Shown here piece by piece: positions 1 through 64,000 of a stretch of 64,000 nt of DNA (its first letter is position 1; every line of letters begins with the position of its first letter). A program made the position numbers and the translations under genes. The DNA is from Candidatus Kapaibacterium sp. (lineage in GTDB: Bacteria; Bacteroidota; Ignavibacteria; Kapaibacteriales; UBA2268): positions 4,448,001 to 4,512,000 of the forward strand of contig OY762428.1 in the NCBI GenBank assembly GCA_963665665.1. The letters are read 5' to 3'. The notes below the pieces were generated by a model. That model made no database searches. It saw nothing but the letters and a program-made list of their open reading frames with translations, and was not told the DNA's origin.

Positions 1-230
1 TAATAATTGATCCCTGAAATTTGGTCTGAATTTCCCTTGTTTGAAACAAAATTACTCTTACCATTTATCCTATTCCCCTTGCCTTTTTCCCAAAAATTTG
101 CGATATTGGAAATTGAATGCTCGCGGGGGAGTATTCCGGCAATGGCAGAGCGAAGGGTAGAAAAAATTTAATCAAAGCGGCAGTCATAACTGACTGGTGT
201 TTTTCGTAGTTTGATACTTATGAGGCTGAT

Positions 231-335
231 ATGAATGTTCCGGATACAGTTATTAATCTTGTTGAAGAATTCGGCTGGCTCGCCTGTAAGCTCTACAACC
301 TGACCGAAGAAGAAATTAAGATTGTGGAGGGGTGA
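231..335 (+). pseudogene. Internally deleted type IIG (Eco57I-like) restriction-modification gene: N-terminus fused to C-terminus
   Basis: Manual translation MNVPDTVINLVEEF-GWLACKLYNLTEEEIKIVEG* behind a GAGG RBS; the C-terminal LYxLTEEEIKIVEG is the typical end of type IIG RM/N6-methylase proteins and the first 14 aa resemble their N-termini. Confidence 0.55.
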
Positions 336-344
336 GGGGTGGAA
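273..344 (+). repeat. ~72-bp direct repeat, copy 1 (RM 3' end)
   Basis: ggctggctcgcctgtaagctctacaa..tgaccgaagaagaaat..aagat.gtggagggg recurs at 3212-3283. Confidence 0.9.
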
Positions 345-382
345 ATGTTAAATTTGATTGAAAGAATAATTGAGTATATAAA

Positions 383-1423
383 ATGACAGATACATCTTTA
401 TCATTTTTAGACGGAAATACTGTTGAATTGCATTACTGGTTTGACGACAAATCTCATAGTATGGATGCGATTATCCATAATAGTTGTGAATCCAATGTGT
501 TGAAAATAATTAACGAGATAGCAAATACTTATAATGTTAAAATAACTATCGATACTGTAGCTTTAGCTAAAGGAGGTTTAATAAGTTGGCTTAAAATTAG
601 AAACGATTCAAATGATGCTGTTGAAAATTCAAATGATAATAAATATTCTACAATGAAAGTAGCTGTAGTAACTGCATTGATTGTATCTGTTTTAACCACT
701 CCAATATCTACATCAATATCGAAAGTTATTGAAAAAACAATTGATAATATATATGAAGATAGTATAAAGAAAGAATTGGAACACAAAAAACTTGAATTAG
801 AAGTTGAGAACCTTGAACTTCAAAAGGAAAAAATAATATTAGAATTACAAAGAGAAAAAGCAAACACAATTGAAAGAACTAAAACGATTGACACAAACAA
901 TAGAATAAAAAAACAGAAATCAAATTATTATGAGAAAATTGAATCTTATAAAAAAATTATAGAAATTTCATATTCCATTAAAAATGAGAATGAGAATTTA
1001 ATTATCGATAACAGAAATGTCCATAGAAATAATTTCAAGGATCATATTCTAATATCAGACGATTTAGAGCCAAAAATAATAGAAGAAGCCCAGATAGAGA
1101 TCATTTCTCCAGTACTTAAAAAAGGTAAATATAAATGGCGAGGATATTTTAATGGAGAATCAATATCTTTTAATATGAAATCAAAAGAATTTAAACAAGA
1201 AGTACAAAATGGGAATGTTAATTTCAAAAATGGTACAACAATTATATGTTTACTAATATTGAAAAAGAAAATTGATACAGAAGGGATTGAAAGAATTGAT
1301 GGTTATGATGTTATGAGAGTTGATTCATATTATGAAAATGATGAACCATTTGAAACTTTAGAAGGTAAGAAACATAAACAAATAATTGAGGCTAAAAAAA
1401 ATCAAGGAAAATTGTTTGATTAA
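383..1423 (+). CDS. Hypothetical protein (346 aa; one hydrophobic segment followed by a coiled coil)
   Basis: Long, very AT-rich ORF; no family recognised with confidence. Confidence 0.8.
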   Translation: MTDTSLSFLDGNTVELHYWFDDKSHSMDAIIHNSCESNVLKIINEIANTYNVKITIDTVALAKGGLISWLKIRNDSNDAVENSNDNKYSTMKVAVVTALIVSVLTTPISTSISKVIEKTIDNIYEDSIKKELEHKKLELEVENLELQKEKIILELQREKANTIERTKTIDTNNRIKKQKSNYYEKIESYKKIIEISYSIKNENENLIIDNRNVHRNNFKDHILISDDLEPKIIEEAQIEIISPVLKKGKYKWRGYFNGESISFNMKSKEFKQEVQNGNVNFKNGTTIICLLILKKKIDTEGIERIDGYDVMRVDSYYENDEPFETLEGKKHKQIIEAKKNQGKLFD

Positions 1424-1442
1424 TTTATTATTGGAGTTTAAC

Positions 1443-1895
1443 ATGAGTTTTAAAAATATTTTTCAAGATACAAGCAATCTTCGTGGAGGTACTTTCTTTG
1501 ATAAAGTGGAACTGGGAGATGATTATGTAATAATATATTATTATGCGAGTTATGACTCGTATAGGAAAGGGAAACCAGATTCCCAACTTGAATATTCTCA
1601 ATTTATTAATTACTGGTCAACCGGGAAATCTGTTGAAAAAATGATTGCAGAACCTGTAAGATTGATGAAGAATTATACCGATTTAAAATGTGTCACAATC
1701 ATCTTTGGAGATGATAAAGTAAAATATAAAATAAAAATTACAAAAGATGATTTTGAAAATCATACAGGTCTCGATATTTATGAACTTAAAGACGAACAAA
1801 AATGGATTGATTTTGTTGATAAATATATCTATTCGATAAACAACCTTCTCAGAACTTCTTTTTATAATAAGTTTGTTAAAATTTCTAAATTATAA
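1443..1895 (+). CDS. Hypothetical protein (150 aa)
   Basis: ORF 1386..1895; ATG at 1443 follows a GGAG RBS and avoids overlap with the upstream gene. Confidence 0.7.
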   Translation: MSFKNIFQDTSNLRGGTFFDKVELGDDYVIIYYYASYDSYRKGKPDSQLEYSQFINYWSTGKSVEKMIAEPVRLMKNYTDLKCVTIIFGDDKVKYKIKITKDDFENHTGLDIYELKDEQKWIDFVDKYIYSINNLLRTSFYNKFVKISKL

Positions 1896-1980
1896 CCACC
1901 ATAAAAAAAAACACTTACAACCAAACACATAAAGCAGGGGTAATTTCAAAAAAAGATTCGGTATCTAAAGGTAAAATATA

Positions 1981-3042
1981 ATGGCAGATAATAAAAATAT
2001 AAAAAAACAGGCAGAGAAAAGCGATATTGTCCGCTCATCGGCAGCAGAGTATCTGACGTTTATGGCCGCCGGTGGCCAGGGCGGCGTAGAGGCTCTTTAT
2101 GCTGACGAAAATATATGGCTAAGTCAGAAAATGATGGGGCTTCTCTACGATGTGAAAACCCACACCATTAATTATCATCTCAAAAAAGTGTTTGCCGACA
2201 GCGAGCTGGAAGAGGGTTCAGTTATTCGAAATTTTCGAATAACTGCCCCTGACGGGAAAAATTATAATGCTAAACATTATAATCTGTCTGCAATAATATC
2301 CGTTGGTTACAAAGTGAATTCGGAGCGGGCCGTGCAGTTCCGGAAGTGGGCTACTGCTATTATCAAAGAGTTTACCATCAAGGCTTACGTGATGGATGAT
2401 GAAAGGATAAAAAGCGGTGGTTCGGTACTAACGGATCAATACTTTGAAGAGCAGTTGGAACGCATAAGGGAAATTCGTCTTAGCGAACGCAAATTCTATC
2501 AAAAGATAACAGATATTTATGCTACTGCTATAGACTATGACCTGACAGCTAAATCCACGAAACGATTTTTTGCCACCGTCCAGAATAAGCTGCATTGGGC
2601 TATACACGGGCATACTGCCGCCGAAGTAATAGTTGATCGGGCAGACCATCAAAAGCAAAACATGGGCCTTACAACCTGGAAAGATGCACCCAAAGGCAAA
2701 ATTCAAAAATTTGATGTTGTAGTAGCAAAGAACTATTTAACCGAAAACGAAATGGCCCAGCTTACAAGATTGGTATCTGCCTATCTTGATATTGCAGAAG
2801 ATATGGCTCTGCGTAAGATACCCATGACCATGCAGGATTGGGAAATTCGATTAAACCGTTTTATTGAAGCAACAGACCGGGAAATTCTAATGGATGACGG
2901 AAAAGTTACTGCCGAAATAGCCAAAGCTCATGCAGAAAGTGAATTTGAAAAATATAGAATTATTCAGGACAGGTTATTTGAAAGTGATTTTGATAAACTT
3001 ATCAAGCAAATTGAATCTTCAAAAGGAAAGGGTAAACAGTAG
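1981..3042 (+). CDS. rhuM: Virulence RhuM family DNA-binding protein
   Basis: IVRSSAAEYLTF, IWLSQKMM, YNLSAIISVGYKVNS..AVQFRKWAT and IREIRLSERKFYQKITDIYAT motifs; family commonly found in RM loci. Confidence 0.9.
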   Translation: MADNKNIKKQAEKSDIVRSSAAEYLTFMAAGGQGGVEALYADENIWLSQKMMGLLYDVKTHTINYHLKKVFADSELEEGSVIRNFRITAPDGKNYNAKHYNLSAIISVGYKVNSERAVQFRKWATAIIKEFTIKAYVMDDERIKSGGSVLTDQYFEEQLERIREIRLSERKFYQKITDIYATAIDYDLTAKSTKRFFATVQNKLHWAIHGHTAAEVIVDRADHQKQNMGLTTWKDAPKGKIQKFDVVVAKNYLTENEMAQLTRLVSAYLDIAEDMALRKIPMTMQDWEIRLNRFIEATDREILMDDGKVTAEIAKAHAESEFEKYRIIQDRLFESDFDKLIKQIESSKGKGKQ

Positions 3043-3151
3043 TATATCTAAGTTCCTCTTTCAAATAAAATCTTTGAAGTAACTGTGGCGGAATTCAACA
3101 TAAGAAGTAAAATATTATGAGATAACAACCATGAACAACTGCTATTATCAG

Positions 3152-3274
3152 GCCTTTAGCCATGAAAAAAAAATACTGCAATAGCAGACAGCCATAACCG
3201 ACCGGCAGATAGGCTGGCTCGCCTGTAAGCTCTACAAGCTGACCGAAGAAGAAATAAAGATAGTGGAGGGGTAG
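3152..3274 (+). pseudogene. Remnant C-terminus of a type IIG RM enzyme (contains direct repeat copy 2)
   Basis: Translates AFSHEKKILQ*QTAITDRQIGWLACKLYKLTEEEIKIVEG* with an in-frame TAG at 3182. Confidence 0.7.
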
Positions 3275-3552
3275 AGGGTGGAAGTGAAATGAATCTAAGT
3301 ATAATATTATAAATATTCATCATCCCTGCCCCATCCCGCCAGGAACATTATATATTCCCCCGGGCTTTTAAAACAAACAAATTTGGGGAAATTTGCCCCC
3401 GGATGTAATTTTATTTCGGCGGTGCGGGCCATCCTCCTATAGGAATTCTGCTGAACAGGCTTTTGTTGATGTAAATGTATGACAATATTGGCTTTAATAC
3501 CGTTGGTGTGTTCTTTGGAAACAATTTTTTGTGCCGGAAACCCGCTGTTTTA

Positions 3553-3815
3553 TGCTTTCCGAGCGTTCCCCCGTGCTTTCCGAGCGTTCCCCCGTGCTTT
3601 CCGAGCGTTCCCCCGAGCTTCCCGAGCGTTCCCCCAAGCTTCCTGAGTGTTCCCCCGTGCTTCCCGAGCGTTCCCTCGTGCTTTCCGAGCGTTCCCCCGA
3701 GCTTTCCGAGCGTTCCCCCGAGCTTCCCGAGCGTTCCCCCAAGCTTCCCGAGCGTTCCCCCGTGCTTTCGTAGCGTTTCCTAGTGCCTTCCGAGCGTTCC
3801 CTCGTGCTTTCCGAG
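3553..3815. repeat. 21-bp tandem array, ~12.5 units, consensus TGCTTTCCGAGCGTTCCCCCG
   Basis: Units counted directly; low-complexity heptad ORFs appear in all frames. Confidence 0.95.
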
Positions 3816-4379
3816 ACACTTTTTCAGGTAAAATTTTACTCAGAAAAGACAGAGTTTCACTTTTTTGATATAGAATTTCGTTCTATTAGTCCGGTCGATC
3901 CATTTTATCAATTGCTGTTTTTATCCGAAAGTTCCGGTAATCGCTTTTGCCGGGTGATTGTTTTGTATATAAATATTGGGGTTTGCTATGCCCGGCATGG
4001 TTGATAATCCAAAGGCACATAATTTCACTCGGACGGGGGCGGAAATACCCCGTGCGCTTTGCTGCGACGGAATTATTGTTTCGGATTATCATTTTTTTGC
4101 TTGCTCCATTTTATTTCTGCCATTAATAAAAGTAATCATTTCTGAATAAGCACGTTTTACCACAGCAAGACAAGTTGCCGGAAACTTATAAGATTTCAAA
4201 TAACTGACAATTCGCCAACTTTTCATTTTAAAATAACAGATAATATAACCACATATTCATATTAAAATGAATTAATGGTTGAATTATATTAAAAATTGTT
4301 ATATATTTTAGGCAACCTTTGTGAAGGTTTTTTTCTTTGAAATACAAATAATCAGGTTTGAACTATCCCCGGGGTTAGT

Positions 4380-5834
4380 ATGGATTTTCCACTTTTCCAT
4401 CTTGATTTTATCGGTAACAGGATGCTGATTGCTGTCATTGCCGTTACCCACGTTCTAATTAATCACACTCTTGCTGTTGGCTTCCTGCCGCTGATAACCA
4501 TGCTGGAGTATTTCGGTTTCAAAAAGAAACAGATCGATCCGGAATATGGTGGCAAATGGGACGAGATGGCCCGAAAGATAATGTTTACGGGTTTTATAAT
4601 AACTACTTCGCTTGGTGCTATGACCGGCGTGGGCATCTGGCTTGCCGCCTCCCTGGTGAACCCGGCATCGATCGGAAGCCTTATCAGGGTTTTCTATATG
4701 GCATGGTTCACCGAATGGATAGTATTTGTGCTTGAAGTGGTTTTCATTATGATCTACTACCTGACATGGAAAAAATCCAACGAATCTCCCGCAAAAAAAC
4801 TAAGGCATATCAGGTTCGGAACGGCCCTCAGCATATTTTCCTGGCTGACGATGGCCATAATTGTTGCGATTCTCGGCTTTATGATGGATTCCGGAAGCTG
4901 GGGAGCCGATAAAACTTTCTTCAGCGGTTTTACCAACCCGCTATACCTGCCGCAATTGTATTTCCGCACACCGCTGGCAATGACCCTCGGAGGGGCTGTC
5001 GCTTTATTCCTGACTCTGTTCTACGTTAAAAAGGACAATGAGATAAGAAAAAAAGCCATTTCATATATTTCACTATGGATACTTGCCTGGACACCTGTTA
5101 CTGCTGCCGGGGCATTTGCATATTATGTAAAAATTCCGGATATGATGGTGGGCAACCTTCCCACGGCAGTTGGAACTATTCAATTCAGCCAGTGGTACGA
5201 TGATGTTCTTTGGATTATTATCGGAGCTGTTGTTTTGTCATTTATTATAGCTCTCTGGGGTTTCCTTCTGCCAAAAAGGCTTCCGAGGATAGCCGTTATA
5301 ATACCAATTTTTGCCCTGCTCACATTCCTTGGATATTTTGAAAGGATTAGAGAATTCATTCGCAAGCCCTATGTTATAGGCGAGTATATGTATGCCAATA
5401 CTTACCGGGCAGAGGAATATTCATTGTTCAAGGAAAAAGGAATACTGCCATATTCCACTTTCACTGCAAACGACGAAGTTCGGGAAGATAACAAAGTGGA
5501 TGCCGGAAAAGATGTTTTCATGCTTACATGCAGCCGTTGCCATACTATTACAGGAATTAACTCCGTAACAGATAAATTTACAAAGATGGCAGGAAAGAAG
5601 AAGCTTTCCGCCGATATGATAAAAGGCTATATCCCTGATATGCACAGGGTGTGGTACTTTATGCCGGAGTTCCCGGGTAATAATGCCGAACTGGAGGCGC
5701 TTACCACCTACATACTGGACGCGGCAAAGAACCCCGAAAGCCCGGGAGGTGCTCAGCACGGAATCGGGATATCTAAGAAAAACTCTATTAGCAATAATAA
5801 AATTGAAGAACTCAGTATGAAGGGAGGCAAATAA
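4380..5834 (+). CDS. Cytochrome bd oxidase subunit I-like membrane protein fused to a C-terminal monoheme cytochrome c
   Basis: Multi-TM N-terminus with AVTHVLINH, GAMTGVGIW, WFTEW and ERIREFIRKPYVI motifs; CSRCH heme-c motif and distal MPEF. Confidence 0.8.
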   Translation: MDFPLFHLDFIGNRMLIAVIAVTHVLINHTLAVGFLPLITMLEYFGFKKKQIDPEYGGKWDEMARKIMFTGFIITTSLGAMTGVGIWLAASLVNPASIGSLIRVFYMAWFTEWIVFVLEVVFIMIYYLTWKKSNESPAKKLRHIRFGTALSIFSWLTMAIIVAILGFMMDSGSWGADKTFFSGFTNPLYLPQLYFRTPLAMTLGGAVALFLTLFYVKKDNEIRKKAISYISLWILAWTPVTAAGAFAYYVKIPDMMVGNLPTAVGTIQFSQWYDDVLWIIIGAVVLSFIIALWGFLLPKRLPRIAVIIPIFALLTFLGYFERIREFIRKPYVIGEYMYANTYRAEEYSLFKEKGILPYSTFTANDEVREDNKVDAGKDVFMLTCSRCHTITGINSVTDKFTKMAGKKKLSADMIKGYIPDMHRVWYFMPEFPGNNAELEALTTYILDAAKNPESPGGAQHGIGISKKNSISNNKIEELSMKGGK

Positions 5835-7117
5835 TGGAAAACATGGCTAATATTCCCGTACCCTATGATATACCTCTCGATATGCCTTTGCCGGAATGGC
5901 TGCTCGTTGTTCTTCTGATAGTTTCATTCCTTCTGCACATTCTATTTGTGAACCTGATGCTCGGCGGTACATTCCTTACTTTCTGGTTTGAAAGAAAAGG
6001 CCGTGATAACAGCGATTATATCAGGCTGGCACAGGAAATAGGCAAAACCATTACAGTGAACAAATCTTTGGCAGTTGTGCTCGGGGTAGCGCCGCTGCTA
6101 TCAATTAATGCTCTATATACAGTATATTTCTATTCTGCAAACGCTCTGACCGGAATTTACTGGATTTCTCTGGTTCCGCTTGTTACGGTTATATTTTTGT
6201 TATTATACTGGCACAAGTACAGTTGGAAAAAATATGAGAACAGGAGAACATTCCATTTGTCGCTAATTGGAATTGCATCGGTCATGTTCCTTTTCGTTCC
6301 CCTGATTTTCCTGACCAATATCAACCTGATGCTCTTCCCCGAGCAGTGGGCAAACGTCAAGGGCTTCTGGGACGCGGCCTTTCTTTGGAACGTAATACCG
6401 CGCTACCTGCATTTCGTAACGGCTTCCTTTGCTGTAACGGGATTATTCCTTTTCGGATATTTTCGCAGGAAAAATTCCAATCTAAATGAAATTCTTGAAA
6501 ACAGCAGCCGCGAGGAAATACTTACAAAATTCTATAAAATTGCACTCCATGCCTCGCTGGCGCAGCTTGTATTCGGCCCGCTTGTATTCTTTACACTCCC
6601 CTGGGACGGAGTAACCTGGGGCCTTGCCCACACGATAATCACAGGAATAGCTTTTGCGCTGGCTGCAATGTTCTTTATGTGGAAGGATATCAGGACAAAA
6701 GTCCTTGACGGTGGAAAGCATTTCGGCAAAGTCGTAATAGCCCTTACTGTTACCGTAATGCTGATGGGTACCGGACGCCACGTATACAGGGCAACCGTGC
6801 TTGGCCCGCACAAGCAGGCAATGGCCGAGAAAACTGAGAATTATATACGGGAAGCTAAGCAGGCTGCCAGGAGAGCAGAAGCGCTATCGAATATTGAAAC
6901 TATGGAACTGAAAATTGATAAAGAACTCGACCGCTTCACAAGAAGGGCGCTGTATAAAATATACGAAGGCAATACAGCCATAAAGGATATTAAGTTCGAT
7001 CTGGCAAGGCAGCTTATTATATTCAAATATGAGAAAACAAAGATAAGCGGCAGCGATATAATTGGGCTTGTTAATAATAAGGAATTCAAGGTAAAAAGCG
7101 AATTAAGCCGAAATTGA
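5834..7117 (+). CDS. Partner membrane subunit of the bd-like/cytochrome c complex with a C-terminal HMA-like domain lacking Cys
   Basis: Start overlaps upstream stop; ~8 TM helices with LHILFVN, GVAPLL and PRYLHF motifs. Confidence 0.7.
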   Translation: MENMANIPVPYDIPLDMPLPEWLLVVLLIVSFLLHILFVNLMLGGTFLTFWFERKGRDNSDYIRLAQEIGKTITVNKSLAVVLGVAPLLSINALYTVYFYSANALTGIYWISLVPLVTVIFLLLYWHKYSWKKYENRRTFHLSLIGIASVMFLFVPLIFLTNINLMLFPEQWANVKGFWDAAFLWNVIPRYLHFVTASFAVTGLFLFGYFRRKNSNLNEILENSSREEILTKFYKIALHASLAQLVFGPLVFFTLPWDGVTWGLAHTIITGIAFALAAMFFMWKDIRTKVLDGGKHFGKVVIALTVTVMLMGTGRHVYRATVLGPHKQAMAEKTENYIREAKQAARRAEALSNIETMELKIDKELDRFTRRALYKIYEGNTAIKDIKFDLARQLIIFKYEKTKISGSDIIGLVNNKEFKVKSELSRN

Positions 7118-7156
7118 TTTGGCATAAATCCGAGGTTGCCTCAAAGGTGTGATTAG

Positions 7157-7335
7157 TTGTCATTCCCCGATAAATCGGGGCCAGCGTGGAAAAATTTTCC
7201 CCCTCCTTCCCAAGCCCTGCTTGGGAAGGTCAACACCATGAGAAAAGAATTTATTCCGCATCTAAGCAGGTGCTTAGACGCGAGGATGAGATTACAGATA
7301 CTAACCTTCCGAAGGTTTGACACCTTCGGAAGGTT
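7157..7335. repeat. Cluster of four REP-like hairpins between convergent genes
   Basis: ccccga-taaa-tcgggg; ccttcccaag-ccctg-cttgggaagg; tctaagca-gg-tgcttaga; aaccttccgaaggt-ttgac-accttcggaaggtt. Confidence 0.8.
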
Positions 7336-7362
7336 CTGAGAAAGGTATGTATTTCCCCCTGC

Positions 7363-9567
7363 CTATTTTTTCTGTTTCGGGTTGTTTCCTTTTGCCTGCT
7401 TGATTGACAGGTTTATCCTTTTTAGTTTTTCGTCCACGTTCAGTACAAGTACTTTAACTATCTGGCCCACGTTCAGGAATTTTGCAGGGTCTTTCACGAA
7501 TGTGTTGGCTATTTCGGAAATGTGCACGAGGCCGTCCTGGTGAACGCCAATATCCACGAAAGCGCCAAAATTTGTGATGTTGGTAACCACGCCTTCGAGT
7601 TCCATGCCTATCTTCAGGTCGGAGATAGCATTTATTCCCTCCATGAATTCCGCATATTTGAATTCGTCCCTCGGGTCGCGGCCGGGTTTTTCCAGTTCGG
7701 AAATAATATCAAGCAGCGTAGGCTCGCCGATTGTATCCGATATATAATTTTTAATATTGATCTTTTTCAGCAGTTCGGGCATTTTGGCAAGCTGCTCGGG
7801 TTTTACCTGAAGGTCGGTTGCGAAGTTCTCTACAATATGATAGCTCTCGGGATGTACAGCCGTGTTGTCCAGCATATTCTCGCCCTCGCGTATCCTCAGG
7901 AATCCGGCGGAAAGCTCGAAAGCCTTGGGCCCGAATTTAGGTACTTTCATCAGCTGTTTCCTGTTTTTGAAAGCGCCGTTCTCATCACGCCAAAGCACGA
8001 TATTCTTTGCAATAGTTTTGGACAGGCCCGAAACATGGATCAGCAATTCCTTGGATGCGGTATTCAGATCTACGCCAACGTAGTTCACGCAGCTTTCTAC
8101 AGTTTCTTCAAGCTTTTTCTTCAGCAGTTTCTGATCCACGTCATGCTGGTACTGCCCCACACCGATTGACTTCGGATCGATCTTTACGAGTTCCGCTAAT
8201 GGGTCCTGGAGCCTGCGGGCAATAGAAATTGCTCCCCTGATCGATACATCCAGATCGGGGAATTCCTCGTTTGCAGTTTTGCTGGCGGAGTAAACAGAGG
8301 CTCCTGCTTCGTTCACCAGCACTTTTACGGGTTTGGTTTTCATCTTTGCAATAATATCGGAAACGAATTTGTCTGTTTCCCTTCCGGCTGTACCGTTGCC
8401 GATACCGATAAGGCCGATATCATGCCTGATTATCATATCCTTAACAGTCTCTTCGGCATTCATTTTCTGATAATCAGAGCCGGTAGGATATATTGTTTCA
8501 TACTCGATAAATTTTCCTGTGCTGTCGATTATGGCAATTTTGCAGCCAGTTCTGAAGCCGGGGTCGATCCCCATTGTGGGCTTCATTCCGGCAGGAGCTG
8601 AAAGAAGCGCCTGGCGCAGGTTTTTCTCGAATACGTCAATCGATTCAAGGTCTGCGAATTCTTTCCTGTCGTTCCTTATCTCGCCGAGAATGGAATGTTT
8701 TATAAGCCGGGCGAAACAATCCTTGATAGCCGACCTAAAGAAATTAACAACTTCTTCCTGGCTTGCAAAACATTTTTTATATTCAATATATCCCAGCACT
8801 TCATCGATATCGAATTTTATATCAAACCCGAGAATATCTTCCTTTTCCCCACGCCTGAGTGCAAGCATATTGTGAGATACAATTCTCTTTACCGGGGCTT
8901 CGAACTCGCGGTACATTTCATATTTTGTTGATCCCTCGGGATGTTCGTCCTTTATCCATGAATAGACAACACCCTCGCGGAAAATATAATTTCTTATCCA
9001 TGCCCTGAGGTCGGCATCTTCGGAAATCTCCTCGGCAACAATATCCGAGGCGCCTTTTATAGCGTCTTCAGCAGTTTCCACGCCTTTTTCCTCTGATATA
9101 TATTTAGCGGCCTCGGCAATAAGGTCAATATATCCGGAATCGCCGCTATTGTGATCTTTGATAAATTCTGCCAGCGGTTCCAGCCCTTTTTCCCTCGCGA
9201 TAGTGGCCCTGGTTCTGCGTTTCGGTTTATATGGCAGGTAAAGGTCTTCCAGCTCGGTTTTTGAAAGGCAGTTCTCAATCTTGGCTTTCAGTTCGTCGGT
9301 AAGCTTACCCTGTTCTTCGATAGATTTCAGTATGGTTTGTTTCCTGTCCTCAAGTTCTTTCAGGTAGTCGGCCCTGTCGAAAAGGTCGCGAAGCTGATTT
9401 TCATCAAGCGTACCGGTTCTTTCCTTCCTGTACCTTGCAATAAAGGGAATGGTGCCGCCTTCGCTTCTTAGTTCAAGGGCATTGCTTACCTGCCACTCCT
9501 GCAGCGACAGTTCTTTGCTGATAATATTTATCATGTCTATCATATCATTCATCACTAATTTTAACAT
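7363..9567 (-). CDS. tex: Tex family RNA-binding transcriptional accessory protein
   Basis: GGTIPFIARYRKERTG, GIDPGFRTGCK, ARRLQDPLAELVKIDPKSIGVGQYQHDV and a C-terminal S1 domain; true start may be a few codons downstream. Confidence 0.95.
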   Translation of the reverse strand: MLKLVMNDMIDMINIISKELSLQEWQVSNALELRSEGGTIPFIARYRKERTGTLDENQLRDLFDRADYLKELEDRKQTILKSIEEQGKLTDELKAKIENCLSKTELEDLYLPYKPKRRTRATIAREKGLEPLAEFIKDHNSGDSGYIDLIAEAAKYISEEKGVETAEDAIKGASDIVAEEISEDADLRAWIRNYIFREGVVYSWIKDEHPEGSTKYEMYREFEAPVKRIVSHNMLALRRGEKEDILGFDIKFDIDEVLGYIEYKKCFASQEEVVNFFRSAIKDCFARLIKHSILGEIRNDRKEFADLESIDVFEKNLRQALLSAPAGMKPTMGIDPGFRTGCKIAIIDSTGKFIEYETIYPTGSDYQKMNAEETVKDMIIRHDIGLIGIGNGTAGRETDKFVSDIIAKMKTKPVKVLVNEAGASVYSASKTANEEFPDLDVSIRGAISIARRLQDPLAELVKIDPKSIGVGQYQHDVDQKLLKKKLEETVESCVNYVGVDLNTASKELLIHVSGLSKTIAKNIVLWRDENGAFKNRKQLMKVPKFGPKAFELSAGFLRIREGENMLDNTAVHPESYHIVENFATDLQVKPEQLAKMPELLKKINIKNYISDTIGEPTLLDIISELEKPGRDPRDEFKYAEFMEGINAISDLKIGMELEGVVTNITNFGAFVDIGVHQDGLVHISEIANTFVKDPAKFLNVGQIVKVLVLNVDEKLKRINLSIKQAKGNNPKQKK

Positions 9568-9962
9568 TCACAATTTCAAGAACACAAAAATATGAAAAAA
9601 AGCGGAAATCGGGGAGTGGGGATTATTAAAGATAAAATGGTGTCAATTTTTTCTATAGTCCGGATTAGTCATTGGAATTATTGTCTTTTTATAAGCTTAA
9701 GCCAATAATATTGATATTCAGAACGAAGCCAGTCAGCATTGCTGCGAACCTACGGCGAGAAGAATTTTACTTCTTTGAAAAATACCGAAGCAAAACTTCA
9801 GCGGATATTAACATTGCGAAGCGGGGGATTCGCAATGAGGATAATAATTTTGCCAGGGAATCATTCCTGCGAGCAATGGGGCTGTATTTATGGTGTTTCT
9901 ATTCATTTTTGTTTAAAATAATACCTGCCCCCGAAGGGCGGGGATTGTTTGAATTTAAATAC

Positions 9963-10658
9963 TCAATACTTTATAGGATTGTATGTAAAAAGATCATACC
10001 TTGTTAAAAATTGCATTATTTTTACAAGTTTCTTTGATTGTTCAGGATAGCATTTGCCACCATTTCCTTCATTAAAAGGATATAACCAAAACTCTGCAAA
10101 ATTTGATTCCTTATATCCATCATTAAGAAAAGCGTATAATGACATATTATAAAAGACAGAGCGTCTCATATTTCTGCATGTATCACGAACACCATATAAA
10201 TTGTCAAAATTACTAAATGAAATAATGTCATTTGATAATTCAATATCAGAAATCACTAAAACAGGATTAACTGATTTAGTGAATATTAATCGAGTTTTAT
10301 TATCAGTTTGTTTTACAAAAAAACAAAAATCACAAATTACACCCGGAAGACGCTTAAGTATAGTGGAGCTATCCTGAGGAAGAAATGACATTTCATTAAC
10401 TTCTCCGAAAAGCAATACGAAATCATCATTCCAGTAAAATTCTTTAACATACTTATATAGTTCTTTGAATGGTCTGTAAAACCTTAATGCCAGACTATAT
10501 GAATTGAAATTCATATCATCGATTTCGTTCCACTCATCTGTTACGGTGATATACTTACTTAATATGGGGTGAAAATCTTTCGGAACAATATAATTCTTAT
10601 TGCAGTTTAAATTACAATAAGATAATATTATTAAACTGATTATCGCAAATATTTTCAT
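9963..10658 (-). CDS. Hypothetical exported protein / possible lipoprotein
   Basis: ORF 9963..10745; MKIFAIISLIILSYC signal-like start at 10658 after a GGAAGG RBS. Confidence 0.65.
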   Translation of the reverse strand: MKIFAIISLIILSYCNLNCNKNYIVPKDFHPILSKYITVTDEWNEIDDMNFNSYSLALRFYRPFKELYKYVKEFYWNDDFVLLFGEVNEMSFLPQDSSTILKRLPGVICDFCFFVKQTDNKTRLIFTKSVNPVLVISDIELSNDIISFSNFDNLYGVRDTCRNMRRSVFYNMSLYAFLNDGYKESNFAEFWLYPFNEGNGGKCYPEQSKKLVKIMQFLTRYDLFTYNPIKY

Positions 10659-10771
10659 TAAAAATCCTTCCAGGTCATTAGTAAATTGTATGCATACTTG
10701 AGTGTATAACTGCTTCTCATTACTGCAATTCGTTACTGTCATCATCGCTCATATTGTTTACCAGCCGGTCA

Positions 10772-11164
10772 TCAATTAATATTTTCATCTGCTGATACCC
10801 AGGAAGCAAATTCCAATGCTATATCAATATGTGCATAAGTTCCGCCGTAACGGCCAGCTTTGGATTGTAGCCCAATTGCATTTGTGGCATCAATCCATTT
10901 TTGAGCTGATAGAACAAAATGACTATATCCTGCCTCGCTTCTAAACAGGTCGAATTCGACCTGTTTAAAATCAGGATTATGCAATTTCTCCCACAAGCCA
11001 ATGAATTCAACAGTATCCTTTGTACTCATCCAGTGAGATATGACTAAACCCGTGGTTTCAGGATTTTTATGTTTTGCAATATCCGTTAAAGAAATATAAT
11101 CTGATTTCTGAAGTGTTGAAACTGTAATTTCCAGCTCCTTTACTTCAATCTTCTTGTTTTTCAT
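10772..11164 (-). pseudogene. KilA-N domain DNA-binding protein, apparently 3'-truncated
   Basis: DYISLTDIAK, GLWEKLHNPDFK and KAGRYGGTYAHIDIALEFASWVS; ends just after the domain, whereas this family normally continues. Confidence 0.7.
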
Positions 11165-11284
11165 TGCTTCATACCTTATTTTTAAGCCTTATTGCAATTT
11201 AACAATTTTGCTCCTCTTTCCCAAGTTGCCATTAGTAAGATACAATAATTTATTAATGCAAAATGTAAAAAATTTAACTTGTAA

Positions 11285-11308
11285 AAAGTTAACGAATTAG
11301 TTAACTTT
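11285..11308. promoter_or_regulatory. Inverted-repeat operator upstream of the toxin-antitoxin remnant
   Basis: AAAGTTAAC-gaatta-GTTAACTTT, perfect 9-bp arms. Confidence 0.55.
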
Positions 11309-11325
11309 CAAGGGTAGATTTAACA

Positions 11326-11376
11326 ATTGCTGAGAAACTGAAAAAGGAATACATAATTGAAAGCGAGGAATTATAA
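11326..11376 (+). pseudogene. Probable C-terminal remnant of a RelE/Gp49-like (HigB) toxin
   Basis: IAEKLKKEYIIESEEL* without a start codon, 8 bp before the antitoxin. Confidence 0.4.
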
Positions 11377-11384
11377 TTAGTAAA

Positions 11385-11666
11385 ATGTTAGATTTTGAAG
11401 ACCTGCTTATAGAAAAATACGGAAAAAAAGGAACAAGTATGCGCGATAAATTTGATGCTGATTCGTTGGCTTTCAGATTGGGAGTTATGCTGAAAGAAGC
11501 AAGAAAAAATGCAAAGATGTCTCAGGCGGAACTTGCAGATAAAACAGGTACAAGCAAAAGCTATATATCAAGAATCGAAAGGGGTAAAAGCGATATTCAA
11601 ATTTCTACATATTATAAATTAATTGAAATTGGATTAGGAAAAAAACTTAGTATTACGATAATTTGA
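11385..11666 (+). CDS. XRE/Cro-family HTH protein (HigA-like antitoxin)
   Basis: KYGKKGT..R..F N-terminus and LKEARKNAKMSQAELADKTGTSKSYISRIERG HTH. Confidence 0.85.
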   Translation: MLDFEDLLIEKYGKKGTSMRDKFDADSLAFRLGVMLKEARKNAKMSQAELADKTGTSKSYISRIERGKSDIQISTYYKLIEIGLGKKLSITII

Positions 11667-11998
11667 TCCTTTTCACATCTATCAATCCTCTTCCCAAGTT
11701 GCACCTGGAAGGTCATATCCCACAAAGTAAAATTTGGAAAATCTCGAAGCAAAGGGTGGGATGCATTTTATTAATAATCCGACACTGCTATGCAGATATT
11801 ATGTGGATCCCGCTGTTATCATTTTGGGCTGTGATTTCCATAATCTGACAGGTTTTTGAAGTTCAAGGATTGCCTGATATTGAATCCGTGTAAATGAAAA
11901 TTATAAACTCTTGCTTCAAATAATTGATTATTTTAAATATTTTCTGTAAAATTCATTAACTTTGAAAAAAAACAGCAGTATTAACGGAGAAAGAAAGA

Positions 11999-12592
11999 AT
12001 GCAATATACGTCGGATTCGATAGAAAAGGTTGTTGAAATGTTCGCATCACTGCCAACGATTGGAAGGAAAACAGCACAAAGATTATCTTTTTTCCTGCTA
12101 AGGCAGCCGGAGGAATTTGTAAGGAAATTTGCTGAAAATATGATTGAAATGAAGGAAAAGGTCAATTTCTGCAATGTTTGTTACAATTATACTGAAAGTG
12201 ATCCCTGCCCAATATGTTCTTCTGAAAAGCGTGACAGATCTTTGATCTGTGTGGTTGAAGAGCCTAATGATGTCTTTGCCATAGAAAAAACAAACGAGTT
12301 TTTTGGCTTATACCATGTTCTTCACGGAGTTTTGAATCCGCTTGAGGGAATTACACCCGAAGAATTAAAAATTACCGAATTACTGCAAAGATCCGAAGGA
12401 GTGAAGGAAATTGTACTTGCACTGAATCCGAGTGTTGAAGGAGAAGTAACTTCTCAATATTTATCAAAATTATTCAAACCACTAAATATCAAGGTTACAA
12501 GGATTGCCCGGGGAGTTCCTGTTGGTTCTTCGCTGGAGTTTACAGACGAAGCAACTTTATCAAGGGCATTGCTTGGCAGAATTGAAATATGA
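11999..12592 (+). CDS. recR: Recombination mediator RecR
   Basis: LPTIGRKTAQRL HhH, CNVC..CPIC zinc finger, YHVLHG and Toprim ALNPSVEGE..TRIARGVPVG. Confidence 0.97.
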   Translation: MQYTSDSIEKVVEMFASLPTIGRKTAQRLSFFLLRQPEEFVRKFAENMIEMKEKVNFCNVCYNYTESDPCPICSSEKRDRSLICVVEEPNDVFAIEKTNEFFGLYHVLHGVLNPLEGITPEELKITELLQRSEGVKEIVLALNPSVEGEVTSQYLSKLFKPLNIKVTRIARGVPVGSSLEFTDEATLSRALLGRIEI

Positions 12593-13194
12593 AAATGAAA
12601 AAATTGTTTTATATATTATTTCTTCTACTTTTGTTTCAGTCCTGCAACTGGTTCTCTACCAGAACGCCTGAAGAGCCGGATACGGGCAGGTCTTCCTATC
12701 AGCCTCCAACTTCTGCTGATATTGTGATCTCCAACATATTGAATGCAGTTAAGGAAAAGAATACAGACAACTATATTGCCTGCCTTTCGGATTCATCCGC
12801 CGGTAGTATATCTCTTTTTGAATTCCGGCCTGCTGCCGAGGCTTATGCCATTTATACAGGAATATTTGATTTTTGGGGTATCAATAGCGAAAGGCAATAT
12901 TTCGTATCGGCAGTAAGTGCAATAGAGACTGAAATATATCCGATATTTGTTCTAAATAATTCAAAATTTGAAATTTTACTGCCTGATTCAGCTGTCTATG
13001 TTTCTGATTATTATCTTGATATCGAGCATAATGCCGAAGCAATACCGACTGTATTTTCAGGTACAATGCGGCTTACTATTAAGCCTGCTACTTCCGGCCT
13101 TTGGGCTGTTTGCAGATGGATTGATACCAAAAAAAACAACGATACGATTGATAACACATGGAGTGAAATGAAAGCAATGTTCTTTAACAAGTAA
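12589..13194 (+). CDS. Hypothetical lipoprotein
   Basis: Signal peptide ending FQSC; overlaps recR stop. Confidence 0.8.
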   Translation: MKMKKLFYILFLLLLFQSCNWFSTRTPEEPDTGRSSYQPPTSADIVISNILNAVKEKNTDNYIACLSDSSAGSISLFEFRPAAEAYAIYTGIFDFWGINSERQYFVSAVSAIETEIYPIFVLNNSKFEILLPDSAVYVSDYYLDIEHNAEAIPTVFSGTMRLTIKPATSGLWAVCRWIDTKKNNDTIDNTWSEMKAMFFNK

Positions 13195-13262
13195 GAACTG
13201 CTTGGTTTAATGAATAAAATAAGTATATTGTCTGAATTAATTGAAAACCAAAAAAGGGAAAA

Positions 13263-13688
13263 ATGATGTATATGCGATTAATAATTTTAGCTTTTATCCT
13301 GTCGGGAATATTTGCCTCGTGCAAAACTATTGAACCATCGGAAGTGAAAGGCCGCGAGGGTATTCTGGAATTTTTAGATAGTAAATTCGGTGAAAATAAT
13401 TATAGAAGAATACCGAACCGCAGCGGTACAAAAATTTTATTTATCAAAACAATCCAAAGAGATAAATTAAATTTGAACGGCCCGCTGGAATTTGTTGTTT
13501 CCAATTTTAAGAATCAGACAATTATATGCCATGAAAAGTTAGAAAATGGCGTTGTAACATGGAAAGATAATGATATTCTTATGATAACTTCCGCTGAAGG
13601 TAATCCTTCTTCAGGCAGTAATTCACCCCTTGTTTTTAAATATTACGACACAGAACTAAGAAAATATATTGATTTACCCGGAGAATAA
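13263..13688 (+). CDS. Hypothetical lipoprotein
   Basis: Signal peptide ending FASC. Confidence 0.75.
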   Translation: MMYMRLIILAFILSGIFASCKTIEPSEVKGREGILEFLDSKFGENNYRRIPNRSGTKILFIKTIQRDKLNLNGPLEFVVSNFKNQTIICHEKLENGVVTWKDNDILMITSAEGNPSSGSNSPLVFKYYDTELRKYIDLPGE

Positions 13689-13690
13689 AC

Positions 13691-16600
13691 ATGAAAAAGC
13701 TACTGATCGTATCTTATATAATTTTTGTTTCTATTGTATTATATTCTGTTTCTGAATTTATTAGCAGAAGTGCTAATATCAACAAACAGAGTTATTCAAA
13801 TACTAAAGATCATCAGGCAAAAGATAAAAATGAATCAGATAAATATGACGAACCTGCTATGTTCGTGAAATATTTCAATGAAATAAGGAAAAAGAACGGC
13901 CAGGACAGGCATGAATACCAGCCGGGCTACCAGATAGTTGAATTTCAGAAAGCGCTGAATTCAAAATTTGCTATAAAGGGCGACCGAACTCTTAATAAAC
14001 TGAACTGGATTGAACGTGGTCCTGCGAATGTAGGAGGAAGAACACGTGCTTTATGGGTTGACCCTGCTGATAACACTTTTTCCACATGGCTGGCCGGTTC
14101 CGTTGGCGGCGGAGTCTGGAAAACAACGGACAGAGGTAAAACCTGGGAAAATATGACACCTGATTTGCCGAATCTTGCTACAACCTGCCTTGCTTCATCA
14201 AAATCAAATCCGGATATTATCTATTGCGGAACAGGCGAAGGTTACCAGAACTCGGATGCAATAAACGGGTTGGGTATTTTTAAATCAACAGACAGGGGAA
14301 ACAGCTGGCATCATATAGAAAGCAGCAGAGGTTTCCAAAGTATAAACAGAATAGTTGTTGATCATCAAAATCCGGATATTGTTCTTTGCTGCTTTAATAA
14401 TCTTTTCACATCCAAGGGTAGCTCTGCCCGTATGTGGAATAGCAATGAATCGAAGATAATGAAATCAACCGATGGCGGAATTAGTTGGGAAGAAAAGCAT
14501 AGTTCCGGATCGAGGAGAATACAGCAGATAATAGCTCACCCTGAGAATTTTAACATTTTATATGCATCGGTTAACGGGCTTGGAATTCTGAAATCAACAG
14601 ATGCCGGGGAAACCTGGGAGGAATCATTCAATGTAAACGGCGAATCCAACAGGATGGAAATGGCTGTTTCACCGGTTAACCCGGATAAAATTTTTGTTAG
14701 TGCCGAAAGCGGTAATTACTCCAGGCTTTACATGACTACCGATGCCGGGGAAAAATGGCTGCAAACAATAACTACCAGTGGAAGAAATTACCACTGGCTT
14801 GGCAGCCAGGGGTGGTACGATAATACAATTGCTGCTCATCCCTACGACGAAAATATTGTTTATTCAGGTGGAATTAATCTTTTTAAACATCTGATAAAAT
14901 CAGGTACTGACTCCGTGCTGCAAATATTGGATATTGGACTTGAAGGCGAATCAAACTGGCTGACATATTTTTACGACGGCCTTCCCTTCCTTAACGGCAG
15001 CTTTGGTACTGGGCCTGACTTCTGGAGCGATGATAAAGTTGTTGACCCGAACAACGTAAGTTCGATAGAGATAAGGTTCGGTAAAGATAAGACTCAAAAG
15101 GCTTACAGGTTTACTAAAGCTGATGGAAGCGGTAAGCTGGATGGTTATATATATGAGGATTTTGTAGATGTTCCTTTCGAGGTTTGGGATACCGACCATA
15201 AAAGGAAACTGGCGGTTTCTTTTGTTGACTCTGATAAAAACGGAGAGTACAATGCAAGAAACAACGGAAGGGAATATATATTCGTATCAACATACAATTA
15301 CAGTACCAATATCAGGCCTGAACTTGCACAGGATATGGGAACAAAAAATTCTAACGCTTATGTGTTCTCCCCGCGTTTAATAAAAAATGCAGACTGGACA
15401 CCTTCAGAATTTGAAGATTTGACATTATCTGCAAAATGGGGTTATTTCTATTCATACAGAAAAGAAATGGCAGTTGTAACAGATGGTTATAGTCAATATG
15501 GCGGACCGAATAATAACTCTGTAATCCATGTTGACCACCATAATCTGCTGCCTGTACCAACGAATATTGCTAATAAGGAATTTTTACTGCTGAATTCTAA
15601 TGACGGTGGTGTAGCTTATTCTACAGATGAAGGAAATACCTGGACTGAAACGGATGAAGGGTTTTACAACACTTCTCAGTTTTATGGTTGCGACAGGCAT
15701 CCGGATGCAAACGAATATATCGCCGGCGCCCAGGATAACGGTACATGGGTTACACCCGATGGTATGGAGGCAGATAAATCAACATTTTATGATTATGCAA
15801 TAGGCGGCGACGGATTTGAAGCATCATGGCACTATACTGATCCCAACAAGATAATCGGATCAAGCCAGTTCAATGCATTCAGGAAAACAACAGACAGAGG
15901 TAAAACATGGAATTATGCCATTGACGGCCTTAGCGATGTAAGCTATAACGGCGGGGTATTTATTTCAAGGATTGCAAAATCACAAGCAGACCCGGACCTT
16001 GTTTTTGCAGTTGGAAGAAGCGGCGTATGGAGATCGGAAAACTTTGCTAATTACTGGACTGCAAGCAATATTCCGGATACTGCATGGAATGATGGTTACT
16101 ATCATTCGGCACAATGTGAAATTTCAATAGCTGACCCGCAGGTAGTATGGGCCGGGATAACCATGTCGGGAAAACACAGGATATTGGTATCAACTAATGG
16201 CGGCCTGGATTTCAACATTACAGAAAATTATGACATTGCAACAATGGGAAGGCTTACAGGCCTGGATAGCGATCCTTCAGACCCCAATACTGCTTATGCT
16301 GTTTTTTCCATTTCCAAAGGTCCGAAAATTTTAAAAACAACAGACCTCGGGCAGTCATGGACGGATATTACCGGTTTTGAGGATGGTGATGAAAGTTTAA
16401 ATGGATTTCCGGATGTAGCTGTGTTCAGTGTTCTTGTGATGCCATACAATAAAGATGTAATCTGGGCGGGAACTGAAATTGGCCTGTTTGAAACAACTAA
16501 TGGCGGACAGGACTGGCACTATGCCGATAACGGTTTGCCTGCAGTATCTGTCTGGCAGATGAGAATAGTAAAAAATCAGATTATACTTGCTACTCACGGC

Positions 16601-17758
16601 CGTGGCGTCTGGTCGGTTGATTTACCCGAACTGAATGGTTACGGGCCGCCTGATGTAACCCTGGCTCCGATTATTGAGAAAACAGGGCAGAAGCCTTCCG
16701 GAAAGATAATTATTCGCTCAAAGCTTAGGTCAGTTTATGATTCTACCGTAGTTGTATTTAATGATTTGCAATTATTTTCAATAGGAGAAAATATTGTTGG
16801 TTCGAAAGATATTGTTTTCGACGATCCATCAGTTTACCCGGATACAACCATTTTCCCTGTAATCCACAAACTAAGGCTCAAATCATATAAAGACGGAAAG
16901 GAATATTTATCCGGGGAATCATTAGTTGATGTTAATATGTTGAAAGATCCTGTAATTACGTATCTTGATTATTTTGACGGTGAACACAACTTCTCCGGTA
17001 ATGGCTTTGAAATAAAATCGATTGAGAAGATTGAAAACCCTGCTGTACATTCGGAGCACCCTTATCCGAATAATGCATATCAGAAATACCTGCTTCTTAC
17101 TCCGATAATTGTTGCTGATACTAATCAGACTGTTGATTATAATGATATAGCACTCGTTGAACCCGGTGACAGCCTGGCGCTGTTCGGGACAGCAGGATTT
17201 TATGATTATGTTGTGCTTGAAGCAACCGTGGATGGTATTGAATGGCTTACTTTAACCGATGGTTACGACTCCCGTTTTGATGCATCATGGCAGGAAGCAT
17301 ATAACGATGACGACCTTATCGGTTCTGACTTATATCGAAGCCACAGGGCTATGTTAACCGACAATTTCAATAAACGCGATACGATTCTGATAAGAATGAA
17401 ACTATTTGCAGATGCATACTCCAATAACTGGGGATGGGCCCTGGATGATCTGGAAATTCAAAAGGAAGGGTATGTTGGTGTAGAAGATGATGTTGATTAC
17501 AGCAAAACAATCAGCGCGTATCCTAATCCCGCTTCGAATGAAATAAATATCAGATATTGGCAGCCAGGATCCGGAAGGTCCCATATTTCGATTATTGATA
17601 TAAACGGAAGAACAATAAAGCAACTGGACAATGGATTTGTTCGCGCTGGATATCAGAATGAAAAAATTGATATCACGGAACTAATAAGCGGTACTTATTA
17701 TATTGTATTGAGAAACGGAACTTTCACGAAAAAAATTAAATTCAATTGTGTCAGGTAA
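13691..17758 (+). CDS. T9SS-secreted BNR/Asp-box (VPS10/sortilin-like) beta-propeller protein
   Basis: GPANVGGRTRA, many KSTDGGxSW Asp-box repeats, ATHGRGVW, and a C-terminal YPNPASN..ISIIDINGR..SGTYYI sorting domain. Confidence 0.88.
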   Translation: MKKLLIVSYIIFVSIVLYSVSEFISRSANINKQSYSNTKDHQAKDKNESDKYDEPAMFVKYFNEIRKKNGQDRHEYQPGYQIVEFQKALNSKFAIKGDRTLNKLNWIERGPANVGGRTRALWVDPADNTFSTWLAGSVGGGVWKTTDRGKTWENMTPDLPNLATTCLASSKSNPDIIYCGTGEGYQNSDAINGLGIFKSTDRGNSWHHIESSRGFQSINRIVVDHQNPDIVLCCFNNLFTSKGSSARMWNSNESKIMKSTDGGISWEEKHSSGSRRIQQIIAHPENFNILYASVNGLGILKSTDAGETWEESFNVNGESNRMEMAVSPVNPDKIFVSAESGNYSRLYMTTDAGEKWLQTITTSGRNYHWLGSQGWYDNTIAAHPYDENIVYSGGINLFKHLIKSGTDSVLQILDIGLEGESNWLTYFYDGLPFLNGSFGTGPDFWSDDKVVDPNNVSSIEIRFGKDKTQKAYRFTKADGSGKLDGYIYEDFVDVPFEVWDTDHKRKLAVSFVDSDKNGEYNARNNGREYIFVSTYNYSTNIRPELAQDMGTKNSNAYVFSPRLIKNADWTPSEFEDLTLSAKWGYFYSYRKEMAVVTDGYSQYGGPNNNSVIHVDHHNLLPVPTNIANKEFLLLNSNDGGVAYSTDEGNTWTETDEGFYNTSQFYGCDRHPDANEYIAGAQDNGTWVTPDGMEADKSTFYDYAIGGDGFEASWHYTDPNKIIGSSQFNAFRKTTDRGKTWNYAIDGLSDVSYNGGVFISRIAKSQADPDLVFAVGRSGVWRSENFANYWTASNIPDTAWNDGYYHSAQCEISIADPQVVWAGITMSGKHRILVSTNGGLDFNITENYDIATMGRLTGLDSDPSDPNTAYAVFSISKGPKILKTTDLGQSWTDITGFEDGDESLNGFPDVAVFSVLVMPYNKDVIWAGTEIGLFETTNGGQDWHYADNGLPAVSVWQMRIVKNQIILATHGRGVWSVDLPELNGYGPPDVTLAPIIEKTGQKPSGKIIIRSKLRSVYDSTVVVFNDLQLFSIGENIVGSKDIVFDDPSVYPDTTIFPVIHKLRLKSYKDGKEYLSGESLVDVNMLKDPVITYLDYFDGEHNFSGNGFEIKSIEKIENPAVHSEHPYPNNAYQKYLLLTPIIVADTNQTVDYNDIALVEPGDSLALFGTAGFYDYVVLEATVDGIEWLTLTDGYDSRFDASWQEAYNDDDLIGSDLYRSHRAMLTDNFNKRDTILIRMKLFADAYSNNWGWALDDLEIQKEGYVGVEDDVDYSKTISAYPNPASNEINIRYWQPGSGRSHISIIDINGRTIKQLDNGFVRAGYQNEKIDITELISGTYYIVLRNGTFTKKIKFNCVR

Positions 17759-17769
17759 ATTCTGTTAGT

Positions 17770-19452
17770 ATGGATTTGACAAATCTGAATATTTTAGAAA
17801 ACCCTTCGATCTTAGTGGATATATCCGGGAAAATTCTGGATATATCCACCTCTTTTTCAAAATTTCTGTCCATCAGTAATAATTCACTGACAATTTTTGA
17901 TTTATTTGATTTTAATGATGATCATTCATTCAATAACCTGGTTGAAGGCAGGAAATACAGGTGCAAAAATTCGGATATTGAGGTTAAGTTATCTCACAAA
18001 AAGCAAATAACAAATAAGATTTTTAAGATAGTTTTTCTGAATCCAATATCTGATAACCTAAATTTTTCATACGTTTCGGAATCACTTATAAATTCGGATA
18101 TTGCAATGTGTATCACGGACGAATATCTTTCTGTAATTTCGTGCAATGAAAGGTTCAGGAATTATATTCAACTTGAACAGGGTGATAAGATTGATTGTTG
18201 TGACCTATCCGAAAAAAATATTAAAAGCGCTATGGAAGCAGATAATATTGTTAAAAGTGAAGGCCATATTAGATTGCCTGACGGTAAGGATATCTTTTTT
18301 ATCTTTTCTGTAACTCTTTTGGGAAATTATTCTGAAAAAGTCAGTTATTTCTTTTATTTTATTGATATTTCGCACAGAAAAAAGATAGAACGGGAGCTTA
18401 GAGAAAGCGAACAAATGATGAAAGCTATCCTGACTGTTTCTCCTCTTGGTATAGCTTATATTAAAAACAGAAAGATAATTTGGGCAAATGAAGCACTTTA
18501 TTCAATGCTTGAATATGAAGAAGACAAAAGGGGAATAATAAAAAAAATGCTGCACTATCCCGGCGAAAACTTTTCGAAGTCAGCAGCAAGGGAATTACTT
18601 CCACTGATAAATGAAATAACTTACGGGCAATTTGAAACGAAATTACTAAAAAAAGATAATTCTATTCTTGAATGTATGGTTTACACCTATATCGTTGATA
18701 TGAATGATCCTGACAAGGGAAGAATTCTGACGATTATGGATGTTAACGATTTGAAAAAAGCTGAACATCATATACAAAAAGTAAATACTAAACTAAGAGA
18801 ACTTACAAGCTATATTGAAAATGCCATAGAACTGGAAAGAAAAGAAATAGCAAGGGAAATACACGATGAACTGGGCCATGTTTTTACTGTTTTAAAAATT
18901 GAGTTATCCTTGCTTAAAGATCAATTATTCGAAAATGCCGAAAGCCTGGAGCCACTTAACGGTATGCTGAAACTTATTGATGAAACAATTCCTAAAGTTA
19001 GGGCTATTTCCACAAGGCTCAGGCCATCGATAATAGACCATTTCGGCCTTGAAGCCGCAATAGAATGGCAAACAGATGAGTTCATAAAACGAACAGCTTT
19101 GAAATGCAAAAAGAATATCAGCAAAACGGGTATTAAATTTGATAGTGAGAAGTCAATATCTGTATTCAGGATATTTCAGGAAACTCTGACTAATATAGCA
19201 AGGCATTCTGGAGCAGATATGGTAAGTGTTTTCCTTGGGATTGCGAATAATAATTTTATACTATGTACTGAAGATAACGGTATCGGATTGAATGAAAAAG
19301 CTGTTGAAAAAACGATGACACTGGGAATTACCGGAATAAAAGAAAGAGCAAGGGGGATTGGAGGAAAAATTGAAATTATCGGGAAAAAGGGTATAGGAAC
19401 AAAGATATTATTAACCGTACCAAAAGAAATGCTGGAAAAAAGTAATGCTTAA
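17770..19452 (+). CDS. PAS-domain sensor histidine kinase (HisKA_3, NarX/UhpB class)
   Basis: ERKEIAREIHDELGH, FRIFQETLTNIARHS, DNGIG and LGITGIKERA. Confidence 0.9.
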   Translation: MDLTNLNILENPSILVDISGKILDISTSFSKFLSISNNSLTIFDLFDFNDDHSFNNLVEGRKYRCKNSDIEVKLSHKKQITNKIFKIVFLNPISDNLNFSYVSESLINSDIAMCITDEYLSVISCNERFRNYIQLEQGDKIDCCDLSEKNIKSAMEADNIVKSEGHIRLPDGKDIFFIFSVTLLGNYSEKVSYFFYFIDISHRKKIERELRESEQMMKAILTVSPLGIAYIKNRKIIWANEALYSMLEYEEDKRGIIKKMLHYPGENFSKSAARELLPLINEITYGQFETKLLKKDNSILECMVYTYIVDMNDPDKGRILTIMDVNDLKKAEHHIQKVNTKLRELTSYIENAIELERKEIAREIHDELGHVFTVLKIELSLLKDQLFENAESLEPLNGMLKLIDETIPKVRAISTRLRPSIIDHFGLEAAIEWQTDEFIKRTALKCKKNISKTGIKFDSEKSISVFRIFQETLTNIARHSGADMVSVFLGIANNNFILCTEDNGIGLNEKAVEKTMTLGITGIKERARGIGGKIEIIGKKGIGTKILLTVPKEMLEKSNA

Positions 19453-20074
19453 AATATTAATGGCGGATGATCATGAAATTGTCAGGGAAGGTCTTAAAAA
19501 GATTATATCCCGAACCATAGGTATGGATGTTGTTGGCGAGGCTTCGGATGCAAACCAGCTTCTTGCATTGTTAGATAGAATTGAATGTGACATGATTATC
19601 CTTGATATCTCTATGCCCGGTATCGATGGCCTTGAAGCTCTGAATATTATTAAAAAAATCCATCCGGAAATTCCTGTATTAATCCTAAGTATGCACCCGG
19701 AGGAGCAATACGCTGTTCGGACTTTGCAGGAGGGCGCATCAGGATATATTTGTAAGGACAGTGTTACAGAGCAGCTGATTCAGGCAATTGAGATTGTTTC
19801 GTCAGGAAGAAAATTTATATCGCCAAAAGTAGCAGAAAATATTGCCTCTATGTTTGGCACGGAAGGAGACGGGCTTCCACATGAAAAACTTTCTGCCCGT
19901 GAGTTTCAGGTTATGAAAATGATAGCCCGGGGAATGACAGCCACGCAAATTGCAAATGAATTGTTCCTGTCAAGAAAAACAATAAGTACTTACAGATCCA
20001 GAATTCTTGAAAAACTAAATATGAAAAGTAATGCTGAAATGACACATTATGCTATAAAAAATAGTTTGGTATGA
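19445..20074 (+). CDS. NarL/UvrY-family response regulator (REC + LuxR HTH)
   Basis: ADDHEIVREG, LDISMPG and LSAREFQV..KTISTYRSRILEKL. Confidence 0.93.
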   Translation: MLKILMADDHEIVREGLKKIISRTIGMDVVGEASDANQLLALLDRIECDMIILDISMPGIDGLEALNIIKKIHPEIPVLILSMHPEEQYAVRTLQEGASGYICKDSVTEQLIQAIEIVSSGRKFISPKVAENIASMFGTEGDGLPHEKLSAREFQVMKMIARGMTATQIANELFLSRKTISTYRSRILEKLNMKSNAEMTHYAIKNSLV

Positions 20075-20152
20075 AAAAAAAATTAGTGAACAACATGTTC
20101 GTTTATTATATTTATGGAAGATAAATTTTTATTTTTTTATTGCGGAGGTTTT

Positions 20153-21382
20153 ATGAAGAAGATTTTACTGATTGTTTTTACTCTGACTATTGCTTTTTCA
20201 GGTTCATTGCAGGCACAAAAGGATACCCAAAAGGACTGGGGAATATCTTTTAGCGGATATCTTAAAACGGATGTTATTTACGACACAAGAAAAACAGTAG
20301 ATGCACGCGAGGGGCATTTTCATCTTTATCCGGCACCTGAAGTTCTTGATCTTGACGGGGAGGATGTTAATGCATTTTCCGGTTTCAATATGCTGTCAAT
20401 TCAATCTCGTCTGAGAGGAACAATTACAGGGCCTGATGCTTTAGGTGCAAAAACCAAGGGTGTGCTTGAAGGTGCATTTTTTGGTGCCGCAGCCGGAAAT
20501 ATTAATACTTTCAGGCTTCGCCATGCTTTTATTGATCTTGACTGGGGTTCGTCCGAATTACTTGTTGGGCAATACTGGAACCCAATGTTTATTGAAGAAG
20601 TTTTCCCTTATGTTGTTTCATTCAATACCGGTGCTCCTTTTCAGCCTTTTGCAAGAAATCCTCAGATAAGGTTTATCTTAAAACCCGGTGACATGAATAT
20701 TATTCTTGCAGCATATTCCCAACGTGATTTTACAAGTACCGGGCCGGATGGTGCCAGTTCAAAATATCTTCGTGATGCAGGTATTCCGAATATGTTTGCA
20801 GGTTTAAAATATAAAACAAAAGAATTTATTGCTGGTGCAGGAGCTCAGTATAAGTTACTGAAACCCAGACGTCTGAATATGGATACTTTAAAAACTGATG
20901 AAACTATCGGGAGCTTCGGGGCAAATGCTTACCTGAGATTCGATGTTGACGACCTTATTTTCAGAGCAGAAGGTAATTATATTCAGAATGCTACCGACCT
21001 TACTATGATTGGTGGTTATGCTGTAAAAGAAGTTGTTGATGGTGAATATGAGTATGTAAATTTAAATACTATGTCTGCCTGGGTGGATGTTGTATATGGC
21101 AAAGAAATTCAGTTTGGGCTTTTTGGCGGATATACTAAGAATATGGGTGCCGAAGATAATGTGATAATTGATCAGATTTATGCCCGCGGCGGAAATATTG
21201 ATAATATCATCAGGGTTTCTCCCAGGATAGTATTCAATTCCGGAAAATTCAGAGTATCCGGTGAAATAGAATATACAGCTGCAGCTTACGGAAATATTGA
21301 TGCTGAAGATAAAGCAAAAGTTACTGATGCTGAATCAGTTGCAAATATTCGTGCTTTGATTGCTTTCTATCTTGCATTCTGA
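20153..21382 (+). CDS. DcaP-like outer-membrane porin
   Basis: GGAGG RBS, signal peptide, FRLRHAF..LLVGQYW, RNPQIR and terminal Phe. Confidence 0.75.
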   Translation: MKKILLIVFTLTIAFSGSLQAQKDTQKDWGISFSGYLKTDVIYDTRKTVDAREGHFHLYPAPEVLDLDGEDVNAFSGFNMLSIQSRLRGTITGPDALGAKTKGVLEGAFFGAAAGNINTFRLRHAFIDLDWGSSELLVGQYWNPMFIEEVFPYVVSFNTGAPFQPFARNPQIRFILKPGDMNIILAAYSQRDFTSTGPDGASSKYLRDAGIPNMFAGLKYKTKEFIAGAGAQYKLLKPRRLNMDTLKTDETIGSFGANAYLRFDVDDLIFRAEGNYIQNATDLTMIGGYAVKEVVDGEYEYVNLNTMSAWVDVVYGKEIQFGLFGGYTKNMGAEDNVIIDQIYARGGNIDNIIRVSPRIVFNSGKFRVSGEIEYTAAAYGNIDAEDKAKVTDAESVANIRALIAFYLAF

Positions 21383-21404
21383 TTTTTCAGCTTTACATAT
21401 TAGA

Positions 21405-21439
21405 AAAATCCTCATCACAAAAAAGGTGATGAGGATTTT
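21405..21439. terminator. Bidirectional intrinsic terminator
   Basis: AAAATCCTCATCAC-7nt-GTGATGAGGATTTT between convergent genes. Confidence 0.8.
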
Positions 21440-21441
21440 CT

Positions 21442-21837
21442 TTATAATATCTGTCTTTCATTTACAATTTTTTTCAATCTAAGGGACAGCTCCCAAAATC
21501 TGAATGGCTTTATCAGCATATCCGAAGCGCCAAGGCGGAAGATTTTTTCCATTTCTTCTCGGGAATTGATCGAAGTCAGCATTACTACCGGCAAATATGA
21601 TGTTAATGGATCTGATTTAATTCTTTGGCAAAGCTCGTAGCCGCTCATTTTAGCTAATCGGCTGTTAACAACAATAATATCTGGTAAATCAATCCTCAGG
21701 CTATCAATAGCCTTGAAAGGGTCGTCGAAAAGCCGGATTTTAAAACCGGATTTGCCAAGAATAATTCCAAGCATCTCTGCGTCGGAAATCGTACTTTCAA
21801 TTATTACAGCCTCAATATTTAAATTATCATCATCCAT
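21442..21837 (-). CDS. Single-domain receiver (REC) protein, atypical
   Basis: MSGYELCQRIKSDP, PVVMLTS and GASDMLIKPF; Asn at the usual phospho-Asp position. Confidence 0.85.
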   Translation of the reverse strand: MDDDNLNIEAVIIESTISDAEMLGIILGKSGFKIRLFDDPFKAIDSLRIDLPDIIVVNSRLAKMSGYELCQRIKSDPLTSYLPVVMLTSINSREEMEKIFRLGASDMLIKPFRFWELSLRLKKIVNERQIL

Positions 21838-21841
21838 TTTC

Positions 21842-22642
21842 TCACATCATAATCAATATAGAGAAGGCCATAACCGCCATTCCGGCTATCATGCCGTAAA
21901 TTGCTTTATGGCCGTGGTCATATTCCCTGGCAGTAGGCAATAATTCATCCACGGAAATAAATACCATTATACCCCCGACAGCAGCAAATAAAAATCCGAA
22001 AGTTGCCGGAGTAAGTATAGTATGCAATATCATATAACCTATTATTGCGCCTACAGGTTCGGACAGGCCGGAAGAAAATGATAGCCAAAATGCTTTTTTT
22101 CTGCTACCTGTTGAGTAATATACAGGTATTGAAACTGCAATTCCTTCAGGAATATTGTGAATGGCGATTGCAATTGCAATAGGAATACCTATCGAAGGAT
22201 CAACGAGATAAGCCGAGAATGTTGCTATTCCTTCCGGAAAGTTATGTATACCAATAGCCAGTGCTGTGAATAAACCCATCCTGTAAAGTTTTTTATCGTC
22301 TTTAGGAGCATTCATATCCTCTATTTGCTTAGGCTCGTGAGGATTTTCAAAAGATGGAATAAACCTGTCAATTATCATTATTATTATTATTCCAAGAAAA
22401 AATGCACCTACACCGTACCAGGCGGCAGTGCTTTCAGAATATACCTGCTCAAGGGATTCAATCGCTTTTACAAGTATGTCAACAAAAGAAACATATATCA
22501 TTACACCGCCGGAAAACCCCAGGGATATGGCCAGGAAAGCTTTGTTTGTCTTTTTTGTAAAAAATGCAAGTGCACTTCCAATACCTGTGGAAAGTCCTGC
22601 GAAAGTTGTTAACAGCAATGCATAAATAATTGTTTCATTCAT
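21842..22642 (-). CDS. zupT: ZIP-family zinc transporter ZupT
   Basis: [38 protein letters not shown] and DELLPTA. Confidence 0.93.
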
Positions 22643-22647
22643 CTGAT

Positions 22648-23223
22648 TTACTTTTTAATTGTAGAATATGCTGAAATTAGTTCTCGGCCTATGCCGTAAT
22701 AGCTACGTCCCGACGAATCAAATATGAAAGGATCAATTTTTGCAATATCAGGCATACCTTTCTTGTTCAGATAAGATTCTTCGCATGATACATCCAATAT
22801 TTCTCCGATAAACTGGGTATGGATACCAATTTCATAAGTATGAATTACCTTGCAGCTCAGGTGCATTGGAAATTCTTTTATGTAGGGAGCATGAACATAA
22901 GAACTTTCCAACGCTGTCAGGTTGAGTTTCTCGAATTTATTCATATCCCTGCCGCTGTAAATACCTGTGAAATCAGCTTCACTAACCTGACTGCCAGAAG
23001 GGATATTAAGAGTAAAAGCCTGGTGTTTCATAATACTGCTGAAGGAATACCTTGATTTTCTCAGAGAAATTGTAACACATGGCGGTTCGCTGCAGCAAAT
23101 ACCTCCCCAGGAAACTGCCATTATATTGGGATTATCATTATCATCGTAAGAACCAATAATAAAAACGGGATGCGTGAAAAGTAAAGTTTTTTTATTTATG
23201 GATTTCCGCATTATATCTTTCAA
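22648..23223 (-). CDS. Flavin reductase family protein (flavoredoxin-like)
   Basis: [34 protein letters not shown] and [10 protein letters not shown]. Confidence 0.88.
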
Positions 23224-23577
23224 AATATTGTTATTTAATAAACATATAATATTAAGGTTTTCCTAACAATTCAGCAAATATTTTTTTCAAATATTCCTGA
23301 TTTTATAAAATATTGAGATATTCAATAATTTATCAATGCACCGATGTTTGATGATATTGCTGCCTTGTTCGTAAGCAAAGAAAGAAAACCTCCCCTATAA
23401 TCCCCTCCTCCCTGAGGAGGGGATAAGAAATTAAATATCATAGAATTAACTCCCCCTCCTTCGGAAGGAGGGGGCCGGGGGGAGGTAGGAAGGGTCTATG
23501 GTAATGTACCAATGTTCAAATCCATTGCCGCCTTATTCTTCTTCAAAGCCCTCTCCTTCGGGGAGGGTTTGGGAGGG

Positions 23578-23804
23578 GTCGGAGTCATTGATGCCTTGGT
23601 CGGAGTTATTGACGCCTTGGTCGGAGTCATTGATGCCTTGGTCGGAGTCATTGATGCCTTGGTCGGAGTTATTGATGCCTTGGTCGAAGTCATTGATGCC
23701 TTGGTCGAAGTCATTGATGCCTTGGTCGAAGTTATTGATGCCTTGGTCGAAGTCATTGATGCCTTGGTCGAAGTTATTGATGCCTTGGTTGAAGGCATTG
23801 ATTA
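23578..23804. repeat. 21-bp array A (GTCG[G/A]AGT[C/T]ATTGATGCCTTG), 10 full units plus a partial unit
   Basis: Units counted directly. Confidence 0.95.
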
Positions 23805-23812
23805 TAATCAAT

Positions 23813-24169
23813 AAGGTCAACCAAGCTGTCAGTAAGGTCAACCAAGCTGTCAGTAAGGTCAACCAAGCTGTCAGTAAGGTCAACCAAGCTGTCAATAAGG
23901 TCAACCAAGCTGTCAGTAAGGTCAACCAAGCTGTCAATAAGGTCAACCAAGCTGTCAGTAAAGCCAACCAAATGTTCAGTAAGGTCAACCAAGTGTTCAG
24001 TAAGATCAACCAAGTGTTCAGTAAGATCAACCAAGTGTTCAGTAAGATCAACCAAGTGTTCAGTAAGGTCAACCAAGTGTTCAGTAAGGTCAACCAAGTG
24101 TTCAGTAAGATCAACCAAGTGTTCAGTAAGGTCAACCAAGTGTTCAGTAAGATCAACCAAGTGTTCAAT
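23813..24169. repeat. 21-bp array B (AAGGTCAACCAAG[CTG/TGT]TCAGT), 17 units
   Basis: Units counted directly; first 7 units carry CTG and the next 10 carry TGT. Confidence 0.95.
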
Positions 24170-24903
24170 GAGGCCAAATTTTACTACAATAAGGCCAAAC
24201 AGTAGTTCAATACCACCGGCCAGGGCAGTTTAAAGCCCTGCAATCCAAGCAATTAGCCCAAACATCAGGATTCTGGTTCAAAACAGTATTGAAATAAGGA
24301 AATTATCCGGTTCATTGAAACCACAGGATGAGGAATTAAGGCCGACGGCCTGTTCATTGGGGTGGAAGAACTGGGGGATAGGGCCGGAGAAGGAGGTATT
24401 ATGTTGTCATTCCCCGACCTGTCGGGGCCAGCGGTGGACAGGTGATTTTCCCTCCTTCCCAAGTTGTACTTGGGAATGAATTTTTCCTGCAAAGTTCTAC
24501 TTTGGAATTATGAAGCTCAGCTTCAAAAGAAAACTGCATTACGAAGTACAACTTCGTAATGAGGGGGAATGTATTAAGAATGGATCCTTCGCTTCGCTCA
24601 GGATGACATGCAGTTTTACCATCGTCAAGTTCAATAGCCACGTGCTTTAGCTCGTGGATAAAGACGCAACGTCCCGAAGACTAAGAAAAAGAATCCACCC
24701 CAGCCTGTCCCGACGTGTCGGGAACTCGCTGCGCTCGCCACCCCTCAACGAGGGGAATTTTCCGGAAATCCACCCCCGCCCTTCGGGCATCCGTCAACTG
24801 GAGCGAAATGAATACATCAACTGTCACCATCTGATGAGGGACAGGGGCTTCGACTCTTTACAGGCATATTTATTATCTTAAAGAAGCGGGTTTAAATCAC
24901 TTT

Positions 24904-25812
24904 TTACCAATCATCAGATGAATAAAATTCCCTGCTATATATGTTTGTTGATTCTTTTATTCTGGAAATTTCTAATGAACTTAGATTGTTTTTCCATTTA
25001 CTAATATTTTGCTTTGAGTCTCGATGCAGATTGTCATTTATTTTTGCACGGCTTGTTTCATCAATATATCTGCGTGCTTTTTCATTGAAATCCAGATTCA
25101 GCTTTTTATATAATTTGGCGAATTCCCCAACCGGATTTGTTGAGAGGTCCTCGTGCCGTACAAAAATCCAATTGTTATAATTCTCCTTATATTTAATGAT
25201 CTTATAATGAATGATATTCCAAAGAAGGATTGCATGTTCGATAATATCATTTCGGTTTTCTTTGCAAATATCAAGGATTTCTTTTTGCAGCTTATCAGGA
25301 AGTTCTTTCATCAATTCTTCCTGGTTCGAAAAATGGTTAAAATTATGAAGCCAGTTTTTATTTTTCAATGATTCAGCAAAAGCTGCAGGATGCCTGATTA
25401 AAACAACAACCTGAAAGTCGAAATTCCTGTAAATCCAATCAGCAGAAAACAAAGCTATAGGATCTTTTACAAGTTTTCTTTTGTAATATAATTTCTTTAA
25501 TTCATGTAGTGTCGAATTTGCCAGGGATTTTAATCCGGGTTTGTAATATACTTTGTTTATCAAATTGCTCATGCTGAAATTTAGTTGCGCCTGAAAATAT
25601 TTATATGTGGCTTTATTATTATCCTCTGTTTTTTCAAACCAGAATTTCAACGGGAATTTTATCCTGGGTTTGTGATTAAGATTGAAAGGTTCATAGATAT
25701 ATTGCGTGTCTCCGCCTGCTGACAAGACCCGGCCGGTCCATGTAGATCCTGATCTGTGCGATCCTGTTACTAAGATGTTCTGCATACTTTCCGTTAATAA
25801 ATTCAATAACAA
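24904..25812 (-). CDS. Sulfotransferase family protein
   Basis: ILVTGSHRSGSTW PAPS-binding loop, YEPFN, VKDP, LIRHPAAF and VRHEDL; start may be at 25785. Confidence 0.88.
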   Translation of the reverse strand: MLLNLLTESMQNILVTGSHRSGSTWTGRVLSAGGDTQYIYEPFNLNHKPRIKFPLKFWFEKTEDNNKATYKYFQAQLNFSMSNLINKVYYKPGLKSLANSTLHELKKLYYKRKLVKDPIALFSADWIYRNFDFQVVVLIRHPAAFAESLKNKNWLHNFNHFSNQEELMKELPDKLQKEILDICKENRNDIIEHAILLWNIIHYKIIKYKENYNNWIFVRHEDLSTNPVGEFAKLYKKLNLDFNEKARRYIDETSRAKINDNLHRDSKQNISKWKNNLSSLEISRIKESTNIYSREFYSSDDW

Positions 25813-26101
25813 TTCTGTTGCAAATATACATTATTAATTTTATACGCGATAATCAAGTTCTATTAGTCAGTGCGGGGGAGACTATTGATTTGCTTCGCTA
25901 AGGATTCAGACGGAAAATTAATATACCGGAACATACTGATGAATCTGAATAAAAGATATACTTTGGCCTGCATGAATGGAATTGATTCTTTAATCATGTA
26001 AGATTGTATACAACTTTTGTAAATGCGTTTAACAAATCCCTGATTGTCATGCTTTAAATTTGTACCAGTTGATTTTCAAAACAAATATTGGAGATAAAAA
26101 A

Positions 26102-27052
26102 ATGGCAGATACACAATTTGGAGCAAAAGGCTGGACACCTGATCGAATCGCTTCCCTCGAAGGAAAAACTTATCTAATAACAGGAGCTAACAGCGGTACA
26201 GGTTTTGAAGCATCTAAGATTCTTCTGTCCAAAGGGGCTAAAGTTGTAATGTTGAACCGCAATACTCAAAAATCATCTGATGCTATTGAGGCATTAAAAC
26301 AAGAGCTTGGTAATAATGCAAACGTATCATTCATACTCATGGACTTGGGTGATCAGGCTTCAGTTCGAAAAGCAGCAAAAGAGGTTCTTGAAACCGTCCC
26401 ACGAATAGATGCTCTTATTTGTAATGGGGCGATTGCACAAGTGCCTAATCAGCAGTTAACTGTTGATGGTTTTGAAAGCCAGCTTGGAGTTAACCACTAC
26501 GGTCATTTTCTTCTGCAAGGTTTACTTTTCCCGCTAATTGAAAAATCAAAAGGCCGAATCGTAACGGTTGGCAGTATGGGTTATAATTTAGGCATAAAAA
26601 CAATCCAATTCGATGATATGAACTGGGATAAGAATTATCATCCCAATAATGTCTATAGCCAGAGCAAATTAGCGCAAATTATGTCAGTTTATGAATTGCA
26701 GGACAGACTTGAAAAGGCTGGTAAAACAGATGTAAAAGTTTATGCTTGTCATCCTGGAGCTTCAACAACTTCACTGATTAAAACCAGCGGCAGTTTAATG
26801 ATGCGGTTCACATGGTGGTTGATGACATTGTCTCCTATGGTGCAGTCAGCAGAAAAAGGTTCTTATCCGGAACTTATGTGTGCAACGGAAGAGAATCTGG
26901 ATCAGAAAGGGTTTTATGGTCCAACAGGGCGAAGCAATTGGACTGGGCCGGTTGGAGAACATAAACTTGAACCACATGCAAAAGACAAAGCCGTAGCTGA
27001 AAAGCTTTGGGATTTATCAGAAAAAGAAACAGGATTTAACTGGAATTTATAG
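26102..27052 (+). CDS. Short-chain dehydrogenase/reductase (retinol-dehydrogenase-like)
   Basis: TGANSGTG, DGFESQLGVNHYGHF and YSQSK catalytic motif; GGAG RBS before 26102. Confidence 0.92.
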   Translation: MADTQFGAKGWTPDRIASLEGKTYLITGANSGTGFEASKILLSKGAKVVMLNRNTQKSSDAIEALKQELGNNANVSFILMDLGDQASVRKAAKEVLETVPRIDALICNGAIAQVPNQQLTVDGFESQLGVNHYGHFLLQGLLFPLIEKSKGRIVTVGSMGYNLGIKTIQFDDMNWDKNYHPNNVYSQSKLAQIMSVYELQDRLEKAGKTDVKVYACHPGASTTSLIKTSGSLMMRFTWWLMTLSPMVQSAEKGSYPELMCATEENLDQKGFYGPTGRSNWTGPVGEHKLEPHAKDKAVAEKLWDLSEKETGFNWNL

Positions 27053-27063
27053 GAGCAAGAGAC

Positions 27064-27567
27064 ATGGAAATATTAAAAGCAGCCACAGAATGGGCAAAAG
27101 CGGAAGTCTTTTCAACTTCATTTTTCATCATAGCAGGAGTTCTGTTTGTCACTGTAAGTATTGGCTTCTGGCAGCTGGGTAAAACAGATTTAGCAAAGGC
27201 CTACATTATCCCCACTTTAGTAGCCGGCGTTTTACTATTGATTATAGGAATTGGTTTACTTTTTACAAACATATCAAGAATTTCAAGCTTTGAGGAAGAC
27301 TACAATAAGGATGCTTCGGCTTTTGTGAAATCAGAAATTGATCGTGTCGACAGAACTTTAAAACAATACACCGTAGTATTTAAAGCTATTCCGATAATTA
27401 TTGCTGTATGTGCCTTATTAATTATTTTCTTTAGCGCCCCAAATTGGCGAGCAAGCCTGATTACAACCATTGCTATACTGATAGTTGTTTTATTGATAGA
27501 CGGCACTGCCAATGCCAGAATTGAAGCCTATAACAAACAATTAATATTAGTAGAAAAACAATATTGA
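27064..27567 (+). CDS. Hypothetical 4-TM membrane protein
   Basis: Four hydrophobic segments; in operon with SDR. Confidence 0.8.
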   Translation: MEILKAATEWAKAEVFSTSFFIIAGVLFVTVSIGFWQLGKTDLAKAYIIPTLVAGVLLLIIGIGLLFTNISRISSFEEDYNKDASAFVKSEIDRVDRTLKQYTVVFKAIPIIIAVCALLIIFFSAPNWRASLITTIAILIVVLLIDGTANARIEAYNKQLILVEKQY

Positions 27568-27615
27568 ATTTAGGGATTTGATTTATTATTTATTAAAAAT
27601 TAAGGAGTTAGAATC

Positions 27616-28644
27616 ATGAAATACAAAAATTTGGGAAACACAGGATTATACGTTTCGGAACTAACACTCGGAACCATGACTTTCGACAAAGAAGGTGGAA
27701 GTTACTCAGGAGTGATTGGAGCAACCGGACAGGAACTGGCAACAAAAATGGTTAACCTGGCAATTGATGCGGGTATTAACATTTTTGATACCGCCAATGT
27801 ATATAGTTCCGGCGAATCGGAAATTATGCTTGGAAAAGCCTTAGGTAATAAAAGGAAAGATGTGATTATTGCAAGCAAGGTATATAGTTCCCTGACTACG
27901 GGGCCAAATGAACTGGGAACAAGCCGCCAGGCAATTATGCGAGAAGTGGAAGGCAGCCTGAAACGTCTGGGAACCGATTACATAGACCTTTACCAGGTTC
28001 ACATGTTCGATATTACAACCCCACTTGAAGAAACATTAAAAGCATTAGATGACCTGGTTCGTCATGGTAAGGTAAGATATATCGGGCTCTCAAATTTCAG
28101 TGCATGGCAAATTGCCAAAGCCGATGGATTGGCAAAGTTATTGGGCACTGAAAAATTCTGTTCGGCCCAGGTATATTATTCCCTGGTGGGCCGTGAACTT
28201 GAAAAGGAAATTATTCCGGCAACCATGGATTTGGGATTAGGAACATTGATATACAGTCCGCTATCGGCAGGTTTCTTAAGCGGGAAATACACCCGGGAAG
28301 GTGAAGCTTCAGGACGGAGAGCGAATTTTGACTTTCCACCGGTTGAAAAGGAGCAGGGTTTTAATATTTTAGATAAATTGATGGAAATTGCGGATAGCAA
28401 GAATGCATCAGTTGCACAAATTTCATTGGCATGGCTGCTTCACAAACAAGGTGTTACCAGCGTAATTATTGGAGCACGAAAGGAGGAGCAGCTAATTGAT
28501 AACCTGGGTGCTGCAGATATAATTTTAAGCGATGAGGAAATAAAACAACTGAATGCAGTTAGTGCTTTAAAACCAGAGTATCCTCAATATGTTTCACCTA
28601 TGAATCGTGGTGAAAGCTTATTTAGCCGTTTCCAAAACGACTAA
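27616..28644 (+). CDS. Aldo/keto reductase
   Basis: LGNTGLYVSELTLGTMTF, FDTANVYS.G.SE, SLKRLGTDYIDLYQVH and GKVRYIGLSN. Confidence 0.95.
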   Translation: MKYKNLGNTGLYVSELTLGTMTFDKEGGSYSGVIGATGQELATKMVNLAIDAGINIFDTANVYSSGESEIMLGKALGNKRKDVIIASKVYSSLTTGPNELGTSRQAIMREVEGSLKRLGTDYIDLYQVHMFDITTPLEETLKALDDLVRHGKVRYIGLSNFSAWQIAKADGLAKLLGTEKFCSAQVYYSLVGRELEKEIIPATMDLGLGTLIYSPLSAGFLSGKYTREGEASGRRANFDFPPVEKEQGFNILDKLMEIADSKNASVAQISLAWLLHKQGVTSVIIGARKEEQLIDNLGAADIILSDEEIKQLNAVSALKPEYPQYVSPMNRGESLFSRFQND

Positions 28645-28754
28645 TGATTTGAACTTTTATTTAAAAATCAATATCTTTGGATTGCTGTTGTTAAAGAAAT
28701 ATAACAATAGCAGCCAGGGATAACTTTTTTTAATTTTAAATTATATGGTTACTT

Positions 28755-29678
28755 ATGAAATATATAAACTATAAAAATATTCGGGAATTTAACCTGGCTC
28801 AGAATTTACCTGAACCTGAGAATCCACTTTTCAGTATTGGACATAAAAAGTTAGGCTCTGATGAAATAGAAAATTGTGTCTCCTCAAATGAAGAAATGTG
28901 TTATACTAACCAATTTTATTTAATAAGCCTTAAAAAGATTGTTTCAGGTGAGATAATTTATGGTAGGACAAAGTATGATTGCAGCAACGGGACATTATTT
29001 TTTTCAGCGCCAAATCAGACTTATAAAGTAAAAAACGTTGTGGTTAGTTCAGAATCCTGGTTTATTGCGTTCCATGAAGATTTTGTTCAAGGGCTGGATA
29101 TTCGTAAACGTATAAGAAAATATAATTTCTTCAATTACAATGTCAACGAAGCTCTTCACCTCACACCTAAAGAAGAAAATATACTTAAATCAATCTTCTC
29201 AAACATTGAATCAGAATATAATGCTAACCAGGATGAATTCTCTAAAGAATTGATCCTTACTCATCTCGAAGCCTTGTTAAAGTATTCAGATCGTTTTTAC
29301 AAAAGGCAGTTTTTGGATAGAAAGGTAATATCTTCGGACTTGTATTCAAAATTCTATGAATTCATGCATACTTATTTTGAGAGTAATAATTTAGAAGAAA
29401 CAGGGATACCAAAGATTGAAGATATTGCTAAAGCTCTTTCTGTATCTCAAAGATATTTAAGCGATTCATTAAAAACAGAAACCGGAAAAGCAGCTACTGA
29501 CCACATAAATATGTTCTTAATTGAAGAAGCTAAGAATATATTATTACAACCAAAGATGACAGTATCTGAAACTGCATATCAGTTAGGATTCGAATACCCT
29601 CAATATTTCTCAAGATTATTTAAGAAAAAAACAGGGCTAAGTCCGAGCGAATATCAGGAATCCTTTATTCGGAATTAA
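28755..29678 (+). CDS. AraC-family transcriptional regulator (Bacteroidota type)
   Basis: YGRTKYD, NEALHL, RFYKRQF and AYQLGFEYPQYFSRLFKKKTG. Confidence 0.93.
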   Translation: MKYINYKNIREFNLAQNLPEPENPLFSIGHKKLGSDEIENCVSSNEEMCYTNQFYLISLKKIVSGEIIYGRTKYDCSNGTLFFSAPNQTYKVKNVVVSSESWFIAFHEDFVQGLDIRKRIRKYNFFNYNVNEALHLTPKEENILKSIFSNIESEYNANQDEFSKELILTHLEALLKYSDRFYKRQFLDRKVISSDLYSKFYEFMHTYFESNNLEETGIPKIEDIAKALSVSQRYLSDSLKTETGKAATDHINMFLIEEAKNILLQPKMTVSETAYQLGFEYPQYFSRLFKKKTGLSPSEYQESFIRN

Positions 29679-29809
29679 AAGAATAATCCCGGGGAAGTCG
29701 TAGGATAAATACCCCGCTGCTTGCAGCTAAATCAGTTTCCAAAGTTTGCATTGGGGTTCATATCCGTGAAGGGATAATTTCATCTCAAAATCTTTTTATC
29801 ATACTTATT

Positions 29810-30055
29810 TTACAGCTTTAAAACTCTTCTAATTTCGGAAATGAAATCTTTCAATACAATTGGTTTATCAATTTTACCTACAAAACCATGTTCTTCATAA
29901 TTGGCTACAACAGGTAAGCCGAAATGGCCGCTGTAAACTAATGCTTTTACGTTTTCATCAAGTTCTTTCAGTTTTTTCAGAACAGCTAAACCATCGTTAT
30001 CATGGCCGATTTATGTTAAATCGAGCATAATTAAATCGTATGGATCTTTGGTTAA
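29810..30055 (-). pseudogene. Receiver-domain remnant of a hybrid histidine kinase
   Basis: Manual translation PYDLIMLDLT*IGHDNDGLAVLKKLKELDENVKALVYSGH..ANYEEHGFVGKIDKP..; internal stop, no 5' part. Confidence 0.75.
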
Positions 30056-30547
30056 GAATCCCACCCCGCCATCCGGCCACCTTTGAGAAGTCTGTGATAA
30101 ATTGCAAGTTTTTTTCAAAAAATCATATAATTGTTATAATTTATGCAAAACCAATCGCATAAATACAGCTATCGAAATGTTGGAGAGATGGATAATTGGT
30201 AATTATCATGCTGAATATTTTTACTTATGAGCTTACTAAAAATATCCTTCTAAAGATATTCAAAAATTAACCAAAACATTATCCGATGCCCGGGGTGACT
30301 TGAATCCTCCTGAAACTAAAGCGGAGTTATTTGTATTTAAGTAGCCGCTTTCAATGGTAGTTATTCTTGTTTCTGTTTTATGTACCTTAGCATTGAAATA
30401 CAAAATATTTCGACATACTTACAATTAATGGAGGAAAATTTATCGATTTATAAGTTTGCTTATAAAGTTCAGGTTTCATATATTATGAATATGTGATCAA
30501 TTTTTGGCATTGATTTTTTTTTGTATTCTTCCTAACAGGCAAACTAA

Positions 30548-33500
30548 ATGAATAACTACATAAATATATTACATCTCGAAGACAATTTTTTCGATTCTGT
30601 TTTAGTTGAAGATATTTTGCAGGAGAATAATATTAAATCCAAGATAAAACTTGTTGATACTAAATATGATTTTGAAGAAAGCGTATCATTGCAAAACTAT
30701 GATGTTATTCTTGCTGATTTTAACTTGCCGTCTTATAGTGGTGTTGAAGCTTTAAAATATGTTTTAAAGGTTAGCCCGCAAACGCCTTTTATATTTGTTT
30801 CAGGAGTTTTAGGGGAAGAATCTGCAATTGAGTCAATGAAAATGGGAGCTACTGATTATGTTCTTAAAAGTGCTTTAAGAAAATTGCCAGGCGCTGTTAA
30901 AAGAGCTTTAAGAGAAGTTGTAATATTGAATGAAAAGTTAATAACTGAAAAGAAAAATCAGCATCTTACTATGGTATTGAAATCAATTAAGGAAATCAAT
31001 AAACTGATAGCAAAGGAACCCGACAATGTTGAAACAATAATGGAAAAAACTATAGAGATACTTACTGCAAACAGGGGTTACCACTATTCTTTTTTTGCCA
31101 GTTACGATTCCGGGAAAATAAAAATTTGCAAGGGAACAGGTTCAATTGGAAATATCAATGATTTTTGTGAAAAAGTTTCCGATGTAAATTCGCCTTCTTG
31201 CTGGTCGGTATCTTGTAAAACTAATGAAACTATAAAGATTCTTCCCGACAACGATATCTGTAACAAATGCTTTTTCAATAAGATTGAACCAAGAGGCGGC
31301 CGGGTAATATTAGTCAAATCTTTAAAATATAATAATAAAATTTTGGGAGTTCTTCACATTGCTATAAACAAATTTTTTGCAGAAAACCAGGAGGAGATTG
31401 AACTTTTTACAGAAATTGCTGATGACCTTGCATTTGCCTTGCATAATATTAAAATTCGAAAAGAAAAAATTCAAGCTGAAAAGTTGCTCAAACAATCGCA
31501 ACAAAACTATAAAGAACTTGTTGATAATGCTTTAGTTGGGATTTATAAATCTGATTTAGAAGGAAAAATAATATTTGCCAATGATTCAATGGCACAAATA
31601 TTAAATTGTAAATCAGTTGAAGAAGTGGTGAATTCGAAAGCAACTGAATTTTATAAGGATGAAAATATCAGAAATGAATTTCTTAAGCAATTGTTCTCGA
31701 AAAAAAGAGTCAGCAATTATGAAATTGAAGTTATTGATTCTAACAAAAATTCAAGGAATGTACTTGTTAACGCTTATGTGGATAATGGCGTAATTACCGG
31801 GATGATGAATGATATCAGCAGTCAAAAAAAAGCTGAGAATGATTTAAAAGAAAGCGAAAGAAAATTTAGAAAAATTACTGAAAATTCAGGAGATCTGATT
31901 TTTACATATAATGAGGAAGGGTTTTTATCTTATGTAAACAAATCATGCTGCGAATTGTTTGGCTTGGATAAAAAAGAAATAATCGGGAGAAATATAAAGG
32001 ATTTTATATATAAGAATGATATTGTTGAGTTTAATACACACCTGGATAATCTTAGATTAAAAGGCCGGGACATTATCAGGAATCAACTGATCAATAAAAA
32101 TGGAACATTGATGCCTGTTGAACAAAATTCAGTTATTTTACCTGACGGAATGATTTACACCAGTGCTCGTGATATAACACAGCATATCAGGATGATCGAT
32201 GAATTGAAAAAAACCAAACTGGAACTTCAATTTTTAAACCAAGATCTTGAAAAGAAAGTTCAGGAAAGAACAAAAGAAGTACAAATAGCTCTCGAAAAAA
32301 TTCAAAAGAGTGAATTATCACTTAGCCATAGTGAGAATCAGTTCAGGTCGCTGATAGAAAATTCCTTACTGGGTGTTCTGATATTTTCCATGCAAAGTCA
32401 AAAAGTAACTTATTCAAATCCGGCAATATCAAAAATTCTTGATTTTTCAGAAGATGAATTTAAAGAGAAGTCAATTATTGATATTCACCCCAAAGACAGT
32501 CTGAACATTATTAACAGGAAAGTTGATGACCTGTTCAATCATGGAAAAACATCAATTGAGAATATTCGCTGTATTAACAAAAATAAAAAAACTGTTGTGG
32601 CAGATCTTAGCCTGGTACTGGCTGATCTTTTTGGGAAGAAAGTTATATTCGGGTTTTATGTTGATGTAACCGAGAAATTAAAAAGTCAGAATGAAACTCT
32701 AAAATTGTTCCAGGCTATTGAACAAAGCCCTGCAACTGTTGTTATCACAGATAAAAACGGTATTATAACCTTTGTAAATAAGGCATTTGAAGATAGTACT
32801 GGCTATAAAGCCATTGAAGCTATAGGAAGAAACCCACGAATAATAAAATCCGGATTCCACGACAAAGAGTTTTATACTGATATGTGGAAAACGATAAAAT
32901 CAGGTAGCACCTGGAAAGGTGATTTGCTTAATAAAAGAAAAAATGGAGAGCTTTTTTGGGAACACTCACATATTTCTCCGATTTACGATATTGACGGCAA
33001 ACTTCAATATTATGTTGCTGTAAAGGAGGATATAACCGTAAAGAAGGAGCAGGAGGAAAAGCTTTTACAGGCTTATGAAGATTTAAAAATTACACACGAC
33101 GAACTTGATAATACTTATAAGGAACTAAAACGAACCCAGACTCAGTTGATCCAGTCAGAAAAAATGGTTGCCCTTGGGCAATTAATTGCCGGAATAGCCC
33201 ACGAAATAAATTCCCCGCTGGGAGCAATAAAATCTCAGAATGAAGCTTTTGTTAGGGATATTGACAACTTCATCAGCGAAATTGTTGCAATTTCTAAATT
33301 AATACCTTCAGATGTATTGAAGGAAATTAATTCTCTAACCAGTAAAAGTTCAATTTCAGAAAACAGCTATGTTTCAGCTCGAGATGAAAGACGGCTGAGA
33401 AAAGAAATTGAACTAGAACTTGAAAAAATGAATATTAAGGATTCAAGGAATATATCGCAATATTTGCTGAATTTATACCAGCCAGAGAAATTATATAAGC

Positions 33501-34114
33501 TTCATGCTGTGCTCAATCATAATGAAAGCATCAGAATATTAAAAACCGCCAGAAAGATGTCCAATCTGAAAAGAGGATCGGATATAATTCATGAATCTGT
33601 CGACAGGATAATGAAGCTGGTATTAGCCCTGAAAAGTTATTCTCATCAGGATATCGGAGATGATCCGGTTGAATATAAAATATCTGATGGTATTGAAACA
33701 ATTCTGACACTGTACCATAATAAAATAAAACATAGCATAAAAATTATAAAGAACTTTGAATACCATCTTCCAATTATTTGCTATCCGGACGAATTGAACC
33801 AGGTTTGGAACAATATTATCAGCAATGCGATTCATGCTATGAACTATAATGGAACTTTAACTATAAAAATTTCCAGAGCTGATGATATGGTAGTAGTTAG
33901 CATTAGCGATACAGGCAAGGGGATTTCCGAAGAAAACAAGAAAAAAATATTTGAGCCGTTCTTTACTGATAAGCCGTTGGGCGAAGGAACGGGATTAGGA
34001 CTTGATATTTGTAAGAAAATTATCGAAAAGCATAATGGAAAAATTGATTTTTCTTCGAAGTTAAATGAAGGATCAACTTTTTACGTATATTTGCAAAATA
34101 ATTTTGAGAAATAA
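30548..34114 (+). CDS. Hybrid sensor kinase REC-GAF-PAS(x4)-HisKA-HATPase
   Basis: LHLEDN..LADFNLP receiver; multiple PAS; LGQLIAGIAHEINSPL; DTGKG..GEGTGLGL. Confidence 0.92.
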   Translation: MNNYINILHLEDNFFDSVLVEDILQENNIKSKIKLVDTKYDFEESVSLQNYDVILADFNLPSYSGVEALKYVLKVSPQTPFIFVSGVLGEESAIESMKMGATDYVLKSALRKLPGAVKRALREVVILNEKLITEKKNQHLTMVLKSIKEINKLIAKEPDNVETIMEKTIEILTANRGYHYSFFASYDSGKIKICKGTGSIGNINDFCEKVSDVNSPSCWSVSCKTNETIKILPDNDICNKCFFNKIEPRGGRVILVKSLKYNNKILGVLHIAINKFFAENQEEIELFTEIADDLAFALHNIKIRKEKIQAEKLLKQSQQNYKELVDNALVGIYKSDLEGKIIFANDSMAQILNCKSVEEVVNSKATEFYKDENIRNEFLKQLFSKKRVSNYEIEVIDSNKNSRNVLVNAYVDNGVITGMMNDISSQKKAENDLKESERKFRKITENSGDLIFTYNEEGFLSYVNKSCCELFGLDKKEIIGRNIKDFIYKNDIVEFNTHLDNLRLKGRDIIRNQLINKNGTLMPVEQNSVILPDGMIYTSARDITQHIRMIDELKKTKLELQFLNQDLEKKVQERTKEVQIALEKIQKSELSLSHSENQFRSLIENSLLGVLIFSMQSQKVTYSNPAISKILDFSEDEFKEKSIIDIHPKDSLNIINRKVDDLFNHGKTSIENIRCINKNKKTVVADLSLVLADLFGKKVIFGFYVDVTEKLKSQNETLKLFQAIEQSPATVVITDKNGIITFVNKAFEDSTGYKAIEAIGRNPRIIKSGFHDKEFYTDMWKTIKSGSTWKGDLLNKRKNGELFWEHSHISPIYDIDGKLQYYVAVKEDITVKKEQEEKLLQAYEDLKITHDELDNTYKELKRTQTQLIQSEKMVALGQLIAGIAHEINSPLGAIKSQNEAFVRDIDNFISEIVAISKLIPSDVLKEINSLTSKSSISENSYVSARDERRLRKEIELELEKMNIKDSRNISQYLLNLYQPEKLYKLHAVLNHNESIRILKTARKMSNLKRGSDIIHESVDRIMKLVLALKSYSHQDIGDDPVEYKISDGIETILTLYHNKIKHSIKIIKNFEYHLPIICYPDELNQVWNNIISNAIHAMNYNGTLTIKISRADDMVVVSISDTGKGISEENKKKIFEPFFTDKPLGEGTGLGLDICKKIIEKHNGKIDFSSKLNEGSTFYVYLQNNFEK

Positions 34115-34118
34115 AAAT

Positions 34119-35627
34119 ATGACAAAATACGCCATAATTTGTGTTGATGATGAAAGAAATGTTCTTGAAAGTTTAAGAAATGAAATTTCTGAAGCATTTG
34201 AAGATAATTATTATGTTGAACTTGCTGAAAATGGCCCTGATGCTTTAGAACTTTTTGATGAATTGATTTCATCCGGATATAAAGTGCCGATAATTATTTC
34301 CGACTACATTATGCCCGAAATGAAGGGGGACGAACTGCTTAGAACAATTCATCAAAAGAATTCAAGGGTAATTAAAATTATGCTTACCGGGCAGGCAGAG
34401 GCTGAAGGTATTGCAAATGCCGTAAATTATGCAAACCTGTATCGTATAATAATGAAACCCTGGAATTACGATGACCTGGTATTTACCCTGAAAAGGGCTA
34501 TGAAAGACTATCTAAAAGATGACCTGATCGAAAAACAATATAAAGAATTACAAAAAAACAGGGAACTTTCTAAGGCATTAAAAAAATACAACTATCAGTT
34601 CAATACTATTTTGGAGCAAAACAGTAAACTATTTGAATTTATTGTTCCTACTTTATTATCTTTGTCAACAACCTTTGAAAAAGGCTACTTTACAAAGCAA
34701 ACTAAATTTCTTACAGAATCTTCATTGAAGATAGCTGATGAAATTGATATGGAAACTTCTGATAGAATATCTCTTGTGATATGCATAATTTTATTGAATA
34801 TGGTATCACAAAATTTTCCTGAGGATATGATCGGCCTTGATCCCAATAATATGGATATTAAAATTGCCGGAAAATTCCTTAAAATTTTTTATAACGAAAT
34901 TGATATATTAACAACTAAAGAAAGCTTAAACAGCTATGCTTTATTACTTGGAGATCTTTGGGAACATCATGATGGCACAGGCCTGCCATTCAGGAAGAGT
35001 GGTAAAGAAATATCGATAGTTCCTCAAATTATTTATCTTTTATACCTTTATCATTCAGGAGTTTACAAAATTCCGGAAGAAAAAATAGATAAAATATTTA
35101 GTAGTGAAGGTGTTTATCAAACCCCGACAGAAACAGCACAGAGGCATAGTGCCACAATAAAATATTTAATAAAAAGTTCTTCTTTTTTTGATACTGATAT
35201 TTTTTCCACGTTTCTGCGTCTTGTCAGGTCCAAAAAAATTCAAAGCCTTACTCCGGATAAGAATTTGATAAAAATTGTTTTCCAGGGTGAAGATTTCAAG
35301 GTTAACAGGTATTCCGTTGGAGAGTTCTCTTACGATGAGAATATGAAAATTGTTGTACCTGTAGAAAAGTTACTTGAAGAAGAAAGAAAAGCAAAAGAAA
35401 AAACACAAGCCGAAGCTAAAAAATCATTACAATCACAGTTATCATTGTCGGACGTAAGAGTTGGTATGATTATGGGGGATAATGTAATGACCAAATTTGG
35501 CAGAGTTGTATTGACGAGAGACACTTTGATAGAAAAAGATCATATTGATGAATTGAATAATCTGATTAGAAATGGATTGCTAAGCGACGTAGTTAAATAT
35601 AAAATATTTATTCCCAGAGAGGTTTAG
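34119..35627 (+). CDS. Response regulator with degenerate HD-GYP-like output domain
   Basis: ICVDDE..ISDYIMPEMKG receiver; WEHHDGTGLPFRKSGKEI resembles the HD-GYP loop. Confidence 0.75.
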   Translation: MTKYAIICVDDERNVLESLRNEISEAFEDNYYVELAENGPDALELFDELISSGYKVPIIISDYIMPEMKGDELLRTIHQKNSRVIKIMLTGQAEAEGIANAVNYANLYRIIMKPWNYDDLVFTLKRAMKDYLKDDLIEKQYKELQKNRELSKALKKYNYQFNTILEQNSKLFEFIVPTLLSLSTTFEKGYFTKQTKFLTESSLKIADEIDMETSDRISLVICIILLNMVSQNFPEDMIGLDPNNMDIKIAGKFLKIFYNEIDILTTKESLNSYALLLGDLWEHHDGTGLPFRKSGKEISIVPQIIYLLYLYHSGVYKIPEEKIDKIFSSEGVYQTPTETAQRHSATIKYLIKSSSFFDTDIFSTFLRLVRSKKIQSLTPDKNLIKIVFQGEDFKVNRYSVGEFSYDENMKIVVPVEKLLEEERKAKEKTQAEAKKSLQSQLSLSDVRVGMIMGDNVMTKFGRVVLTRDTLIEKDHIDELNNLIRNGLLSDVVKYKIFIPREV

Positions 35628-35631
35628 AAAA

Positions 35632-36765
35632 TTGAAAGATCAAATTGCAATATTGTGTGTTGACGATGATATACTGGTATTGAATACTATTAAATCTCTT
35701 TTAGAAGATCAGTTAAGCAGTGACTATATTATATATTCGGCTCTTGACGCTGAAGAAGCAATGGAAGTTATTGACGAAATATTAAATTTGAAATATGATT
35801 TACCTGTTGCTATTGTTGATTATATTATGCCTGGAATTAAAGGCGATAAACTTATGGAAATGATCCATGACAGAAATCCCGGCACTAAAAATATACTACT
35901 TACCGGCCAGGCTACAACAGACGGAATCCAAAATGCAGTCAACAAAGCATCGCTCTATAGATTTATATCAAAACCCTGGGATTATGATGATTTTCTAATG
36001 ACAATCAAAGAAGCAATAAAAACATATTTTTTGGAAATTGAGCTTGAAAATGAGAGGCTGGAGCTGAAGAAAGCTAATGCAGAGTTAAGGAAACTGGATC
36101 AGGCAAAAAGTTATTTTCTTGGGTTAATATCCCATGAGATTAATACTCCCCTTTTCAGTATTTCCGGCTACACTGATTTGATTAAATCTGAATTAGAAGA
36201 TAAAAATATGAAGGAATACATCGAGGATATTGACAAATCAGTAACCAGGCTGAAGCGTTTTGCAGAGTATTCACTTCTTTCAACCCGGCTAATATCCAGG
36301 AAATATGAATTATCTATAACTCCTATAACAGCAAAATCAATAATTGATGTATCTGTTGGTTTATCAACTGATAAGTTAAGCCAAAAAAGCATTAGTCTGG
36401 CAAATGATTGTAAATCTAATGAAACTATTCTTGAAATTGATGAACAACTTATTCCGTTAGCCTTGCGGATAATACTTGAAAATTCAATAAAATTTTCGGG
36501 TTCCGGCGGAATTATTAAATTATCTGATTGCCTTGATAATGCTTATTATTCTCTTACTATTTCAGATAGTGGTTCCGGATTTAATAAGCTAAGCCTGGAG
36601 CATGCATTTGATATTTTTTATACTGATGAACTGATGAATCATCAGGAAGGCCTGGGGCTTGGGTTAGCTTTGGTTAAAATTATTATGGATCAGCATTCCG
36701 GTAAAGTTGAATTGAGAAATAATGAAGAAGGCGGAGCCTCGGTAACATTGCATTTTCCTGTTTGA
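35632..36765 (+). CDS. Hybrid REC-HisKA-HATPase kinase
   Basis: LCVDDD, VDYIMPG, ISHEINTPL, ENSIKFS, DSGSG and GLGLGL; TTG start. Confidence 0.88.
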   Translation: MKDQIAILCVDDDILVLNTIKSLLEDQLSSDYIIYSALDAEEAMEVIDEILNLKYDLPVAIVDYIMPGIKGDKLMEMIHDRNPGTKNILLTGQATTDGIQNAVNKASLYRFISKPWDYDDFLMTIKEAIKTYFLEIELENERLELKKANAELRKLDQAKSYFLGLISHEINTPLFSISGYTDLIKSELEDKNMKEYIEDIDKSVTRLKRFAEYSLLSTRLISRKYELSITPITAKSIIDVSVGLSTDKLSQKSISLANDCKSNETILEIDEQLIPLALRIILENSIKFSGSGGIIKLSDCLDNAYYSLTISDSGSGFNKLSLEHAFDIFYTDELMNHQEGLGLGLALVKIIMDQHSGKVELRNNEEGGASVTLHFPV

Positions 36766-38310
36766 TTATTGATTGAATTCATTTTCAAATGGGATTGAAG
36801 CAAAGATCGTGGTGCCTTTTTCAATTTTGCTGTCAATATTGAATTTACCATTGAACTGATTTATTCTTTCTTTCATCCCAAGTATTCCGAAGGAACTTTT
36901 TGACTGTATCTCATCAGGATTGAAACCAATTCCGTCATCGATAATTATAATTTCAATCTCGATATCTCTTTTGATCAATTTTAATTCCACATGTTTTGCC
37001 CCGGCATATTTCAAAATATTGGAAAAGGACTCCTGAATAATTCTGAAAATAGCTAATGATCTTTCTTTGTCAATATTATCATCCTCACAGTTTGTTTCGA
37101 AGTAAATTTTTATTCCGGATTTTTCTTTAAATTGATCAATCAGCCATTTTACAGCTGATTCTATTGGCAAAGCTTCAAGTACCTCCGGCCTTAATTCGGT
37201 AATGATCTTCTTTAGTTTTTTTACACTATTTCGGATTGCATTTCTCATTTTCCTGATTTCTAACAGAATTTCCTCTCTGTTGATATTTTTTTCTTTTGAA
37301 AATAACTCACGTTCAAAATAAGAAAGATTCATATTGAACGCAGAAAGTGTATGCCCCATTTCGTCGTGAAGTTCCCGGGCAAGATTTCTTCTTTCATCTT
37401 CCCTTATTGTCTGTAAATGTACAGCATAGTTTCTGATCTGATCATAGGATGCTTTCAATTGATTTGAAATATTTTTATGCATAGAAATATCATGAATTAC
37501 TCCTATGAGCTTCATTATATTCCCCCCGGAATCAAAAGTAAACTCTGAATTGAAATTATAATAATTAGTATCCTTACCCATTTTTGCAGAACGAAACTCC
37601 AGGGCCCAGTTTGATTTTGTATTGTACATCTCTTTTATCTGTAACAAAACCATTAACCTGTCTTCTTTGTTTACAAATTTTAATAAGTCTCCAATATTTG
37701 TTAATTTTTGATAATCTTTAATTTTAAGCATTGATCTGAAATTTTCTGAAAATGTTAAATTCCTTTCCGAAAAATTCCAAACCATACTGCCAATATCACC
37801 AATTTCCTGTGATTTTTGGAGAATTGATTCTTTTTCAAGTAAATCATTTTCGATTTCTCTCCTTTGCTCAATCTCAATTGAAAGATCATCAAGAAGATTT
37901 AGTGTAGCACTATAATTGTCCTTAAGTTTTTTTTCAGTTTCTTTTAGCTTTGAAATATTTTTCGATTCAATTTTAACAGCCAATAGCTGTCCTGATCTGT
38001 CATAAAGGCTTTTATATGTTGAATCAAACCACAATGTTTGATTGTTTATGTATATTTCTTCTTCAAATTCAAGTACTTTGTTCGATGAAGCCGCATTCTG
38101 AATCCTGTTTAAATAAAATACTCCCATATCTTTACCAAAAACATCAATAACCGAGCGGCCCAAACAATCGGACTTTGATTTTCCAAAATATTCCAGTACT
38201 TTATCATTTAAAAATAAAATTTTACCCTCAACAGAATAAATACCTATGGCATTATCAGTTGAATTTAAAATAGAATAGTAATCAACTTTTATGTTAAAAT
38301 ATTCCCCCAT
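36766..38310 (-). CDS. PAS-PAS sensor histidine kinase (HisKA_3)
   Basis: ERRNLARELHDEMGH, FRIIQESFSNILKY, DDGIGF and FGILGMKER. Confidence 0.9.
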   Translation of the reverse strand: MGEYFNIKVDYYSILNSTDNAIGIYSVEGKILFLNDKVLEYFGKSKSDCLGRSVIDVFGKDMGVFYLNRIQNAASSNKVLEFEEEIYINNQTLWFDSTYKSLYDRSGQLLAVKIESKNISKLKETEKKLKDNYSATLNLLDDLSIEIEQRREIENDLLEKESILQKSQEIGDIGSMVWNFSERNLTFSENFRSMLKIKDYQKLTNIGDLLKFVNKEDRLMVLLQIKEMYNTKSNWALEFRSAKMGKDTNYYNFNSEFTFDSGGNIMKLIGVIHDISMHKNISNQLKASYDQIRNYAVHLQTIREDERRNLARELHDEMGHTLSAFNMNLSYFERELFSKEKNINREEILLEIRKMRNAIRNSVKKLKKIITELRPEVLEALPIESAVKWLIDQFKEKSGIKIYFETNCEDDNIDKERSLAIFRIIQESFSNILKYAGAKHVELKLIKRDIEIEIIIIDDGIGFNPDEIQSKSSFGILGMKERINQFNGKFNIDSKIEKGTTIFASIPFENEFNQ

Positions 38311-38331
38311 AATACCCTCTGCTTTCAAGAA

Positions 38332-40506
38332 TTAATCGATAGATGAAATATTATATTTTCTTTCCAAACCCAATTGTTTATTCAATTCATTGATTTCTTT
38401 TTTTAACTGTATCATACGGTTCTCTCTGCCCACCATGAATTTATTCAGCTTTTCAAGTTCATTCATTTTTTGCACCAGTTCATTTTCCATTTTCTTTTGT
38501 TCACTAATATCAATAATCATTCCTACAATTCCTACTATCTCTGCTTTATGATTAAAATACGGAGCTTTATGGAAAATTACTTCTTTCGATTCATTATAAA
38601 ATGTTTGAACTTTAGATTCATAGGTTTGCTTCAGTCTGGTATTATAAATTAACTGATCCATTTCTGAATAAACAGAGGCGTTATCCTTCGGAGAAATTTG
38701 AGCAGCATTTTTGCCAATTAGTTTGTTTCTTTCTAAACCAATAAACTCGCAAAAAGCATTATTCACAATTTGATATGCTCCATTAATGTCTTTATAAAAT
38801 ATTGGGTCTGGTATTGTATCTATCAGATTCTGGAGGAATGTATTCTTTTCTTTTATCGCTATTTCAGATAGTTTTCTTTCAGTAATATCATCAAAAACTA
38901 CGATAATTTCGGAATTAGGTAATTTAAATATTTTGCAATCCAGAAATATATCATCTTCATTCCTGAGAGAAAAGAATTGCGGCGCTCCTGTCAGCCAGCA
39001 GTTCCGTAAATTATCAAAATATTCCTGCTTTTTGAAAAAGTTCAAGGTTTTTTCAACAGATTCTCCTAAGTAGTTTTCTGCAACAGAACCAAGGATTAAG
39101 ATGGCGGAATTATTTAGCTCCTTAACTTTGTACAGTCCTATTTCATTACCGTTATTTTCAACTTCAATTATCATAACTCCACTGATAATTGCATTAACCA
39201 TTTGCCTGTATCTGGCTTCATTTTCCTTGATCACATCAAAGAATCGTGATAATTTCAAAGATATTGCCGCAATATCGCCAAACATTTTAGCAAGTTCCTG
39301 GTCATGCTCATCAAAATCAGAAACCTTATTTGCCAACCCCATTATTCCTACAACATTTTCATCAATCTCCAGTGGGGCAAACATCACATTGTGTAGCGGA
39401 ACATGGCCTTCAGGCATATATTTCTGCCACTTGCTAACAGCAAAATTATTGTCCAGTGCAACTCTCTTTTCAAAATAGGAAATACTCCTTAATCCTCTTA
39501 TCGGCATTGGTAATTCCGGGTCAACAGTGCAATTTTCCCCGCCGTCATCCAGGAAAAGAACTTCATTTTCACTGCCGTCTTTACTTAATAGTGCAATATA
39601 ACCGGCTTTTGCGCCTGTAGCCTCTTTTGCAGTATCGAAAATGATTCTTGCAGCTTTTTGAAATGATAAATTTCGCAGAACGGCCTCGGATGCTTTGAGC
39701 AGAAGTTTCTGTTCTATTTCACCCCTTTTCGACATTTCAAATGCCTTCTCAAAATCATTTTCTGCTTCCACTCTCCTGCTAATATCCCTGCCAATTGAAT
39801 GAATCTCGCTGAGAATACCATCTGTTCTTATTGCTTTATTCGACCATTCTATCCATACTTCTTCACCATTTTTATGAATCAATTGTTGGACAATTACCTG
39901 GCTATCGCTATTGTTTTCTTCAAGCGTGTTAATGATATGTTTTGAATTATCTAACCCAATAATATCAAATGAAATATCAGGGATATCATAGTTATAAAAT
40001 AATTTAAAAACCGGGTTTATAAATTTTATTTCTCCGTTTTTTTTCCATCTCAAAATAAAATCTGGAATATCATCAATCAGCACTTTATATCTTTCTTTGC
40101 TGTCTTCCAATTCCCTGAGAGTTTCTATATGCCTGAAATAAGATTCCACGCGGGATAGTAATTCAAAATTATCAACGGGTTTAAGAAGATACCCGTCTGC
40201 TCCTTCGTGAAATGCACTGCTAATATCTTCTGTCGAGGATTGTAAGGCTGTTATCAATACAACAAATATTTTATTGGTTTGGGGAGATGCTTTTAGGTGT
40301 TTCATTACATCGATACCATTTATCAGCGGCAAATTGATGTCTAAAAGAACTAAATCAGGTTTTTTTTCCTCGCATATTTCTATTGCTTTTTGTCCGTCAG
40401 TAGCAGTTAGAATATTGTATCCATTCTTTTTAAAAAGAAAAGTATAGATGTTTAGCAAATTTTTATCATCATCAACAATGAGCAATGAGAACCGGTTTTT
40501 ATCCAT
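38332..40506 (-). CDS. REC-PAS-GAF-PAS-PAS protein without an enzymatic output domain
   Basis: LIVDDD..LLDINLP receiver; GAF with MPEGHVPLHNVMFAPL; ends in coiled coil ELEKLNKFMVGRENRMIQLKKEINEL. Confidence 0.85.
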   Translation of the reverse strand: MDKNRFSLLIVDDDKNLLNIYTFLFKKNGYNILTATDGQKAIEICEEKKPDLVLLDINLPLINGIDVMKHLKASPQTNKIFVVLITALQSSTEDISSAFHEGADGYLLKPVDNFELLSRVESYFRHIETLRELEDSKERYKVLIDDIPDFILRWKKNGEIKFINPVFKLFYNYDIPDISFDIIGLDNSKHIINTLEENNSDSQVIVQQLIHKNGEEVWIEWSNKAIRTDGILSEIHSIGRDISRRVEAENDFEKAFEMSKRGEIEQKLLLKASEAVLRNLSFQKAARIIFDTAKEATGAKAGYIALLSKDGSENEVLFLDDGGENCTVDPELPMPIRGLRSISYFEKRVALDNNFAVSKWQKYMPEGHVPLHNVMFAPLEIDENVVGIMGLANKVSDFDEHDQELAKMFGDIAAISLKLSRFFDVIKENEARYRQMVNAIISGVMIIEVENNGNEIGLYKVKELNNSAILILGSVAENYLGESVEKTLNFFKKQEYFDNLRNCWLTGAPQFFSLRNEDDIFLDCKIFKLPNSEIIVVFDDITERKLSEIAIKEKNTFLQNLIDTIPDPIFYKDINGAYQIVNNAFCEFIGLERNKLIGKNAAQISPKDNASVYSEMDQLIYNTRLKQTYESKVQTFYNESKEVIFHKAPYFNHKAEIVGIVGMIIDISEQKKMENELVQKMNELEKLNKFMVGRENRMIQLKKEINELNKQLGLERKYNISSID

Positions 40507-40640
40507 GTATAACCCGTCTTAATTGTTAATTTATACACAACAAATCCAGACATAAATAGTCAAATATTTTGGAATATCAAAATTATTTTTATAGATTCTT
40601 GTAAATGATTGATTGAAATATTTTTTATTGTAATAATTAC

Positions 40641-41276
40641 ATGATAAAGCTAATAATCGGCGACGACCATTCCTTTATAAGGGAAGGCCTTAAAAGAATT
40701 GTAAATATGGAAACAAACTTTCAATTTGTTGCCGAGGCAGAAAATTCCCGTATGATACGGGAAGCAGTTGCAAAATATGAATTTGATATATTAATTCTTG
40801 ATATTAACTTTCCGGACGCAAACGGGCTTGATTTAATGAAAGACTTGCTTTTAATTTATCCGGAAATTAAAGTAATAATTTTTAGTATGCATCCTGAAGA
40901 GATTTATGCTCTCAGGGCATTGAAGTCAGGTGCCTTCGGGTATCTATCGAAGGAAACCACTGTTGAGGAATTTATTCGTGCAATAAATAAAGTTTATTCA
41001 GGGAAAAAGTATCTTAGCGACTCGATCAAAGATGACATTATCATGGATATAGATAACTATGGATCGAAAAATCTACATGATAATTTAACCAACCGGGAAT
41101 TGGAAGTTTTCTGTAATCTTGCTAAGGGCAGAACACTTAAAGAAATTGGTGAATTATTGAATATTTCGATAAGTACTGTTAACACTTATAAAAAAAGAAT
41201 CTTCGAAAAGATGAACATTTCGTCAAATTTTGAAATCCTTCAATACGCGATTTCCAATAAAATCATTCAAATCTGA
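40641..41276 (+). CDS. NarL/UvrY-family response regulator
   Basis: GDDHSFIREG, LDINFP and LTNRELEV..STVNTYKKRIFEKM. Confidence 0.92.
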   Translation: MIKLIIGDDHSFIREGLKRIVNMETNFQFVAEAENSRMIREAVAKYEFDILILDINFPDANGLDLMKDLLLIYPEIKVIIFSMHPEEIYALRALKSGAFGYLSKETTVEEFIRAINKVYSGKKYLSDSIKDDIIMDIDNYGSKNLHDNLTNRELEVFCNLAKGRTLKEIGELLNISISTVNTYKKRIFEKMNISSNFEILQYAISNKIIQI

Positions 41277-41421
41277 TCAGATTAAAAATTTTTAAAGTTA
41301 AAAATTCAATAGCGCTATAGTCGAAAATTTTTCGACAGGAATATCATAATTAATACTATTTCAGATATTATCAGAAATTTATATTTAGCAGTTATTGTTA
41401 AGTTGTTAAATAAGGTGAGAT

Positions 41422-41796
41422 ATGAAGATATTAATTGCTGATGATTCTGAGTTTATTCTTGATAATCTTAAGAAATTGTTGAAATCGGTATCGTCAATAA
41501 GTGATATAAAAGTTGCTAAAGATGTTGAAGAAGCAATCAAAAAAATTAATTCCAACGATTTTGATGTTTTGATATTGGATATCAAAATGCCTAAAGGCCA
41601 GGGATTTGATGTTTTGGATGTGGCAAAGAAACAAGAAAAACCGCCGATAGTAATAATGCTGACGAACTTTGATCTGGCACAATACAAGGAAAAGAGTTTT
41701 CAGCATGGAGCTGATTATTTCTTTGATAAATCTACCGAGTTTGAAAGTGTAATCGAAGTGATTGATGACTTAGCAAGCAAAAAGTTAAACAAATAA
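41422..41796 (+). CDS. Single-domain response regulator
   Basis: ILIADDS, LDIKMP and GADYFFDKS. Confidence 0.9.
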   Translation: MKILIADDSEFILDNLKKLLKSVSSISDIKVAKDVEEAIKKINSNDFDVLILDIKMPKGQGFDVLDVAKKQEKPPIVIMLTNFDLAQYKEKSFQHGADYFFDKSTEFESVIEVIDDLASKKLNK

Positions 41797-41810
41797 TACA
41801 GGAGTTTACT

Positions 41811-43160
41811 GTGCCTAACGATAAAAATATTAGATCCGGCATTGACCTTAAGGAAATTCCGGATATTCTGGAAACAACACCAGCATTGATTTATATTTAT
41901 GATCTTATTAATAATCGCAATTTGTATGCAAACAGGGAAATTTTTGATTATCTTGGATACACGCCCGAAGAAATTAAAGAATTTGGGAGCGAATTGTTTC
42001 AGAATATTATTCATCCTGACGATCTGGAGCAGGTGCTGGATTTCCAAAAAATGCTAATAAATGCGGATGAAGATGAAACTTATGAAATTGAATATAGAAT
42101 GAGGTCATCAGAGGGGAAATGGATTTGGTTTTTAAGCAGAGAAAAAATATTTAAAAGAAACAATGACGGTCAAAATATACAAAAAGCCGGAATTGCTATT
42201 GACATTAGCAGCAATAGATATTTATCTGAAAAATCTAAATTAAGGGAAAAAATATTAAATAATATTAACAAGATATACAAGATAGCTATTACGGTTGATG
42301 ATGAAGAAGACCTGCTGAAAGAATGCCTGAATATATGCCAGAAAATAACCGGGGCCGATTATGGTTTTATCGGAGAGATAAATCCACTTGGAAAATTTGA
42401 CACAATAGCCCTGACTGATCCGGGTTGGAAAAATTGCAGGATTGGGAAAGAAGACTCCGTTAATATGATAAAAAATATGACTATCCATGGGATTTGGGGC
42501 AGGGTAATAATTGAGGCTAAGCCATTGATTACAAACAATCCTGCCGAGCATCCATATAGTATTGGCATACCTGAAGGGCATCCCCCGCTGAATAATTTTC
42601 TTGGTGTTCCTATGTTTCATAACGAAGATGTTTTCGGAATGATTGCATTAGGAAATAAACATGACGATTTTAACGAAATGGATTTGGAGGCAGTTGAAAA
42701 ACTTTCTGCAACTATTGCCGAGGCTCTAAGAAAGAAAAGGCTGGACCAGACTATCAGATTACAATCAAAAGAGATTGTGGAAGTATCCACACCAACCTTG
42801 CAGGTATGGGACGGTATTATTGCCATGCCGCTAATTGGTACGCTCGACAGTGAAAGAACTCAGCAATTCATGGAAAAGCTCCTGAAAGGTATCATTAATA
42901 GCAATTCTGAAATAGCAATAATTGATATTACTGGTGTGCCAAATGTCGATACTCAGACAGCTCACCATATAATGGATTCAATAACTGCCGCCGGGCTTCT
43001 TGGTGCTCAGGTGATTTTGACAGGAGTAAGGCCGATTATTGCCCAAACACTTATACATCTCGGGATTGACCTCTCAAGTTTCGAAACACAGTCATCATTA
43101 GCAGCCGGGCTGGAAATAGCTTTCGAAAAATTGGGACTATCAATACAAAAAACAAAATAG
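41811..43160 (+). CDS. rsbR: RsbR-family stressosome sensor (PAS-GAF-STAS)
   Basis: IIHPDD PAS; GIPEGHPPLNNFLGVP GAF; STPTLQVWDGIIAMPLIGTLDSER..IDITGVPNVDT..LTGVRP STAS. Confidence 0.85.
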   Translation: MPNDKNIRSGIDLKEIPDILETTPALIYIYDLINNRNLYANREIFDYLGYTPEEIKEFGSELFQNIIHPDDLEQVLDFQKMLINADEDETYEIEYRMRSSEGKWIWFLSREKIFKRNNDGQNIQKAGIAIDISSNRYLSEKSKLREKILNNINKIYKIAITVDDEEDLLKECLNICQKITGADYGFIGEINPLGKFDTIALTDPGWKNCRIGKEDSVNMIKNMTIHGIWGRVIIEAKPLITNNPAEHPYSIGIPEGHPPLNNFLGVPMFHNEDVFGMIALGNKHDDFNEMDLEAVEKLSATIAEALRKKRLDQTIRLQSKEIVEVSTPTLQVWDGIIAMPLIGTLDSERTQQFMEKLLKGIINSNSEIAIIDITGVPNVDTQTAHHIMDSITAAGLLGAQVILTGVRPIIAQTLIHLGIDLSSFETQSSLAAGLEIAFEKLGLSIQKTK

Positions 43161-43180
43161 GTTATTTACCGGAGAGTAAA

Positions 43181-44467
43181 ATGGATTACATTCATGAAAT
43201 GGAAAATAATAAAAAAATTGACCTGATTAATACACTACCGGTTGCCTGGGGGCTCCACAAAATTGTGTTGAATGATAAAGGTATTCCGATTGATTATATT
43301 TTCCTTGAAGTAAATAGTAAATTTGAATCATTTACCGGTTTGAAAAGAGATGATATACTTCATAAAAAAGTAACTGAAGCTATACCGGGAATCGAAAATT
43401 CCGAGCCAAATCTTATTGAAAAGTACGGACGGGTGGCTCTTACCGGTGAACCTGAACAGTTTGAAATGTTTTTTGAACCATTTGATAAATGGTACAAAAT
43501 TGATGTTCAATCGACCAAAAAAAATTATTTCACTGTAACTTTCGAAGATATTACCAGCAGTAAAAAAGATTATGCAAGATTAATGGAAAATCAGATAAAT
43601 CTGGATTTGGCTCTTGACTCTGCAAATGCGGGTAAATTTATCTGGAATGTCGAGACAGGGCATTTGTATTGGGATGAAAGATCCCTGAATATGTTTGGAA
43701 TAAAAAAGGAAAATTTTACTAACAACTTCGATTCATGGGCAAATACTTTACATCCCGGGGATTTAAATAATGTTCAGCTTATTTTGGAAAAACAACTCGA
43801 AAAAGATAAATTTATTGATATTGAATATAGAGTTTTAGTAAATAATAATGTAAATTTTATACAGGCAAAGGGCTATATTGCAAGGAATAAATCAGGCCAG
43901 CCGCAAATAATTACAGGCTTGCACCTTGATATTACCAACCAAAAAGAGAATGAGATCAAGCTAAAACAAAGCAGCAATGAATTGGAGAAAATGGTTCAAG
44001 AACGTACTCTGAAATTAGAACGGGAAATACAGGAAAGTAGGCGAAGGGAGATTATTATTAAGGAGCAAACCGAACAGATAATTGAATTATCAACGCCAAT
44101 TCTACAAACCTGGGATGGTATTCTTGTTGCTCCATTAATCGGGCAATTTAATTCAGAAAGAACGGAACTTTTTTCATCCAAAATTCTGGATACAATCAGC
44201 AAAATGAATTCAAAAATTGTAATTATTGATATTACCGGTATTGGAGAAATTGATACCCAGACAGCGCAGTATTTGATTGAAACAATCAGTGCCTGTCTGC
44301 TAATTGGTACACAGGTTATTTTAACAGGAGTAAAACCAAATATTGCCCAGACTCTGGTTCATCTTGGAATAGATTTTTCGGGTTTCATAACTCAGTCCAC
44401 ACTTGAGTCCGGATTGAAAATTGCATTTAAACTATTGGGCTATAAAATATTACAAAATGTAAATTAA
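43181..44467 (+). CDS. rsbR: RsbR-family stressosome sensor (PAS-PAS-STAS)
   Basis: DYIFLEVN PAS, LHPGD PAS, and ELSTPILQTWDGILVAPLIG..IDITGIGEIDT STAS. Confidence 0.85.
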   Translation: MDYIHEMENNKKIDLINTLPVAWGLHKIVLNDKGIPIDYIFLEVNSKFESFTGLKRDDILHKKVTEAIPGIENSEPNLIEKYGRVALTGEPEQFEMFFEPFDKWYKIDVQSTKKNYFTVTFEDITSSKKDYARLMENQINLDLALDSANAGKFIWNVETGHLYWDERSLNMFGIKKENFTNNFDSWANTLHPGDLNNVQLILEKQLEKDKFIDIEYRVLVNNNVNFIQAKGYIARNKSGQPQIITGLHLDITNQKENEIKLKQSSNELEKMVQERTLKLEREIQESRRREIIIKEQTEQIIELSTPILQTWDGILVAPLIGQFNSERTELFSSKILDTISKMNSKIVIIDITGIGEIDTQTAQYLIETISACLLIGTQVILTGVKPNIAQTLVHLGIDFSGFITQSTLESGLKIAFKLLGYKILQNVN

Positions 44468-44468
44468 T

Positions 44469-45641
44469 ATGAGATATAAAATGGAACACCTTAAAAAAGT
44501 TATTAATAACGGCGAAGAAATAATTTATGTGTCCGACATTGACAACTATGAACTTGTTTTTGTAAACGATAAGTTCAAGCAATTTTGGGGTACTGATGTA
44601 ATTGGAAAAAAATGTTACAAGGTGTTGCAGGGGCTGGATAATCCCTGCCCGTTTTGCACTAATCACCTGATAACAGACGAAAAATTTGGTGAAACATATA
44701 TATGGGAATTCAAAAATCAGACTACCGGAAAATGGTTTAAATGTTTTGATAAAGCAATTGAATGGGAAAAAAATCGGATTTGCAGAATAGAGTACGCTTA
44801 TGAAATATCAAGAGAAAAGGAATTAGAATTCAGCCTGAAAGAAAGAATGAAGGAAATTAGTTGTATCTACAAAATCACTAAATGGACTAATGATGATAAT
44901 CTGAGCCTGAATCAATTAGTTTCAAATATTTTAAAAACAATCAAACTTTCATTTCAGTTTCCCGATTTTGTTTCTGTTAGAATAAACTATTTAGATAAAG
45001 AATATACTTCCGATGGATTTTTAGAATCAACTGGACGAATATCATCAGATATTTACTATAAATCTAATATTCTTGGAAAAATCGAAGTATTCAATTCAAA
45101 AAGAAACTCAGAAGCAGACGGCTATTTTCTGGCCGAAGAACAAGAGCTTCTGGATGCTGTTTCCGGTGAAATATCAAAATATTATCAAAAAAGGAAAGCC
45201 CAGAAGGAAATTGAAGATTACAAATCAACTCTTGAAAACAGGGTTGCAAAACTTACCAATGAAGTACTTGAGCTTTCCCTGCCCGTTTTGCCAATTGATT
45301 CTAAAGTACTGCTGATGCCGTTAATCGGCCAACTGGAACACGAGAGAGCTGCTCTTATGATGGACAAACTGTTAAATGCTGTATATCAGTTTAAATCACA
45401 AGTAGTTATAATCGACCTGACAGGGGTTCCATCCATTGATACTCAGGCGGCGCAGAACATCATTAATGTAATTATGGCTGCTAAACTTCTGGGTGTAAAA
45501 ATAATTCTAACCGGAATAAAGCCTGATATTGCACAAACAATGATACACCTTGGTATAGATATCGAAAATGTTGAAAAATGCTCGGTATTATCCGAGGGGC
45601 TTAAAAAAGCATTATACACAATAAAAAATAGGGAGAAATAA
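44469..45641 (+). CDS. rsbR: RsbR-family stressosome sensor (PAS-GAF-like-STAS)
   Basis: GKKCYKVLQG..PCPFCTN PAS-like domain; LKERMKE..FLAEEQELL; ELSLPVLP..MPLIG..IDLTGVPSIDT STAS. Confidence 0.82.
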   Translation: MRYKMEHLKKVINNGEEIIYVSDIDNYELVFVNDKFKQFWGTDVIGKKCYKVLQGLDNPCPFCTNHLITDEKFGETYIWEFKNQTTGKWFKCFDKAIEWEKNRICRIEYAYEISREKELEFSLKERMKEISCIYKITKWTNDDNLSLNQLVSNILKTIKLSFQFPDFVSVRINYLDKEYTSDGFLESTGRISSDIYYKSNILGKIEVFNSKRNSEADGYFLAEEQELLDAVSGEISKYYQKRKAQKEIEDYKSTLENRVAKLTNEVLELSLPVLPIDSKVLLMPLIGQLEHERAALMMDKLLNAVYQFKSQVVIIDLTGVPSIDTQAAQNIINVIMAAKLLGVKIILTGIKPDIAQTMIHLGIDIENVEKCSVLSEGLKKALYTIKNREK

Positions 45642-46024
45642 TGAACGAGGTTGATCTTTCAGTAATAAAAATTGGCAAACTATTAATTGTTACAGTTCCA
45701 GCCGACCCGGATGATAATGTTGTAAATATTCTCCAGCAAAAAATACTGGAATCTTTTGATAAATATCAGTCTAAAGGCCTCGTGCTTGATATTTCGATGG
45801 TAGAAACTATGGATTCTTTTTTTGCGCGTGTCATATCAGAAACGGCGCTTATGGTTGAACTGATGGGCGGGCACACAGCAATTGCCGGGATGACTGCCAG
45901 CGTAGCAATTACAACAACACAATTGGGCTTATCTATTGGAAGTGCCCTGACAGCTTTAAATGTTGAAAGAGCAATTGATGTGCTAAACGATAAAATTAAA
46001 GAGGAAAATGATGACCATTCTTGA
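45641..46024 (+). CDS. rsbS: RsbS stressosome scaffold (STAS)
   Basis: GLVLDIS.VETMDSFFAR (conserved phospho-Ser), LMG and TALNVERAI. Confidence 0.9.
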   Translation: MNEVDLSVIKIGKLLIVTVPADPDDNVVNILQQKILESFDKYQSKGLVLDISMVETMDSFFARVISETALMVELMGGHTAIAGMTASVAITTTQLGLSIGSALTALNVERAIDVLNDKIKEENDDHS

Positions 46025-46418
46025 CGAAGGGGTTGTAAATATTAATAATGAATCTGATATTATTCTGGCAAGAAAAATTGCAAGAGAAATGTCAGGGGAC
46101 TTAAAATTTACTCTGACGGACATAACTCGAATAGTAACATCAGTTTCAGAGCTGGCAAGAAATATTTTTCTTTATGCGGGCAAAGGTGTTATGACTTGGA
46201 GTAAAGTCAGGAATGGAGGTAAAAGCGGGATAAAAATTAAGTTCGAGGATAACGGTCCGGGAATAAAAGATATTGATCAGGCTATGGTAGTTGGCTTTAC
46301 TTCATCCCGAGGCTTGGGTATGGGATTGCCTGGGGCAAAAAAATTAATGGATGATTTCGAGATTCTTTCAGAATTCGGAGTTGGAACTACTATTACAATT
46401 TATAAATGGCTTAAATGA
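46008..46418 (+). CDS. rsbT: RsbT serine/threonine kinase
   Basis: DIILAR, TRIVTSVSELARNI, DNGPGIKDIDQAM..GFTS..GLGMGLPGAKKLMDDF. Confidence 0.93.
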   Translation: MMTILDEGVVNINNESDIILARKIAREMSGDLKFTLTDITRIVTSVSELARNIFLYAGKGVMTWSKVRNGGKSGIKIKFEDNGPGIKDIDQAMVVGFTSSRGLGMGLPGAKKLMDDFEILSEFGVGTTITIYKWLK

Positions 46419-47425
46419 TGGAATTAGTCAGGGAACAATCAGTTAATATTACTTTCAGGAATGATTCACTTCGTGCAGTCAATGCTTTATTTAGTGTTAT
46501 TGGCGAGAGTTGTTCTCAAAAAAAAACACTGGATAAGGTGAAAACATGCGTATTGGAATTATCCAAAAATATTGCTATGCATTCAAAAGGCGGTATTCTT
46601 ACTATTAGTTTGTATAAAGGAAATAATTCATGCAAATTGGTTATTCAAAGTAGAAATAATATTGTTAAAAGAATTGATTTTGAATATGCTTTTACCGAAG
46701 GTTACACAACTGCCGGCAGCCTCGGGAGCGGTTTGGGGATTATCAATGATATTATGGATTATGTGAACATTGAAACAGTTGACAATGAGTTGATAATAAT
46801 ATGTGAAAAAACTGTTGAATTATCAGAACAACAAAATTTTATTTGTCCGTTTGATATAGGGTTAGCAACACGGCCCCATCCCAGAATGAAAGTAAACGGC
46901 GACAGCTATTTTACAAAGCAATGGGATGATAAAATCCTTATAAGCGTTATCGACGGCCTTGGACACGGACAATATGCTGAAAGAGCTTCAACAAAAGCTA
47001 AAAATTATCTTGCCAATCATTATACCATCCCAGTCAGAAATATGTTCCCGGGAATTAGCAGGGCTTGCAGGTCAACAAGAGGAGTTGTTGTAGGTATTAT
47101 GAAAATAAACTTTGTTAAAGACTATGTTGAATATGGCGGAATAGGGAACATATCTGTTATGTCTTTCGGTGGCAGGAAAAATTTAATTTTGCATAACCAA
47201 AGGGGGATATTGGGAATAAAAACAATATTTCCGCCAATAATGGAATTATCGCTTGATGAATGTTCTACAATATGGATGTTTTCAGACGGAATAAGTTCAT
47301 CAAAATTATCAGCATTTTACCCAAAATCAATTGGAATGAGTGCTATGGAAACTGCAAGATTTGTATTAAATCATTATTCAAAAGATAATGACGATGCAAC
47401 TATTATTGTTTTAAAAAGAAAATAA
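46415..47425 (+). CDS. rsbX: RsbT-like ATPase domain fused to a SpoIIE/PP2C phosphatase (RsbX-like)
   Basis: N-terminal ELSKNI..EGYTTAGSLGSGLG; C-terminal NGD, VIDGLGHG, GIGNI, FSDGI and DDAT. Confidence 0.78.
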   Translation: MMELVREQSVNITFRNDSLRAVNALFSVIGESCSQKKTLDKVKTCVLELSKNIAMHSKGGILTISLYKGNNSCKLVIQSRNNIVKRIDFEYAFTEGYTTAGSLGSGLGIINDIMDYVNIETVDNELIIICEKTVELSEQQNFICPFDIGLATRPHPRMKVNGDSYFTKQWDDKILISVIDGLGHGQYAERASTKAKNYLANHYTIPVRNMFPGISRACRSTRGVVVGIMKINFVKDYVEYGGIGNISVMSFGGRKNLILHNQRGILGIKTIFPPIMELSLDECSTIWMFSDGISSSKLSAFYPKSIGMSAMETARFVLNHYSKDNDDATIIVLKRK

Positions 47426-47432
47426 AGAGCCA

Positions 47433-48566
47433 ATGAGATCGGAAAAAAAAATACAAACAATCGAAGATATTAAAAAATTGATCAGGAGCAAGGATGCTTT
47501 GAACTCAATCGATTGGGAAAATACAAAAGAACTAAAGAATTTGATAAAATCTCTTTTTTTTCATTTTGATAATCACCAGGAAACAATAAAAATTTACCAG
47601 GAAGAGCTTAACAGGTCCAACGACGGGATGATTGCATTAACACTTGAGTTGGAAGACGAACTTGAAGTTAGGAAACAAGTAGAAGCAGAACTCGGGAAGT
47701 ATAGAAACCAACTTGAATCCCTGATTGAAAAAAGAACGGAAAAATTACTTGATACAAATCTGCGTTTAAATAAGGAGATCAAAGTTCGTAAGGAAGCTGA
47801 GAATGAATTAAAAAAATTATCCGAGAAACTGGAACAAAAAGTGAAACAAAGAACTAAAGAACTGGAGATTATTAACAAAGAACTTGAATCGTTCAGTTAT
47901 TCTGTTTCACATGATTTGAGAGCTCCCTTAAGGCATATACAGGGGTTTTCAGAATTATTAAGAAAAAAAATTAGAAATGATGATAATAAGGTACTAAGAT
48001 ATTTAGACTTGATTAATGAATCAACAAAGAATATGGGAAACCTTATTGAAAGGTTGTTGGAATTTTCCAGGTTTGGAAGAAAAAAAATGCTTATAAAACT
48101 AATTGATATGAACCAATTGGTTGATGAGGTTATAACATCTTTTCAATTAGAAAAAGATGACAGGCCAAAAATAATAAAAAGTAAAAAACTATTAAACACA
48201 GAAGCCGACCGCCAACTGATTTACCAGGTATGGTATAACTACCTGTCCAATGCCATAAAATATAGTTCAAAAAAATTGAACCCCGAAATCGAAATCGGAT
48301 GTTATTACGAAAATGACCAGGTTGTTTATTTTATCAAAGATAATGGTGTAGGATTCGACCCCAAATATATCGACAAACTATTTGGTGTTTTCCAAAGATT
48401 GCATTCCGATGCAGAATTTGATGGTACCGGCATTGGCCTGGCAAATGTAAAGCGTATTGTAACTAAGCACGGAGGCGAGGTTTGGGCCGAAAGTGAAATA
48501 GACAAAGGTGCAAAATTTTATTTTTCTCTGCCAATTAAAAAGGATGATAGCAATGAAAGTAAATAA
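47433..48566 (+). CDS. Cytoplasmic histidine kinase (bacteriophytochrome-like HisKA class) with coiled-coil N-terminus
   Basis: FSYSVSHDLRAPLRHI, NYLSNAIKYS, DNGVGFD and LFGVFQRLH..GTGIGLA. Confidence 0.92.
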   Translation: MRSEKKIQTIEDIKKLIRSKDALNSIDWENTKELKNLIKSLFFHFDNHQETIKIYQEELNRSNDGMIALTLELEDELEVRKQVEAELGKYRNQLESLIEKRTEKLLDTNLRLNKEIKVRKEAENELKKLSEKLEQKVKQRTKELEIINKELESFSYSVSHDLRAPLRHIQGFSELLRKKIRNDDNKVLRYLDLINESTKNMGNLIERLLEFSRFGRKKMLIKLIDMNQLVDEVITSFQLEKDDRPKIIKSKKLLNTEADRQLIYQVWYNYLSNAIKYSSKKLNPEIEIGCYYENDQVVYFIKDNGVGFDPKYIDKLFGVFQRLHSDAEFDGTGIGLANVKRIVTKHGGEVWAESEIDKGAKFYFSLPIKKDDSNESK

Positions 48567-48999
48567 TAAGAAAATAATTATCGTTGATGATAAAGAATTG
48601 GATATTGAATTAGCTGTTGAGGCTTTCAAAGAGTTGAACATCAACAATCAAATCATTACTTTCACCGATGGAACAGAAGCACTGAAGTATTTCGAAAATA
48701 TGAAAAAATATTTAGCTACTGAAAATGAAATAATTCTTGTAATTTTAGATATTAAAATGCCAAAAATTAGTGGTTTGGAAATTCTGGAAGAATTGAAAAA
48801 AAATGAAATTTTTAAAGCTATCCCGATTATTATGCTAACTTCTTCAAAAGAAGAAAATGATTTGATACAAGCCTACAAATCAGGTGCAAATGCTTATGTT
48901 ACCAAACCAATAGATTATTCTGAATTTATTGAAAAAATCACTTCCATTGCAAATTTTTGGATATATACTAACGAATTTATTCCAAGAACAATGAAATAA
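48553..48999 (+). CDS. Rcp1-like single-domain response regulator
   Basis: VDD..DIEL, LDIKMPKISGLE, MLTSS.EE.D and GANAYVTKP..FW. Confidence 0.9.
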   Translation: MKVNNKKIIIVDDKELDIELAVEAFKELNINNQIITFTDGTEALKYFENMKKYLATENEIILVILDIKMPKISGLEILEELKKNEIFKAIPIIMLTSSKEENDLIQAYKSGANAYVTKPIDYSEFIEKITSIANFWIYTNEFIPRTMK

Positions 49000-49000
49000 A

Positions 49001-52000
49001 ATGAATAGAATGATAAAAATATTATATCTCGAAGATAATCCTGTTGATGTTGAACTGGTAAAAGAAATTCTGGACAGTGATAAAATCAATAGTGAAATTT
49101 CAGTTGTTGATAATGAAAAAGATTATTTGCAAGAAATAAAAAAGAGGAGGCATGATATTATTCTTGCCGATTTTACCCTTCCCGCATTTAACGGCATTGA
49201 AGCATTAAAATATGCTATGGAAATTTGCCCTTCAACACCGTTTATATTCTTTTCAGGAACTCTCGGAGAGGAAAATGCCATTAAAGCAATGAAATACGGT
49301 GCAACTGATTATGTTTTAAAAAAATGGGTACAGAAGCTGCCTCTTTCTATTGTAAGAGCAATTGATGAAAGAAACTCAATTATAAAAAGAATGAAAGCAG
49401 AACTTGATCTTAAAAGGTCCGAGAAAAACTATCGTGACCTGGTTGAGAATTCAGTTGTTGGTATTTATAAGACTAATCTGGATGGGAAAATAATTTTTGC
49501 AAATAATTCACTTGCTGAAATATTCGGGTATTCCAACAAAGATGATCTGATTGGAGAAAATGCTGCCAACTTTTATAAAAACCCCGATAACCGAAAGCGC
49601 TTAACAGAAAAACTAAAGGCCGGACAAACCGTTGATTTAATGGAAATTGATATAGTAGATAAAAATAATATTACTAAACAAATAAGACTTAGTGCTGCAC
49701 TAAATGAGAATTATATCTCTGGAATAATTAATGATATAAGCGAGAGTAAAAAAGCTGAATCAGCTCTTATGAACAGCGAGAAAAAACTTCGTACGATAAC
49801 AGATTCTGCAAAAGATGCAATTATAATGATGGACCATAATGGTATTGTAACATTCTGGAATAATGCTGCGCAAGATATTTTTGGATATGAAGAATCAGAA
49901 ATCATTGGACAAATTTTACACAAAACTATAGTTCCTGAAAGGTTTTACGGGCAGCATATTTTAAATTTCAAGGATTGGGTAAAGACTGGTGAAGGAAATG
50001 CCGTTGGTAAAACACTTGAATTAATTGGCTTAAATAAATCTGGGCAGGAGTTCCCGGTTGAGTTGTCCCTATCAGCAATAAAAGTCGATTCCAATTGGGT
50101 TGCTGTCGGAATAATTCGTGATATATCGGACAGAAAAGCAATAGAATACAAAATTAAAAAAAATCTGGAATCACTACACCAGGCGGAAGAAATTGCTTCA
50201 CTTGGATATTTTGAGAGGAACTGGAAAACCGGTGAGTGCTATTGGTCAAACGGATTCTTTAATTTATTAGGTTTCAAAGACAAAGACTTTAGTCATTCTC
50301 AGGAATTGTTCTTCAAATATATTCATCCTGATGACTTACAAATATTCCAGAATAAATTACAAGAAAGTCTTGACAATAAAAAATCTTTGGACATTAGATT
50401 CAAGATGATTAATAGAAGAAATGAATTAATTCATATCCATGGATTAGCCACAAATTCCTATGATGAAAAAGGACACCCAGCTTTAACAATTGGCGTTTTC
50501 AGAGATATTACCGAAGAGCTAAAGACACAAAAGGAACTAAAAGGCAGCGAATTGCGCCTGGATCATGTTCTTAAAAGTTCAAACCTTGGCACCTGGGATT
50601 GGAAACTTAGTAATAATTCCATTGTATTCGGATACAACTGGTATTCGATGCTTGGATATGACGAGTCGGATTTGGAAGAAAAACCAGAAACTTTTTTTAA
50701 TCTGCTCCATCCTGATGATTCTAAAACTTTAAAGAAAATTCTTGACGATCATATTTCAGGTAAGTTTCCCGAATTTTCTTCAGAAATCAGAATGAAATCA
50801 AAATCCGGAGGATGGAAATGGATACAAACCGCCGGAAAATGTATTGAAAAAGATAAGGATGGCAATCCTCTCAGGCTTACGGGTATACATATTGATATTG
50901 ATAAAATAAAGAAAAATGAGGAAGAACTGATAAACTATCGTAATCACTTAGAGGACTTGGTTGAGCAAAAAACTATCGAGTTAAAAAAATCATACAGAGA
51001 AGTAAGAAAATTATTCCAGGCTGTTGAACAAAGCCCCGCCTCTGTGGTTATAACTGATGAAAATGTAAAAATCACTTATGTCAACAAATCATTTGAGCAG
51101 GTCACCGGGTACGAAACAGAGGAAGTTCTGGGAAAAAATCCGAATATATTAAAATCAGGTAAACACAGTAGCATTTTTTACAAATCGATGTGGAATACCA
51201 TTAATTCCGGAAAAGTTTGGAAAGGAGATATACAAAATAAAAAGAAGGGCGGGGAATTATACTGGGAAAGATCTCATATTGCACCGATACTAAATCAGGA
51301 AGGGAATATTATTTCTTATGTTGCCGTAAAAGAAGATATTTCAAAAGAAAAAGAACAGGAGCAAGACCTTTTAAATGCTTTCAAAGAAATTAAGAAATCC
51401 AACGATACAATGAACTCTACATTGGACGAGCTTAAGAGAACACAATCTCAGCTGGTTCAATCAGAGAAAATGGTGGCGTTAGGGCAATTAATTGCAGGTG
51501 TTGCTCATGAAATAAACTCTCCACTTGGAGCAATAAAAAGCCAGAATGAATCTTTTTTAAGAGATATCGAAAGGGTGTTCCACAATATGCCGGTTCTTTT
51601 TGCTAATATGCCCATGGAATTGATAAGAAAAATTGATCTGTTAGTTGACAAAGCGGTTGAAAACAAAAAGATGCTTTCACCGAGAGAAGAAAGAGATTTG
51701 AAAAAGAAAGTTAAATCGTTGTTCGAAAAAATAGGTATTTATAACTCAACCCGTTTAGCATCGACATATATAAATTTTGCGGATGAAAAGGCAATTAACG
51801 AGTATCTGCCAATATTGAAACATGAGAAGGCACTTGAAATAACCGGCCTTATCAGCAAATTGGTAAATCTTAAAAATGGTTCATCAATAATAAAAAATGC
51901 TGTTGAAAATATTATGAAAATTGTGTTTGCCTTGAAAAGTTATTCCCACTTCGACAGCTCTGATAATATGAGCAGTTTCAGTATTGTTGAAAGTATTGAA

Positions 52001-52423
52001 ACAGTTCTTACACTTTATCATAATAAAATGAAACACAATATTAAATTAATTAAAAAATTTAATTATGACGAACCAATACTTTGCTATCCTGATGAATTGA
52101 CACAAGTTTGGACGAATTTGATACATAATTCCCTTCAGGCGATGAATTTCAAAGGTAAATTGCTAATTGACGTAAGGAAAGAAAAAAATTTAATTAGAAT
52201 TTCAATTTCAGATACAGGCAAAGGAATTCCGGAAGATATAAGAGATAAAATATTTGAGCCGTTTTTTACTAATAAGCCCTTAGGTGAAGGTAGTGGCTTA
52301 GGATTGGATATAGTGAAAAAGATTATTGAAAAGCATGAAGGAAAAATTGAGTTCGATTCGGTTGTAAACAAAGGAACAACCTTTAAAATTTATCTTCCGA
52401 TAAAAATGGAGGACTCACAATGA
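49001..52423 (+). CDS. Hybrid sensor kinase REC-PAS(x5)-HisKA-HATPase, paralogue of 30548..34114
   Basis: LYLEDN..LADFTLP; five PAS; LGQLIAGVAHEINSPL; GEGSGLGL. Confidence 0.92.
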   Translation: MNRMIKILYLEDNPVDVELVKEILDSDKINSEISVVDNEKDYLQEIKKRRHDIILADFTLPAFNGIEALKYAMEICPSTPFIFFSGTLGEENAIKAMKYGATDYVLKKWVQKLPLSIVRAIDERNSIIKRMKAELDLKRSEKNYRDLVENSVVGIYKTNLDGKIIFANNSLAEIFGYSNKDDLIGENAANFYKNPDNRKRLTEKLKAGQTVDLMEIDIVDKNNITKQIRLSAALNENYISGIINDISESKKAESALMNSEKKLRTITDSAKDAIIMMDHNGIVTFWNNAAQDIFGYEESEIIGQILHKTIVPERFYGQHILNFKDWVKTGEGNAVGKTLELIGLNKSGQEFPVELSLSAIKVDSNWVAVGIIRDISDRKAIEYKIKKNLESLHQAEEIASLGYFERNWKTGECYWSNGFFNLLGFKDKDFSHSQELFFKYIHPDDLQIFQNKLQESLDNKKSLDIRFKMINRRNELIHIHGLATNSYDEKGHPALTIGVFRDITEELKTQKELKGSELRLDHVLKSSNLGTWDWKLSNNSIVFGYNWYSMLGYDESDLEEKPETFFNLLHPDDSKTLKKILDDHISGKFPEFSSEIRMKSKSGGWKWIQTAGKCIEKDKDGNPLRLTGIHIDIDKIKKNEEELINYRNHLEDLVEQKTIELKKSYREVRKLFQAVEQSPASVVITDENVKITYVNKSFEQVTGYETEEVLGKNPNILKSGKHSSIFYKSMWNTINSGKVWKGDIQNKKKGGELYWERSHIAPILNQEGNIISYVAVKEDISKEKEQEQDLLNAFKEIKKSNDTMNSTLDELKRTQSQLVQSEKMVALGQLIAGVAHEINSPLGAIKSQNESFLRDIERVFHNMPVLFANMPMELIRKIDLLVDKAVENKKMLSPREERDLKKKVKSLFEKIGIYNSTRLASTYINFADEKAINEYLPILKHEKALEITGLISKLVNLKNGSSIIKNAVENIMKIVFALKSYSHFDSSDNMSSFSIVESIETVLTLYHNKMKHNIKLIKKFNYDEPILCYPDELTQVWTNLIHNSLQAMNFKGKLLIDVRKEKNLIRISISDTGKGIPEDIRDKIFEPFFTNKPLGEGSGLGLDIVKKIIEKHEGKIEFDSVVNKGTTFKIYLPIKMEDSQ

Positions 52424-52824
52424 TAAAAAAAGCTATCATTTGTGTTGATGACGAAAAACTTGTTCTTTCAAGCCTTAGAAGGGAATTGGAAGATATTTTA
52501 GGAGATGAGTATTATATTGAAATCGCTTTATCAGGCAGAGAAGCTCTGGATGTTTTTAATGATTTGAGAACTGATGAATTTGATATCCCGATTATTATTT
52601 CCGATTATATAATGCCTGAAATGAAAGGAGATGAGCTGTTAATAAGATTTCATAAAATTGATTCAAAACCTATAAAAATAATTCTAAGCGGGCAGATGAC
52701 CAACGAAGCAATTGATCGGGCTATGAAAGAAGGTAATATTTTTAAATTTATAAATAAACCATGGGATCATGAAAAATTAATATCAATCTTATGCGACGCA
52801 ATAAGTTCTTACTATGGTCAATAA
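52420..52824 (+). CDS. Single-domain response regulator, paralogue of the 34119 receiver
   Basis: IICVDDE, ISDYIMPEMKGDELL and FINKPWD. Confidence 0.9.
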   Translation: MIKKAIICVDDEKLVLSSLRRELEDILGDEYYIEIALSGREALDVFNDLRTDEFDIPIIISDYIMPEMKGDELLIRFHKIDSKPIKIILSGQMTNEAIDRAMKEGNIFKFINKPWDHEKLISILCDAISSYYGQ

Positions 52825-52895
52825 TTTATCTTAAATTTTATACGGCAAAAAAACTCAAGTGGTTAAAAGCTTGATTTACATGTATCTATTTCATT

Positions 52896-53070
52896 TCAAT
52901 CATCCCACGCACGGCGAACTTCATTTATCGCCTCCTCCTGTACAATTCGCACATACTTCTGAAAAGACGCCCTGCTTTTATGTCCGGTAACCTTCATAAT
53001 GTACTCCGGCAACAGGCCCCTTTTTCAGAGATAGAGTGATAAATATTCTGCGTGCCGTGTGGGATACACT
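52896..53070 (-). pseudogene. Tyrosine recombinase (phage integrase) C-terminal remnant, frameshifted
   Basis: SHTARRIFITLSLKK / GLLPEYIMKVTGHKSRASFQKYVRI..WDD*: HxxR, GH and catalytic Tyr motifs; +1 shift in a G run. Confidence 0.8.
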
Positions 53071-53074
53071 TCCT

Positions 53075-53297
53075 TCGGCATTCTTAATATTTTGATCTTT
53101 TTCATACTTACTCTCTCATTTGCCATTTACTCTTACCTGATTTACGATTTGAAAATTCATCCATCAGAAAAGAAAAAAAATTTGAGATAACAAATTGATT
53201 ACCAGGCAGTCCTGTTTTCAGATTTACTGATATACTAACAACGGTTTTAGTGGTAAACATTTAACGGTTTAGCCGGTACACTTTGCCCGGTTTGTGC
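53075..53297 (-). mobile_element. Probable IS21-family left-end remnant
   Basis: Minus strand gcacaaaccgggcaaagtgtacc-ggct-aaaccgttaaatgtttacc-act-aaaaccg (reiterated terminal boxes), then MANERVSMKKIKILR from 53126, resembling IstA N-termini. Confidence 0.5.
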
Positions 53298-53604
53298 CCT
53301 GGTCGGAAGCAAAGAAACAAAACCACCCCTGTATTTCCCTCCTACATTAGGAGGGGATAAGAAATTAAATATCATGGAATTAACTCCCCCTCCTTCCGAA
53401 GGAGGGGGACGGGGTTAGGTAAGAAGGTTCGGAAGCAAAGCACCAAAGTTTGATGATATTTCCGCCCTGGTCGTAAGCAAAGCAAGAAAACCACCCCTAT
53501 AATCCCCTCCTACATTAGGAGGGGATAAGAAATTAAATATCATGGAATTAACTCCCCCTCCTTCCGAAGGAGGGGGACGGGGGGAGGTAGGAAGGGGCAG
53601 CGGC

Positions 53605-53946
53605 ATTTCACCAATGTTCGAATCTATTGACGCCTTGGTCGAATCTATTGATGCCTTGTTCGGAGTCATTGCCGCCTTGGTCGAAGTTAATGCTGCCTTG
53701 TTCGACGCTATTGCACCGATGTTTGATGATATTGCTGCCTTGTTCGAAGTCATTGATGCCTTGGTCGGAGTCATTGATACCTTGGTCGAAGTCATTGATA
53801 CCTTGGTCGAAGTTATTGATGCCTTGGTTGAAGATAATGATGCCTTGGTTGAAGTCATTGACGCCTTGGTCGGAGTCATTGATACCTTGGTCGAAGTTAT
53901 TGATGCCTTGGTTGAAGATAATGATGCCTTGGTTGAAGATAATGAG
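53605..53946. repeat. 21-bp array A, copy 2 (16 units, more diverged on the left)
   Basis: ATTGAT[G/A]CCTTGGT[C/T]GAAGT[C/T]-type units counted directly. Confidence 0.93.
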
Positions 53947-53956
53947 CAACCTCAGT

Positions 53957-54208
53957 AAAGTCAACCAAGACCTCAGTAAAGTCAACCAAGACCTCAGTAA
54001 AGTCAACCAAGACCTCAGTAAGGTCAACCAAGACCTCAGTAAGGTCAACCAAGACCTCAGTAAGGTCAACCAAGTCCTCAGTAAAGTCAACCAAGACCTC
54101 AGTAAGGTCAACCAAGTCCTCAGTAAGGTCAACCAAGACCTCAGTAAGGTCAACCAAGACCTCAGTAAAGTCAACCAAGACCTCAGAAAGGTCAACCAAG
54201 TCCTCAAT
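53957..54208. repeat. 21-bp array B, copy 2 (AA[A/G]GTCAACCAAG[A/T]CCTCAGT, 12 units)
   Basis: Units counted directly. Confidence 0.95.
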
Positions 54209-55419
54209 GAGGCCGAATTTTAATACAATAAGGCCAAACAGTAGTTCAATACCTCGGGCCAAGGCAGTTTAAAGCCCTGCAATCCAAGCAATTAGCCCAA
54301 ACATCAGGATTCTGGTTCAAAACAGCGTTGAATTAAGGAAATTATCCGGTTCATTGAAACCACAGGATAGGGAATTAAGGCAAAATGATGAGATATTGAA
54401 GTGGAAGAATGAGTAAACAGAGCAAAAGAATGAGGTGTTATGTTGTCATTCCCCGACACGTCGGGGCAGGCTTCCGGAGCTTGCGACCGAAGAATCCATC
54501 TTTGTTTGCAGATAATGTATGAAGAATGGATTCTTCGCTTCGCTCAGGATGACATGCAGTTTTACCATCGTCAAGTTCAATAGCCACGTGCTTTAGCTCG
54601 TGGATAAAGATGCAAGGTGCGGAGGCAAAGAAAAAGAATCCACCCCGACTCGCTGCGCTCGCCACCCCTCAACGAGGGGAATGTTTATAAAACCAGCCAT
54701 CCCGAAAGCGGCGTAGCCGCGACATTTTTGTAGAAAGGCGAATCCGGAAAGGACAACAGCCCCGTAGGGGCGACATTGGCAAAAGATTGTGTCGCTCCTA
54801 CGGAGCTTTTAATAATCGCAATGTAAACATTATCTACAAAAATTCCGCTCCTACGGAGCTTTTTATATAATTCCGATGCTCTTGCGACTGAAGAATCCAT
54901 CTTCGTTTGCAGATAGTGTGTGAAGAATCCACCCCGACTCGCTGCACTCGCCACCCCTCAACGAGGGGAATTTTAAGAATCCACCCCCGCCCTTCGGGCA
55001 CTCGTCCTAAATTAGGAGGGGATAAGAAATTAAATATCATAGGATTAATTCCCCATCCTTCAGAAGGAGAAGGCCGGGGGAGTTAGGAAGAGGCAGAAGC
55101 AATGCACTGATGTTTTAAGCCATTGCCGTCTTATTCTTCTTCAAAGCCCTAACTTTTTGGGAGGAGCGGCCCCTTAGGAGGATACCTGAGCGTGTTTGGG
55201 AAGGGGGGCGTAAACTGTATTGGAAAAATTAAAAAACCGCGACTTTAATTATTACGTGGATTCCGGATGTTTAATATTTGAACCTTGGAATTATATTATG
55301 GTCATCACAATAAACTCAAATTAAACATACTGAAAAGAATAATTATTTTATCTGTTCCTGTAATTCAATTTTGAAGTATATTATTATTCGGTTTATGTAT
55401 TTAATTATTAAGAATTTTT

Positions 55420-58023
55420 TCAGAACATGAAACCGGCATTAATATAGAATGATGTGATTTCAGGGCTTCGGCAGATATAGACGCTTCCGACATATTCTGG
55501 ATATACAAAATTTGCCCAAATGCCTGCCCCAAATGCCGGATGCCATTTTTTGGAAGTACCGTTTTCAATGAAGACCCTTCCCACATCAGCCATCCCGAGA
55601 ATTCCATACTCACCGGGTATTAAAATATTGTAACTGCCTGCTTTCATTCTGGCTTCGAAGTTGGCAAATACCGAGGCATCTCCTGAATAGCGCTGCCTTC
55701 CGTAACCCCTGATAGTATTATAGTCGCCGATAAAAGGAAGCTCGAAAAAAGGAATATCACCTGCAGATACTGCCCCGCCGATCCTGGCTGCATAAGTCAG
55801 ATCTGTAACAAAATGACTTGTAAAGTATGTTCTCATGTCAATTTCAGCTTTGAAGAAATGAGCGCTGTTTTCAAAGAATTTCTGCCTGTTGATAAATTCA
55901 GGAGAATATTTTATACGGCAATCCAGGTAGAGGCCTTCACGGGCGGCCATTTGATTATCCCGGCTGTCGTAATTAAAATCAATACCAAGATTGAAAAGCC
56001 TCAGATTCTCGTCACCAAATTGCGGGTTCTCATTGAAATATGTATCTTTCTCAGTGTCATTATCGGCTATCCTAAGATTGGCATTGAGCTTTAGAGTCGT
56101 TCTCTCGGATAATTCTGTCTTATATGCAAAATCAAAATCAAATAGTTGTAAATAAACTTCGTAGTATTCATCTTTATCAACATCATTTTTTAATTTCGTT
56201 TCATTTCCAATACCATGAAACCTGACGACATCCAGGCTTGAAGTATAAAACCTGTATTGCAGGGCTGAATTGCTGTATCTTACAGGCATTTCCAGGAAAT
56301 ATTCTGCCCGGAAGCCCTGCAGGCCAACTGAATATCCTGCCTTTAGCCACATCATGTAATAATAAGGATCCATTCGGAAGTCGTGCCTTATAAGAATCGG
56401 CCCACCGCCAAAAAATAATAAATCATCTGAGTTCACTCCAAACCAATATGCAGGTTTCCAATCATGTCCCCAGTCTCTGACCGGAAGCTCGAATAGAAGT
56501 GTATCGTTTTCCGGTTCCGGGTATTTGGTATCATCGAAATAGGAGTCGTCACCGTCTTTTACTTTTGTTTTATCTCCATCGTCATATATCAAAGTAAAAT
56601 CTTTATCAAAAAAATCTGATACCCTGGAATCGTCGTCGAATTTGTCCTTGCCGTCACCTCCAATTAGTCTCACTCTGATTGAATTGTCAGTTTTTCCTTT
56701 TATATCAACTTCATCATCACCGTCGAAAAGATATATTCTTATATCGGCTGTTTCATCGGGATAGTACTTTCTTTGCATAAATGGGCTGTCTGCTTTCTTG
56801 CCGTCAAATATACTGATATCAACAGAACCGTCATCATTCCTGTAGATTTTTACATATTCATCATCATCCGAACACCAGAGATCAACATACTTAATTATCT
56901 CAAAATAAAAATCATCAGAAGCCTCTTTAAGCCCTTCGCGCCTTGAAACCATGATCTTTTTTAGTCTTTTTCCGTCTCTGCCATAAACTTCTTTCGGAAG
57001 AAGGCTGAGTGAATAATCAATAACGGAATCCGTAATACATTGATAAACGAAGTTTGTTATTGAATCCCAGGTATGCCTTGTAATTGTAGGAAGAAATTTT
57101 CTGTCCAGGTATCTTCCTGACCATGTCAGATCATTAATAAGTGGATAGTCCTCATCACAATGCTCGATCTGAGGAATAGCGAGCGTTGCTATCCATGGAA
57201 TCAATCCGTCGTATGAACAGAATGCCTGATCTCTGTCACGTGGTATCGGCCTTGCAATTTTTTTCTTATCAGGCAGGTCGAATTGAGCCCAGCGCCATTG
57301 GTCGTAGTGCCTGTCCCAATCGCCCATGTAAATATCCAGCAGGCGGGCTTTCAGGTATTCATTTGCATCGATTCTGAAACTGTTTTTTTTCTTGAATTTA
57401 TTGAATAGTTTATACGATCCGAATACTTTATCAGCATCAGCAAAATTTTCTGAATCAGATTCATCCCAATCATCGGGATGAAGTTCAATTGTTCCCGGCA
57501 GGTTCTTAAAATATTCACGGTATTCACCAAGCAAGGGATCATCAGGCATTACATATAATTCAGGCTGTGCCTGGAGTACTCCTACAGAGTTTATTATTGG
57601 CGCCGATATAATTGCCGAAAGGGGATTAATTGTGCTGAATACATCAAAAAATGCTTCTTCAACAAGTGAATTCTGAAGTTGGTTCGGCAGATAAACTTCA
57701 GTAAACTTCCTGACAGATCTGAATTTATAAATTTTCCCGTCTTTACTTTTGAATTTCAATGACCTTGTTGTCATACCGCCGCCTTTTTTTATAGGGGTAA
57801 GCCCGCCGGCATAGCTTTGCAGGTTCAGAACGGGAATTTTCATAGGTGTGGCCCAAAGGTCCCGCCATGTATCACCAAAAAAGAAGCGGTGAAAAGACCC
57901 GGCTTTGTATTCATCTACAATTGTAACTTCCACGGAATCCTGTCTGGCGCTGATTTCTATCGCCGAGATTAAAAACAACAGTATTAGGGGCAATATTCTT
58001 AGAAAAATTTTATTATTCAACAT
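55420..58023 (-). CDS. Omp85 (BamA/TamA-like) outer-membrane protein with a large N-terminal kinase-like domain
   Basis: Signal peptide; C-terminal barrel with YDSRDN, IRGY and terminal GFMF; N-terminal GGGMTTRSL, GDWDRH and RDRDQAF. Confidence 0.8.
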   Translation of the reverse strand: MLNNKIFLRILPLILLFLISAIEISARQDSVEVTIVDEYKAGSFHRFFFGDTWRDLWATPMKIPVLNLQSYAGGLTPIKKGGGMTTRSLKFKSKDGKIYKFRSVRKFTEVYLPNQLQNSLVEEAFFDVFSTINPLSAIISAPIINSVGVLQAQPELYVMPDDPLLGEYREYFKNLPGTIELHPDDWDESDSENFADADKVFGSYKLFNKFKKKNSFRIDANEYLKARLLDIYMGDWDRHYDQWRWAQFDLPDKKKIARPIPRDRDQAFCSYDGLIPWIATLAIPQIEHCDEDYPLINDLTWSGRYLDRKFLPTITRHTWDSITNFVYQCITDSVIDYSLSLLPKEVYGRDGKRLKKIMVSRREGLKEASDDFYFEIIKYVDLWCSDDDEYVKIYRNDDGSVDISIFDGKKADSPFMQRKYYPDETADIRIYLFDGDDEVDIKGKTDNSIRVRLIGGDGKDKFDDDSRVSDFFDKDFTLIYDDGDKTKVKDGDDSYFDDTKYPEPENDTLLFELPVRDWGHDWKPAYWFGVNSDDLLFFGGGPILIRHDFRMDPYYYMMWLKAGYSVGLQGFRAEYFLEMPVRYSNSALQYRFYTSSLDVVRFHGIGNETKLKNDVDKDEYYEVYLQLFDFDFAYKTELSERTTLKLNANLRIADNDTEKDTYFNENPQFGDENLRLFNLGIDFNYDSRDNQMAAREGLYLDCRIKYSPEFINRQKFFENSAHFFKAEIDMRTYFTSHFVTDLTYAARIGGAVSAGDIPFFELPFIGDYNTIRGYGRQRYSGDASVFANFEARMKAGSYNILIPGEYGILGMADVGRVFIENGTSKKWHPAFGAGIWANFVYPEYVGSVYICRSPEITSFYINAGFMF

Positions 58024-58387
58024 AGCTGTTTATATGTAAAAATCTGTTAATAATACATTTTCGTTTTATTATCGTAAAAATATTATACGATAAGGTTATA
58101 AAAAAAATAAATAATCCGTATAGTTTCTGATTCGGTTCCGGTATCATGTAAACAATGAAGGGGATAATCATAGCTATCATTCCCGGCGCAATATTTTTTC
58201 TTCCAAACACAATTCCGAATGCCAGCCCGGTACAGCCCATTAACGAAACATAAAGTAAGGCAATCCTGTATTTTGCCGGATCAATCTCGATAAATGGCAT
58301 TGAAAGTATCAGCATCAGGGTTATTCCAATGGATGAACCCAGCCTGGCATGTAAGTCCTGATGATCCGGCCCGACGTTTTTAATCAT
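58013..58387 (-). CDS. Hypothetical 4-TM membrane protein
   Basis: Hydrophobic ORF overlapping both neighbours. Confidence 0.7.
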   Translation of the reverse strand: MIKNVGPDHQDLHARLGSSIGITLMLILSMPFIEIDPAKYRIALLYVSLMGCTGLAFGIVFGRKNIAPGMIAMIIPFIVYMIPEPNQKLYGLFIFFITLSYNIFTIIKRKCIINRFLHINSYVE

Positions 58388-59373
58388 TTGTAATCTATCC
58401 TTACTAATTTGATATACAACTGACTTGTTTCGGGTTTGCTGATATCTGATGATAACCCGTGAAGAATTTCATTATTTTGGATTTTTACTGCATAATCGAT
58501 AAAAGTATAATCATTCTGAAGGATCAAATCCGATATTAAAAAATCTATGGAATTTTTCTGCAATATACCATCAATATGTTTTGAATCACTCGAATCCGAT
58601 TCTTTCACGGTTCTTAACAAATAATTAAAACCATTTTTTCTTAGCTCCTTAACCCTCTGCTTTTCAAGTACTGGAAAATTTAATGGTTCAGCAAAATGAC
58701 TTTTCTCAATATTATCCGTCCTGTGTTCATAATCTGAACTGCTCCTGCTCACAGGGGCGCTTGTTACTACTTCGCCAACTTTCATTTTCCACAAGACAAT
58801 AAAAACAATATTAACCAGCACCGACAAAGCCAGCCCCATGTGCGGAACACCAAGGCCGTTTGCCATACCAATTGCCATGGATAAAAATATATAAACTGCA
58901 TCCTTGGTATCCTTTACGGCAACCCGGTATCTTACGGCGGTAAGAATGGCGACCATTCCAAAAGCTCTGGCTAAATTGTCCTCCAGCATCATCATTATAC
59001 CGGTAACTATAATCGATATAAGGATTATAGTCTGGACAATTGATTCGTCGATATCTTTGTTCTTTTTCGTGATTACATAAACCCATGCTACGGGTAAAAT
59101 ATAAACGAATGTTGCCATGATATGAAATGTTGTTATCAGCACATCGTCCCGGTGGGTCATCAGGTTCATGCCTTCGAGCAAAATATCGGAGAATTTTTCC
59201 AGGGTCATCAAATCCAGGTTCTCGTAGTATTCCGAGGCTATCTGTCTGAATAAAAGCAGCATTATTGCAAGCAGGATATAATATGCTGCCAGCCTGAGAA
59301 GCGGAGCCTCCCTGGTTCTGCCAATTAACTCGAAAAGTTTAGGATGTTTAATATTATTGTTTTCGTTATTCAA
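58384..59373 (-). CDS. DUF4956-like membrane protein
   Basis: NLARAFGMVAILTAVRYR..KDTKDAVYIFLSMAIGMANG signature; TTG start. Confidence 0.8.
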   Translation of the reverse strand: MNNENNNIKHPKLFELIGRTREAPLLRLAAYYILLAIMLLLFRQIASEYYENLDLMTLEKFSDILLEGMNLMTHRDDVLITTFHIMATFVYILPVAWVYVITKKNKDIDESIVQTIILISIIVTGIMMMLEDNLARAFGMVAILTAVRYRVAVKDTKDAVYIFLSMAIGMANGLGVPHMGLALSVLVNIVFIVLWKMKVGEVVTSAPVSRSSSDYEHRTDNIEKSHFAEPLNFPVLEKQRVKELRKNGFNYLLRTVKESDSSDSKHIDGILQKNSIDFLISDLILQNDYTFIDYAVKIQNNEILHGLSSDISKPETSQLYIKLVRIDYK

Positions 59374-59476
59374 AAAATTCTCCCTTTACGGTATTTTTTC
59401 AAAAATGGTAATTTTTCACAAGAGTTCAAAATAAAAGAAAATTAAAATTATTTGGAAATCTGCTTCGTTATATATT

Positions 59477-62400
59477 ATGTTTATCTTTCTACAAATATGT
59501 AATATGGAAATTAGTAAAATGGCAGAGTTACAGGCATCATACAGCAATATTATAGACAGGATAAAAAAAGTCCGTTCGAAAGAATCACTAAACCTTCTGG
59601 CAAACGGATTGTTTAAATCATTATCCATAGTTTTAGCATTGGCATTATTAGCCTCGATAATTGAAAATCTTGGCAATACCGACACATTGTTCCGAACAGT
59701 ATTGGCCGGAATAATTTTTATTTCATTTGTTATAAGTTTTGGATTTTTTGTTTTCCCACCGATGATGAGATTCTTTGTTGACAGGTATAAACCGGGTATA
59801 GAGTCCGTTGCTTTGCGAATCGGTGACAGCTATCCTGAAATTAAGGACAGGCTTTGCAATGCCATACAACTTGTTGCTGATAAAAGTTTTTCAGGTTATT
59901 CATCCGAGCTGGTGGAGTCTGCATTCAGCGAAGTTTCCAACTCTGCGAGAAATATGGAATTTGACGTAATTATAGATAAGAAGCAGAACAGGCAATGGCT
60001 TCTGATTTTTGCTTCAATTCTGATAATTTTTTCAGGCAGTTTCATGGCAGCGCCCGGGCTTGCAGATGCCTTCGGAAGGATTGCCAATTTTACTCAGTCC
60101 TATGTGCCACCTGCTGACTTTTCTTTAAAAGTTAGTCCTGAAAGATTGGATATTCTCAGGGGCGAAGATGTATTAATTACAATCAATGCCGAAGGCAATG
60201 CACCTGAACAGATAGAACTGTTGATAAAAGAAGGGCAGCAGGAGGATTTTGATAAATATAAAATTCGCAGCGATTCAAGCGGGCAATATACCTTTGAACT
60301 TAAAAACCTTAAAAACAGCGTAACTTTTTATGCCCGGAGCGAGTGGTATAATTCCTACGTTACAAGCAATACGGGTAAAGTAAATATCAGTGACAGGCCG
60401 ATAGTCCGCACATTGAACGGAAGGATACATTATCCTGCTTATACCGGCCAGGTGCCGACAGATTTTGATGAAAACAACGCTGATATTACGGCCCTGAAAG
60501 GCTCAGCTGTTTCAATTCAGATATTGGCAAATAAAGACCTGAAAGAAGCAACACTTATTAATATTATTCAACCCGAGATAACAATTATTGATTCAGTGGA
60601 GGTATTGCCCGATACTGTTATAAATGATCTTGATGTTGCCGGAAGGGCAGCAAGCGGGAAATTTAAAATAACGGGTACAGGTGAATACTGGATTGAACTT
60701 GTTGATAAATACGGGGAAACAAACAGCTCACCAATCAGGTACGGGATTGTTGCACTTTTGGATGCATTCCCTTCTATTGCATTGCTCACTCCAACTTATG
60801 ACGTATCTGTATCCGAGGATGCAGAACTAACTATAGCTGCTTCATTTTCCGACGATTACGGATTTACTTCTTTAAAGCTTAAATACAGGCTGGCAGAATC
60901 GAGATATGCCGAGCCTGAAGAAAATTATAAATCAATGGAAATCCCGATTTATAAAAATGAAGTCAGCCAGGACATTATCTTTAAATGGAATCTGAATGAC
61001 CTGAATATTTCTCCTGAAGACAGGTATGAATATTATCTCGAAATTTTTGATAATGATATTGTATCCGGCCCAAAATCAAGCTCGACTATGAAATTATCCG
61101 TAAGGCTTCCTTCTCTTGATGAAGTGCTGAACGAAACAGATCATGCTCAGGATGATATTCAGAAAGAACTTGAAAAAGTACTGAAAGATGCCAAAAAACT
61201 TACCAAAGATATGGACGAGATGCAAAATGAATTGAGGAAGAATTATAAAAAGAAAGAATTGAATTGGAAGGAAAAAAAGCAATTCGAAGATATTCTGAAA
61301 AAACAGGCTGAAATCAGGAAAAAAATGGAGGATGTTAGCCAAAAAGTTGATGACATGGCAAAAAAACTTCAGGACAAAAATGCTTTATCTCCCGAAACTT
61401 TGCAGAAATTTATGGAATTGCAGCAGCTGATGCAGCAGGTAAAATCGCCTGAACTGGAGCAGATGCGCAAGAAAATGGAAAATGCAATGAAGCAGGTCAG
61501 CCCCGAACAGATGCGCCAGGCAATGGAAAAAGTGAAATTTGACGAAGAGAAATTTAAAAAGAGTATTGAAAGAACACTGAAATTACTGAAACGACTTCAG
61601 GTAGAGCAGAAAACTGACGCTGTGAAGAAAAGAGCCGAAGAACTCGCGGAAAAAATGGAAGACCTGGAGAAGAAAACCGAAAATGCTAATCCAAACGATA
61701 AAGAATCAAAAGATAACCTTTCGAAAAAGCAGGATATGGCTAAGGAAGATTTCCAGGAAATGCTCCAGGAAACAGATGAACTGGAACAACTGATGAATGA
61801 AGCCGGGGATGACATGCCTAAGGATATGCTACAGCAGGCAAAAGAGGATTTGAATCCTCAGGAGACAATGGAAAACATGGAACAATCCTCAAGCCAGTGC
61901 AAAAATGGCAACATGCAGCAGGCCGCGCAGAAACAAAAGAAAGCATCGAAGAAACTACGGGACTTTGCAAAGCAGATGCAGGACATGAAAGACCAGATGC
62001 AGCAGAAAAATTCGAAGGAAGCACAAAGGAAAATGCAAAAAGCTATTTCCGACGTACTTGAACTTTCTGATGAGCAGGAAAGTTTAATGAACCAGACAAA
62101 ATCTGCCGATTATAATTCAATGCGAATTCCTGACCTGGCCGAAAAACAGGCTGAATTGCAAATGGGTATGAACATGGTAGCTAATTCACTAATGGAGTTA
62201 TCAGAAAAATCACTTGCGGTTACTCCACAGATGGGGCAGGAAATCGGCAACTCGCTCCGCCAGATGCAGAACGCTTTGAATAGTCTCTCGGAAAGGCGAA
62301 CCCGTAATGCTTCTTCTTCACAGGGTGAGTCCATGTCTGCAATGAACAGGGCCGTATCCCAAATGCAGAGTATGCTTTCTGCAATGCAGAATCAGGGCAG

Positions 62401-63004
62401 CGGTTCATGCAGCAATCCCGGTGGTCAAGGGCAGGGCAAACCCGGACAGGGCAGTTTTGGCGACCAGTTGCAAAAGCTGGCTCAACAGCAGATGGGGCTT
62501 AACCAGGCTCTTCAGCAGCTTTCACAGAACCAGGGAAGTATGTCGCAGGAACAACAGGCTCAGATGAGAAGGCTTGCCGGAAAACAGGGCGAGAACGGTA
62601 AATCATTACAGGAGCTTGCACAGGAACAAAAAAGTAATCCGGCCGGCGACAAAAAAGCGCTCGGGGATTTGAATAAACTGGCAGAAGAAATGAATGAGGT
62701 TATGACGGACCTGCAAAGCGGCAAACTGAATGACGATTTACTCCAAAAGCAGGACAGGATCCTTTCCAGGCTCCTTGATGCAACCCGCTCGATTAACGAA
62801 AGGGATTTTGAGAAAAAAAGGGAATCGAAAGAAGGCCGCTTAAAAGACCTTGCCAGCCCGGATGAATTGTATCCCAATACTCTTGAAGGAAACAAAAAAG
62901 CCCTGAAGGATATGCTGAAAAAAATCAAGCAGGGATATTCCAAAGACTATGAAGTTTTAATCCGTAAATACCTTGAGAAAATTAGTGAAGAGCAGGCTAA
63001 TTAA
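59477..63004 (+). CDS. DUF4175-like membrane-anchored protein with Ig-like region and long Q/K/E/M-rich coiled coil
   Basis: Three TM segments, DRLCNAIQL, YPAYTG, DDYGF, DND..SGPK and RILSRLLDA..S; start may be 59504 or 59519. Confidence 0.8.
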   Translation: MFIFLQICNMEISKMAELQASYSNIIDRIKKVRSKESLNLLANGLFKSLSIVLALALLASIIENLGNTDTLFRTVLAGIIFISFVISFGFFVFPPMMRFFVDRYKPGIESVALRIGDSYPEIKDRLCNAIQLVADKSFSGYSSELVESAFSEVSNSARNMEFDVIIDKKQNRQWLLIFASILIIFSGSFMAAPGLADAFGRIANFTQSYVPPADFSLKVSPERLDILRGEDVLITINAEGNAPEQIELLIKEGQQEDFDKYKIRSDSSGQYTFELKNLKNSVTFYARSEWYNSYVTSNTGKVNISDRPIVRTLNGRIHYPAYTGQVPTDFDENNADITALKGSAVSIQILANKDLKEATLINIIQPEITIIDSVEVLPDTVINDLDVAGRAASGKFKITGTGEYWIELVDKYGETNSSPIRYGIVALLDAFPSIALLTPTYDVSVSEDAELTIAASFSDDYGFTSLKLKYRLAESRYAEPEENYKSMEIPIYKNEVSQDIIFKWNLNDLNISPEDRYEYYLEIFDNDIVSGPKSSSTMKLSVRLPSLDEVLNETDHAQDDIQKELEKVLKDAKKLTKDMDEMQNELRKNYKKKELNWKEKKQFEDILKKQAEIRKKMEDVSQKVDDMAKKLQDKNALSPETLQKFMELQQLMQQVKSPELEQMRKKMENAMKQVSPEQMRQAMEKVKFDEEKFKKSIERTLKLLKRLQVEQKTDAVKKRAEELAEKMEDLEKKTENANPNDKESKDNLSKKQDMAKEDFQEMLQETDELEQLMNEAGDDMPKDMLQQAKEDLNPQETMENMEQSSSQCKNGNMQQAAQKQKKASKKLRDFAKQMQDMKDQMQQKNSKEAQRKMQKAISDVLELSDEQESLMNQTKSADYNSMRIPDLAEKQAELQMGMNMVANSLMELSEKSLAVTPQMGQEIGNSLRQMQNALNSLSERRTRNASSSQGESMSAMNRAVSQMQSMLSAMQNQGSGSCSNPGGQGQGKPGQGSFGDQLQKLAQQQMGLNQALQQLSQNQGSMSQEQQAQMRRLAGKQGENGKSLQELAQEQKSNPAGDKKALGDLNKLAEEMNEVMTDLQSGKLNDDLLQKQDRILSRLLDATRSINERDFEKKRESKEGRLKDLASPDELYPNTLEGNKKALKDMLKKIKQGYSKDYEVLIRKYLEKISEEQAN

Positions 63005-63183
63005 ATTTCGAAGATGATTATAAACGCATAGAAATTATAACATTACTGTGCCTGTTAGCAGATAAAAAATTAAAATATATATTTTGATGGATTTATTATT
63101 ATCCAGATTTGATCCTTTTTTATTCCGGCAAGGGGATAATTGTTATTAGTCAATTTGAAGCAATAATGAAAAATGATTGAACA

Positions 63184-63999
63184 TCATTCGATTAATATCT
63201 TGCCAAAATAATTTTTTCCTTCAATATTTGCAGACCACAAATATAAACCTGAAGCATATTTCCGGGTATCGATAAAAGTCTGATTACTATTTGCAAGATT
63301 TACCAGGTTTCTCCCAAAAATATCATACAAATTGAAATTTCTGACAATATAAGATCCAATATCTAAATGAATTGCATCATTTGCAAAATATACACTGATA
63401 TTTTCTTTGCTTGTATTTTCAGTATTGCAGGTATATAGTTTGTAGCAAAGTAATTCATGATTGTTTCCACAGGCAAATACCAGGTCTTTGTGAATTGCAA
63501 AAACAGCATTCAAACAACTTGTAGTTAGTCCGGAGGCCTGCCTGTTCCAGTTTTTGCCGCCGTCAGTAGTATTCAGTATTATTCCATTACCTCCAACAGC
63601 CCAGCCTGTCTGATCGGTAAGAAAGAAAACTGAGTGTAAATCTGCATTGGCCGGAGAGATTTGTTTCTTCCATTCACTGCCGTTCCAGTGAAGAATATCG
63701 CCACCGCTGCCAACAGCCCATCCAATATTTTCATTAATAAAGAAAATATCATAAAGGCATTTGTTGATTTCCGGAATATCATCTTTAATCCAGGATTTTG
63801 CGCCATCTGTGGTGTGCCATATAAAATTGCCGTTCCCGCATATATACCCGCAGCTGTCGTTGATAAAATAAATTGATTCAATGGTTACAACCATATTTTT
63901 AATATTTATTTTATTCCAATGGGGATTGCTGTTGTAAGTATATTTATAGAAATATCCGTTAGTATCTCCCATGCTTTCGCCGGCAGCATAGGCCGTTGT
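63184..63999 (-). CDS. YCF48/BNR-repeat beta-propeller protein with T9SS-like C-terminus (5' end outside window)
   Basis: LYDIFFINENIGWAVG and TTDGGKNW repeats; LYDIFGR..SGLY tail; frame open to the window edge. Confidence 0.82.
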   Translation of the reverse strand, partial: TTAYAAGESMGDTNGYFYKYTYNSNPHWNKINIKNMVVTIESIYFINDSCGYICGNGNFIWHTTDGAKSWIKDDIPEINKCLYDIFFINENIGWAVGSGGDILHWNGSEWKKQISPANADLHSVFFLTDQTGWAVGGNGIILNTTDGGKNWNRQASGLTTSCLNAVFAIHKDLVFACGNNHELLCYKLYTCNTENTSKENISVYFANDAIHLDIGSYIVRNFNLYDIFGRNLVNLANSNQTFIDTRKYASGLYLWSANIEGKNYFGKILIE

Positions 64000-64000
64000 G

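What the first reader, a model, noticed from the sequence alone, without database searches (positions are those of the whole stretch)
23578..24169. Two head-to-head 21-bp arrays that are reverse complements: a long periodic rod-like hairpin
Seen: array A parses as CTTGGT[C/T]GA-AGTC-ATTGA-TGC and array B as TCA[G/A]T-AAGG-TCAACCAAG-NNN. The 9-mer and 5-mer blocks of A pair with those of B (13/21 identity between A and the reverse complement of B), and the arrays meet at a perfect 16-bp palindrome ATTGATTATAATCAAT (23797-23812). Inference: a single strand would fold into an arm of more than 200 bp with repeating 9-bp stem / 4x4 loop / 5-bp stem / 3x3 loop units, one per ~2 helical turns. This is not a CRISPR, simple VNTR or classical REP/BIME, and could be an undescribed structured RNA/ssDNA scaffold or a symmetric protein-binding array. 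I know of no named family, but cannot search.
Basis: partly seen in the sequence, partly recalled or inferred. Interest (0 to 1): 0.9.

Follow-up and report, generated by a model that had tools for sequence, protein, structure and literature searches.

The report
Dispersed 21-bp inverted-array repeat element
The two mirror-image 21-base arrays are real, but they are one of about fifty copies of a repeat element that fills gaps between genes in this one bacterial lineage, and the long hairpin they could form looks like a by-product rather than their purpose.

Summary
Array A (23577-23802, 10.8 x 21 bp) and array B (23808-24167, 17.1 x 21 bp) meet at a 16-bp palindrome, and both strands fold far better than shuffles.

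The locus is not unique:
- The genome has 113 loci of 21-bp-periodic arrays (68.8 kb, 1.3%).
- It has 53 copies of a composite element: degenerate A-like units, centre unit, B-like array, 243-bp tail.
- A second copy lies in this window (53618-54451).
- All 53 are intergenic, and 25 lie between convergent genes (baseline 18%).

Evidence against a selected rod hairpin:
- Arm lengths are uncorrelated, and equal in only 4 of 30.
- Arm complementarity stays near 13-14 of 21.
- Eleven copies carry a spacer of about 550 bp (14.7% GC) between the arms.
- A second family has its arrays in direct orientation.

No frame shows a coding signature, and no protein or Rfam match was found. The family was not found in 653 other genomes of the phylum, apart from small arrays in two.

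Best reading: a lineage-specific composite interspersed repeat, BOX/BIME-like, built from a 21-bp minisatellite. A phased protein-binding role remains open.

The parts
23325..23576 (.). Distal, degenerate A-like 21-bp units interrupted by three G+C-rich REP-like hairpins (about 23400-23424, 23450-23474, 23549-23567). This is the left part of the multi-copy region.
   Evidence: Self-BLAST coverage rises from 0 to 19-116 copies from 23325 onward. The sequence was read. The third hairpin lies in phase with the 21-bp register (last units listed). The same hairpin is the only part of the query that matched 6 other genomes of the order.
23577..23802 (+). Array A: 10.8 copies of GGTCGAAGTCATTGATGCCTT.
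   Evidence: TRF. 537 A-like units (5 or fewer mismatches) occur genome-wide.
23797..23812 (.). Centre: perfect 16-bp palindrome within the centre unit AAGGCATTGATTATAATCAAT.
   Evidence: This is centre class iii (4 of 30 copies). Only this copy has 16 bp; the other three have 12 bp.
23808..24167 (+). Array B: 17.1 copies of TCAGTAAGGTCAACCAAGTGT. The inner 7 units have the CAAGCTGTCAGT form and the outer ones the CAAGTGTTCAGT form.
   Evidence: TRF and sequence. 392 B-like units occur genome-wide. A and B are in the same 21-bp phase in 24 of 24 loci tested.
24170..24412 (+). 243-bp tail module that always abuts the outer end of the B-like array. It is itself about 11 decayed 21-bp units in phase.
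   Evidence: 53 copies at 82-94% identity. Autocorrelation peaks at lags 21, 63 and 42 (0.40/0.38/0.38 against a mean of 0.26, sd 0.044). No conserved RNA structure.
24413..24800 (.). Other multi-copy modules (hairpin and MITE-like pieces) that also occur elsewhere without arrays. This is the end of the repeated region.
   Evidence: Contigs of short-read runs break at about 23365 and about 24760.
53618..54451 (+). Second copy of the same element in this window: A array 53618-53945, B array 53949-54206, tail from about 54209.
   Evidence: TRF on the whole window. Tail hit at genome 4502209-4502467.

Best explanation
The finding is one copy of a lineage-specific, non-coding, composite interspersed repeat.

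Structure. The whole element, about 1.1 kb or more, is a 21-bp-periodic tract. It consists of an old, heterogeneous A arm, one conserved centre unit, a homogeneous B-like arm and a decayed tail. The two arms are a diverged inverted duplication of one ancestral 21-bp unit.

Shown:
- The element exists in about 53 copies.
- It sits only between genes, preferentially between gene 3' ends.
- It travels as a unit: centre and tail are conserved within subfamilies.
- The number of units per arm differs freely from copy to copy.

Inferred:
- Copies spread by an unknown transposition-like or recombinational route, and partly by segmental duplication.
- The arms grow and shrink by replication slippage or unequal recombination, like a minisatellite.
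- The hairpin potential follows from the inverted ancestry. At most it has the incidental effects known for REP/BIME and BOX repeats when read through, such as a transcriptional roadblock or RNA 3'-end protection.
For: Abundance:
- 288 of 861 TRF rows in the genome have period 21.
- 113 merged loci cover 68,836 bp.
- 14-mers present 6 or more times cover 8.2% of the genome.

Composite architecture:
- 53 tails always adjoin a B-like array.
- There are three conserved centre-unit classes.
- Phase is identical in 24 of 24 loci.
- The tail and the AT-rich spacer are themselves 21-bp periodic.

Location:
- 0 of 53 copies lie inside an ORF.
- 25 are convergent, 24 tandem and 4 divergent. The genome baseline is 17.8/60.4/21.8% (chi-square p 7.6e-8).
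- The same bias is reported for BOX, RUP, SPRITE and IS elements, where it is read as tolerance of parasitic DNA (PMC3049150, passages read).
- Positions along the chromosome are not distinguishable from random (CV 0.90 against 0.97).

Lineage restriction:
- The three-core pattern gives 575 matches in this genome.
- It matched 2 other genomes of 253 in the order (2 and 1 matches) and none of 400 others in the phylum sample.
- Two metagenome scans gave 0 hits.

No coding signature:
- There is no conserved start codon.
- Four of six frames are open by construction.
- Variable positions are not third-codon positions. In the A arm the outward heptad frame has its least variation at third positions, 56 of 274 (position counts).
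- The coiled-coil-like frame uses disfavoured codons.
- No protein database hit.

The tail is followed in most copies by another MITE-like module, i.e. nested repeats as in BOX/RUP clusters.
Against: - No transposase, terminal inverted repeats or target-site duplication were identified, so mobility is inferred only from dispersal.
- The strict 21-bp period (two helical turns, or seven codons) recurs in at least two families with no evident sequence similarity by eye (no statistical test). It survives in decayed parts without indels. Pure neutrality does not predict that.
- The same-locus arms are slightly more complementary than arms from different loci (13.63 against 13.00, permutation p 0.0008).
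- Stop-creating variants are weakly under-represented in the open frames (Mann-Whitney p 0.046 and 0.057).
- The B arm read outward looks like a coiled coil to Pfam (Alanine_zipper 32.9 bits, cut-off 23.1).
- The commonest centre unit offers ATG codons on both strands in the outward frames.
- No expression data exist to show that it is silent or merely read through.
Confidence: 0.55

Rival explanations
1. Phased protein-binding arrays. Each 21-bp unit (two helical turns) carries a conserved core, RAMCAAG....CA in outward orientation. The units line up on one face of the helix, in two divergent blocks, as iterons or centromere-like repeats do. A lineage-specific DNA-binding protein coats them, acting in nucleoid organisation, insulation or termination between genes.
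For: - The period is exactly 21 bp in several families, with phase kept across the centre unit, across in-phase hairpin insertions and across a 27-unit gap.
- Decayed parts are still periodic.
- The same positions are invariant in both arms: T3, G4, T6, T16, G17 of the CTTG register.
- Some copies show the arrangement 'AT-rich centre flanked by divergent arrays'.
Against: - No candidate binding protein or adjacent conserved gene was found; flanking genes differ from copy to copy.
- Invariant positions can equally reflect descent from a few founder unit types.
- Positions on the chromosome are random, and orientation relative to replication is weak (33 of 53 by my hand count).
- Array length is very variable.
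- The D subtype lacks part of the core.
Confidence: 0.2
2. Heptad mini-genes. The arms encode short coiled-coil peptides read outward from the centre: B as (K-V-N-Q-V-F-S)n ending ...NEAKFHYxKAKQ-stop in the tail, and A on the other strand as (D-F-D-Q-G-I-N)n. The commonest centre palindrome, GAACATGTTC, supplies both ATG codons.
For: - The outward frames are open in nearly all copies; the median longest open stretch is 216 and 215 codons in 53 copies.
- The stop in the tail is TAG in 34 and TGA in 4 at the same codon (38 of 53). 11 read on 17 codons further, and 4 end elsewhere.
- All B subtypes keep a hydrophobic / V-A-I / Q pattern.
- There are weak Pfam coiled-coil hits.
- ATG is present on both strands in centre class i, 18 of 30.
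Against: - The start codon is not conserved. Class iii (this copy) and the spacer-bearing copies have no in-frame ATG at the array start.
- Divergent ORFs with overlapping start codons leave no promoter space.
- Codon-position pattern is wrong. In the A arm the third positions are the least variable (56 of 274 variants). In the B arm second positions vary as much as third (68 and 67 of 165).
- The frame uses disfavoured codons (mean log2 RSCU about -0.8).
- Tail diversity shows no codon periodicity, and the best-conserved stretch lies beyond the stop.
- No predicted protein in 5.8 billion clusters scored.
- No ORF extends into a non-repeat domain. In other genomes, by contrast, 21-bp arrays with this core mostly lie inside longer ORFs.
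Confidence: 0.12
3. Functional long hairpin. A transcript or a single DNA strand spanning both arms folds into a periodic rod that acts as a scaffold, an RNase III substrate or a bidirectional terminator between convergent genes.
For: - Both strands fold far better than shuffles (z -8.4 and -13.5).
- The arms are always inverted and in phase within this family.
- There is a small but significant same-locus excess of complementarity.
- The elements are enriched between convergent genes, where read-through from either side would contain both arms.
Against: - Arm lengths are unmatched.
- Complementarity is about 62-65%, with two loops per unit that never close in any subtype.
- A spacer of about 550 bp separates the arms in 11 copies.
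- The central palindrome is not conserved.
- Direct-orientation arrays in the second family and in the related genus have similar genomic behaviour.
- Arm-to-arm gene conversion or shared ancestry explains the small covariation equally well.
Confidence: 0.1

Closest known systems
BOX elements of Streptococcus pneumoniae (boxA - boxB(n) - boxC)
   Same: Both are composite interspersed repeats with a variable tandem array inside conserved end modules. Both run to dozens or hundreds of copies and are intergenic. Both are over-represented between convergent genes, clustered or nested with other small repeats, restricted to a narrow lineage and predicted to fold (PMC3049150, passages read; compare).
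   Different: Here the array unit is 21 bp rather than the roughly 45 bp I recall for boxB. Arrays reach 10-30 units, and there are two arrays in inverted orientation. The element is 1 kb or more rather than under 200-300 bp. No sequence relationship was sought or expected, and no terminal inverted repeats were found.
REP / BIME clusters and RAYT-associated REPINs
   Same: Both are intergenic, high-copy mosaics of several modules in alternating orientation and lie at 3' ends of genes. The genome does hold G+C-rich REP-like hairpins inside the element. It also holds a Y1-transposase gene flanked by multi-copy palindromes.
   Different: The 21-bp units are not palindromes. The repeats flanking the Y1 gene are a different sequence family from the arrays. 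BIME periodicity and size (recalled) differ.
Plasmid/phage iterons and centromere-like repeat arrays
   Same: Both have units of about 21-22 bp in tandem, all on one helical face, sometimes in two blocks around an AT-rich region (properties of iterons recalled, not from a call).
   Different: This element has 53 chromosomal copies and no adjacent rep or par gene. It has up to 30 units per arm, and its arms are heterogeneous.
Foldback (FB) transposons of Drosophila
   Same: Both have long inverted arms that are themselves made of short tandem repeats, most regular toward one end (recalled, not from a call).
   Different: FB elements are eukaryotic and their arms are true inverted repeats. Here the arms are only about 62% alike, and no transposase is associated.
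TAACTGA heptamer direct-repeat arrays in Beggiatoaceae, Cyanobacteria and a few Bacteroidetes
   Same: Both are abundant intergenic short tandem arrays with a sporadic, lineage-limited distribution and unknown function (PMC4679880, abstract and passages read).
   Different: That unit is 7 nt, not 21, and the arrays mostly have 2-6 copies just upstream of start codons. There are no inverted partner arrays.
CRISPR arrays
   Same: Both are regular short repeats. Some copies here have an AT-rich region next to the array.
   Different: There are no spacers, since the units abut, and no cas genes adjacent. There are many loci.

Membership tests
CRISPR | Repeats separated by unique spacers of similar length | tested here: not met
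   Units are contiguous with period 21 and 0% indels (sequence).
CRISPR | Adjacent cas genes | tested here: not met
   Neighbours are a flavin reductase, a ZIP transporter, a response regulator, a sulfotransferase and an SDR.
Any Rfam RNA family | Covariance-model score at or above the gathering threshold | tested here: not met
   There were 4 matches at E<=1, all far below gathering. The best was 39.3 bits against 139, outside the arrays. Over the centre the score was 21.5 against 93.
Structured RNA / selected hairpin | Pairing maintained by compensatory change across copies, with arms of matched length | tested here: not met
   Same-locus against different-locus identity is 13.63 against 13.00 of 21. 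Arm lengths are uncorrelated and equal in 4 of 30. A spacer of about 550 bp is present in 11 of 43.
REP / REPIN | Unit is a short imperfect palindrome (20-40 bp) | tested here: not met
   The 21-bp A and B units are not self-complementary. Only the inserted G+C-rich hairpins are.
REP / REPIN | Cognate RAYT (Y1 transposase) flanked by the same repeats | tested here: not met
   A Y1_Tnp gene is present (75.7 bits), but its flanking multi-copy palindromes are a different sequence from the arrays.
MITE | Terminal inverted repeats and target-site duplication | tested here: inconclusive
   The left ends of the repeated region differ between copies, and no common terminus or duplication was seen. The right end abuts another MITE-like module. 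No empty site was available.
BOX-like composite interspersed repeat (kind, not sequence family) | Conserved end modules around a variable tandem array; many intergenic copies | tested here: met
   There are 53 copies with a conserved tail and centre and 5-27 B-like units. 0 of 53 lie in ORFs.
Iteron / centromere-like binding array | Adjacent gene for the cognate binding protein (Rep/ParB/ParR-type) | tested here: not met
   No conserved neighbouring gene; flanks differ between copies.
Iteron / centromere-like binding array | Specific protein binding to the unit | not testable with these tools
   This needs pull-down, DAP-seq or ChIP.
Coiled-coil protein gene | Conserved start, third-position-biased variation, homologues | tested here: not met
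   No conserved start. The position pattern is wrong. There is no codon periodicity in the tail, codons are disfavoured and there are no database hits.

The most novel reading that the evidence does not exclude
The 100 or more arrays form a chromosome-wide system of phased landing pads. Each 21-bp unit (two helical turns) presents the same core on one face of the DNA, in two divergent blocks around a centre that is very AT-rich in some copies. A dedicated lineage-specific protein polymerises on them. They would then act as boundary or insulator elements between convergent transcription units, a bacterial counterpart of satellite or centromere-like repeat arrays. A variant of equal novelty is that the same arms are read outward from a palindromic double ATG into two families of heptad peptides.
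Probability: 0.15. Interest if true: 0.85.

Novelty: new variant of a known kind. Interest (0 to 1): 0.48.

Why it matters
Bacterial genomes rarely tolerate more than 1% of their DNA as long minisatellite arrays. Even more rarely do they hold them as a single modular element present about fifty times in one lineage and almost absent from more than 650 relatives. If the element is merely selfish, it is a clean new example of how composite repeats such as BOX and BIME arise, nest and expand. It is also a practical warning, because these loci break short-read assemblies and create long spurious ORFs in four frames. If the strict two-helical-turn periodicity is functional, it points to an undescribed DNA-binding or chromosome-structuring system. 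Such a system could be tested directly with a short synthetic array as bait.

Tried and rejected
Unique structured RNA locus
- Rejected, because 53 copies exist.
- Rfam gave only sub-threshold microRNA noise.
- RNAalifold on 53 tails gave -9.4 and -2.1 kcal/mol, with 2 compensatory pairs of 22 and of 15.

Promoters and terminators
- A scan for the Bacteroidetes-type -7 box TAnnTTTG (motif recalled) found no position shared by 5 or more of the 53 copies.
- Single instances seen by eye lie just before the C-type arrays and the family-2 arrays. They were not tested.
- The sigma-70 and terminator scan of 23150-24950 gave 7 against 3.2 expected promoter-like sites and 4 against 2.0 expected terminator-like sites. 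None was informative.

Replication-related orientation
- The GC-skew minimum is near 1.74 Mb and the maximum near 5.12 Mb.
- By my hand count 33 of 53 elements are co-oriented, which is weak.

Regular spacing on the chromosome
- Not seen.

Expression
- No RNA holder was listed.
- Contigs of 4 DNA runs (2 samples, 2 studies) only show that assemblies break at the element's edges. They also show that a strain about 99.5% identical (5 differences in 1070 bases) has a repeat at the same left edge.

Orthologous locus in the related genus
- The A-like array of G160 lies between murI and a secretion-signal protein.
- The murI of this genome (2.25 Mb) has no array next to it.

Stop-codon avoidance test
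- The per-array count looked strong.
- It is confounded by a few ancestral variant types. Counted per variant type it is marginal.

Protein searches
- Searches with near and shorter lengths gave no hit.
- The exact look-up of 5 ORFs found none in the collection.
The blank is therefore weak evidence.

Genome-collection scan
- The organism therefore remains unnamed, and counts from that scan are lower bounds.

Rows dropped and limits
- In one search, 10 of 53 elements had fewer than 5 recognisable units in an arm and were dropped.
- In one search only the 30 spacer-less elements of those 43 were used.
- In one search, 2 of 53 tails were dropped.
- The ORF map is crude: ATG-started ORFs of 120 aa or more, under 30% repeat-masked, greedy overlap removal.
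- Most relatives are fragmented assemblies in which long arrays may be missing, so 'not found' is not 'absent'.
- I did not open supplementary files of the two papers. The species tables of PMC4679880 might name Bacteroidetes with long heptamer arrays.
Full report
**What is there**

Tandem Repeats Finder reports two abutting arrays. Array A is at 23577-23802: period 21, 10.8 copies, 93% matches. Array B is at 23808-24167: period 21, 17.1 copies, 94% matches. The A consensus read as reverse complement agrees with the B consensus at 13 of 21 positions.

Both strands fold much better than shuffles. The + strand gives -236.5 kcal/mol (z -8.4) and the - strand -236.9 kcal/mol (z -13.5), in a periodic stem/loop pattern. 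The register is not unique, however. In the minimum-energy structure A pairs with distal B units, and the six or so surplus B units pair with each other.

**It is not a single locus**

The whole genome is one contig of 5,458,198 bp with 38.6% G+C. TRF on it gives 861 rows. Of these, 288 have period 21 and 488 have a period of 21 to 126 in multiples of 21. Merged, they make 113 loci covering 68,836 bp, or 1.3% of the genome. At 5 or fewer mismatches there are 537 A-like and 392 B-like units.

Self-BLAST of 22600-25200 shows that everything from about 23325 to about 24800 is multi-copy. Contigs of short-read runs end at about 23365 and about 24760. A 243-bp segment just outside array B (24170-24412) occurs 53 times at 82-94% identity. 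It always abuts the outer end of a B-like array. A second complete copy lies in this same window, at 53618-54451.

**Anatomy of the element**

Oriented as in the window, every copy reads as follows:
- heterogeneous A-like units, often interrupted by small G+C-rich hairpins;
- one conserved centre unit;
- a homogeneous B-like array;
- the tail;
- and in most copies another MITE-like module after the tail.

By the variable five bases of the unit, the B-like arm comes in at least nine subtypes: TGTTC 18, TCCTC 8, CAAGC 6, CGTGG 5, ACATC 4, ACCTC 3, TGAGC 3, CTGTC 2 and CATGC 1. This census covers the 50 of 53 copies that have recognisable units. All subtypes share ...RAMCAAG....CART.

A and B are in the same 21-bp phase in 24 of 24 loci where both were found independently of register. 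In 43 elements with 5 or more units in both arms:
- 30 have exactly one centre unit between the arms;
- 11 have a gap of 27 units;
- one has a gap of 20 and one a gap of 5.

The 27-unit gap is a conserved spacer. Its AT-rich part is 14.7% G+C. Both this spacer and the tail are themselves 21-bp periodic. Autocorrelation maxima fall at lags 21, 63 and 42, about three standard deviations above the mean. The entire element is therefore a partly decayed 21-bp-periodic tract.

The centre unit falls into three classes:
- GAGGCAAAGAACATGTTCAGT (18 of 30), with a 10-bp palindrome;
- AAGATAATGAGTAACCTCAAT (8 of 30), with none;
- AAGGCATTGATTATAATCA[A/G]T (4 of 30).

Only the window's copy has a perfect 16-bp palindrome. 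Its three sister copies have 12 bp. Conservation of centre and tail within classes shows that the element is copied as a whole.

**Where the copies lie**

I used a crude ORF map of 3,529 ATG-started ORFs of 120 aa or more. With it, 0 of 53 elements lie inside an ORF. Relative to the element, the flanking genes are convergent in 25, tandem in 24 and divergent in 4. Gaps in the genome at large are 17.8% convergent, 60.4% tandem and 21.8% divergent. The difference is significant (chi-square p 7.6e-8; binomial p 8e-7 for the convergent excess).

In the window the element lies between a flavin reductase gene and a sulfotransferase gene, both on the - strand. The copies are scattered along the chromosome as expected by chance. 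Orientation relative to the replication direction is weak (33 of 53 by my hand count).

The same bias toward convergent gene pairs, narrow lineage distribution and nesting with other small repeats are reported for pneumococcal BOX, RUP and SPRITE elements. There they are read as the signature of tolerated parasitic DNA (PMC3049150, passages read).

**Distribution**

I searched with a pattern of three conserved cores spaced 21 bp apart.
- This genome has 575 matches.
- Among the other 253 genomes of the order, only G160 (2 overlapping matches) and G221 (1 match) have any.
- A sample of 400 other genomes of the phylum, all 90% or more complete, has none.
- A DNA search with the locus found only the G+C-rich hairpin (query positions 55-105) in 6 of 40 relatives.
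- Two scans of metagenome contigs found nothing.
- The scan of 185,579 species' genomes stopped at 109 stretches, each with 1-5 matches. In the 80 I examined, the arrays were short and mostly inside longer ORFs, that is, ordinary coding heptad repeats.

G160 is a complete genome of another genus. It carries 8.8 A-like units next to a second 21-bp array in direct orientation, in an intergenic gap and with no inverted partner. This genome's murI has no array next to it, so that locus is not orthologous to any copy here.

Many relatives are fragmented assemblies. 'Not found' is therefore the correct wording.

**Is the hairpin selected?**

Several results argue against it.
- Arm lengths are uncorrelated (Spearman -0.10, p 0.62) and equal in only 4 of 30.
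- Complementarity of the arm consensuses is 11-18 of 21, with a mean of 13.63. Arms from different loci give 13.00. The excess is significant (permutation p 0.0008) but small. Arm-to-arm gene conversion or shared subfamily ancestry would produce it too.
- The variable five bases of the B-like arm have changed repeatedly without a matching change in A. The '4x4 loop' therefore never closes in any subtype.
- Eleven copies have a spacer of about 550 bp between the arms.
- The central palindrome is not conserved.
- A second array family of about 26-30 loci has its own conserved flanks, units such as CACGAACCAACGCTAAGACGG followed by GAACGCTCGGAAAGCACGGGG, and one array in this window at 3553-3815. 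Its two arrays are in direct orientation, and it is likewise strictly intergenic: 0 of 26 in ORFs, 10 convergent.

That result is met in part, by G160 and by the second family.

**Is it coding?**

The unit is open in four of six frames. Two frames run through both arms, with median longest open stretches of 216 and 215 codons over 53 copies.

Read outward from the centre, the B-like arm gives heptads such as KVNQVFS, KVKQVLN, KVKQAWD and EAEQASN. The A arm on the other strand gives DFDQGIN. The B reading ends at one codon in the tail in 38 of 53 copies (TAG in 34, TGA in 4). Pfam scores the B reading weakly against about 98 coiled-coil families. Alanine_zipper scores 32.9 bits, above its cut-off of 23.1. 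The commonest centre unit offers an ATG on both strands in these frames.

Against coding:
- The window's own centre class and the spacer-bearing copies have no in-frame ATG at the array start.
- Among distinct within-array variants, the A arm has its fewest changes at the third positions of the outward frame (56 of 274). In the B arm, second positions vary as much as third (68 and 67 of 165) (position counts).
- Stop-creating variants are only marginally rare (p 0.046 and 0.057).
- The coiled-coil-like frame uses the least favoured synonymous codons (mean log2 RSCU about -0.8).
- Nucleotide diversity in the tail has no codon periodicity, and the best-conserved stretch lies beyond the stop.
- No protein of 30-412 residues in the 5.8-billion-cluster collection scored, and the five longest ORFs are not in it.
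- No ORF reaches a non-repeat domain.

The database blank therefore carries little weight.

**What remains unexplained**

The exact 21-bp period is seen in at least two families with no evident sequence similarity by eye. It persists without indels in decayed parts, and phase is kept across in-phase hairpin insertions. Simple neutrality does not predict any of this.

Twenty-one base pairs is two helical turns. The same positions are invariant in both arms. An iteron-like, phased protein-binding role is therefore a live alternative, although no cognate gene is apparent. A Y1-transposase (RAYT-like) gene exists, but it is flanked by a different palindromic repeat. Other multi-copy genes look like IS3, IS4 and Rpn-type transposases. 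Those names are from my reading of the sequences and were not tested.

**Verdict**

But it is one member of a lineage-specific composite interspersed repeat, BOX/BIME-like in behaviour, built from a 21-bp minisatellite whose two arms are an old inverted duplication.

My probabilities:
- about 0.55 for the passive or selfish reading, with at most incidental hairpin effects;
- about 0.2 for phased protein binding;
- about 0.12 for heptad mini-genes;
- about 0.1 for a selected hairpin.

Noticed in passing
window 53618-54451: This is a second complete copy of the same element: A array 15.6 units, B array 12.3 units, then the tail. It lies 30 kb from the finding.
   Followed up: yes
window 3553-3815: This is an array of 12.5 x 21 bp (TGCTTTCCGAGCGTTCCCCCG) from a second family with no evident sequence similarity by eye. 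About 26-30 loci of it occur genome-wide. It often follows a CACGAACCAACGCTAAGACGG array in direct orientation, with its own conserved flanks and a TATTTTTG box just before the first unit.
   Followed up: partly
window 23400-23424, 23450-23474, 23549-23567: Three G+C-rich REP-like hairpins are embedded in the distal A units, the third in phase with the 21-bp register. The third hairpin (CCCTCTCCTTCGGGGAGGG plus TTTGGGAGGGG) also occurs, often as inverted pairs, in 6 other genomes of the order.
   Followed up: partly
genome G000:C1, e.g. 1025572-1027260 and 10 other loci: In one subfamily the arms are separated by a conserved spacer of about 550 bp. It has only 14.7% G+C, is itself 21-bp periodic and keeps the two arms in phase (gap of exactly 27 units).
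   Followed up: partly
window 24413-24800 and most other copies, just after the tail: This is a MITE-like module with terminal inverted repeats GTCATTCTGA...TCAGAATGAC, sometimes with a further small hairpin inserted. It also occurs elsewhere without arrays.
   Followed up: no
whole genome G000: 14-mers present six or more times cover 448 kb (8.2%) of the genome, so it is unusually rich in small interspersed repeats.
   Followed up: no
G000:C1:1821817-1822161 (L132): A Y1-transposase (PF01797, 75.7 bits) gene is flanked on both sides by the same multi-copy palindromic repeats (GCCCCTACGGGGC and ACTACAAAAATGCCGCAGCTACGCTGC). It looks like a RAYT with its REPs. The same repeat type sits at the left edge of several array elements.
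   Followed up: partly
L012 (G160:C1:1662271-1665321) 1492-1805: A related genus has a single intergenic pair of 21-bp arrays in direct orientation: 8.8 A-like units plus 6.1 units of AGACTTAAAAACGAAGACGGA. They end in ATTGATTTTCATCAAT, which resembles the window's central palindrome.
   Followed up: partly
G000:C1 5035941 and 5307440; 97416 and 625283; 2157994 and 2213281: These pairs of elements share unique-looking left flanks. Some copies therefore spread as part of larger segmental duplications.
   Followed up: no

Follow-up and report, generated by a model that had tools for sequence, protein, structure and literature searches.

Two loci in a 64,000-nt stretch of the Candidatus Kapaibacterium sp. 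genome (GCA_963665665.1 OY762428.1:4448001-4512000, hereafter the window) are each built of two facing arrays of 21-nt units around a short centre. A preliminary description, made from the sequence of the window, had proposed that selection acts on the paired blocks of a hairpin while each copy homogenises its own loop sequence, like a copy-specific barcode. The question raised by these loci is whether such an architecture is held by pairing, by the coding of repeat peptides or by protein binding, or whether it is that of a non-coding repeat.

Both loci were recovered by TRF as two adjoining 21-nt arrays, A then B, with copy numbers (A+B) of 10.8+17.1 in copy 1 and 15.6+12.3 in copy 2. Their features are the following (positions in the window).

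23577-24167: copy 1 as a whole, two adjoining 21-nt arrays, A then B (TRF)
23340..23592, plus strand: copy 1, A-side mosaic with an A-unit fragment, a GGAGGGG hairpin module and a second hairpin
23593..23801, plus strand: copy 1, array A, 10 units
23793..23816: copy 1, centre, 24 nt between 23784-23792 and 23817-23825
23802-23807: copy 1, apex TTATAA
23816..24172, plus strand: copy 1, array B, 17 units (7 inner of CTG type, 10 outer of TGT type)
24173..24390, plus strand: copy 1, conserved tail (multi-copy alignment)
53605-54208: copy 2 as a whole, two adjoining 21-nt arrays, A then B (TRF)
53297..53610, plus strand: copy 2, A-side mosaic with two GGAGGGG/CCCCTCC hairpin modules and A-unit fragments in between
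53611..53945, plus strand: copy 2, array A, 16 units of 21 nt with consensus GCCTTGGTCGAAGTCATTGAT, outer units degenerate
53937..53960: copy 2, centre, 24 nt between CTTGGTTGA (53928-53936) and TCAACCAAG (53961-53969)
53946-53951: copy 2, apex GCAACC
53960..54211, plus strand: copy 2, array B, 12 units of 21 nt (GTCAACCAAGNNNTCAGTAAG)
54212..54427, plus strand: copy 2, conserved tail 3' of array B (multi-copy alignment)
54428..55100: copy 2, B-side mosaic of other small hairpin modules, common to most copies

Array A is made of the unit GCCTTGGTCGAAGTCATTGAT and array B of GTCAACCAAG-NNN-TCAGTAAG, which is its inverted, diverged counterpart (reverse complement), 13 of the 21 positions being complementary at the best rotation. 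In copy 2, 14 of the 16 A units carry the core and the other two are degenerate yet in register; homology of this copy with the others begins about 654 nt before the centre. The descriptive part of the preliminary account was accurate throughout. The spacing of 24 nt between CTTGGTTGA and TCAACCAAG is exact in both copies, the apices TTATAA and GCAACC were read at their centres, and counting in register reproduced 10 A + 17 B units in copy 1 and 16 A + 12 B in copy 2. Likewise, all reported unit variants are present, both in B (CTG and TGT versus ACC and TCC; AAGG, AAGA and AAAG) and in the inner A units (TGC, CGC and TAC; AGTC, AGTT and AGAT). The predicted fold of the strand is a long interrupted hairpin, more stable than any of 100 shuffled sequences as RNA (z = -7.2) and as DNA (z = -5.1).

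These two loci belong to a large family. The genome consists of one contig of 5.46 Mb (38.6% G+C), against which copy 2 gave 96 BLAST matches. A centre-pattern search recovered 39 double-array copies, window pair included, with a pattern that itself requires the 24-nt spacing; in a pattern-free check, 19 of 22 adjacent opposite-type arrays displayed the corresponding 36-nt hexamer offset, the remaining three having variant hexamers and being included among the 39. Four apex classes were distinguished (ACATGT in 26 copies, GTAACC in seven, TTATAA in four and GCAACC in two). Unit numbers ranged from 2 to 27 in A and from 5 to 20 in B. The conserved tail is about 220-240 nt long and could be aligned gap-free over 243 columns in 38 copies, a length that counts the preceding 21-nt B unit and the array-closing stretch; the 39th copy, devoid of the anchoring marker, stayed outside this alignment.

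All 39 copies are intergenic, between long ORFs, and none lies inside another long ORF. Flanking gene pairs were convergent in 15 cases, divergent in four and tandem in 20 (chi-square p=0.044). A modest orientation bias along the leading strand (24-28 of 39) varied with the placement of origin and terminus, which were located from GC skew and gene strand bias. The surrounding repeat mosaics span 0.6-3.25 kb (1.2-2.6 kb in 35 of the 39). Different modules lie at their outer ends, which have no terminal sequence in common; neither terminal inverted repeats nor defined ends were found at the boundaries of the 39 regions, which sets the family apart from MITEs. No mobilisation mechanism was found, nor were target duplications in the joint comparison of these boundaries.

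The mosaics are dense and G+C-rich, as seen in the window at 53297-53600, 54428-55100, 23340-23590 and 24400-24790, with modules such as GGAGGGG...CCCCTCC, GTCATTC...GAATGAC and GCTCCTACGGAGC followed by a T run. Small hairpin modules of this kind are common to most family copies and to other loci, and some are inserted into A arrays. Two copies (G000:C1:1775562 and 1776979) lie only 1.4 kb apart; their A arrays and flanks read identically and their B arrays have 7 and 8 units, which looks like a recent tandem duplication of the whole element.

In the genome-wide comparison of units, variation matched the consensus paired/unpaired status more closely than it did any codon phase. Over all copies, the entropy of B units was 0.87 at unpaired versus 0.37 at paired positions (permutation p=0.007) and that of A units 0.99 versus 0.63 (permutation p=0.05), the permutation p being above 0.24 for each codon phase. 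This was also observed in the two window copies taken alone, where unpaired and paired positions displayed 0.86 versus 0.05 in B (permutation p<0.0001) and 0.62 versus 0.33 in A (p=0.05), and where no codon phase reached p<0.29. The opposite outcome, a better fit to the synonymous positions of one frame, was not encountered.

Homogenisation differed between the two arms. B units differed at 1.76 of 21 nt between neighbours, 2.39 within an array and 5.14 between copies, and the corresponding values for A units were 5.89, 6.28 and 6.54. B arrays are thus strongly homogenised within copies and A arrays hardly so: the proposed homogenisation of loops within each copy holds for B (2.39 within versus 5.14 between) and fails for A (6.28 versus 6.54). 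The B loop triplets are of only five types (TGT, CGT, CTG, ACC and TCC), apart from single units with ACA and AGT. These five are common to many copies and follow the apex class, so that loop variants mark subfamilies, not copies, and the notion of a barcode private to each copy had to be abandoned. Mosaic B arrays also exist, for instance with seven TGT units followed by six CTG units, which points to recombination among subfamilies.

The model put forward in the preliminary description, in which a structured RNA or single-stranded DNA hairpin would have its paired blocks under selection and its loops homogenised per copy, draws on this excess of variation at unpaired positions and on the fold stabilities given above. 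The comparison of paired with unpaired positions is partly circular, since the two arms are inverted homologues and slowly changing positions stay complementary by descent. Shifting the B arm by one to three whole units left complementarity at the variable 'paired' positions unchanged, for example at 0.65 versus 0.64-0.66 (position 6 of A) and at 0.54 versus 0.54-0.56. Arm-level correlations of complementary alleles were rho 0.47, 0.07 and 0.25. Compensation was counted in the 27 of 39 copies with at least four units on both sides (four units per side, 52 pairs). In these, 94.8% of cells paired versus 92.8% in shuffles, a value that none of 500 shuffles reached, which favours pairing. The two measures that are robust to relatedness were not significant: eight pairs displayed a double change versus 6.9 in shuffles (134 of 500 reached eight), and 25 pair types were recorded versus 24.7 (291 of 500).

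All 25 distinct rows displayed complementarity at the innermost unit pair, where two pair types occur, again as expected of a selected hairpin. Pairing of the variable G-C/U-A swap fell outward from the centre (25, 19, 14 and 16 of 25), and the U-A rows of the innermost swap are those of the GTAACC subfamily and thus amount to about one event. Compensatory changes specific to the pairing register at several independent pairs were not found among the 27 copies. Selection on the paired blocks is therefore not shown, whole-unit shifts being equal and double changes tracing to about one subfamily event. Further points against such a model are the loop types common to several copies, the widely differing lengths of A and B arms within a copy, variants whose arms lie 0.5-1.2 kb apart (see below), and the TTGG core, which is invariant also in arrays of another family, D, that have no inverted partner and adjoin a C array in direct order. 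Altogether, we consider it unlikely that the paired blocks are selected as this model has it. 'Lone' A arrays were tried as a control without partner and dropped, since seven of nine have an inverted B/E-type array 0.5-1.2 kb downstream; their entropy profile correlated with that of paired A arrays (rho 0.88). Rfam gave no match at gathering score in the region of copy 2, only four at E 0.3-0.93, far below it.

Whether any frame is coding was examined next to pairing, and open frames turned out to be a poor guide. Whole A arrays were open in R1(+) in 30 of 39 copies, in R2(+) in 30 and in R2(-) in 36; whole B arrays were open in R2(+) in 36 of 39, in R1(-) in all 39 and in two further frames in 39 and 38. 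With four of six frames open almost everywhere, openness discriminates nothing. Substitutions were hence taken from networks of unit types one base apart (229 edges in A and 118 in B). The ratio of synonymous to expected changes ranged over the six frames from 0.50 to 1.35 in A (0.25-1.40 with types seen at least twice) and from 0.52 to 1.30 in B, where the best frame contained stops; counting substitutions against the consensus gave the same picture. Over all counts, the highest B ratio was 1.39, again in a frame containing stops. In the tail (158 variant alleles), the range was 0.57-1.44. An excess of synonymous change in one frame was not found in arrays or tail over the six frames, nor was any 3-periodicity of variation in array entropy or in the tail. 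No protein-level constraint was seen in any frame.

The main rival to a non-coding reading is a pair of convergent heptad-repeat micro-genes, A on the plus strand and B on the minus strand. The A product would consist of xLVExID heptads and the B product, starting in the tail (M-FGLIALLAGL...), of xLVDLTE heptads; both would end just past the centre, so that the two 3' ends overlap in the palindrome, and a majority of the copies may be paralogues in decay. The 21-nt period equals seven residues, and B R1(-) is the frame open in all arrays. Codon usage is gene-like in exactly these two frames, A R1(+) scoring 0.24 and B R1(-) 0.35 where real genes score 0.30 +/- 0.10 in frame and -0.45 +/- 0.24 in their other frames, with a score that rests on about seven codon types per unit and on two arms that are not independent. 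A R1(+) also displayed the highest synonymous ratio (1.35-1.40). In this best A frame, however, the third bases of the TTG and ATT codons never vary across 595 units, and entropies next to them are about 1 bit or above. Moreover, TAA-bearing units were amplified in two arrays. On the minus strand, a TAA follows the only conserved ATG, the putative start, by eleven codons in 27 of 38 copies; the synonymous share of B R1(-), 0.75-0.97, is near the neutral expectation, and that of the tail is 1.02-1.17 overall, the value of 1.44 resting on only 17 events. Composition of the products would be extreme, hydrophobic and acidic with almost no basic residues.

Convergent genes gain some support from other loci. 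In spaced A/B variants (G000:C1:3087700-3090200 and 1698900-1701200), an A array that has its own end precedes a spacer, an inverted E/B-type array and the tail, in this order, and ATG-started R1 ORFs of 295 and 199 aa with conserved ends face each other across the spacer, which is 0.45-0.75 kb long, AT-rich and itself roughly 21-nt periodic. The R1(+) reading matched three called ORFs in the same genome and four on other contigs, all of the same repeat make-up. Database searches argued the other way. Neither the R1(-) ORF nor the plus-strand through-frame ORF had called relatives among 5.8 billion protein clusters. Nine candidate ORFs, each with its longest start, were absent from the protein collection by exact look-up, and the neighbouring response-regulator gene of the same contig is present in it. 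Against proteins of 60 relatives, the R1(-) ORF found only weak heptad look-alikes (E 8.5e-4 to 5.8e-7), and Pfam gave nothing above chance. No homologue sharing a non-repeat part was found in the protein cluster, library and relatives' protein searches. We regard convergent genes as possible, at a confidence well below even. Its fuller form is rather doubtful: about 45 micro-gene pairs of an uncultured Kapabacteria-like bacterium, antisense to each other with 3' ends overlapping in the fixed palindrome, would form a recombination-shuffled, contingency-like repertoire in which one strand gives hydrophobic/acidic peptides and the mirrored arm does the same on the other strand.

Another way of reading the element as coding uses the plus strand for both arms, as a co-directional pair or a single coiled-coil gene. 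B would be read from the apex ATG as (V/I/A)(N/K)Q-x-(F/L/W)-x-(K/E) heptads ending ...NEAKFHYIKAKQ, possibly with coupling to an acidic A peptide terminating 8 nt 3' of this ATG. An in-frame ATG does lie at most 24 nt before B in 35 of 39 copies, and the end NEAKFHY(I/N)KAKQ-stop is conserved, save for the stop codon, which is lost in 4 of 38. The reading resembles real coiled coils, matching 204 Pfam families (E<=1) and 1560 proteins of the library (E<=0.001). Yet, seven of eight matches examined were low-complexity heptad proteins of unrelated organisms without any shared non-repeat domain, and the eighth (P0034) was a short ORF with near-identical ANQVFSK units between unlike flanks; the Pfam matches were rejected as generic coiled-coil noise. 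With a synonymous ratio of 0.79-0.80, a codon usage of -0.18, outside the range of real genes, and the lack of called relatives of its through-frame ORF noted above, a plus-strand gene is very unlikely. A -1 frameshift site (TTTAAAC) in the tail was also considered and discarded, the frames not connecting on inspection by eye. As for heptad-repeat (coiled-coil) proteins at large, the likeness lies in the period of seven residues and in hydrophobic positions that recur in R1 and R2; the present arrays differ from them by four frames open at once, no purifying selection and no homologues with a shared domain.

Arrays A and B are part of a wider set of 21-nt repeats. Over the whole genome, TRF recorded 364 tandem arrays, 123 of period 21 and 108 of a multiple of 21; together, these 231 arrays cover 50,325 bases (0.92% of the genome). 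Three further 21-nt array families, C, D and E, were found beside A and B. Family E is B-like and carries the same tail as B. Families C and D adjoin each other in direct order: elsewhere in the genome, array C is followed by a D array (GTCGTCTTAGCCTTGGTTCGT) and then by a shared end. In the window, family C, which is likewise dispersed, occurs at 3475-3868 (array 3553-3815) with 12.5 copies of the unit TTTCCGAGCGTTCCCCCGTGC and a conserved leader. The idea that the unit contains a sub-repeat of about 10.5 nt was dropped, as its second motif is not kept in B. Promoter and terminator scans of the arrays yielded no informative sites.

Families A, B, D and E have the core CTTGKT in common, and in A the bases T5, G6, T8, A16, T18 and G19 are invariant in 595 units. 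Such constraint at the nucleotide, not the codon, level is what candidate sites for a DNA-binding protein would display, arranged as in iteron or centromere-like arrays, with 21 bp corresponding to two helical turns and the sites in two facing orientations; the AT-rich spacer, seen only in the spaced variants, would suit them too. An origin or a centromere would not be dispersed over about 45 chromosomal loci, though, and arrays of up to 27 units are longer than known site arrays. Binding-site arrays are a highly improbable explanation.

The repeat DNA was not found in 60 related genomes, apart from one 30-nt match (E 4.9e-4), and a pattern scan for the centre geometry in one genome per species returned only four unrelated loci. 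In four DNA runs from two studies, sequencing depth over the repeat was about 30-90x that of its flanks. Contigs of these runs break at the edges of the repeat regions, so that neither unit-number variation nor transcripts are visible in them. Contigs of the second study carry the family at high depth, and a close strain thus has it too. That the family is lineage-specific is held together with its non-coding, mosaic nature, as one reading and with the same, about even, confidence (see below).

Facing arrays of other sequence do occur elsewhere. A cyanobacterial MAG (L036 1400-1690) displayed an inverted 21-nt array pair of unrelated sequence, GGCTCATACCTGGCTTGGTTT facing a partial complement. 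Two Acidobacteriota MAGs (L035 and L037, about 1490-1600) have inverted heptamer arrays, TTCTTGG facing CCAAGAA, which sit after genes like terminator hairpins. In a relative of the same order (L040 1-322), a contig starts with 15 copies of the unrelated 21-nt unit CCTCAAAAGCTTTACGGACTC, a hint that other genomes of the order contain 21-nt arrays as unresolved repeats.

The reading that we favour, with roughly even confidence, is that of a mosaic interspersed repeat, lineage-specific and non-coding, whose core is an inverted minisatellite. It is taken as non-coding because synonymous excess and 3-periodicity were not found, TAA-bearing units were amplified, open frames were uninformative and databases held no relatives. 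It is taken as a repeat family because of its 39 copies, constant centre, intergenic mosaics, variable unit number and concerted evolution. The fold stabilities (z = -7.2 as RNA and -5.1 as DNA) and the lack of an Rfam match are counted in its favour as well. Several observations count against it: the gene-like codon usage in the mirrored R1 frames and the synonymous ratio of A R1(+), the 21-nt period, which equals a heptad and is common to several array families here, the spaced variants, which look like a convergent ORF pair, each ORF with an end of its own, on either side of an AT-rich spacer, the fact that gene callers called the R1(+) frame in three copies here and on four other contigs, and the negative outcome for a mobilisation mechanism, terminal repeats and target duplications.

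Under this favoured reading of a non-coding repeat, the core would be a quasi-palindrome, with an A array facing a B array of diverged complement across the fixed 24-nt centre. Replication slippage and unequal recombination would probably account for the gain, loss and homogenisation of units, and copies may also exchange sequence with one another. The conserved blocks would represent the core motif of the family (CTTGKT plus A.TG), brought into both arms by one inverted duplication; with the motif inherited by both, the arms would stay complementary over their length even if pairing were not selected. A hairpin or cruciform nucleus may be held at the centre and the innermost units only. Copies would be retained mostly at sites where little damage results, next to gene 3' ends. 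A transcribed copy would form a long imperfect hairpin, with termination or stabilisation of transcripts as a possible effect.

Comparison with known systems revealed partial likenesses. REP units are short imperfect palindromes, a REPIN is one inverted pair of them, and RAYT transposases are associated with both. The present elements share with REP, BIME and REPIN sequences an intergenic, mosaic occurrence, inverted hairpin-forming pairs and a preference for gene 3' ends. A Y1 transposase gene is also found in this genome, at 1.82 Mb (a Y1_Tnp ORF of IS200/RAYT type, 155 aa, G000:C1:1821817-1822161, above the Pfam cut-off). Their units differ from those of REPINs in being non-palindromic and tandemly iterated, which places them outside the REPIN/RAYT class. 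MIRU minisatellites of mycobacteria are single direct arrays of 40-100-nt units, without inverted pairing or a palindromic centre. Here too, about 40 intergenic tandem loci of variable unit number are dispersed over the genome, and the unit has a length that is a multiple of three and is open in several frames; unlike MIRUs, the arrays are paired in inverted orientation around a palindromic centre.

A further likeness concerns BOX elements of Streptococcus pneumoniae, which are organised as boxA-(boxB)n-boxC, with one array of larger boxB modules and unique ends (PMC3049150). Both these and the present elements are dispersed intergenic composites whose length varies with the tandem number of an internal module, both have predicted stem-loops if transcribed, and both are clustered with other small repeats and enriched away from promoters (PMC3049150). 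Differences lie in the 21-nt unit, present here in two facing, mutually complementary arrays (2-27 units) around a fixed centre, and in terminal inverted repeats and defined ends, none of which were found here; there is no sequence relation. Many dispersed intergenic copies with an internal module in variable tandem number are the hallmarks of a BOX/BIME-like class, and by analogy the repeat most likely works like BOX or BIME elements, as a functional class and not as a sequence family. The element belongs to none of the sequence families tested and is unusual mainly in its architecture and abundance.

Should the loci be convergent genes after all, they would constitute a large family of antisense-related, overlapping repeat-peptide genes, of which a narrow literature search found no description. 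A more general caution applies to the search for structures: where homologous arrays are inverted, conserved positions take on the look of 'paired' ones even with no selection for pairing at all. If the non-coding reading is true, this genome is an example of how widely minisatellite-like DNA is able to spread within a bacterium, one family having settled into a constant inverted architecture at 39 loci.
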